Part shown: positions 1 through 64,000 of the stretch, in pieces
How positions within the stretch are numbered: position 1 is the stretch's first letter
Layout: every line of letters starts with the position of its first letter
Source of the DNA: Lobosporangium transversale
Taxonomy: Eukaryota
Direction: 5' to 3'
DNA length: 64,000 nucleotides
Assembly: GCF_002105155.1 (NCBI RefSeq)
Contig: NW_019028982.1
Coordinates: 372,001-436,000 of the forward strand
Notes under the pieces: model-generated
Seen by the model: only the letters and a program-made list of their open reading frames with translations
Told to the model about the DNA's origin: nothing
The model's database searches: none
Translations under genes and position numbers: made by a program

Positions 1-13432: not shown

Positions 13433-13765
13433 TCCCCCGCCAAGCTTGCACCTCACTCAGGCACTTTACATGTGTTTGGTGCGTCTCCCCGCGGCGTTGC
13501 ATCAGCCAGTAGTTCTGGTCCACCACAGGTGCGAACCAGGCGAAAATGTTGCTCCAGCGCTTCAACAGGTGTGGTTGTTTGTACTCGTTGATGATCGGTC
13601 GGCGGACTGTCAGAGAGTTGCGGGGCCAGCGGGGCGCATTAGTCAGACCACCTCCTCGTGGTGCGTCCTGGGCTGTCTGCTCATCTGCAGACAGGCGAAG
13701 AGTCTGACACTCTTTATAACTCTTAGTGTTATTATTTATTTATTTATTTATTTTTTATTTTTTAT

Positions 13766-13800
<35 letters not shown>
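13433..13800 (+). mobile_element. Putative short retroposed unit carrying an HDV-like ribozyme, ending in (TTTA)n/T-tract/poly(A)
   Basis: GC-rich island in AT-rich DNA, a poly(A) run ending at 13800, and a possible 6-bp TSD CTCTTT (13427-13432 / 13801-13806). The TSD is short and could be chance. Confidence 0.45.
13631..13708 (+). ncRNA. HDV-like (delta-like) self-cleaving ribozyme
   Basis: P1 GGGGCGC(13631-37)/GCGUCCU(13663-69) with G1-U wobble; P2 GUCAGAC(13642-48)/GUCUGAC(13702-08); P3 ACC/GGU; L3 UCCUCGU; P1.1 CC/GG(13670-71); P4 CUGUCUGC/GCAGACAG; J4/2 GCGAA with the catalytic C at 13696. Confidence 0.9.
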
Positions 13801-13804
<4 letters not shown>

Positions 13805-14326
13805 TTGTTCAACAAAGCATTAGCTCGTCTTGCTGGTGTACACCTTTCTTTCATCTCCTAGAGCAAAACTTCCTCGCAGCCATCTTTTTCCGAATACAGA
13901 AGCGAATGATTAGCCGCTTTGGAGGCATGAAGGTTTTGGTTGACTGTTATTTGTTAAACGATTTATTTGAGCAGGATTCAAGGAGTGAATGGACGATTCT
14001 GTAACAACGGTTGACGCTACGTCGGGCGAGCTTTTTTCTGAGCATAGTGGATAGGATATAGCTCAAATGACATTACTGTTTTATGTAAATATTGTAATAA
14101 CTATATTTTCCAGCATCATTCTGTACTATCCCCCAACCGTCGCTATCGAAGACGGTATCTTGGAATCGACTCGATGCAAATTCCGCTGCCTTTTTATCCT
14201 CAATTATTGCAATCCTCTTGTTGAACGTGATAGGAGCTGCCAAGTCCTTTTTAATAGTGCCCTTCAAATATCAAAACAAAAAATGTCATGACTTTTCGAC
14301 TATTGCGTTCGCCTAAAAATGGCAAA

Positions 14327-15105
14327 TTACAATTTTTTGTTTTGATATTTGAAGGGCGCTAATAATAAAAATTTTGTTCTTGGCTGCTGATGGTGGCGCG
14401 TGTACCATGATCCATTTGCCCGTGCGCGGCGCTGTAGACCCTCTTCCTTCTCTATAAACTCCAGTTGATCCGCAAGAGTTTTTCTTTTTGTCAAGTTGTC
14501 ACGAGTAAGACTTCCCAAGCAGTTGAGATTGTCGCGTAGTTCATAAAGTGTATTGATAACGGATTTAAACTTGGGTAGTGTTGTCACGGAGGTCGGAAGC
14601 TCAAAGCTAGCCTCTGGAACAGCGACATAGAGTGCCAGGGCAACAAGAAGAAGGGAGAATATGCATCCACTTAGACCAGCAGTTTGGATGCCAAATGCAG
14701 TGGAGTTATATAAAAGGTCTTTGTCGTCGGGAAGAATCTCTACCAAACAATTAGCGATATTTTTTGCCTCCCTAATAACTTTGGCACCATCCGAGTGAAC
14801 TTTGCTGAGTTGTGGTGAGCGAGCGACCTCCATAACACAGAGGGTATGCTCTTGACCTCTAAAGTCAAGAATAACACGTCCATCGATTTTGAATGAGGTA
14901 GCATTGGGATCTTCAAACATTTCCTGCTTCTCTTTATTGGCACTTTCCATGGTTGTCTCGCCAGTTTTCAGTCGAAGCTTTGCTGGCGAGCCAATTAGTA
15001 GACGAGCAAGGAGTGGCTGCCATAATCCCGATAGGAGATCCATTTCTGATGATGTACCTTCGGAACTATCAGGCGAAAGAAGGTGTGGATATGAAATCAT
15101 TGCAT
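14327..15105 (-). pseudogene. Disrupted PD-(D/E)XK-like nuclease-fold gene of a type expanded in Mucoromycota, 5' part interrupted by a MITE
   Basis: LWQPLLARL...KTGETT...FKIDGRV...MEVAR...KVHSDGAKVIREAK...GIQTAG...FELPTS pattern. The N-terminal part of ORF 14327-15214 is translated MITE sequence. Family assignment from recall. Confidence 0.6.
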
Positions 15106-15216
15106 CAGTGATCCTATTTGAGCCGAACGGACCGAATTCGAATGGCTTCGAATAAGCCCTATCCTGGATCGATTCGAATGACGCGAATAGTTCGAATGGC
15201 TCGAATAGGAACACTG
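15106..15216. mobile_element. 111-bp MITE with 19-bp TIRs
   Basis: CAGTGATCCTATTTGAGCC ... GGCTCGAATAGGAACACTG (2 mismatches), internal TTCGAAT repeats, AT dinucleotide on both flanks. Confidence 0.8.
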
Positions 15217-15558
15217 ATGAAAGGTAGCATTGTTACGCGTAGCGTAAGCATGGTCACTATATTATAACACACAATCAAAATAAAAAAATATATATATATA
15301 TTAATAAAATCACTACAAACACAAGTTTAATATAATCATTTCCTATTGTGCCAATGGTTCAAATGAATCGAATCATTAGAATCGAATTCGAACTTACCTT
15401 ATCCGAACAGGAGCACCGCATTGCATCAATCATAGTCCATAAAAATGTAATGTTGTTGACACGAGACTCCGTTGCATTCGTTATCTGTTTTGTCAGATTG
15501 AGGAAGATTGCGTATGAATTTGTAAAAAAAGATCGTATTGGTTTTAGTATCAGGTGTC

Positions 15559-15640
15559 TAGTATGGCATACTAGTACTGCGTACCAAAATAACGAAAGTT
15601 TAGTATGACATACTCGTACTGCGTACCAAAATAACAAAAA
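15559..15640. repeat. Two 42-bp direct repeats, each starting with a palindrome
   Basis: tagtatggcatactagtactgcgtaccaaaataac / tagtatgacatactcgtactgcgtaccaaaataac; TAGTATG-N-CATACT(A) dyad. Confidence 0.85.
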
Positions 15641-16404
15641 CAATCCCCCTTCCACAGCTGCAAAGTATCCAAATTCACCATCCCTCTTCACAAAGGCTGT
15701 CGTATAGAGCATCTGGTCTCTATGGCTCCTGAGAACGCGGATATACGTATATGGAGTCGAACTGTCACCAACTATCAAAAGACAAGTAATCTCTCGGGTT
15801 ACAAATGGATGGGAGGATAGACATTCCACAAAATAAACTGAGGTCTATCCATTGTATTTTGGTGAATTTGATAAACAAAATTTAGTACCGAGGGCGCTTG
15901 AGCTCTTAATAAAGGGAAAAGAAATAGAGTAGTAACACAGTAACACGGCACGCTATGCATCGTAGCAATGTATATTTACCGAAACAAACTACACGTTAGA
16001 GGTCCCTAATTACTGAACTCATCGTTGTGTGCTTAATAGTGTACGGAAATACTAGAGATGTATGCACGCGCTAAATGAAAGAAGTATCGGGGAACCATCC
16101 ATAATCTATAACAACACGGCTAACAAAAGTGCGAAGTAGAGCGGCATAGTATATTTCAATTATAGATAAATCATTTGTAATTCTGTATTTAGTCCCAGAG
16201 TCGCATAAAGAATGCCAGCATCTACTCTGAGCTACGTACGACCTTGATAAGATAAATATTCTGGTCAGTATTTGATACCTGGGTATCGACTCTGGATCTA
16301 AGCTTGTGTCGTGGAAGGCTTCCTGGTAGTGGTATTTAAGACTGAAATAAAGAGCACGTACAAATGAAAAAAAAGATTATTTGTACAGGGGAGCAGTGTA
16401 AATA

Positions 16405-16956
16405 GGATTAATCTATTTGGCAGCCTAGTTGCTAAATATTATTTGGCAGCCCATTGCCAAATATAATCAACTTTCAAGACTCTCTTTGGCAGCCCAGTTG
16501 CCAAATAACATTCATTATTTACTTGGCAGCCTACCCAGCGTTATTTGGCCTCTAACTATTTTTTTTTTTTTTTTTTCATTCCTAGGAACCGTATGTGTGT
16601 ATAACGCTCATACTTTAAATTAATAAAGCTCCCATCTTCTACGTCATGGTTATGTGTAGTGACATTGTCTTGTCTCATTGAAAACTAATGACTTTTTTTT
16701 TCAAGTAGGTCGCTCATACAGTTTTGGAGGTGCCATTTGGAGATCAATACCTATGAGAGGTTTTCGCTCGGAGCAAACGCGTCTCACCTGCTACCTAGAC
16801 GTCTTCAATAAATCATTCCTTAACCGTGTACATTGAAGGCTGTTTTGTGAAGATATCATCGCCGCTGCCCTTAGTACCTCCGGTGGCATTAGCTGTGCAA
16901 GGCAATGTATCCACAGAACGCTGCCTGTTTTACCACTGATGTTATGACCCTGTTAT

Positions 16957-16990
<34 letters not shown>

Positions 16991-17219
16991 TAATGTATTT
17001 GGCAGCCCAGCTGCCACCCAAGAGTGCGAAGTTAAGTGGCAGCCCCCAGAAGTAGGCTGCCAAATAGAGGCAAAAATTACTATAATTGGTATGGGCTGCC
17101 AAATAGATTAATCCTAGGCTCGTTCCCAGCCCCTTCACTTTAGGTGACTCAAAAAGGAAATGGAATTTCCTGTCACCTTTATAAAGTGAAGAGGGATGGG
17201 TACGAGCCTAGATTAATCC
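16405..17219. mobile_element. Non-autonomous DNA transposon (Mutator-like MITE) with 9-bp TSD
   Basis: TIR GGATTAATCTATTTGGCAGCC (16405-16425) / GGCTGCCAAATAGATTAATCC (17094-17114); TSD GTGTAAATA at 16396-16404 and 17220-17228; about 8 subterminal TGGCAGCC motifs. Confidence 0.88.
17115..17210. mobile_element. 96-bp fold-back MITE nested in the right TIR of the larger element
   Basis: TAGGCTCGTTCCCA...CTTCACTTTA / TAAAGTGAAG...TGGGTACGAGCCTA inverted arms; flanked by duplicated GATTAATCC (17106-17114, 17211-17219). Confidence 0.85.
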
Positions 17220-17294
17220 GTGTAAATAAGGCGTGAACGGTGGCCGTGCAAATATCCTTCGGCTGTATCAAAAGAGACGTTTATGCAAAATAAT

Positions 17295-17368
17295 CGCTCC
17301 TGGGTGGGCTTGAACCACCAACCTCCTGATTAACAGTCAGACGCGCTAACCAATTGCGCCACAAGAGC
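17295..17368 (-). tRNA. tRNA-Asn (GTT), intronless
   Basis: GCTCTTG-TGGCGCAATTGGTTAGCGCG-TCTGA CT GTT AA TCAGG-AGGTT-GGTGG TTCAAGC CCACC-CAGGAGC G cloverleaf; T4 run shortly downstream. Confidence 0.97.
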
Positions 17369-17471
17369 AGATAGCGAACGCATGCATTAATTATCTATAT
17401 TAAGTTACTTGCACCACGTGACTAGCCGAGAAGCCCTTAATGAGCTGCTGCTAACTTAATTTTTATGATCA

Positions 17472-19265
17472 GTCTGTGGTGTCGCTTTTTGATCTGAGGG
17501 TCCTTGTTATCAAAAAAAAAAAAAAAAAAAAAAAAAAATGTGGTGTCGCTTCAGGTAGAGTCGATGGGTATGCTTCATCCACCAAGGCAGAGCTAGTAGG
17601 ACTGTACGCAGCCATTCTAGTCAGTCCCCGTAACGTTCCAACGACTGTCTACATAGACAACATGGCGGTAGTGGTTCAGTTCAAGGACCTTGCTCAAAAG
17701 CGAGAAGCAAGCACTGAACGGCAGCGATTGCGATCCAAGTACGCAGTGTGGTGGGCAGCCATTTCGAGAGCGCTCTTAAGCAGGGCGGGAAGGTAACTGT
17801 GAAATGGATCAAGGGCCATGCTGGGAATAGAGGCAATATAAGGGCAGACCAAGCCGCCAAAGATGCTCATTTTAGCGAAATGTGGACAATCAAAGTACTG
17901 GAACACAACGATCTGCGCTGTCACGCTATTTTCGAGAACGAGGTGGTGGAGGATGATCTTAGACACCTGCTAAAGCTCCAATCAGCAGTGAGAACACATT
18001 ACTTGTGGGCGTCTCAGAACAGAGTCAGGAATTATATTGCAGACTGGCGAGAAGTAGAATGGAAAGCAAGCCTGCATATTCTTCACGATGGCAACACGCC
18101 TAGAGGCCTCTTCACCAGCCCAGCAGATTGTCACAAGAGAGCGCACAGAATAAAGAAGGTCCATGGTATGCTTCCTACACTCACTTATATGAGGCAATGG
18201 CGACCGGACCTGTATGAGACTGACATCTGCAGGATGTGTGAACAGGAGCAGGAGGACATAGAACACCTCTGGCGATGTCCCATGACACTGGACGAGCAAT
18301 TGAAAGGTTGGAAGCAGGCCATAGAACTCATCACGAAGGATGGCAAAAGAGCATTAGTGAAGGAGAAGAAGCTCTGGGAAGACAAACAAGGGAAAACACA
18401 GGAGCCAAACCTGAATAAAGGAGGTCCCTCGTTTACACCTGTAGCCGACAACGTGATTTGGGGCTCTTTGGAAGCGATGTTCAAGGGCGTCAGAGAGATT
18501 CGACATGCGAGCACTCTGTTTGGTGAGGAAGAGGTGGATATGGGGCGGAGGAACGAGGGTGAGGATGCTCACTGGACTGTCCAAGACTTGTACCACGGTT
18601 TGGTGCCGAAGGAACTGATACAAAAATGGAAGACGATCTTCAGAACCACAGCATCGATCTCAAGGTACATTGTTTGCCGCTTTGTCAAGTCAATCGAGGA
18701 ACTCGGCAGGACTGAAATCTGGAACAGACGCTGCAAAGTCACCGTCAACTGGGAAAGAGACAATGGTATCACCTCTGTGAGCAAACGCGCCAGGGGACGC
18801 AACTGTGTTGGGAGGCACAGACGTAGCAGAGGTGAATTCTTTGGCTCTCACCAGGGACAACGACGAACAGCAGATGTGAAGGCGATCAGGACTGAGGCAG
18901 ACCGGCGAGTGGCGGCAAGCTACCGGCAGCAGGTGGAATTGGCGATTATGGAGCGCCTGGAAAGCTGTAAATTTTTGATGATTGAAGACAGCGGCTAAAG
19001 GATGACCTTCGCACACAACAGGCCAAGTAGGGAGTAGAGCCGTGCCACAGATCCTCTGGGACCAAGGAAGTCTACTCAATGCTGACGTGGTTTATGAACA
19101 GGATGTAGTACTGTGGCAGTATGACGATGCGGCTTCGGTCGATTATTGGATACCGCTTTATTTGCGCCCCTAATAATAGGGCAACCCATTTACAGAGTCT
19201 ATCTCCAATAAATCCTCATGACCTCGTGGGTCCCAGTTATCAAAAAAAAAAAAAAAAAAAAAAAA
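17472..19265 (+). mobile_element. 5'-truncated non-LTR retrotransposon (RNase H, CCHC zinc knuckle, 3' UTR, A24 tail), frameshifted
   Basis: RNase H motifs SSTKAELVGLYAAI...VYIDN and, after a frameshift near 17780, VKWIKGHAGNRGNIRADQAAK; CRMCEQEQEDIEHLWRC; stop at 18998; ends GTTATC(A)24. The 5' boundary is approximate. Confidence 0.9.
17488..17538 (+). mobile_element. Extremely truncated non-LTR insertion (24 nt + A27) with 13-bp TSD
   Basis: TSD TGTGGTGTCGCTT at 17475-17487 and 17539-17551; ends GGGTCCTTGTTATC(A)27, like the neighbouring LINE tails. Confidence 0.9.
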
Positions 19266-19534
19266 TCATCACCTCTGCGAACAGGTCAAGTGAGGAGTAG
19301 AGCCGCTCCACGGGTTTCCAGGGGACCAAGGAAGCCTAATTAATACTGACGTGGTTTATGAACAGGACGTTGTACTGCGGCAGTACAACGTTACAGCTTT
19401 AGCAGATTTTTAGATATCGTTTTATTCGCGGCCCAGTATTGGGGCAACCCATTTAATGAGCTAACCTCTTAATGATTTCTGCATGGCCTCGTGGGTCTTC
19501 GTTATCAAAAAAAAAAAAAAAAAAAAAAAAAAAA
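19266..19534 (+). mobile_element. Diverged 3'-UTR fragment of the same LINE family with A28 tail
   Basis: Colinear with 19016-19241 (shared GGAGTAGAGCCG, GGGACCAAGGAAG, CTGACGTGGTTTATGAACAGGA, GGGCAACCCATTTA, CCTCGTGGGTC, GTTATC(A)n). Confidence 0.9.
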
Positions 19535-21118
19535 CACTAATGGACATACCACTCACCCAGACCATAAAGCAAGAAGAGTCGTGCCATCACGCACGGCGGC
19601 TAAAGCAGCTTAATAAAAAAATGAAGTAGAACGCGAAAAGGTGCCAATCAAAATTAATAAACGAGAGAGTATAATATGTTGGAAATACAATCCCAATGAC
19701 AGAAACCAAAACCATCATAGTTTAGAGCGCTCCATCAATTTTTTTTTTAAAAAAGAGACGGAAGACTCCTTTTTTCAGCCTAGGCTCACATAGGAGCAAA
19801 AGAACCTAGGCTTGAATTAAAAAACAGCTTAAGGATCGAGGACTCGAAGAACGACTGGGGAGCTAAAGTAAGGTCAGCCAAGAATTGAACACATACAATC
19901 CATTGGTTTACAAATTGCCTATTTGCTTCTAGCTCTATCCTTTGACAAACTACTACCTCAACCAGAAAGAGGGTAGTTTACAAAGCTATAAGTGCCGTCC
20001 ATCCAGTCTGGCTATGCCCGACCAAACTCTCCAAGGATATTTCTGTGACAGTTACTATCATGAATCAATCCATTTACGTTCACGATTCCTATCCAATTAA
20101 ATTATTAATTGTTGGTCAGACTAAAGTGTCTTTGTTTGCTATTACGAGGTAAAGATCTCTGCAAAGCTCTTAATAAGACCTTGATGCCAACTTCCCTTCT
20201 GTTCATTCGTTACTATTCATAAAGATACTCATAGTCTTTATCGGATTTGACAAGATCACTACTTGTTATTAACTTTATCAACATTTTTTGACATCCTTGT
20301 CTATTTTATTTATTTCTTATGCATTGTCCTGGTATCTACGCCGACAATAACAAAGGCTACCCAGCCACATAACGGGAAGCTAGTCGCTTCTCAAGGTGTA
20401 GTGTCGAGTCCTAGGGTAGTTGTTCCTTTTCTTAAGCTGCCTTGAAGGTGGTCAAGACGAAAGCTAGCAGGGAGTTATCAACAACCATTGGGACTGATGG
20501 CAACGTGAAATGGCTTACGGAACATGAAAACAAAGAGGTCAATAGCTGCTTTGAATTGTCCCTAGTCGTGTCCCTTTTAATGAACTTCGTCATAGCCTTC
20601 ACGTAGTATTCTGATTTTACGAATGGAATGAAGTGGCCCTGGACGCTCTCCTAAACCCCTGGACGTGGCATAATGGGGAAACTTGAGACTGTCGTTATCT
20701 AAAGGCTGTGAAGTGTAGCTAGAAGATGGCCTTTGCGTACAACAGGCTAGATAGAGGGCTCAAGGTTCATCATAAGGTTCATAGGGATCAAGAGAGCTAC
20801 TGTTCATCTTGACATAAGTTTGTGAATAGTGTGTTACGTAGTGCGACAATAGAATTAAGGCAGTTTACAATAAGGTATTCCACTTTAGAGCCCGGTATCC
20901 ATACGCCTTCATGACTTCGTAAGATCTAGTTATCAATTTGAGGCGATGGAAGTTGTAGTGTCATTTTGGGATTTGGGGCAGCAAGCCACAAGTCTACACT
21001 ACACGAGCAACTGCGCCACCTGTACAAGTTTTTTTTTTTTTTTTTTTTTTTCCCACAGACATTCAATTGCTGCCACAGACATATTTTTACCGCCTTACTT
21101 TTTAACATAAAAATATAT

Positions 21119-21186
21119 AGGACAGGACAGGACAGGGCAGGATAGGGTAGGCCAGGATAGGGTAGGCCAGGATAGGATTGGACAGG
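21119..21186 (+). repeat. Degenerate pentamer array (NNAGG)n abutting the F-box gene start
   Basis: gacaggacaggacagggcaggatagggtaggccaggatagggtaggccaggatagg. Confidence 0.8.
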
Positions 21187-24100
21187 ATGTTTCTTCCCAC
21201 AGCGATGGAGAATGTGTTCTCGGTGCCCGAGTTATTACATCATATTCAGTTGTGGCTCTCAAAGACTGACCTTGCGAATTGCATCCTTGTCTCGAAAGCT
21301 TTCCAAAAGACCTTTACTCCGCTTCTCTGGCATACAATCTCACTCAAGACATTAGTCCAACACCGCCGATTTACAGAGAATCCAGAAGTGCAACATGCCC
21401 TTGCTAGGAATATGGTTCACATTCGAGTCATTCAAATTCAGAGCTGCAAGAGTCTGGAGCCATTCTTGATGGCCGATATTTCTCAGCTGAAGCACTTACA
21501 CACACTCGAGTTTCCATGGCCCGCAAGGGCCGATACAGACTACCGAGGGTTCTTGAAGAGGCAAAGGTTAACTATAACGCCTGATGGGACCCCTATATAT
21601 GTGAACGCTACACCAGCACCTGACAGCATTGGAAACCCTCCAATAGACTCTACTCTTCTTGGGCCAGTGGACTGGATGGATATGAAGTCTGTATTTTTAA
21701 TATATTATCAAAAGATGGAGTTGCATAGTCATCTTCAAAGGTGTGAGCGTGAAGTGATCCAACAATTCAAACAGGAGTATCATACCTGGGTCGTTGAAAA
21801 CTTCCAAAAATATCATCAATTAGCGGAGCAGTATATGGCGGAATCGCTACAGGCAGGGGAAGCTGGCTATCCGGTTTTAGGGACAACAGCAAACGGCGCC
21901 GCCGCCGCAACAGCAGCGGCGGAAACAACAAAGCAGTGGATAGGCATGCTCTTATGGGAAATCACACACTACATAAGACTAGTGGACTCCTTCCTCATCA
22001 TGCCACTCAGCATTCGTCCTACTACACTTGAACAAGAGCTTTTAGACTGGTTTCGACGTCTCAAGGAGCAGAAAAAAACACTACTAGATATCACTGAGGT
22101 GCTTGAGGAACGATATTCCGCCGCTACACGGATACGGACAAGGCAGGACCAGATAGTTGAGCAGCAGGCATCACCAAAAGACAAAAGCGCACAAAGGAAG
22201 CCCCTGAATACATCGGAGCAGTTGTATCGGCTCCACTCGACTCTAAAGACGCAGTGGGAAGAAATCCCGCAGAACACATGTGTCATTCAAAGTCGTCTAC
22301 GGATGTTGCGGGACCCGACCTCATTAAGCTCATCTCAAGTTGTAGATGGTTTTGGCATATTCCCGCATCAAAGCCGCCTCCAATGCGAGCAGCAAACTGA
22401 AAGCCAGCGCCTAAGAGATGAAGTAGAGAATATGCTGCTACGACTGCAGGGTGGAAATAATAATGGACAGGGGAAACTTATTGTTCGAAAGCAAGTCCCA
22501 CGCGATGACCTTGACTTATTCCTGGACCAAATTTATATATTTATTCGGTCATTAGCTCAGGATGAAAGATCCGCAGTTATCGATCGGATACAACAACAAG
22601 TTAGTTTGACTTCAACCGAGCCGCCCTCATCGCCAGATCGTAGGAGGCCCCCAGCATCTACGGTACCAAAACCATTACCATGGGACTACGATACCGACCA
22701 AGATCGAAACCACCTTGTCCAGTTCCTTCACCACGCTCCAAAAATTACGGCATTTCATTCAGCCCGGCCACTGACTTGGGATTGTGGTCTATACCAAGCT
22801 CTATCAACCCGTCTCAAGACCTTCTCAGAAATGACCTCCATATCCATATATACTCAGGAACTTGATCAGCATTGGTGCAGCGGTAATTTAGAACACCTTT
22901 TAGATGCCTGTTCTCCGCAACTAGAGGCCTTAAGGATAGCCGGGCCCCAGACCTTTAGGGCAGAAGTACTCGCACAAAATGTGGGTGCTCTTCAGTCAAG
23001 CCAAAACTGCAGTCAGGCTAAAAAAATGCGTCAAATAGAGACCAGTAGGACAAGCCTAAGGCGATTGGCTCTTGAAGGTGATTGTAAGCACTATTTCCGA
23101 CCTTCATTCTTGAATCGGTGTCCCGAACTGAAATCACTAAGCTTGAGCGACTGTCAAGATTCTCTAGTTGAAGACATAAGTCGCTGGATCCAAAGTTGTT
23201 GTCCACTGCTAGAGGAGTTGGCAATATCCAAGGTCACAGAGCCTCGTGCAGCGGGTGCATTAGATGCTATCCTTGGAGCTTGCGTAGGTTTATCCTCCTC
23301 AACCGACCTCCGCAGCTGCACAGTGCCCCTATTGAAAAAAGGAAATGTTTATGTCAATAGCCAAGCTGGACAAACGACAAATTTGAAAAGTCTACTTGTC
23401 TTTGGCTACCAGTTTGCAGAACATGATCCTGCGATTGATGCAATATGTCAGCACGGCCGAAAGGGACTAAGGTATTTCGCGCTTAAGAGCTGTGAAGGTC
23501 TTTGGACAAGACGACAGCTCGATCTTGCTACCCATGAAATGAAGATCATAGAAGGAGATCCGCCACAGATCTACAGGGTTCTAGAAGCGTTAGGCCCTCA
23601 ATTAGAATACCTTGATCTTTTACATTATGGTGGGGTACCACTTCGTAGTCCAGCTTATAGTCGGTTTGAAGCCACCGATTTCGCCAAGTACGCTTATGCA
23701 AATAACAACTTCAACAGCGGTAATGGACACCACGATGATAACAGCAGCGACAATAGTAACGGCAGTGCCAGCACCGGAAATAGAAGTATGACCAAGGACC
23801 AATGCGGTAATGGACAGCGGCTGATTTGGGTGTTTATTCCAACACTAAAAGTGCTCCGAATCTGCATCGGCGGCTTCTATCGTCCAACTTTGGATAATCG
23901 TCATTCAACTACAATTTATCCATTTAACCCTAGGATAAAAGACCCCATTATGAGTCGAGACATTGAGATTCGTGTCTGTCAAATCTTGGGCTCGTTCTCT
24001 GCACTAGAGGAGCTACATCTAGGGCTAGATGAAGCAGACGGTCCATATTGTATTGGGGACCCGTCAATGATGTTCCAGAATACTTCGTTAGCCTTGTCCC

Positions 24101-24363
24101 TAGATCATGGACTATGGGCGATGAGTGGGCTGAAGCAGCTGAAGGTACTAAAGGTCACCAGAATGGATCATCGAATAGGGTTGGAAGAAATTCAGTGGAT
24201 GTGTGAGCATTGGCCAAGACTAGACATTGTGCACGGGCTCTTGAGGCAGATGAGTACAAAAGAGAGTATAGGGTTGCAAGAGAGATGGGAGCAACAGAAG
24301 GCAGAGAATGAAAGGATTGTAAAATGGCTCAAGGCGAACAAGCCTTTTTTAAGATACACTTAA
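21187..24363 (+). CDS. Intronless F-box / RNI-like LRR protein, about 1058 aa, with a large helical insertion
   Basis: VFSVPELLHHIQLWLSKTDLANCILVSKAFQKTFTPLLW F-box; LRR-like CPELKSLSL, CPLLEELAI; C-terminal LSLDHGLWAMSGLKQLKVL...IGLEEIQWMCEHWPRL. The start could be 21205. Confidence 0.85.
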   Translation: MFLPTAMENVFSVPELLHHIQLWLSKTDLANCILVSKAFQKTFTPLLWHTISLKTLVQHRRFTENPEVQHALARNMVHIRVIQIQSCKSLEPFLMADISQLKHLHTLEFPWPARADTDYRGFLKRQRLTITPDGTPIYVNATPAPDSIGNPPIDSTLLGPVDWMDMKSVFLIYYQKMELHSHLQRCEREVIQQFKQEYHTWVVENFQKYHQLAEQYMAESLQAGEAGYPVLGTTANGAAAATAAAETTKQWIGMLLWEITHYIRLVDSFLIMPLSIRPTTLEQELLDWFRRLKEQKKTLLDITEVLEERYSAATRIRTRQDQIVEQQASPKDKSAQRKPLNTSEQLYRLHSTLKTQWEEIPQNTCVIQSRLRMLRDPTSLSSSQVVDGFGIFPHQSRLQCEQQTESQRLRDEVENMLLRLQGGNNNGQGKLIVRKQVPRDDLDLFLDQIYIFIRSLAQDERSAVIDRIQQQVSLTSTEPPSSPDRRRPPASTVPKPLPWDYDTDQDRNHLVQFLHHAPKITAFHSARPLTWDCGLYQALSTRLKTFSEMTSISIYTQELDQHWCSGNLEHLLDACSPQLEALRIAGPQTFRAEVLAQNVGALQSSQNCSQAKKMRQIETSRTSLRRLALEGDCKHYFRPSFLNRCPELKSLSLSDCQDSLVEDISRWIQSCCPLLEELAISKVTEPRAAGALDAILGACVGLSSSTDLRSCTVPLLKKGNVYVNSQAGQTTNLKSLLVFGYQFAEHDPAIDAICQHGRKGLRYFALKSCEGLWTRRQLDLATHEMKIIEGDPPQIYRVLEALGPQLEYLDLLHYGGVPLRSPAYSRFEATDFAKYAYANNNFNSGNGHHDDNSSDNSNGSASTGNRSMTKDQCGNGQRLIWVFIPTLKVLRICIGGFYRPTLDNRHSTTIYPFNPRIKDPIMSRDIEIRVCQILGSFSALEELHLGLDEADGPYCIGDPSMMFQNTSLALSLDHGLWAMSGLKQLKVLKVTRMDHRIGLEEIQWMCEHWPRLDIVHGLLRQMSTKESIGLQERWEQQKAENERIVKWLKANKPFLRYT

Positions 24364-25199
24364 AATGTAGCCTTCTCACCTTCTTCTTTATATTCTTTAT
24401 TCCTCTTTCCTTCTACCATTTATTATTATTATTACTATTACTACTGCTATTGCCATTGCTATCGCCTTTGGTGTTTTTGGAAATATTGGTAATGACATTA
24501 TAAAGGAATAAAGCGAAATAGACGCTTTGAATTTGGGCGTAGTCAATCTTTCTATTTGTTTTATTAATTAGACATTTAGTGCTTCATCGAAAGACCGTAT
24601 CGCTGTAGAATCAAAGGAAGGAGGATTTCCCCTCGAGTTTATCTGAGTGCCTCTCCTTCAGCCATGTTGCACTCTCTGACTCAGTAATGCCTGTTCTACG
24701 CCTCAATCCTATGACCGGCTTCTGGTCCGGTCTATGCTCACTCATCCACTTGGTAGCGTGAGGTACAAAGCTTGCTTACAATTAGGGCTTCCAGCGCCGC
24801 GAATTCTTTCCAGAGAGAAGGCCCTGTACTCGAGCTTAGACACTGATGAGCGCTGGGTAATAAAAGATGTGTCCGACTTCATACAGTAACTCCTGGGTCA
24901 CTAAGACGCAGATGGCCCGACCTATGTGGTTGTGGAAGCATGTATGGTTCTTTTAATTATCAACTTTTTGCCAGTCTTCCATTGACGAAGGTGAGTCCAT
25001 AACGGTTGACATGGCTGGTAGCACCTCTTCTTTTCCTGGCATACAAGAGTCAAGAGCCTTATTTTGTTCTATTTTTTTTGTTTTTTTCTCAATCTTCATT
25101 TACGATTATTCTACAACCTAACAGTGCCAGAAATTCTTTTTATTCTTTTTACAATAAAATTGGCAAAATAGTTGAGGTTCCTTGCAATGGAAATGAACT

Positions 25200-26090
25200 G
25201 TCTATGGGCTGATTCAACAAATTTCAAATCGCTTTGTGAAATTGAAGGTGAAGACTATTCGGAGGTGCAGCGCGATCTTTTCATTAGTGGCATCTGTCTA
25301 GATGACTATTATCGTATCTTTGGCAACATATTGACCTATCAATCCATGGAAGCGACACAGTTTTAGTGGCCACGCTGAGCAAGAAGGCGATCCCGTTGAG
25401 CTGTAGCTCTTGGAACGTTGTTCCAGGCAAGGAGATGTTTCGGTCGAGTGAAGCCATTCCTTTGTTCATACAAAGGCTGAGCTTTAATGGCAAGATATTG
25501 GATAGTAGGAGGGCGAAGAAGCATACAGCATCACGGAGGGATCAACAATTTACTAAGTATTAGCCTTAAAGGGCGGATAAGGCGTTGATCAAAGTGCCAT
25601 GGTATTTTTCGGATGTCTCTGATCATTCCAATACCGAAACCGTAGAGTCCCCTCTCCTGGCTCCACGAAGGCAAACCGTCTTCCCGGGGACGAGCGTTGA
25701 ATGCGACTGCATGTACACCCCAAAGCATCAAGCAATTTGCCGTATGCGGTTTGGGATGCTTGAGTCCTCTACTCAAGCAAAGTTGTTGGAATGCCCTAAT
25801 TGTTATAAGAGCGGCCAGATCACGCCAATTACTGCTAAGTTTGTAGGATGCAAATATAGGATTTTCGAGACCCAAAGTCTCAGGAGAACAGTACTCTCGG
25901 CTGGACTTGGGAGTGGTGAGAGTAGAGGATTTTTATCAGCTTTTCAACCTGAGCAACCAGATATCGTGGCAGCGATTGATTACCGAATCAGCTAGACTTG
26001 ATGCAGTTGACGATTGCGCTATCTGTTTGGAGCCCATGGAGATGTAAGATAAGCTTGATTGTGGGCATCGGTCTCAGCGTGGTTGTAGCT
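25200..26090 (+). pseudogene. Decayed ubiquitin-like + Cys-rich + RING gene
   Basis: Ub-like fragment (IPLFIQRLSFNGKIL; LSLKGG in another frame), Cys-rich segment (FSDVSD...PGTSVECDC...CPNC...PITAKFVGCKYRI), RING remnant (DDCAICLEPM...LDCGH). Several stops and frameshifts. Boundaries approximate. Confidence 0.65.
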
Positions 26091-26270
26091 ATAACCAGTA
26101 TTTAATCAATGGAGCTTTTCTTTAACCCATACATGTCTCCACTATGGGCTGATTTCAACAAGTTGATTATTAAGGGGTAACAAACTTAACAAATGATAGA
26201 TGCTTGAAAGATCCGTTTCTTTCTTCACCAGCAACGTAAAATTAATTACAAAGAAGCAAAAGTGGATTCA

Positions 26271-27415
26271 ATGGCATCAGAATATGAACTCTTTGAACCG
26301 CCAAATGATGCCATCTCAGCCGTTGTCTTCCATCCTTCTAGACCCGAGACGCTGATGGTCTCGTCATGGGACAAGGTATAATTATAATTGCAAAAATGAA
26401 TTATTTATTGTTGTTATTATTATAGTTGTTTACAGTCCTTATCCAATATCCTCTTTCGACAATTGATACTTAATAGACTGTGGCATTGTACGATATAAAC
26501 AAGAACCAGCAGACAGGGAAATATCAGCATGACGCAGCTGTGCTAGATTGCTGCTTTGGCGAAGGAATGGAGGCTTACAGTGGTGGTTTGGATAGAACTG
26601 TCAGGATGTAATGTCTTGTTTTCATCTCTTTGCTCCTGTTTATCTTTTGGTTGAGTTTACATGTTACTGGTGTTTTGCGTAGTAGGAGATCTTGCAATTC
26701 CCATGAAAAATGTGTATCTGATGATAAAAACCATTTATCAATATGTTTTATTAGGCATGATTTTGCCTCAGGGAAGGATATTGTGTTAGGATCGCATGAT
26801 GATGCTGTACGTGCTATGGCATTCAGCACAGCTAACAGTAAGTTTTACTTATGCCCTCTCTTTCATCGATTATAAAAAAAAAAAGCACCGCATTAACCAC
26901 ATTTCGGCTACCCATAAACAGATTTTTTGGTGACAGGATCATGGGATAGGACCATCGGAACATGGGACCACCGCGCTGGTGGCGTGGAGCATGGGCACAA
27001 CTTGGGCAAATACAATCAACCAGAGAAGATTTTCTCATTGGATGTCTGTGATCAAAAGCTGGTGGTTGCTATGGCAGGGCGATTGGTATTCATTTATGAT
27101 TTACGCAATATGAAGGAAACACTACAGCGTCGGGAAAGCTCATTAAAATATCAGACTCGGATGGTTCGATGCATGCGTGATGGCCTTGGATATGCATCCT
27201 CATCAATTGAAGGCAGAGTCGCGGTCGAGTTTTTTGATCCTAGCGCGGAGAGTCAAGCCAAGAAGTATGCGTTCAAGTGTCACCGAAAGGTCATTGACGG
27301 AGTTGAGACAATCTATCCAGTCAATGCATTAGCCTATCACCCAATGTAGGTTTATTGATTTCTTGCTTAAAAAATTGCGCTTGCTTGTAAGAGCGCTATC
27401 TTTTTTATTGATCTC

Positions 27416-27448
<33 letters not shown>

Positions 27449-27751
27449 ATGTTATGTAGTCATGGAACGTTCGCATCGGGTGGATCGGATGGTGGTGTAA
27501 CGCTATGGGATGGGTTTAATAAGAAGCGATTGAAGCAATACACACCGTATCCGACATCGATATCTTCTCTGTCATGGTCATGCGATGGCAAAACTCTTGC
27601 TATCGCTAGTTCATACACTTTTGACGAGGGTGAGAAGGACCATGCGCCAGATCAAGTTTTTTTACGCTCAATATCAGATCAAGAGGCTAGACCAAAGATC
27701 TTACCGCCATCATCAGCCTCATCTGCAGCAGTGGCGGGGTTCGGCAAATGA
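26271..27751 (+). CDS. BUB3: Spindle checkpoint WD40 protein Bub3, multi-exon
   Basis: [97 protein letters not shown]. Confidence 0.95.
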
Positions 27752-27935
27752 GTCCTATGAGAGAAATCATTCCCTTGCGGCATTTTGTAGACAATTTTAA
27801 TGCCATGTTGGGATGGACATATGTTAAAAATAAGACATATCAATATACATCGCTACATGTATGCAGGCCGTTCATGCATTTATTCATTCTAATGTACAAA
27901 TTTTGCTCATGATGAACATTAGCAATAAGATTGCT

Positions 27936-29617
27936 TCAATCGCTATCTTCGATTTCCTGTAAGGATGGGTCTTGATATTGTTGATCACTTGCTAACAATG
28001 CGTCTAGCAATAATTCGCGTTCTACCCGCAGCCTCGTCAGCTTCTTCTTCATATCCTCATACTCACTTTCAAGTGACTCACGTTCGTTATAGATATAGCG
28101 AAATTTAGCCTTTAATATCCCATATCGTTGCTTGGGTGTCTGGCCGTTATCAACCGCAAAATCAGAATCCTCTGCATCATCGTCCTCTTCTTCATCTTCG
28201 TCTTGGTTTGCACTACTAGTGCGGTCGTCATTCCCAAGATATCGACTATGAAGATGACGACCCCTTTCGCCCCCGCCCCCACCTTCACCTCCTCTTTTCG
28301 GATGGTCCAATTGCTTCAATATCAATGCATCAGCAAAACTTTGGTGGTAGTGTCGATGGTCTCCATCAAACTCACTCCCTAGTTTCCTGCGTTTTGAAGG
28401 ACTCATAAGTCTGGTGGAAAGCGTCGATGACATTTCCGGATCTGAGCGAGAAGATTCATGGTGCCGCCGTTTTTTAGCCCCAAAAGAAGATGAAGGCAGT
28501 AATGTTGAAGAGGCAGCAGGGTCTTTCATAGTATAGCGCCCTCGTGACTTACGTCCTGTAAACCGCTCAGGAACATCACCATGTTGGCATTTGAGATGCT
28601 TCGCCATCGCACTGTAGATTAAGAATAGAAGGTCCGGAAAAAAAAAAAAAAAAAGAAAAGTCCCACTTGATTAGTGCTGTCCGAGAGAATATCAACGCTT
28701 CATTGTTTTTAACTATTTAAAGGTAGCAGCAGAGAAAGTACTGACTCTGAACGGCTGAAGCTTTTATCACATTCTGGCACAGGGCAATCGTAAGGCTTGT
28801 GTTTGGTATGGCTCCTCATATGTGAGATTAATGCAAACCGCGTTGTCTGTGCAATCGGCTTCCTCGAGCATCCTGATCCAGATCACGCCATTGAAAGACA
28901 CAAAGATATAGAGGCACAGAGAAACAAGAGAAAGAAGTTAGTTCTTTGTTGTATGTTACTATTGTGTCAAGGGCTGGTTGCCTTTTTGTAGACGGGATGC
29001 TTTTCTTCCTTCTTACCTTCCCATTCACATGTGTATGATGTTTTCTTCCATCCAATGTGTTCATCCGAGAGATGAATTACCAGCGCTGATAAAGAAGGCA
29101 AGACTTTGCCACAGTCCTTCCATCGACAGACTGTTTCCTCGGGCATGTTGCTGTATTCTTCATCATTTGGGTGGACGGATGCCGCTTCTTCTTCTTCATC
29201 ATCATTATCAGAGGATAATGACAAGTCTGCATCATCGGTTGTTCTGGTTGTCGCCAAGTCGTTGGTATCAGTGTTATTTTTGCCGTTGGCGTCTGATTTT
29301 TGATCTTCTCGATCCTGATCTGGATCCTCGTCCTCACCATCATCTTCTTCATCTGCATCTTCATGAGGTGCATTCCCTGCCTCAGCTTCACTATCTTCGT
29401 CATGGTCTGTCTCAGGATGTAGGTGTACTCCATTCATTTGATGATTTGAACTGTCCTCTTCTTTTTTAAGACGCGGTTCCTGAGAACCTACAGATAAGTA
29501 TTGCGAGTTTGAAGAATGAGTAGTATATTGCTGTTGTGATGGCGTCCCTGAATGTGATATCGTGTCTTGGCTCTCCGGTCTTGATACTGTGGCAATTGCG
29601 GTATTAGGAGAAGACAT
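27936..29617 (-). CDS. C2H2 zinc-finger protein with C-terminal coiled coil, Iec1-like (INO80-associated); exons 29617-29017, 28872-28746, 28611-27936
   Basis: CRWKDC..HLSDEHIG..YTCEWEGCSRKPIAQTTRFALISHMRSHT..YDCPVPECDKSFSRSDAMAKHLKCQH; KQRYGILKAKFRYI...RELLLDALL. Similarity to S. pombe Iec1 from recall. Confidence 0.8.
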
Positions 29618-29889
29618 AACTGTCTGTATATTTCTCAAAAAGTGTTTGGCGGGTATAAGTCGAAAATCGTTTCGTCACTTCTCTGGAGGTGTAGAAAAAC
29701 AATGCTCTGTTTATAGCTTATGCAGTCTTCCGAATGAAGAAAAAAAAGAAATCCTTTGTCGTCTAAAAATCTGCTTCCTGATGATGAGATGTCGTCCAGG
29801 CAAAATGAGGATGCTGTGGTGGTTAATGAAGGAATAAATTGACGATGACAAAGTACATATTTCTAAGGGTACCAGTTAAGGGGATGGGA

Positions 29890-29909
29890 GTGACGTCACT
29901 ATCCACGTG
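29890..29909. promoter_or_regulatory. CRE/ATF palindrome and E-box in the shared divergent promoter
   Basis: GTGACGTCAC (29890-29899) and CACGTG (29904-29909) in the 425-bp gap between the Iec1-like gene and ATP5. Confidence 0.5.
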
Positions 29910-30042
29910 ATGGGATAGTCTTTCATGGATTTAGTGCGACGCCAATTCTTTTTGTTTATTCCACCAATTCCCGATCAGTGCCTAGCTTTTTTCTCTTTCC
30001 TCATCCATCATTTCATCCCCCCTCCTTCATCGTATTATCGCA

Positions 30043-31554
30043 ATGTTCGCCGCTCGCCGTGCCCTTCAAGTAATTGTCATTCTCCCCCATTTGCATCAAT
30101 CGTTTATTTATACATTCGTCTACCTATATATAACACCTGCTCTTAATCACATAATCCTCTATCCGATCACGTTCTCCACCCCACAGAACACGCCTCTACA
30201 ACAATACTATCTTTCTGTGCAATAAACGACACGCCATCACTACATTCATGATCCCGTCTCATTATCCACTACCTAGAGTTTAATGCTTCGATCCACAATC
30301 GCATATTCCATTCCTAACCAACCCTTCAACTTATTTTACATTCTTTTCATCGTTTAGGCTACTCGTGGCTATGCCACTGCTGCCAATGTTCAGGTAATGA
30401 CGTGATCCATTACAGATTTTTTGATATCATTTAGACAATTACAACATCGATCGCGACATTAGAAGAAAAGTCTATTGACATTTGCATCCAGAATTATGTT
30501 TTGACAAAGATGCAATATATTTCTCAGGATGTTTTCTTGACATTAATATCTATGCATATACTCGTTTGTTGCAGAGGACGATTAGACGATTAACGTTTTC
30601 GTTTCATCCTGCAAAACTGTATATTTACATTGTCTATACAGGTTCCTGTTGTCCTTCACGGTATTGAGGGTCGCTATGCCACTGCTTTGTACACTGCTGC
30701 TGCCAAGAAGCAGGCCTTGGACACTGTTGAGAACGATTTGAAGCAGGTCAAGCGTGTTGTCGAAAAGGACTCGAAGCTCCGTGAGTTCCTCGAGAACCCC
30801 ACCATTAACCGCATTGAGAAGAAGAACGGTGTCCAGCAGTTGCTCAGCGCTGGCAAGTACAATGAGCTCACCAAGAACTTCTTCGATACCTTGGCTGAGA
30901 ACGGTCGCCTTAATGACACTGTCAAGATCATTAACTCTTATGGCTCTCTTATGAGTGCCTACCGTGGTGAGGTTCAGGTTACCATCACCTCCGCTAAGGT
31001 AAATATGAATGGTTCTTAATCGTGCAAGAATATTGGCCTTTTTTTTTTCTTTTTTTTAAAAAAGCACGGACAGTTAATTGTATCGCGCATAAACCTGACT
31101 TGAGTAATGTTTTTTTTTCATTTTAATATTGATGCATGGCACAATGACAGGAATTGGATGCCAAGGAGGTTGCCAAGATTAAGGGCTACCTTGCCAAGTC
31201 TGCCTTCGTTACCTCCAAGCAAACTCTTGTTGTTTCTAACAAGGTATTGACTAGATGCTGGATAAAAAAACAGTAACTGCGTGCTAAAATCAAGTTCAAT
31301 TAACTCAAAAGACACTTGTTTTCATGACACATTAACTAGGTGAACCCCTCGATTCTCGGTGGTTTGGTTGTTGAGTTCGGTGACAAGACTATTGACTTGT
31401 CTGTTTCTTCCAAGATCAACAAGCTCAACCAGTTGCTTCATGGTTAGTCATGATATAACTCATAAGACAGCGAGCTCATGATATAAAGGAAGTCATCGTG
31501 CTAATTATCTAATTGTACTGATTCTTTATTTTATTTTTTACAGAGTCTGTCTAG
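30043..31554 (+). CDS. ATP5: Mitochondrial ATP synthase OSCP subunit, 6 exons
   Basis: Presequence [71 protein letters not shown]. Confidence 0.95.
30461..30632 (+). ncRNA. Candidate intronic H/ACA snoRNA in ATP5 intron 2
   Basis: Hairpin 1 (AAGAAAA/TTTTCTT, TTGCATC/GATGCAA), H box ACATTA, hairpin 2 (ATATAC/GTATAT, pocket, TTGCAG/CTGCAA), ACA at 30627-30629. Confidence 0.5.
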
Positions 31555-31971
31555 ATTATCCCGTTTCACTTGATTCAAATTTCCCTGACAGGAATTATTC
31601 TCTTGGACACGGAATAAAATGATAACAAAACACGGATTTCAAAAGAAACATATAAACGACTATTTTTCTTATTTTTTTTGAAAAACACATTTCAACATGC
31701 TCTTAAGCTCGCTCCTCTCTTCTCTTTTTTGTCTATCATTTTTTTTTTTCTCAACCTTCCACTTGACATCCACATATTAAACTCAAGAATAAAATTAAGG
31801 CGGTACATATCCAAGTTTGGATGGCGCGTTGCGTGACTTGATTTAATAAATTAAAAACAAAACATTAAGACGCGACTTGCTCATTCAAGTAAAAACACTT
31901 TCTCTTCCTAATCTGTCGCGCCTCCACTACCAATTGATAAAAGTATTATAAAGAGAGCGAAGACGACAGCC

Positions 31972-34183
31972 ATGGAAGATATACCTCTGGAAGATGAGCC
32001 CTTTGGGCCTTTTGACGATTACGATGACAACTTTGACGATCATTTCATGCAACAGGTTGCTGCGAGAGAAACTAATGTGCAACATGAGGCAATTGGTACA
32101 GAGTCAATATCAACAGCGGCAGGATCAACGGTAACGAAAGTTGGAGTAGCCTCCCCAAACTCACATCCTTCCTCCTTTTCGTCTTCCAACGTGGATAAGT
32201 CTCCAAGTAACGACCATGATTCTGAATCTTTACCACAGCAAACCGACTTTTTGGGTATGTTGCAGACTCAGAAACGACAGGCTGAACGAGAGGCCCAGCA
32301 GCAACAACAACATCGACAACAGCAATATCAACAGCAAGAACGCAGTCAAGGACGACGTGATGGCCGTGGCGGCGGTCGAGCTAATGGATTTACAGGCGGT
32401 GATGCTGGTGATTTGGCCACTGTAAGCGTTACTAAGAAGAGGGCTAGACCGGTCAGACTAGATCACGAAAGGTAAAGCCTTAGAGCAATATATATATATA
32501 TATATATAAATATATAAATATAAATATAAATATAGGAGAAACAATTAACACTATGTTACTGGCCATTAATATCTTTACCTTTTTTTTTTTTTTTTTTGAC
32601 TATGATATCATATGAATAGGTTGTTGAGTGAAAAAGGCTTCCCGATGCTGTTGAACCATGCTAAGAGATTCAAGATTCGAACTAATTATAAGGATGCTGC
32701 TGAAAAAGACAATAATGCTGTATGTATAAACAAGTTTTTAGTATACTTTATTATTACTATTATTATTATTATTATATGAACAATTATGGGTCGTAGGATC
32801 GTAGGATCGTAGAGCGTACTTGCTTGAGTACCCAAACATCAAATATTGAAGAAAAAAGAAATTCTTTTATGCTTAAAAATAGATGAAAAACCTTGAGGAC
32901 TTGATGCGCGTGTATCAAATGTGGGCCCATAACTTGTTCCCAAAGGCGACGTTTAGAGATTTTATCATTACGGCGGAAGCAAGATGTAAATCGGAGAAAA
33001 TAATGAAAGTAAGGAAAAAAAAAAAAAAAGAGGTATAGCATTTTAAGCTATATCATTATGAAACGATGTGATGTTGATTGTTAAGGATATTATTTATGAA
33101 GAAAAAAAAAAAAAAAAAAAAAAAAAAAGTTGCTAACAATGCTTTTGATGCTGCCATGATCTTTATTTATGTTAGGCGACAATGGATGGTTGGCGTGATG
33201 CATACTGGAACAAACGATTTGAGGAATCAACGGCAAAAGAGGACGCGGAATATGCAGAGCAAAGAGCACAGACAAGTCGGGAGAGTGTTTGGAATGAACA
33301 CGAGATGGAAATGGCAAAATCTGCATCCATGCAGGACATGGACCGGGATCCTTTATCATCGATAAGCGAAATTGACAAAAGATCTCGGGATAATGAGACT
33401 TCTACCTCTTCATCCCATCTAAAATCAGTACAGATGCAGAAACAGCCGCGGCCGAGGCCGATAACCTCTCAAAAGGGGAAGGGAAAGGCTACTGACGATG
33501 TGTCAGCGGCGATGCATCTGACTGTGTCTGATGATGGAAGCGAAATTGAGGATGGTTACGAAGAAGCGTTACAGAGGATGAGGATTTCCATGGACTCGGG
33601 TCTTCAAAACAGCTCAAATGATTACAACGTATCTGCAGGGTCATCGAGTAGGCGCAGTTATTTGGGCAATCGAGAAGCAACTGCGCAGAAAGAAGGGGCT
33701 GGGCAAGCGCCTAGGCATGATTTTGAAGGAAATGAGGATGAAGGAGATGAAGATGAGGAAGATGAGCCACTATTTACACACCGTGCATTGCGCATGATGG
33801 GAAGCTCTATCAGTAATGATATTCTTGGCAAGGATGTACCCTCCCACACCATTACTACGCCGAAAGATGGGACTCAAATGAATCATGCATCCTCGGAAAA
33901 GTCAATAAAACCACCTCCCATAGAAGATAGCATGAATAGTATTTCGAATCCGGCTCAAGCTTTGGTCCAGTCAGACCCTGTACTAGCCAAAGATTTCGAT
34001 TTTGATGCAACATTACCACTTCCTCTTCCTGATGGCAACAGTCCGAGTATGGGTATCAGAATTAACAGACTGGGCCGGTTAGAAGATGGGGATGAGGATG
34101 AAGATGAAGAGGATACACTAGCACTGCGGAAACCAGTAAAGGGTAGACGTGCCATCATGCTAGATGACTCTGATGATGAATAG
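31972..34183 (+). CDS. CSM3: Replication fork protection subunit Csm3/Swi3/Tipin, 4 exons
   Basis: KKRARPVRLDHERLLSEKGFPML..RFKI..NLEDLMRVYQMWAHNLFPKATFRDFI Swi3 domain, with acidic disordered flanks. Confidence 0.85.
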
Positions 34184-34424
34184 GCCAAAAAAAAAAAAAA
34201 AAAAAAAAAAAAAAGCCATATTCATGTATACATACAAATGTCAATTGGGCTTTTTGAAGGAAGACAGCACACCATCTAGCCTATTGAAAACTAGTCGAAG
34301 CAGTTGTACAAGAAACAAAAAAATTTACTTTGCATAATTCTGTGGCTATTCGAATCATGGAAAAAAAAGGGAAAAAAAAAAAGGCAAAATACAATATAAT
34401 AACGACATCAATAATAATAAAAGT

Positions 34425-35477
34425 TTAAGGGATGGTAGCATAGCAGCATGTAATAGCAGTGCCAGCCTTGTGTTTTGTTTTATCGAGTCTCATCGGAGGT
34501 TCTCGCTGTACCATGAGAATGTCCAGTAGTTCCATTTGAACTTCGTCGTCCACGAGTGAGTCGCTGAGATAGAGTCTTTTGAGGTTTGGACAATGGCCGG
34601 GGTTAGAGAACAGGTCCATCAGCGCGTGATTATCAGGCCATTCGCTATCAACTGTAAGCTCTTCTAATCGTTCCAAAGCAAGTAGCATGGGGGTGTCGTT
34701 GATGTTATTGTAATCGTTACCGCTGCTATGATTGGTGCTTTCTTGTTGCCCTTTATCATCGTTTATCAAAAATGTATCGAGCCCCTGGATTCCTTTCAAT
34801 TCAAGCCTTTTCAGTGTCCTGCGATTGTTCCTCAAGACTATTAATAATCGAACATGAGCTACATCCCATGACTGTAATGTCATTTCTTCTAGTTGCTTTA
34901 GTCCCTTCATTTCCTCGATTTCCAGACCAGGCAGAAGGCCGCAATAAGGAGCTGTTCCTACCCATGTGAGACGCTTAAGAGTCGGATTGGACTGGACCAA
35001 TTGACATGATTGAGGACAGGTTCGATAGAGAGTTAGATCAATGAGCCGTCGACATTGGAATGGAGCAACATTGTTATAAGGTGTTAGGGTATCGTTTAAG
35101 AAGAATCGAATGTATGGGCTATGATCAAAGATGAGACGTGCAAGATCATTTGAGTATTTTTCTTGAGCTCGATGTCGCTGCTCTTGTTGCTGGTGGTTGA
35201 GTAGATAAAGAGTCCGGTTTGCTTTCCTCATCAGCATTGCTTCGCCATCGTAAACAGTCCATAAACAAGGATAAAAGATCTGGTACCAAAGCCGAGAAAC
35301 AAGGGCACAAGCTAATATGGTTCGAGGTGTAAAAAAAAAAGATGGCCTGGAGCGAGTGTAGTTATGATTGTTATTATTGCTGCTACTGATGGGTGTCCAA
35401 GCGGAAGAAGCAGTATAATAGCTAACACGGTCCAGAATCTCATGAAGAAGCAAAGGATTAGGTCTATGGAACTCCAT
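34425..35477 (-). CDS. Intronless F-box / LRR-like protein, 350 aa
   Basis: NPLLLHEILDRV...ILACALVSRLWYQIFYPCLW F-box; NPTLKRLTW, LKQLEEMTL, CPNLKRLYL repeats. Confidence 0.8.
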   Translation of the reverse strand: MEFHRPNPLLLHEILDRVSYYTASSAWTPISSSNNNNHNYTRSRPSFFFTPRTILACALVSRLWYQIFYPCLWTVYDGEAMLMRKANRTLYLLNHQQQEQRHRAQEKYSNDLARLIFDHSPYIRFFLNDTLTPYNNVAPFQCRRLIDLTLYRTCPQSCQLVQSNPTLKRLTWVGTAPYCGLLPGLEIEEMKGLKQLEEMTLQSWDVAHVRLLIVLRNNRRTLKRLELKGIQGLDTFLINDDKGQQESTNHSSGNDYNNINDTPMLLALERLEELTVDSEWPDNHALMDLFSNPGHCPNLKRLYLSDSLVDDEVQMELLDILMVQREPPMRLDKTKHKAGTAITCCYATIP

Positions 35478-35858
35478 TTTTTTTTTTTTTTTTTTTTTTT
35501 CTTAATAAAAGACAATGGATGCTGGGGTACCCGTGAAATAAATTTTAGAATTATGGTAAAGCAGAGATAGCAGAATAAAAAGCAACCACAGCGCCCTTTT
35601 TTATTTTCTTTGAAACTAAAGACATGGCTTTTAAGCCATATTGTCAAAGAGAGAAAGTTACAGTGCCACGAGAATTGAGATGCATTAACAACATGGTTTG
35701 GGCGCAATCTGGATAGGTGACGAGCTATCAGGGGATGGGCTGTGCAGTTTAAAGCATAGCTTTACTTGTTTCAGGAACTTTTTTTTTAATTTTTTTATTT
35801 ATTGCTCAAAGAGGAAAAAAGGGTTGTTCTTTATTTCTTGATAAGAATCATAAGATGA

Positions 35859-38236
35859 CTACTCATCTTTCTTCTCTTTATCCTTTCCCTTGGTCTTATC
35901 TGATCCTACTACCTCAAAGTTGCGTGTCATCAAGTTAAACATGGACCCGAAAAAGAGTGCAATGACTGTACATGTCAATGTAATCACATTATATGGCATC
36001 GAGAAATCGGGGGTCGGAAGACTTAATAACAAAGTTTCAGTGTAAATCCGAACCTTGTCTGTTTCATTATCATCATCATTACCCTCTTGTTGTTGTGTGC
36101 TCAAACGGCGACTCTGCACAAGACTAGCATCACGTCCTTGGTAAATCCTCAAGTGATCTACACTTCCATAGCCGATCTGTCCTTTTTGTCTCGCCAGCGG
36201 GACCGTGATCACTGCATAACCAATATCAAACCCACGGTTTGCATCTGGTGGATGCTCCGTGTACTTCAAGAATACTTTGTCAAACGAGATTGAGAACTTG
36301 ATCTTGGAATGTGAAGGAAGGTTCAAGGCTAGTTCCAATACTGCAGGCCTGGCGCGATCAACTGCCTGCTGATAGTACATCTTTTTGACGATATCTTTTA
36401 TAAAGACATAAAAGGAAGATTAGAGGAATGTCAAACCATGGGTTTACTTCAATTTTTTTTTTTTTTTTTTTTTTTTTACCTCGGTAGTTTTCAAGTAGTT
36501 GATCATTAAGATGAACAGTAAATGTGTGAAGGTATAGCTTAAGATACCATGGCAACGTATCCAACAGAACAGCTTCCACGTCCTGCGAATCGTTATTATA
36601 AATCTCAATCGAAAGTCCTCCACGCTCCTGACCATATCCTGTGAAGTATCTGTGAGCCACAATGCCAGGTGATATAGGTTGGACTATGGAGGGTTATGGC
36701 CGATGTTGAGCAACAAAAAAGAAAAATGAGCCACTAAGCAAAAGATTCCCTGTCTTTTTTTTTTTTTTTTTTTTTTAAATAGAGAGACATACCTGACTTG
36801 GGACGTGAACTCTCCCACTGCATTGAAAGTTTGAATGGTTCCGATGACGATGACGTGTCTCCACTATAAGCCTTTTTCAGATCATAGACAGCAATTTCTT
36901 GCTTATTTTCGTCAGATCCAATTGTATATCTCCCTTCAGGCAACATAGGCGTCAATTCATATTGCTTATCAAATTGAGTTGTCTGTGGTAAGTGAACAAT
37001 GATATTGGAGGTCGAAGCAAGAGGACAGGCCTGTGTGATCTCGCGTTCAAATAGCGATGACAGTGACCAGTCATAGCTGCCGTCTTGCCTTGCTACATCA
37101 AAAACTGTCGTGATTGTTTGTACCAATTCCAGACTTTTGACTTTGCATTTATCATCCTAGCAATGCATTATAAAAAAAAAAAAAATTAATAAACTATTAA
37201 AATGTCTGCAAACTTTATTAAAGCAATTTTTTTTCCTCATTTTACCTCGCACACAGGCCGAACATGGATTGCCATGGAATAAAACCGAGTATCAAACAAT
37301 TTGTGGGATTTGAGCAATGAGGCGATGCCGGATTTTGATTTGCAAGGTAGCAGTTTGATCCATGGTGTCAAATTTTCTGTGCATACATTTTCGTGTGGTA
37401 ATGATCCGTAGCGCAGTTTCCTTGGGGTCGTTGATGTAGTGTTTGACGGCGATAACTTTGAAGAATGGACATTATAGAGGCCTTCGTTCCTGAACGAAAG
37501 TTTGGGCTCGATACTGATTGTGTCATCAATAAAGTTCAAAGACGCACAAAACAATCCTGAGAGTGTGTTGGTCAATCCCCTCCAATTACCTTCGGCTCTA
37601 TATATTTAGAGAAGAAGCGTTAGTTTCAATGTTGGGACTCGGTCCTGCCCTACGCTAAGGTAGGAAGGGGGTTCAAATTTTTTTCCAAATCCACATTACT
37701 GTAATCTGTTGTTGTTCAACCATGCCCAAAGTTCGACGCCTGTGCCAACAGATGGTGCAAGAGGATATCCCCAATCGCTATATTGCCATCTCCCCTGTGT
37801 AAATGTTAGATGTAGTTCTTCCACTTCAAAGCTATGCAGAATCTGTCCGATCGATCGAGGAAATAAGTTGTAGTGGCTGACTAAATAACAGTGGTTAAAA
37901 AATCTTGCTTTAGATTCAATAATTCCAATGATAGAAGGAAAAAAAATAAAAAAGTGAATTCTCCCGCTTACAAAGATTAGAAGCAGCGCCATCGAAATGC
38001 TCTTCATCCATCATTGTTCCAATGTGTGTAGTGAACTGAAAATGACTATAAGCGCCGCCATCGTTCAAAGGTTTCAGAACAAGTTGCTCATGGAATGCCT
38101 CAGGAGCTTTAAGGATAGGCACCGTCTCCTTCACATGAAGTGCTTGTTGTGATGCATCTGCAATTGTTGATAATGAAGAAGCAATGCAGAGCAGTACTCC
38201 AGTTGATAGAAGCATTTGTCCTGAGATTGGGCGCAT
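35859..38236 (-). CDS. GPI16: GPI transamidase subunit Gpi16/PIG-T, multi-exon
   Basis: Signal peptide; FHEQLVLKPL; HYNLFPRSIGQIL; LHLTFTQGRW; LSGLFCASLNFID; LPHENVCTENLTPWIKLLPC; YTEHPPDANRGFDI; LPTPDFSMPYNVI + TM + KK tail. Confidence 0.95.
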
Positions 38237-39150
38237 ACTTTTGTTGCCAGTTTCCTAAGAATGAATGCTGGAAACAAAGATGAATTACAAAGTTGCTCTT
38301 CAAGACTGTTTTAAAAGCACGAGCAGATTTCCACGTCACAACATCAGCGTCCAAGCGACGCGAATGTAAATAACCATATCGGGCCGTGCATTTATTCATT
38401 TATTTCATCTTACTTCCCTAGAACTTCACAGGGGTTGTTAAGTCTAGCTTTTATTACTCCTCTGTTTTCTCCATAAGATAGTGTCTTTTCCTTCTGTAAA
38501 CTCTCGCTCAAAAGGATCTATTCTTTGCTAAAAGCCCAATATCAGTAATGATCCTTTGAGTACTCCGCAGCTCGTCATCCATCATAGCTTCCACAGGGTT
38601 GCCAGGTCGATCATCATGTAGAATTCTAATGGCCCAATGAAGAAGGAAATATGACTAAGTACTATGCATGTTATGACCCTTAAATCCTGAGACTCTAGTG
38701 TAAGGGCAGGGAGATCATGATGGCAATAATGGTACTGAAGAGAATGTGGAAATTGTATGGTAACGATACAAGAATGCGGTATAAGTAAGCAATTTGAATT
38801 ACTAGTTTAAATGCTTTCATGTTTTCAGTGCTTGGTCTTAAAAGTATTAACAGGAATCAGACTCAGTTTCCTGGTAGTGTAACAGGGTTCGTATGAGGAT
38901 GTAGGGAAGCTCATGGCGAAAGCAGCATGGGAGTGTAAGTTGTTCGAGCTGCTTCGACTACAACATCTAAAGCTCATGAAAATAAAGTTAAAGATGGGTT
39001 GAGTGTATAAATATGAAAAATTGAAAATGACTAAAAAAATGGGACCGTTGTGCTTATTTGTGGTATGCATGCCAGTGATTACATGTGCAATTTCTTTTTC
39101 ATAAACTAGCGTCACTTTGGCATCATCTCGATGCAGTGAATTGCACCCTC

Positions 39151-39183
<33 letters not shown>

Positions 39184-39787
39184 AAGATTTTGTTTGTTTG
39201 AGTTAAAGAAGCCTTGAGTTTATGATGAATAATTAGACACGAATTAGGCTCTGGGAATATTATTGTCACCAAGACTTTCTAGACAGCGCAAATCTTTTCT
39301 ACATTTCAATCAAAGAAAAGGTTTTCAACAAGGTTAGGGCCATGAATTTTGAACTGAGCGACTGGTTATCTCCAAATGGTATTTCATGTCTTACCAAACC
39401 TGTGGTACAGTAGTGTCAACAGAGAAATAAAATGCAAGCATGAAGAGATATGAGCAACTAAAAAAGAGCGCCGAGAGCGTTCGGTGTGAAGCCTAAATCA
39501 CCCACATGCTAATGTTTACTCCATTTGTTGATCCTACTGAGCTTACGGACAATAGGAGTTGCATCTATTTCAACCAACGCTTAGACTGACATTTAGAGGA
39601 ATGCAGGGGCATCTTACACATACAGAGTGGTAAAACACGATGTGAACATGTTGCGAACGAAGCAGCCAAGCGGCAGCAGTTAACGAAAGAAGTTTGCACC
39701 GCTTGTTGGTAAAGCGGGTGTTGAGGCTTTTAATTTATTTTCCCTTTAGATGTGCCCTTGCATCGTTTTGTTGCAGGCACCCTGGAT

Positions 39788-39823
<36 letters not shown>

Positions 39824-40610
39824 TATTTGCATGTTCTTACAAAAGCAAGGATGGAAAACTATTCTTCGTTAATTTGTTAGCACGCGCGTAACAGTCTTCC
39901 AAATGTCTTTGGTTTATATTTGTGGTTGATTGGCACTTTGCTCAAGAATTAAATTTGATCCGATATTGGGGGCGAGGAAAAGCAAAGAAAGAAAAACGGA
40001 AGGAATGAGAAATGATGATGTGTGTATAAAAAAAAAAAATAAAACCAGCGACGCGTATGGCAACAGGTTCAGATCAATCAGATCAGTCAGGGCAATGCAA
40101 TGTTTTCTTTCAAGACATGACAATATTACAGAGTCGTAGTCAAGGGAATATAAACAATGAAGTAGCCATGACCATGACCAGGACTGTATCTCGACCACTT
40201 GTGATCATTACCAGTCTTCCACATGTAAATATAGACATGACATGTTGTGTGCAACAAGCACAGTGGTGCAAACTGTTTAGTAACTGTTTTGCAACTGTTT
40301 AGTAGCTGTTGCAAACCATTTTAGTCTGGAGAAGAGGAGGAGAGAGTATTAATAGCTTAAGCGATGAATAAATGAATAAACGCTGACTTCATTTGCATTA
40401 TAATGTGTAATGTTAAGAGGCAATAAGCTTTGCGTACCTGTTTCTGTTTCTGTTTCTGTTTCTCAAAAATGTTGGTATTTTTCTGACCTGTGCCTGTCTC
40501 TGTGCTTCTCCCTCCACATCCTTTCCCTTCCCATCCTTGCTTCCTTTCCCCTCCCTTTCTTCCCCTTGCTCGTGTTTTCTTTTTTTTTCTTCTTTTTTTT
40601 TCTTCCTCGG

Positions 40611-40690
40611 TTCACTTCATTTCACTTCACTTCATTTCACTTCACTTCATTTCACTTCACTTCATTTCACTTCACTTCACTTCATTTCAT
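40611..40690. repeat. (TTCAY)16 pentamer microsatellite upstream of the chitin synthase
   Basis: ttcac/ttcat units read directly. Confidence 0.9.
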
Positions 40691-40967
40691 TACTTTTCAT
40701 CAGTCATCTCATTCCACTTGTTGCATTAGCACTTTTTTTATTTTATTTTATTTTATTTTTTGAAATAGATATCAGCTTACTATTTGTAGGCAGCATAGAC
40801 TCGAGCTTTGCTTCTTCTTTTTGCATTCAACCTTTTCTTTCTCTTCAATCTAATCCTTCATCTTCCTTTCCATGTAAACTCAACATCGTCCTTCCTCTTT
40901 CTCCTTCCTACCGAAAATAATTATTCTCTTTGTATTATATTTGCACAACTCTTAATATTACCATACC

Positions 40968-41044
40968 ATGGAAAATAACAGCACCAACAACCCACCACAA
41001 CCAGACAATGACAGGAGTAGTCATCCTATTCACAATGACCATTC

Positions 41045-41083
<39 letters not shown>

Positions 41084-43266
41084 GCAACATCCTTTACAAT
41101 CTCGCGTGAGTCGAAAACGGTCTTTAACCAAGCCAGAACGATATCGACCAAAACAAGGTATACTCAACCGTACACCCTCTCAAAAAGCACAGGATTCTTT
41201 ATCCTCAACCTTCGTTGACAAAAATGACTCCACCGGAAATCTACTCCAAGGTAGTGGTGAGTCCTCCTTGGCTGGTACCCTGACTCTGTCCTCTTCAGCT
41301 GCCGTTGTGGCCGCACAGGAGCAACAACAACAACGACTTCGTGTCCAACAAATGAATGCTCGGGCTCAGGGGCAAAATCAACAGCATCAACGCCCTCGAC
41401 CGCGTCGCATGTCGACTCTGCGTCGTTCAGGCAGTCAAAGAAATAACCCAGACACAGGAACAGGGGCAGGAACAACAGCAGATGTGCAGCGTCGTCCTTC
41501 TAAACCTACAAAGAAGAAAGTAATAGTTGAGAGAGAAATCGAGTTGACACCATGGGTGATTACCTCGAGAATCTTGACATGTTGTATCCCTTCGAGCATG
41601 CTTCGATGCTGCAACGGTAAAAGGTTCTCGAGGATCCAGGTGATCCAGGCTTGGCGCGAGAAAGTTTCGTTATGTATGATTATTTTCTTGATCTGTGGAT
41701 TGTTGGCCTTTGTGATCTTTGGCCTTCAGCCCGCTTTGTGTCCCGATGAGTCTCGTGTCGCCATGTCTTATTCAACACAGCCTACTAATGGAAAGCCAGC
41801 TGCGAAAGGTAAAAAAAAAAAAAAAAAAAAGAGCGGTTTGCCAAGCGAGGGGATGGGAAAGATCAAGGACATTGTCAGTTTTTTTTTTTTTTTTTTTTTT
41901 TTGGTCTGTTTGCTGAATAATTTACGCGCCTACAAATTAACACGCGGGATTGGAGCATGGGAATGAGACATCTGCAGTCTAGACAAAGCATGATCGTAGG
42001 AAGCGTGATTAAGGATGGGTTGGGAAAAAAAAAAAAAAAAAACGCGTGAATAAGACAGCCCAGGCACAGCTTGACTAGATCAACGATCGAAACAACATTA
42101 TTTGATGGATTGATATGACAGCGCACAGGTCGCCCCTGAAGCTTTGTGTGATTGAACAATTTTTCTTGAACAATTGGCATCTTTTTCTATCTGAGGTTAG
42201 AGCTGCGAATTTAAAAATAGAGATGACAAAGAAAGGCGTTCAATATTGGATATGTGTCGGTGCAGTGCTTTATGCTATAACAATGTATTGTGGTGAATCA
42301 GTGCTTATGAGTGATCAGAACCACTCTCATATACAACACACACACGTTCATCTTTTCATCGAAAAAGATATAGGCTGCCATACAATGCGTATAATATATA
42401 CGTGTTTTGCTGATGCTTGATTAATATAACTTCATCGGATGCAAAATGTTCCAGAGAAGGTGCTTACTTTGTCAGATAAATTTATTAAGAAGAGTGGAGA
42501 TCGTCATGATAGAAAGAAAAAGAATTTCATTTTTAAATTACTATCAGACAGCGAGCCCTTGTGTTTGTTTATTCTCCGTTTTCTTTCTTTTTTCTTCAAC
42601 GTCCAATTATTGATACACCGCGTGCGAACAGCCAGCCATGAAATTTGAATTTTGTCAAAAGCGGGCTCATACACTTTGTGACACATGCTGGAAGCGAACT
42701 GGACATGGGAAATTTGGGCAGGGAATCAAAATGAATTCAGAGCGCACAGGCAATATTACGGACACAACAGCCAGTGGTCACACAAGGCCACAGCAACTGG
42801 CCACTACTAATGCTTTACTCGATTGTTTTTTAATATCTTTCCTCAATTTAGAAAATTATATTGACTCTGTCATCATCCGAGGAAGTGCTTATCCATTTGA
42901 CCAGGTGCAACGGTTCCTCAACAGCAAGGGGGTCGCTATGTCTGTTGATTATCGTTCGCAGGATATAACAGAGCTCTTCTACGATAGCTCGATGCCCTGT
43001 GCAAGATTTCCAGGCGTTAATGTCACTAGAGATCAATGTGTCGTCCCAAACCCATATAAAAACACACCATTGGTTGCCAAGCCCTGTATAACGTACTCAG
43101 AGTTGGCCGCCTCAGGTATGCGATCAAAAGGCAAGCTGTCCTTCCTCTGGACTGACTTGAACGATTATAAAAGACGCGAGTTTGATAACGTCATCATCTA
43201 CGACGGCAAAAGTAAGTGCAAAGGATCAAATGAATCATTGAAGCCTAATTTCTCACGAGCATATAT

Positions 43267-43305
<39 letters not shown>

Positions 43306-46300
43306 AACTTAGTCTTTAATGTCTCAAGATTCATGGGATCAGATCAAGTATTGGGTCCGGAAATCCACAGTGTACTTCAAAGAAGCCTGCGCAAAGACTC
43401 ATCTCTACTTTTTCAAAGGACAGATAGCCGTAAGAGGGCTATCAACTGTTTAGCGGGGATGACAGAGGTTGGAGTCTTGGAGAACACAACAATGGGATGT
43501 TTTGCGGCCAAGGTGATCATGTTAACGACCTTGATTTGCGTCTGTATGGTGCTCGGAATCAAGTTCCTAATGGCGTTGACGTTCAGCTGGTTCCTGAGTT
43601 ATCGCTTGACAGAGAAGCCGAGGACAATCAAGAGCAAGAAACCTTCCCCAACGTCCAAACAAGAGAAGGATAATAACGATAAAGACATGGATGGTAGTGG
43701 ACTGGATTTGGCTCGTGCTGGAAAGAAATCAGCTGGTAGAAAGAATTTATACACAGTTATGTTGGTAACCTGTTATTCGGAAGGAGAAAGTTCAATCCGG
43801 ACAACATTAGACAGCTTAGTCAACACAAGTTATTCTGCGAAACACAAGTTGATGATGGTGATCTGTGATGGTATTGTCCGTGGACATGGTAACAAATTTA
43901 CAACACCAGATATTGTAGTCAACATGTTGGAGTTGGCACCGGGAAGCGAGAATCCGAAGCCTTGCAGTTATCTTGCAATTGCTGATGGTGAAAAACAGCA
44001 CAATATGGCGAAAGTTGTAAGTCAACAAGGACAGAAAAATGGGATTAATTGGAGCGTAATTCAGGGAGCTTTGCTGATTTTTTTTTTATTACTCTATTCT
44101 CTCTTGGGTCTTAAATGTTTACAATAGTATGCTGGCCATTATGTCTACAGAAAGAGACGCGTGCCTACTATGGTCATTGTCAAATGTGGCAACCCTCTGG
44201 AGAAGGATGCAAGCAAACCTGGAAATCGTGGAAAGCGTGATTCACAGCTGATTTTGATGTCATTCTTTCAGCGTGTACTCTTTGCAGATCGATTCACTGA
44301 GCTGGACTTTGAAATGTTTCACAAAATACATCGGTTAATGAACATTTGGCCGGATCGCTTTGAGCTCTGTCTGATGGTAGATGCGGATACGATGGTTAAG
44401 GGTGATTCCCTCAGCTATATGGTGACAGCGATGCAGAATGACCACACGATCATGGGGCTTTGTGGCGAAACCAAAATTGCTAACAAGACTGCTTCCTGGG
44501 TCACCGCCATCCAAGTGTTTGAGTACTATGTTTCACACCATCTTGGAAAGGCGTTTGAAAGCGTTTTTGGAGGAGTGACATGTTTACCTGGATGCTTTTG
44601 TATGTACAGGATAAAATCACCCAAAAATGAAGCCTGGGTACCGATCTTGGCGAACCCGGAAATAATTCAAGAGTACAATCAGAATATTGTGTCGACACTA
44701 CATCAAAAAAATCTGTTGTTGCTGGGAGAGGATCGATATCTGACCACATTAATGCTGAGGACTTTTCCGAAACGACAGATGGTATTCGTACCCCAAGCAC
44801 AATGCAAGACGGTGGTTCCAGATACATTCAGTGTTTTGTTGAGTCAGCGTCGACGATGGATTAACTCAACCATTCATAATCTATTGGAGCTAGTGCTGGT
44901 CACTGATCTCTGTGGAATTGCATTTCTCAGTATGCAATTCGTAGTTTTGCTGGAACTCGTTGGAACAGTCGTTCTCCCAGCAGCAGTCTGTAAGTGTTCA
45001 TTTCCTTGATTTGGCAGACCAGTGTTTGGACTATCACTTTTTAATTGATTTTCGCTAATATTTGTGATACTCATAATATAATTAGTGTTTACAATTGGTA
45101 TGATCGTCTTCGCCATTGTCAACCAGTCTCTTGCAGTTGTGCCGCTCATCCTCGTTGTCGTTATGTTCGGGTTACCCGCAGTGTTGATTGTACTGACATC
45201 ACGCAAGTGGATCTATGTCTTCTGGATGCTTAGTAAGTTGCTCATTCTATAATCACTCGGCCAATTTGTGCAATTGTTTTCTTATGAATCAATAGATTAC
45301 TGACTTTTTTTTTTTTTTTTTTTTTTTAGTTTATTTGATCTCGATCCCAATCTGGAACTTTGTTTTGCCTCTTTACTCGTTTTGGCATTTTGATGACTTT
45401 AGCTGGGGCGAAACCCGTAAGGTTGCGAATCAGAAACGCAAAGGAGGTGCGCAGGATCATGGCGATGCGGAAGGAGAATTTGAAAGTGGATCAATTATCA
45501 TGCGCAAATGGGAAGAATGGGAAAAGGAGCGACTTAAGGCGATGGGTTACAGGATTCAAAGACGTCACTCTGCAGATCGTGGAATCAATGACTTACCTCC
45601 ACCTGCCGCTAGTACATTGGATCTACCATCCTCAACAGCGCCTCGAAAGGCAAAATCTAACACAAATTTGAATAGGATCTTTGGTAGCAATAACAATAGC
45701 GCCAGTACGTTACCTATATCAAGACCGATGTCAAATCACCCAATGCAGCAGTCTGTACCCAACCTGGTAGCATCTCAACCGCAGCAGCAACAGCAACACT
45801 CACTACAACCTAGGCAATCAGTCCGTATGAGTAGGCCTAGACCTCTACCTCCCCATATGATGCCTCGCCCGCCACCAGGAATAGCTAAGGGAGGGGGAGT
45901 AGGTCCTGATAACCAGTCTTTTGAACTTGGACCCATGTCATCGACACCAGGGCCCTCCAGAGCATCCTATATACCCGCAGGACCGGGACTAGGCCGACCT
46001 GCCATTGGCTTGGAGGCGCGCAACTCGATCCATGGTGGCTCTGGGCCTGGATTCCGTCCTATGGGATCACCACGACCTGGCTCTATGCGACCCCCTTTTG
46101 GAGCCCCTGGAAACCCAGGTGTTGGCGGCCCATATGGCCGTCCTCCACCACATGGATTCTCTGGACCAATGGGTGGTCCAGGAGGGTTTGGAGGACCTGG
46201 ATCTGGGCTTCGACCACGCCCACCGCCCAACTTTTCGGGACCTCCTATGCATCATCCATCGCATCAGACTCCAAATCCCCAGCAGCAACAACAGCAGCAA

Positions 46301-46567
46301 CAACAACAGCATCAACAGCAAGGAAATCCCCAAAATGCACCCTTATACCCTCTTCCTCCACCTTCTCTTAATAATTCTTCATCGTCTTCTTCAACACCAC
46401 TGTCGTCACAGCAACTCTTGATTAATGATGATAGCAATGCCCCTATTGATACTATTAATAATGAAATAGAAGAAGCCAAGGATAGAGAAGGGAGTCACCA
46501 GCCGCAAACTGGGATCATGACAAGTGGGGACTTTTCTATACCTGCTTCGACCCAAGAACAGAAATAG
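40968..46567 (+). CDS. Chitin synthase, division 2 / class IV (Chs3-like), multi-exon, polyQ N-terminus and Pro/Gly-rich C-terminus
   Basis: [82 protein letters not shown]. No myosin head. Confidence 0.95.
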
Positions 46568-46708
46568 ATTGATTGAAATGAATAAATAAATATTAAATAA
46601 ATAAAGAAGCCTGAATTACTTCAATTGACGAAGAAAACCTTGGACGTTGGACATCATGTTAGATCTACATCCATTCCTACCTCTCTTATTTTGTGTTTTC
46701 TTGATTGA

Positions 46709-49820
<3,112 letters not shown>

Positions 49821-51108
49821 TTGTAATAGTCATAGTAACGGCTTGTAATAAAAAGAAACCTAAAGTCCCGTACACATGCTTAAACAATCTCTTGATACAC
49901 CCATCTTGATTCTCCTTTATACTTACAGCTTGTCTCCCCTCAACCAACATCTCTTTCGCCTTTCATTTTTGAGCTCTTTTCACTCATTGTTCGCATTAAA
50001 ATACATTTATAAACAAAGACATTCCCCTGAATAAACAGGCCACGGCTGAAGCTCTGTTAAAACTCAAGATATAGCGGAAAGAGTAACCATATCATCAATT
50101 ACAGCCTCATTCGCAGGATTTTTAATTAAATCCAGGTTGGAAGAGGAAATCCATTAGTCGACTATAGCTTTGAGTTTCATATCCCCCCTACCAAGGTTCA
50201 TTACACCACAAGATGATTCTACATATCATTTGAAGGGTATATGGGCTAAGATTTGGTTTCGATGGGATCTATAGCTTGGAAATGATTCTGTCACAAGCTA
50301 TTGATTCTAATTATGCCACGTGGTGGCGGACGGTCAACGCTGCCCGAGCCAAGTGAGTCTGCCTCTCATTCCAAAATAGCCTATTGCTCCGAGAAATGTC
50401 CTGATTCTACTTGTATCACATTGATCTTGTAGGGTGTGGTCTGTGCATGGAAACAAACCTCGGATTCGTTTTTAGATACAGCACAACATGTCTTTATTTC
50501 CTTATTTTCCAGCAAGTCCGCACCTGACTTATATCACAGCTATCATTAATTTTTATATTTTGTATTGATGGGCGTGCTAGTTATTACGTTTTTGAGAAGT
50601 TATTGCAAGAGTCAGGCTAAAGACAAGCAAGCAGCTGGCGTGGAAATTACGAAGGCCTGGGCTTACTTCATAGGTTCATTTGCTCATAAAAGCTGGCTGA
50701 CATTTTTCTGTGGATCTACCTTGAAAGTTTGAAGACACAGTTGTGAATTCCAGATTGATTTTTCTTTACAACTTTAATTACCCCAAAGGTAGTGCCATGG
50801 TTTGCATGCCAGGACAATAGTAGAAACAAGATTAGACCTAAACAAATTAGGATAGGCCAGCCTGAAAGAATGCAGGAACAAGTTGGCGCCTTAGGCGTAT
50901 TTAAGCAGATTGAAGGCTAGTATAATGACCACAAAAGCCGTTGATCAAAGTATTTTTCTGAATTTGGAAAATGGAGGATAAGGGGCTGAGCAAGCACAAA
51001 AAAAGAAAAGACCTCACAATCTAATTTCTCCATTTACTTTCAATCTTTAATCTGTCCAAAAAAGCTCATTGAAACTGCTTTCATTGAATTTCATATTCTG
51101 TTTTCCCC

Positions 51109-54100
51109 ATGGCGGCGGTCTCAGGAGCACCATTTGCATTCAATCCTGACCAAGGTACCATTAGGTGTGAGGAAGAATGAGTTTGAGATGATGTGACCCA
51201 TGGGATTCAATGAGGAATGAAAATATGAGTTAAATAAATATTTTTCAAAGAAAGCTGGAATTTACGGGTGTTCGAACCGAGCACCGTGGTTTGTTTATGA
51301 GATTGAAGTTTTTTGTATTATAGAGTATTTAATCCGCGAGCGTCGCCTGCCATTCTAGACACTAAAAAAAACCATCACTGACTATCAGTTCATGTTCTTC
51401 ACCTTTTCCAGATGTTACGCCTAACGCAACGCCTCTCCCACAACCAACTCAAGTCGATGGTCGTAGCACGCGAACAGGATACATCTATGATCCACGAATG
51501 AGGTACTTTATTTGACGCATTCAAGCAACAGTAATAGTAATAATAATGATAATAAATAATGTTTTATCTTACAATCCATTTTAATCTTTTTACTTCTATA
51601 TAAAAAATATAAGACTTCACAACAATGTACATGGGGACGATGGTCACCCTGAAGATCCGAGACGTATTTGGAAGATATTTGATGCAATTCAGGCTGCAGG
51701 ATGCACGAAACGCATGGTTCGTATTCGTTCACGCGAGGCCACAGTCGAAGAGCTCAGTCTGATACATACTGAAGACCATATTAGCCGTATAGCAGGGACC
51801 TCTGGTATGATAAAGAAGAATAACAAATAGTTTTTGAAGAAGAAAAAAAGAAATTGCCGTAGTATAGGGCTATCGATTATCAGATCAAGCCTCAAAGATG
51901 CACAAAGTTTCTTATTGCATCATGCCTCTTTCTTTTTTTTTTATATATCAATAATAGAAATGTCATTAAGCGATCTGTTTGCAGTGGCGGAGAGTTACAA
52001 TAGTATCTATCTCAACAACTCGTCTTCATATTGCGCTCGATTATCATGTGGAAGTTTGCTAGAATTGTGCAATGCTGTTGCAACTGGCCAAATTCTGAAT
52101 GGTGTGGCGATTATACGACCTCCGGGGCATCATGCAGAGCCTGATGAGGCAGGGGGGTTTTGTCTATATAATAACGTGGCCATCGCAGCGCGCTATCTCC
52201 AAAAGAATCACGGATTGAAAAAGATTTTTATTCTTGACTGGTATGTATGTATGTATTTTTTTTTTTTTTTTTTCAATCGGCACTGATTTTTTTTTTTTTT
52301 TTTTTTTTTGCCACTGGACTCAGGGACGTTCATCATGGAAATGGAACTCAAAAGGCATTTATCGATGATCCAAATGTCGTATATTGCTCTATTCATCGGT
52401 ACGATAAAGGAACCTTTTTCCCTGGAGACCCGGTTGCAGCGGCCTACACAACGGTAGGAGAAGGCGCAGGACGGGGAAAGTAAGTGGAAGAGAAAAAAAA
52501 AAAGTAAATAACTATTGGTGTCCCAAGTTCAAAACAAACCGTCGTTAATTTATCCGCTTTGCTTTAAAATCACTTCACCAGGAACATCAATATTCCTTGG
52601 CCATGCCCCGGAATGGGCGATTCTGAATATATTTACGCATTCCACAAGATCATCATGCCGATTGTCTATGAGTTTGTACCTGATTTTGTTCTTGTGAGTG
52701 CAGGATTTGATGCGGCCAAAGGTGAGATTACAACTATACTTTGCACACATATACATATATACTTAAGGACTTTCAATATAGTAGTGTTTTGGCTTGCTCA
52801 TATTTTTTGTTCTGCATGGATCATGGCTACATAATTTAAGGTGACCCGATCGGAGAAAATTTGGTAACGCCTGCAGCCTATGGCCACATGACACACATGC
52901 TCAAGTCTTTAGCAGGAGGAAAGATTGTACTAGCATTAGAAGGAGGCTACAATCTTAATTCGATTGCGGTATCAGGACTGGCATGTACAAAGGCATTGCT
53001 CAGCGACCCTATTGAGGCACTACAGCCAGTTATTCCCAACGCAGCGTGTGTACAAACTATTCATCAAGTGATTGAAATCCAGTCTCAATATTGGAAAAGC
53101 CTTACGCCTACGTATAGCAAGCCAAGTGGTAAAATCGCTTTGAATAATATAGTTAAGTCCCTTAGCTATAATGATTTATTGTACTTATTGTTTTGCTTTG
53201 TTTTAATGGGTAGAGGAGTATCACCGAGACAGTATCGTACCATTGGCCAAAGTTCTTAATGTATACAGAACCGAATTTTTATATGAAAGGCATCGGATGA
53301 TTAAATTACCCCTTTCAAACCCAAATTATGAGGCCGAGTTTATGGATAGTGTGCACAGCACGTAAGGCCTATTGACCCTCTTTGTCTCTTTGTTGTAGAA
53401 CTGTAGAAAATTAAATATATAACTGACAAAGCAATTTTTACTTTCGTACACAACTATCTAGGCCTGACATGTGCTTCACAGACAAACCACTCTATATATT
53501 TGTTCATGGCCTGTAAGTCCCTTGCACACACATATACTCATCGAAGTTGTTCATACTCAAGGACTTGGGCATTCATTTTTTTCTTTTTTTCTTTTTCTTC
53601 AAGTGGCCATTTCCAGACACGAGCTTTAGGAAATAGCAACAATCTTCGGATTGACAAATGTGCATTAATAGATACAGTCGCGCAGTATGTGGACGGGATC
53701 ATAGGCTCTGATAATGAGCTAATTGATATCATGATCCCACATTCACCGGCCACGGATGATGATAAAGAGCTGCTCAAGGAAAGAGTGGCAGCTTTATTGG
53801 CAGACATTTGGGACAACTATGTGTCACCGACAGGATTGAAGCGCAGAATTGTGTTATTAGCTGTTGGTGGAACCATATGTCAGAGTATGGTTGCTTTTAT
53901 GAATGAACGACAAAAGGAAGTGGCCCTGTTTGTATCATGTATTGTTCTGATCCCTGGAGAAGACGAAACGATTCCTTTGGTAACGAAACGGCTGTCGAAG
54001 TGGTACATGGAGCATTCATTTGTAGTTGTTGCCGACGATCATCCAATCTGGGAGCGGATACATGAACCCATAACTGCAAGAGTTGGAAATGTTGTCCGAT

Positions 54101-54301
54101 CAGGTAATGAAAACAACCAGTATTCATTTTCCTTTATTCACGTTGCATTCTTATTTTACTCATTTTACTCATTTTGCTTTGGTAATTCTAGGGAAACCGA
54201 TGAGCCCGCTCTCAGATCAATTGCTTTATTTGTACCCCATAACATTCGTCCAGATCGAAGACAAGCTTAAATCGCTACCACCACTCCCATCCTTGCAATA
54301 A
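51109..54301 (+). CDS. HDA1: Class II histone deacetylase Hda1/Clr3 type with C-terminal Arb2-like region, multi-exon
   Basis: [70 protein letters not shown]. Confidence 0.92.
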
Positions 54302-54548
54302 AAGAAAGCATTAGAGTATCTTTTGCAATTACTACCCGATAAAGTATTAAGCATAAACTGTGGAGAAGGGGGATTACTTTTGATAATCTGAGCCCAGTGC
54401 TCTCATATCAACGGATAAAATAGACTGTGGCGAATGCTGTCACACATAATAATAGATCCGTTGCCTACTTTTTTTTTTTTTTTTTTTTTATCTCCCCCCT
54501 CTCTTACTTCTCTTACTCCATTATCAATCCCCAGACTATAGCGGCAAT

Positions 54549-56249
54549 ATGAACCTATCACCCCTCGACATTCCTCACATTCGAGACAACATCGCCCAAT
54601 ATTTATCGCAACTAGACTTGAGGCAATGTATCAGGGTCAGCAAAGAATGGAGTCGTCATTTTAGCTCCTTCTTCTGGAGCGAGCCTTTCAGAGGGCTTTC
54701 AACTGAGTCCGAGCTCGACCAGTTACAAAGCCATCAAGAACATGTCCGTATACTTTCAGGGCTTGTCGTCAAAACTGTCATGCTCGATGACATTTCCTCG
54801 TCTCCTCGTCATTGGCATTTTCCCAAGCTCAAATCTCTGGCCTACTGGGTGGACGAATTTTCAAATGATGAACTGGTTAGAGCCTTTCAATGGTCCTCTA
54901 AGCTAACAAGCGTCAGCAGAGTAGCATTGTATGATTTACAGGGGGATAACGATGAGTTGCAAGATCAATTGACAAATACCCTTTCCACTTCGTTGCCCAA
55001 CCTGCGTGAGTTTGTGCTCTCAGGAAGCGACTATTCTGTACAAGGCATTCAGCGAATCTTTAAAGCGGTTTCGAGGTGCGAGCACGTGAGTATGGATGTT
55101 TTTTCGGGAAAGGTTGAGGAAGTACGAAACCAAGTATGGACTCCAGAGGCAATGGCCGCTAGGAAAGCATTAGATGAAATGGAACCAACAAACATCGAAG
55201 TACTCTTTGTATCTTTTCGACCAAGTTTTGAGCTTACGGTTCTGATCCCTTTACTGAGGAAATGCCCAAAGCTACGGGAGCTGAGGATCCAAAAGCTGAC
55301 CGATTCAAGTACCTTGACAGATTTCAGCACTTTGGTCAAGTCAAGGGCGCTTCCTCAGCTCAAACGGCTACACTTGCAGCCGTGGATAGGAGCGGAGAGT
55401 GGACAGTTTACGGAGCTTATCAAAGCCTCAGGGCATGGGCATGGTTCTCTTGATCAATATCATGGTCCTAAGGAGGGTAGTAGTGGCAGCTATAATGGAG
55501 GTCTAGAATCTTTGGTTGTGTCAGCATTCGTGCCCCTGGAGAAACAATGTATATGGGCTATCATCAACCATCATTCCTTAACGCTCATCAATTTTTCGAA
55601 TTTCCAAAAATGTTCGATCAAGACGCTTTCCCAACTTGCCAATGGTCTTCCTCACCTTAGGTCCTTAGACATAGCTATTGAGATCAACGGCTCAGACGTG
55701 GACGGCGAAAATGAACACGCTGGAGCTGACCGGGACCCCTTAAATGACTCAAGCTTAAAGGTAGAGGGCTTGGGAATGAGGCAGTGGACTTGTCTTGGAT
55801 TACGAGAACTCGGGCTGGAACTTCGTGCGACAGGCTTTGATGACCATGATGACGACGAAGGAGGCGAGGGAGGCGAAGAAAGGATCAACATTAGTAGAGA
55901 AGGCGCTTGGTGGGAAAAGCCAAAGATAAAAGAGGATCTCAACGAGATGTTTACGCAGCTTGGAAGGCTTGAACAACTACAGGAACTGTTTATTCAAGCC
56001 CACGACAACATTAATGTGGATATTCTCGCATTAAAACATGGATATCTAAGCCGGTTATGCATGCTGAAGCAGTTGAGAGGACTGTGCTATGAGCCGGATG
56101 GACACCGAATTGAATGGGGCCAAGAGGAGGCCCAGTGGATGGTAGAGCATTGGACTAAGCTGGTCTGTATAGAGATGGAGGACCAAGAGGGGGGTTTGTT
56201 CCAGATGGAAATGCTCACTCTGCGACCTTGGATAACGATCTTGATATAA
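54549..56249 (+). CDS. Intronless F-box / RNI-like LRR protein, 566 aa
   Basis: SPLDIPHIRDNIAQYLSQLDLRQCIRVSKEW; CPKLRELRI; WTCLGLREL; QLGRLEQLQEL; WGQEEAQWMVEHWTKL. Confidence 0.88.
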   Translation: MNLSPLDIPHIRDNIAQYLSQLDLRQCIRVSKEWSRHFSSFFWSEPFRGLSTESELDQLQSHQEHVRILSGLVVKTVMLDDISSSPRHWHFPKLKSLAYWVDEFSNDELVRAFQWSSKLTSVSRVALYDLQGDNDELQDQLTNTLSTSLPNLREFVLSGSDYSVQGIQRIFKAVSRCEHVSMDVFSGKVEEVRNQVWTPEAMAARKALDEMEPTNIEVLFVSFRPSFELTVLIPLLRKCPKLRELRIQKLTDSSTLTDFSTLVKSRALPQLKRLHLQPWIGAESGQFTELIKASGHGHGSLDQYHGPKEGSSGSYNGGLESLVVSAFVPLEKQCIWAIINHHSLTLINFSNFQKCSIKTLSQLANGLPHLRSLDIAIEINGSDVDGENEHAGADRDPLNDSSLKVEGLGMRQWTCLGLRELGLELRATGFDDHDDDEGGEGGEERINISREGAWWEKPKIKEDLNEMFTQLGRLEQLQELFIQAHDNINVDILALKHGYLSRLCMLKQLRGLCYEPDGHRIEWGQEEAQWMVEHWTKLVCIEMEDQEGGLFQMEMLTLRPWITILI

Positions 56250-56395
56250 TGTGGCATAGTACAAATAAAATTCTTAATTTCATGTGATCATGATATTAAT
56301 AACGAGACGACAAGACGAGTGCCTTCAGTTTTTATTTTGTTTCTTTTTCTTTTTCTTTTTTAGGGAAGAAAACAATGAAGGTTGATCAAAGCTTA

Positions 56396-56788
56396 TTATT
56401 CCTGCCCTTGAGCTCGGAGCTCTCCCCTGAGGTCTATTAGAGCCGCTTGTAATTCTGCTTTTGTCCTCAGGTTGAGTTGAAGGAGGAATCTCAATTCTGC
56501 CAGCAGCCCCAGCGCATGATCTAGCTCTTGCTGTCGTTCGGCCGTGTTTGGGTACTCTCCTCCGCCAGGCGCGCCTGGTATCCCTCCAGACGCTTGCTCT
56601 TGGCCCATCACATCGTCCCAGATCTCAATCAGGCGCTCGATATGCTTTATCTGGTCGTTGCAGGCGTCCATCAAGCGAGTGGTGCGGACCAAATCCTCAG
56701 AGATGTCCGCCCTTTGAAAAGCAACAGTTTCAGGCATATTTGTTATCAGCGTTATGGGCCCGATGCCGATGTGTAGGCGTGCAGGCAA
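56396..56788 (-). CDS. Small helical protein of unknown function, 130 aa (paralog A)
   Basis: ATG ORF, upstream TATAAAAG, clear similarity to 57560-57877. Confidence 0.7.
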   Translation of the reverse strand: MPARLHIGIGPITLITNMPETVAFQRADISEDLVRTTRLMDACNDQIKHIERLIEIWDDVMGQEQASGGIPGAPGGGEYPNTAERQQELDHALGLLAELRFLLQLNLRTKAELQAALIDLRGELRAQGQE

Positions 56789-57559
56789 TGTATAGATGAA
56801 TGCTAAGGTTGCTCGAGCCGAGGAGGGGAAAAGCAGTTGGTGACAAATTCAAGGCCTAGAGAGAGAAAAAGAAAAAAAAAAAGGGAAGATACCAAACATT
56901 CCGACTTTTATAGAAAAGTTTAGAGTGTAGAGAAAAACCCAATTCCTCAATTTCCTTTAATTTTCGCGTTATTGCGTTCCCTGTGCCTCGAGTGACAATC
57001 TTGTAATCATCTCTATATCAAGGATCTATTACAAGGCTGGCGGAACTAAATATCAGCCTTTTTTTTGCCCTACCATATTCTATTACTGATGGTGGTTATT
57101 TACCATACCTCTTTCTTCCCCACTTCCTATACTATAGCCTTGTCAATGGTCGCCAGCCTGCATCACCGTTTATTTCAGCCTTTTTTCTTTTTATTTATTT
57201 TATTTTTTTCTAGATATATGCAGCCCGCCCTTTCTTTCAACTGGTTCGCCGCAGTACATTAACGTTACAGCAAACTTTCAGCGTAATTGTAATTCACTCT
57301 ATATAGGAGGAGCATCGTAGGTTTTCAAAGGATCGTTGCTTAGAGAAGCAGAAAAATAATGAAGCCAGGGCCGAAACACGGTAAAAATCCATATGGACGC
57401 ATAGCATCCTGCCTTACAGCATACATGTATATGAAATAATAGCGATTTTATTTTATTTTTTAGCTGTATTAATATATAGCGATGTACTCAATAGCTTTCG
57501 TGGCTGGTTCTTCACTTTTATTTATAATTTTGTGGGGTGAGTAAGATTGGTCATTCTTG

Positions 57560-57877
57560 CTAGTCTTGGTGGTTATTCTCAAGCAAGAGATCTTCCATAG
57601 TAGCCAGGAGGTCCGACTTGATCCTTAATTGAATGCGTAGGCGAGATCGCAGGTCTTCGAGTGCTGTCAGCGATTCCTGTCGATCGAATGAATTCGGGTC
57701 TGCTGTTGGATCCAGCAAGTCATCCCACATCTCGATCCAGCGCCTGAGTCCTTTGATCTGCTCGTCACACTCGTTAATAAGGCTTGAGATGCGAGCCAGC
57801 CTACTGAAGAAGTTGTCTTGGATAGGCTCAGCCTCAAGCTCAGGCCCAGGCTCGGACTCGGGGACAGGCACAGGCAT
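57560..57877 (-). CDS. Small helical protein of unknown function, 105 aa (paralog B)
   Basis: ATG ORF; shares CxxQIKxxxRxIExWDD and LRxxLxxxLRxKxxL with paralog A. Confidence 0.7.
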   Translation of the reverse strand: MPVPVPESEPGPELEAEPIQDNFFSRLARISSLINECDEQIKGLRRWIEMWDDLLDPTADPNSFDRQESLTALEDLRSRLRIQLRIKSDLLATMEDLLLENNHQD

Positions 57878-59141
57878 TTACTTTACTTTCTCCAGGGCTT
57901 CGAGGATCAAGGGAAGAATGTACGGGTATGAGAGCGATGATGAAGAAAAAAAAAAAAAATGGAAAGGTTCAAGCGGTCGCAGTAATAAGTGTGTAGCCCA
58001 AGGCACGCTCAAATAGGAGAATGAGCATTGCGGCTTTTGCTATTTAATGAAAGCCGTAAGATTTCCCTTTCCCCCCATCTTTGCTTACTTGGCCCTGTGG
58101 TGGCCGTATTGGTTCTCCCTAGGGTAGGGAAAACACAACGCCGGGTCAAATTCTGATCTTTTTTCTTCGTGGCTTTTTCTTAAAGTATTTGGAGCTGTGA
58201 GATTATCTACAGCCTCACTGCTTCTGATTGTAGAGTATCGCCACCATAAGGAAGGGCTCTTTTGTTATTACCACTGTTGCTGCTATAGTTCTTTATCTAT
58301 CCTTCAAAATGTGCATTCATGTCAATAAGCCTTTTTTTTTTTTTTTTTTTTTTCATTCCTCTCCCTTTTTGCCAAGGCCATATCCACAGTTACCACTGAT
58401 TAGCCTTTATAATTTTATTCGATTATCTACTTTGAGCATAGACCTTCCCTCGCTTAAGAAAATGAGGTAAAAAAACCTAAAAAAGCATCGGCTTCCTCCG
58501 GTCTTTACTTCCTTTATGTTAGGGCGGCATAAGAGCTAAAGCAGCTGTATTCCTTCTTAGAGAGTGGACTTAAAGATCGAAAATGAGACTTCCTTGGCGT
58601 GGCTAGCAATCTAAGGACTATATTGAGGCGTATGGAGCTCAGCTGGCTATTAGTGCAATATAGAGCTTGGGCCAAAGACAGTGGATGGAGCTGGGGCGAA
58701 TGCAACCAGCTCGTGAGGTCTGGTTGGTCATTTTACGTCTGTTATCTTCAGAACTCAAGGAATTGCCTAAGTTTTCTGCGTGTATCGTATTGGGGGATGA
58801 TGCGTGAGGAAGGCTGCGCCTCCTACGGAGCCTAGAGTTGCCTTGCCATCTGGTACAGGTGAATAATGCATTACCCGTAGTCTCAACACGTCACAGGTGA
58901 TGATATACGGCTCATTGATGTTGCAGGTACACTTGGGTAAAACTGTAGTACATTCCAAAGAGAGAGGAATACAAGGTTGCCACTAGGCCGGGACTGCTTC
59001 TTGGTGAATGCTTGTGGGAAATGTGCCTATTTAGCACTTGAAGGCGCATAGGTGTGTCATGTACATGGCACTATTGATCAGATTTAGAGGCTAGCTGTAC
59101 AATAAAAACGATTTTCTGTTTTTAGAAAGGATAAGGCTTTA

Positions 59142-62100
59142 TTATTGTTCGTACTCTCCTAACCAATATGGCCTCAGCGGTCGCTCAAGACTGTTGCTTA
59201 ATAGTGCTTCCACCCAGGCTTCTGCCATATCTTCAGAATCTGTGCGGAAATCTAGTCTCACCAAACGCTTCTTAGTGTTGCTGGCAGCTGCATGAGCCAC
59301 TGCATCCCTATATTTCTCTCCTGACCCTTTCGCTAACATTTGGAGACAGAAACAATGTTTATCTATGGAGTCCTGCTCGCTATCTATACTCCCATCACCC
59401 TCACCGCAATCTTCATTGTCATCGTCCTCTGCTTGGCTGTACCCTTCCTCGTTACAATCATCGACCAGGTTCGCATTAAGGGAGCTTTGTTCATTAACAG
59501 GTCTCTTCCGGCCCCAGGGTAGTTGGTCTTTTTTACCAGTGTTCACCTTGACCACTCCTGAATTCGTCACGATAGAGCACATGTCATTCAAGTTCAAGCA
59601 ACGGATCCTATCTATTTTCGACATTGGCTGCGGCAATGTTGGATCTTGGGGCAAGGTCGAAGATTGAGAAGAATGTAAAGGCAATAGTGGATCCCGACAC
59701 TGCCAGAGCCTAGGTCCAATGATCTGGAACCACCCATCTCTCCAGCATCCTTGCTCCGTCCTATAATGCAACCTCCCTTGAAACAACAGGCGGTTACACC
59801 ACTCAAAGTACCGTAGACCCATCTGACATTCGACTAAATTTTGAGGTTCTGTCGGGATATGGTCTTCATCTTCATAAATAGCATCCTCGGGGTCCATCTC
59901 AGGACCAGGAATGAAGCATACGGATGCCAATATCTTTGCGATGATGCCTGAATCTCCACCCTCTGCAGCGTTGCCATTGTTTTTGTCCTTATTGTTGCAG
60001 TTCTCAACATTCAAATACGTGGCAGTGTAATCATCAGGGAGAGAAGAGGGATAGGAGTCATAGTCCGTCAAATCAACCCAGTCATTGACAGTTTGGAACT
60101 CCACACTGATAATTTGATTCCTACATGACGATCGGATCATATTGAAATCAATAGAGGATCGCGAGATACAGAGTTCATCTTCAAAATATATATAACGTGA
60201 CAGGATTTGAAGGGGCGTCTCCTGTGCGTAGAGCTCTTTGATGGTCAATTCCCTGCAGTTAGCTGGATCACTTTCCCGAGGTAGAGGGGGGAGAGGAGGC
60301 GAAGACAGTGGAAGAGGTGGGAGAGGGGGCGAAGAGCCAAGCGGAGGATCCCTCACAACACAGCCCTGATTATTTCCAAGCTGAGGATGGAGGGGCCTTA
60401 CACATTCGATTTCACTGATCACCATCATTGGACTCGTTTGTTGAAACAGCCTCTTTCGATGATGTCGGTACTGGCCCAGATAGTCCTGAGGATGCTTTAG
60501 GCTATTGGGTATACTCATTATTCCTCTCTTCCACCGCCCCAATATGCTCCGGTTTTCTTCAGCTCTCTCTTTCCCTCTTCCTCCACTGGAGGTTATGGAG
60601 ATTGATATTGATGCTGGTGCTGATGGCGATGGAGATGTATGGATAGGTGTCGATGGAGATGTATGGATGGGTGTCGATGCTGCAGACCAGGTAGATGGAG
60701 ATTGTATATCCAACTGCAGTGATGACACTGAACCGCAGGATGGGCTTGCAGCAGACATGGTATCCGACGCTGAAAGGTACTGTAAATCAGACAAGTCGCT
60801 GGTGCTGCTGTTGCTGCTGCTGCTACCTGATACGCGCTCTCTTAGATGTCTTTTTAGAAGTGAGTTATAATATGGTGCTTTCCCCTTTCCTGTGAGCACA
60901 GTTGTTTTAGGAGATATGTCGGTATCCAAGCTAGGTTGTGAGGAACCCATGGCACCATGGAAGCATGGCAATACTGGTGGGCATTGAGGGCCGGTAGAGG
61001 GCTCTACCGCAAAGGGGGTAAAACGGGGTTGCAGATGGGGCGCTTGCATCAAATGCGTTGTCAATGTAATGTTTAAGCCTTCATAAACCGGCCTAGAAAC
61101 AATATAGGGTACAAATGAGTTAAATGATAATGCTGATAGTGTATATAGTGAATCATCGGCGCGGAAACATCATAAGGGGTTAAATGTTGTGGCTAAGGCA
61201 GTCAAAAGTTGACTTACAGACAAAACTCTTGGTTAAATAGAATGCTATCGCTCTTCCAGGGCATATAATCTGTGTCGATCTTCTCACGCCCAGTATCGAT
61301 GCGGACAGAGAGCATGGTATCCTCATCTGGAGCCTCCAGCACAATATCTTCAATTCTTTTAACTATTTTACAAAGTGAGAAGGGATCATCAGTCAATTAA
61401 ATGAGTATAAGCTAGGTGAAGAGGGATGCAAAAGATATCATACTTCGAAGATATAGTATCCCTGTGTTGGTGGCTGAAGGCGAAGTACAGCTGGAAAGGG
61501 TCATTCGTTCGGGCTCGAGATTAGAAGCATACGTCCAGACACTGCTGCTGGATGGCCGCGTTGGAGTAGGGCCCGACGAAGGGTGGGTGGCGCCTGCTTC
61601 AGGTATCCTGCTTTCGTGTGTACCTAAATCCTGAACTACCTTTGGTTGTCGGACTGTGAAGCTCTGCTCCTTATAAACAATCACAATAAAAAGTAATGGT
61701 AACGGTAAGACATTATTTCTTTGGTACTCATACTAGGATTACGCTGTCATATTTTTTTTCCCAACCTTCCGTTCATCGAAAGTCCCATGGACAGCTGCCA
61801 AAGTTGACTCCATAAAAGGAAGTTGGTCCGAAGATCTCTGTGCATCATCGCCAGAGCTTCCCCTAGTATGCTGATACAGTAGCGCAGAAGGGCTCGTATG
61901 GGCGCGCTCATGCACACGCTCGGCTTCCTCTTCCAAACTTACAGCTTTCCTGGCCTCCAGTCCAAGGTGTGGCGTACTTTCATATATATCTCCTATCAAA
62001 AGCTGTTTCTTGGGCTTCGAAAAAAATATATAATAAATTAATAAATCAGTATCTCTACTTCCAATCAAGCGATATATATGCTGCAAGTATACACTTGGGA

Positions 62101-64000
62101 ACTTGAATTACGTCTTGTGCTTCTGAGCAATCCGCTTGCGAAGGCTCTAGCTGACCTTGGGCTGGACCACTGAGTATTTCCTTTGAACCTATTTCAGTAG
62201 CCTTGCCTGGCAATGTATTAACAGCATCCTTTGCCGTGTTCGATAACATTAGTGTTGGTGAAAGGCCTTGTGATGAAACTACAAGCACGACCTCCTTGCG
62301 CCTCCTCCATTGGGATGATTGCTTGGATACAGCCTTTGGTATGGGCAATAATGTGACCGAGCTCTCTCCGCTGACAGCAGATAGTGACAATCGATTTTTG
62401 TTTCCTTCGCTATCTTCTACATCATCGCCTGCTTTATGTGCTGGCCGGCCTACACTATGGCTACGGGCGAGCATAGGAGGCTTGAGTTGCTTGGTGAATG
62501 GCTTTGGGCCAGGAAATGTGAAGTTGTTGGCAGTAACTTTTGCTGAAGGGGCGAGAACGGGGGTAGAAATATCTAGAATCAAATGTGATGATCGAAGTGT
62601 AGGACGCGGAGGCAATGGAGGCCTCGCCGCCAGGTTTGCCACATTGTCCTTTATTGATGTGATATTGTTCATTATAGGCTCTCCTTCAATCAAGGTTTTC
62701 AGTCGAGGGTCACTTAGCCTTGGCGTCTGCGTTGCTGCTGTTGCATCTGGCAATCCTGATGCTGGTAAGGCGCATTCATAGAAGAAAGAGGGGGGAATCG
62801 GCGGCTTTGGGTCTTTGCTGAAGGATGGTGCTAGTTTCGCTATATTAACCATTGTCGCCTTGTCGGCCTCCAATTGCGACTGTGTAGTAGCTTTACTGCG
62901 GCAACCCGGTTGTAACTTTTGTCGAATGCGCTTAGTGATGCTACCATTGCTATTAAAAGTCGAATCAAGCATATGATTCCTGTTTCTGAGAAGTCTTGTC
63001 ATCCATGATTGTGATTCCAAAATAGGCGGAGAAGGAATTCGCTTAATTGGCGATGATCTGCCAACAACAATCATTGGCGTTGACTGTAAGCCGCCCATCG
63101 AGGAGGCGATCAATGAGGACTTAAGCTTGTCAAGAGGCGAAGTTGGTACAGGCACAAGCTCCCTATTCAAACTGTTCTTGATATCCAGCGATGATGGCAG
63201 TGGCGGGAGAGACCGATTGGGGTTCGCATGGGTTATACTTAAGTCCTTTGCTTCTTGATCAGTTGCACGGGTTAGTGGTAAAGGGGGAATGTATTTAGGG
63301 AATGGCAGTGGCTTGTCCATAGAACCAGCATTCAAGTTGCTGGCTATGGTAAGATGACGGAAGCATCCGCTCATAGTTCCATCAAGACTGGAATCTATTG
63401 GTGGAGACCCCAGGGTACCGCTAAATCGATTAGTCAAAGAACTTGGTGGCTCTTCATAATCTATGACCTGCTCATATTGGTCTAAGATTATGGAGTCAAC
63501 ATCCTCATTTTCATCTTCTATCTCTGAGCCAGCCTCAGGAACCATATGGCGCTGAAAGATACGGACATTCTTGACCGATTCCCATTGGACGGCTTTGGAC
63601 TTCTTCAGAGCTAATACCCGGCCATCGTCAAATCCAGAATCCGTCTGATTCTTTAAAGCTTCCTTTGTATTTGAATTGACTTGTGGTGTATGGCAGTGTG
63701 TTTGTATCTGCAATTTAGCGATGTAGTCGTCATAAGCCTTGTATGCCGCGATCTGGGCTTCCAGGACAGGCTCAGGCCCTTGTTGTCGATCGTTGCGATT
63801 CTTCAAAACTGACCGGATTGGCTTGGGTGCATCCATTAGGGGACGCCGAACGATGATTCGTTGATAGCAGGTTAAGTCTTGGTAAGGCTCAACGGCTTCT
63901 GGGTCGATCGCGTTAAGGTAATCAAAATCATCGTCATCCTGAACCTCAGATAACTTTAACAGTCCTTGTTGATCAATAGGGTATTGACTTGTGAAGGCTA
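59142..64000 (-). CDS. Bud4/anillin-like protein (long disordered N-terminus, anillin-homology-like region, C-terminal PH domain); 5' end beyond the window
   Basis: GILYLR..VKRIEDIVL..SVRIDTGREKIDT..FNQEFCL.PVYEGLNITLT; PH-like QGRLHYRTEQGCWRDGWFQIIGPRLW...FRTDSEDMAEAWVEAL..RPYW. The frame stays open from ATG 63836 to position 64000. Confidence 0.65.

Follow-up and report, generated by a model that had tools for sequence, protein, structure and literature searches.

A Mortierellaceae LINE family that likely inserts by position, head-to-head, upstream of tRNA genes

Background

LINE elements of the AP-endonuclease type have little sequence preference, and the question is how host factors aim their insertion. 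This question is raised by a stretch of 64,000 nucleotides of the Lobosporangium transversale genome (the whole of which is called here the window), in which several copies of one LINE family are found upstream of the sole tRNA gene detected by ARAGORN and Rfam, a tRNA-Asn(GTT). A first, sequence-only reading had proposed that such copies were inserted upstream of the tRNA gene by position and orientation, and not by sequence. In Table 1 of one review (PMC5911963) and in another review (PMC5006619), the tRNA-gene-targeting non-LTR elements are reported from dictyostelids only. No fungal LINE aimed at tRNA genes was found described in the literature searched, outside of which lie most subscription journals and repeat-database reports. 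The analysis presented here points to a LINE family of Mortierellaceae whose insertion is likely guided by position, at about 100-120 nt upstream of a tRNA gene and in head-to-head orientation to it.

The stack upstream of the tRNA-Asn gene

Three plus-strand insertions, termed A, B and C, are stacked head-to-head with the tRNA-Asn gene (Table 1), an arrangement noticed from the letters alone and now borne out by the ARAGORN and Rfam call and by the mapping of the tails. All three end in GTTATC(A)n, at 17506 (A27), 19236 (A24) and 19501 (A28), exactly within the A24-28 range initially reported; the whole window contains four such tails, all on the plus strand, for none expected (100 shuffles). 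Protein and UTR-profile scans detected four copies of the family in the 64 kb, all four on the plus strand and upstream of the single tRNA gene.

Table 1. Features of the tRNA-Asn locus and octamers found near the anchors (window positions unless a locus is named)
Feature	Position	Strand	Description
tRNA-Asn(GTT), presumed anchor	17295-17368	minus	5' end at 17368; ARAGORN; Rfam RF00005, 68.1 bits
RTCACRTG octamer	17415-17422	unspecified	47 nt upstream of tRNA-Asn
Left TSD copy of insertion C	17475-17487	plus	13 bp; starts 106 nt from tRNA-Asn
Insertion C	17488-17538	plus	24-nt LINE 3' end + A27; tail-only, 51 bp
Right TSD copy of insertion C	17539-17551	plus	13 bp
Insertion A, 5'-truncated LINE	17550-19265	plus	RNase H, zinc finger, C-terminal domain, 3' UTR, A24
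Insertion B, diverged-subfamily copy	19268-19534	plus	3' UTR only + A28
Relic D	about 20700-20936	plus	old ORF2 stop + 3' UTR, tail eroded; 1.17 kb beyond B
RTCACRTG octamer, locus L018	387-396		other anchor
RTCACRTG octamer, locus L015	353-360		other anchor
RTCACRTG octamers, locus L005	73-80 and 104-111		other anchor

The target site duplication (TSD) attributed to the 51-bp insertion C is indeed a perfect 13-mer, at the distance from the tRNA gene originally given, and the tail of C matches that of a metagenome LINE (locus L001) over 36/37 nt including the poly(A). The coding part of insertion A comprises an RNase H match, a weak zf-RVT match and a stop at 18998, with a 1-nt frameshift at 17775 within RNase H. 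Insertion B had been taken for a diverged 3'-UTR copy, rightly so, its 3' UTR being 78.6% identical to that of A; it is joined to A's tail within 2 nt. A clean TSD is absent for both A and B, the best candidates being 7 bp with one mismatch. Farther out, relic D, which the first reading had not listed, is recognized by a UTR profile (E 2.8e-4, where 10 shuffles gave 0.029 at best) and matches A at 69%; a LINE body looked for between B and D was not found. Once the inner inserts are removed, the junctions of A and B lie about 117-119 nt from tRNA-Asn and the nick of C at 106 nt; relic D, after A-C are taken out, is about 1.3 kb away. These stack junctions are read from the window sequence itself; the contigs of the public runs, mapped with filters and with homopolymers skipped, leave 17406-17539 uncovered and display neither the empty site nor 5' junctions of other copies, such holes being uninformative.

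The boundary between A and C had to be redrawn. Copy A was formerly described as a 1.8-kb RNase H LINE starting at about 17472; its RNase H is confirmed, its start is not. In a public run carrying the same species label, a multi-copy LINE contig leaves the window sequence just before 17550 (one contig, one run), and the loose letters of this contig upstream of 17550 continue the RNase H frame as in homologues (..PESFSNVV-SGRVD). Since the LINE contig departs at this point, copy A starts at about 17550, with a length of 1.7 kb, and C landed in non-LINE sequence, about 11 nt from A's junction. The TSD of C can therefore no longer be viewed as RNase H coding sequence, only its last 2 nt being common to the LINE. 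Its use as a proof that C was inserted after A falls as well: this TSD is almost entirely non-LINE and, for want of a clean TSD around A or B, the duplication does not show the order of the two events.

Two candidates were discarded. The GTTATC(A)31 at 16952 was rejected as a family member: it lies inside a terminal-inverted-repeat (TIR) element, without UTR homology, and no TSD was seen. The segment 17446-17487, considered as a 5' part of copy B, gave non-significant null fractions (0.015-0.20), and the profile alignment stops short of it. The TIR element in question, at 16403-17116, is a multi-copy non-coding repeat with perfect 23-bp TIRs and internal T18/A31 runs, located just downstream of tRNA-Asn; it is accompanied by a short palindromic element (17106-17218), and in three runs 17114 is directly linked to 17295 on a contig. 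Homopolymer runs are common in this DNA, the window containing about 50 A/T runs of at least 12 nt, mostly 18-32 nt, unrelated to the LINE tails.

The element and its family

The element is an APE-type non-LTR retrotransposon (LINE), with an ORF1 and an ORF2 combining AP endonuclease (APE), reverse transcriptase (RT), RNase H and a zinc finger. It displays the usual hallmarks of this class: poly(A) tails (A24-28), 5' truncation and TSDs of variable size (13 bp for C, 18 bp for locus L009). The protein closest to that of copy A, 98% identical, is labelled Lobosporangium transversale, and further named matches come from Mortierella spp., Podila, Benniella, Gamsiella and Entomortierella. A full-length relative, locus L002, encodes an ORF1 of 599 aa (weak RRM, CCHC) and an ORF2 of 1887-1896 aa with AP endonuclease (PF03372), RT (PF00078) and RNase H (PF00075) domains; it matches the C-terminus of the window LINE at 52%. 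In three runs from three studies, the body of A is found on contigs 17-20x deeper than the unique flank, a ratio to be read as a rough guide only to copy number. These multi-copy contigs differ from A by about 1% and are devoid of its frameshift at 17775. The L. transversale subfamily looks young, with about 17-20 near-identical copies by depth.

An RT tree (83 rows, FastTree), whose rows contain no TRE5, NLTR, Tx1 or Grem-LINE1 reference, gathers nine Mortierellaceae-type ORF2s in one group (SH-like 99), nested in a broader set of long-ORF2 elements that are for the most part unnamed; of 30 rows looked up, those with a name are Glomeromycotina (Entrophospora, Geosiphon, Rhizophagus). No matches to the family were obtained in viral and prokaryote collections, and the ESM Atlas returned generic RT clusters only. 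The best PDB matches, human L1 ORF2p and then R2, are too weak for clade assignment. The proteins P0002 and P0029-P0032 and their relatives have an ORF2 of 1900-2600 aa, in which a long low-complexity, coiled-coil-like linker separates RT from RNase H. This linker is a candidate targeting tether.

Family copies in metagenomes

In the host, the geometry is known from this one locus; the other loci are metagenome contigs. They were collected by a protein scan that was blind to tRNA genes and that yielded 21 related loci (L001-L021). Ten of them, which begin within the element and lack a 5' junction, carry no information (L001, L003, L004, L006, L010, L011, L012, L013, L014 and L016); L006, once regarded as a counter-example, was dismissed on this ground, since it starts inside ORF2. 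In three others (L002, L007, L008), the element begins immediately after the poly(A) tail of another copy in the same orientation; L002 is also trailed by a further truncated copy, and L007 and L008, 97% identical, perhaps represent one event. The remaining eight (L005, L009, L015, L017, L018, L019, L020, L021) have a foreign flank and constitute the informative set.

A head-to-head tRNA gene is present at three of these eight loci. At L005, a full-length element, a tRNA-Cys on the opposite strand lies 98-153 nt from the junction. At L017, a tRNA-Glu is located at most 117 nt from the junction; this gene is cut by the contig start (Rfam positions 1-51) and its score of 25.3 bits (E 0.002) is below the gathering score. 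At L018, a tRNA-Leu is found at a distance of at most 134 nt, with a soft lower bound. A fourth locus, L015, carries a head-to-head tRNA-like relic 92-111 nt from the junction, with no tRNA call. This unit (228-301, minus strand) has an acceptor stem of 7-10 bp, a T arm and a B box, with no normal D or anticodon arm; its best Rfam match, mascRNA (E 0.015), is below the cut-off, and relaxed ARAGORN settings produced noise only. It would be either the remnant of a tRNA gene or a small Pol III RNA of unknown type. Locus L009, intact and flanked by an 18-bp TSD, was left unscored with just 121 nt of flank. Its first 11 nt presumably resemble a tRNA 5' end, 110 nt from the TSD; they are too short and were not counted. 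Finally, no tRNA was detected in the flanks of L019, L020 and L021, which cover at least 250-2300 nt; these three loci are all frameshifted and all come from one metagenome, and to discount them as old copies is a post hoc choice.

The anchored loci outside the window (L005, L015, L017, L018) originate from four metagenomes and from both main branches of the clade, as assigned by a quick tree search on the C-terminal part. Together with the window, the head-to-head orientation is observed at 5/5 anchored loci, and a tRNA gene is present at 3/3 of the uninterrupted copies with enough flank. The distance between junction and tRNA is about 100-150 nt over the anchored loci (106-119 in the window; upper bounds of 111-153 elsewhere). 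A sharp distance peak is displayed by the window, L017 and L015 only, the junction bounds being loose for L005 and L018 and the frame of L018 being open back to the tRNA. Inspection of six junction regions and ten 3' flanks revealed no common target motif.

The chance of finding an opposite-strand tRNA within 200 nt at three of eight loci is 2e-7 for 1 tRNA per 64 kb and 7e-6 for 1 per 20 kb; counted over all 21 loci, these values become 5e-6 and 2e-4. Both densities are assumed, 1 per 64 kb being the window's own. As two of the three tRNA-bearing contigs begin inside the tRNA, we infer that assembly breaks would hide anchors, not add them.

Explanations for the clustering at tRNA genes

The proposal of an insertion upstream of tRNA genes by position and orientation thus keeps a basis, which has changed in nature. 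The argument drawn from a TSD in coding sequence is lost, and three of the eight informative loci are without a tRNA; the independent loci sustain the proposal, with three head-to-head tRNA genes out of eight and one tRNA-like relic, for four tRNA types including that of the window. Against anchoring stand these three loci without tRNA, together with relic D and its distance of about 1.3 kb from tRNA-Asn. Taken as a whole, an explanation by position-guided, head-to-head insertion upstream of tRNA genes, with a tether to the Pol III machinery, target-primed reverse transcription (TPRT) and stacking, is considered probable.

Alternatively, the targeting could be real and yet owe its site to chromatin, or to a host factor bound at an E-box some 50 nt ahead of the tRNA gene, and not to a direct contact with TFIIIB/TFIIIC, the nick occurring some 55-65 nt beyond that E-box. 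Such a host factor would presumably be Cbf1-like. An octamer of the E-box/CDEI type, RTCACRTG, is found at most 100 nt upstream of four of the five anchors, versus 3 of 639 background 100-bp windows, and the insertion distance is twice that of the TFIIIB-tethered TRE5-A. The octamer lies 47, 52 and 53 nt from three of the anchors; however, its distances at L005 are different (6 and 37 nt), it is absent in L017 and it was chosen after inspection of the data. Being palindromic, the octamer alone would not fix an orientation. The comparison is moreover restricted to targeted anchors, and the motif may be a general feature of these tRNA promoters; Pol III genes of such fungi may commonly carry it upstream, for which no paper was found in the literature searched. 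A role of chromatin has a precedent in Ty1, whose sites upstream of tRNA genes are described as defined by nucleosomes (PMC5911963, PMC5006619). All in all, this alternative to a TFIIIB/TFIIIC contact is rated as unlikely.

A weaker case can be made for a broad insertion followed by selection, in which the copies near tRNA genes would be those that were tolerated and the stacks would result from re-insertion of the element at its own ends. It would accommodate the three informative loci and the relic D that are away from a tRNA, as well as the stacks without visible tRNA at L002, L007 and L008. Tolerance, however, gives neither one orientation at 5/5 anchored loci nor a distance of 100-150 nt. 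It is intact copies that are found next to tRNA genes, whereas decayed ones are away from them, the reverse of a retention bias, which is unlikely for this reason, and C landed in non-LINE sequence. The probability that we grant to this scenario is low.

Lowest of all is that of a stack produced by one event, through template jumps between LINE RNAs, or in part by an assembly artefact at homopolymers, instead of three hits: the A-B joint within 2 nt, the lack of a clean TSD there and the absence of any public-run contig bridging the stack junctions (homopolymers being skipped) are in its favor, but a perfect 13-bp TSD surrounds C alone, the tails of A, B and C belong to different subfamilies (79% identity and less) with A about 1% from the young family, the unique flanking DNA is identical in three runs and the loci outside the window stand independently of the stack; a single template jump or an artefact could explain A and B, not C's TSD or the outside loci.

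Proposed mechanism

By analogy with TRE5-A, the position-guided insertion favored here likely involves a tether to the Pol III complex followed by target-primed reverse transcription. An RNA-protein particle would be tethered to TFIIIB/TFIIIC at the tRNA gene and, at a set reach from the tether, would nick the strand on which reverse transcription can be primed at the poly(A) tail. An early termination of reverse transcription would leave short copies, and repeated insertion at one spot would build a pile-up in which the older copies are pushed outward. The doubled distance as compared to TRE5 could stem from a tether of greater length or from the position at which the first nucleosome upstream begins.

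A bolder version can only be put forward with reserve, and we hold it to be doubtful as a whole. Throughout the evolution of the Mortierellaceae, and in both main branches, an unclassified clade of long-ORF2 RNase H LINEs would have targeted a site about 110 nt ahead of Pol III genes, by a route separate from that of TRE5, with a host protein that binds an E-box at about -50 setting the distance. No other LINE lineage of fungi would precede it in having its integration guided by Pol III, and its L. transversale member would be young and probably still active.

Comparison with known systems

The closest precedent is provided by the TRE5-A/B/C elements. As described in the sources consulted, TRE5 is an L1-type, poly(A)-tailed, two-ORF APE-RT element without target sequence (PMC5391098, PMC5911963), and the 5' end of Dictyostelium discoideum TRE5-A always faces the tRNA 5' end, with tandems at re-targeted genes (PMC5391098). 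TRE5 insertion takes place 44-54 bp upstream of the tRNA, 80% of it at 47+/-3. TRE5-A requires an intact B box, and its ORF1 protein binds TFIIIB subunits (PMC5006619 section 11, PMC5911963). The Mortierellaceae family shares with TRE5 the two-ORF APE-RT organization, the poly(A), the head-to-head position upstream of tRNA genes (5/5), the tandems and the lack of a target sequence. It differs by its fungal host, by its distance of about 100-150 nt, outside the 44-54 bp of TRE5, and by an ORF2 of 1900-2400 aa that includes RNase H, in contrast to the APE-RT-zinc finger layout of TRE5.

An RNase H downstream of RT is found, as in the present family, in NLTR-A (D. purpureum) and NLTR-B (P. pallidum), APE-RT-RNase H elements located upstream of tRNA genes, which section 9 of PMC5006619 assigns to none of the known clades with RNase H. 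Their distances are 2-6 and 39-64 bp respectively; compared by description, the present family differs by its distance of about 100-150 nt. An origin independent of the dictyostelid elements, put forward in the first reading, is at most a possibility, the APE-RT-RNase H layout being common to the family and to NLTR-A/B. In fungi, Ty3 inserts about 15 bp upstream of Pol III genes and Ty1 in nucleosomes over a window of about 750 bp (PMC5006619 section 11). These elements, like other yeast LTR elements at Pol III genes, have in common with the family a fungal host and a position upstream of tRNA genes, but they are LTR elements that use an integrase. Grem-LINE1 of Mucor circinelloides, an L1-like LINE of a Mucoromycota host, also shows a positional bias; by its description it is pericentromeric, and the word "tRNA" is absent from the main text of its report (10.1101/706580). 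The family shows no shared motif in its junction flanks. It differs in this respect from the sequence-specific Tx1-type elements near RNA genes, such as Dewa, which have a conserved target sequence.

A fungal lineage with another domain layout and twice the distance would offer a second system for the study of host-guided targeting by AP-endonuclease LINEs. The tether is testable, given the culturable host family, the young-looking L. transversale subfamily and the full-length relatives in hand, and a programmable safe-harbour LINE is of interest to genome engineering.

Associated elements

Other sequences accompany the copies described above. Directly before the full-length element of L002, positions 17-911 comprise a tRNA-like head with a B box (about 17-100), a LINE-type 3' UTR and a poly(A) ending at 911. 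From this layout it is possibly a SINE mobilised by the LINE family; the tRNA-like stretches at the start of L002 have no Rfam support. In L013, from 686 onwards, an LTR-like element that carries a gag-like frame interrupts a LINE copy; a portion of this LTR-like element is also present after L008. In the window, beyond relic D, an open frame of 1065 codons (21166-24363, plus strand) shows an F-box-like match at its N-terminus (E 3e-5).
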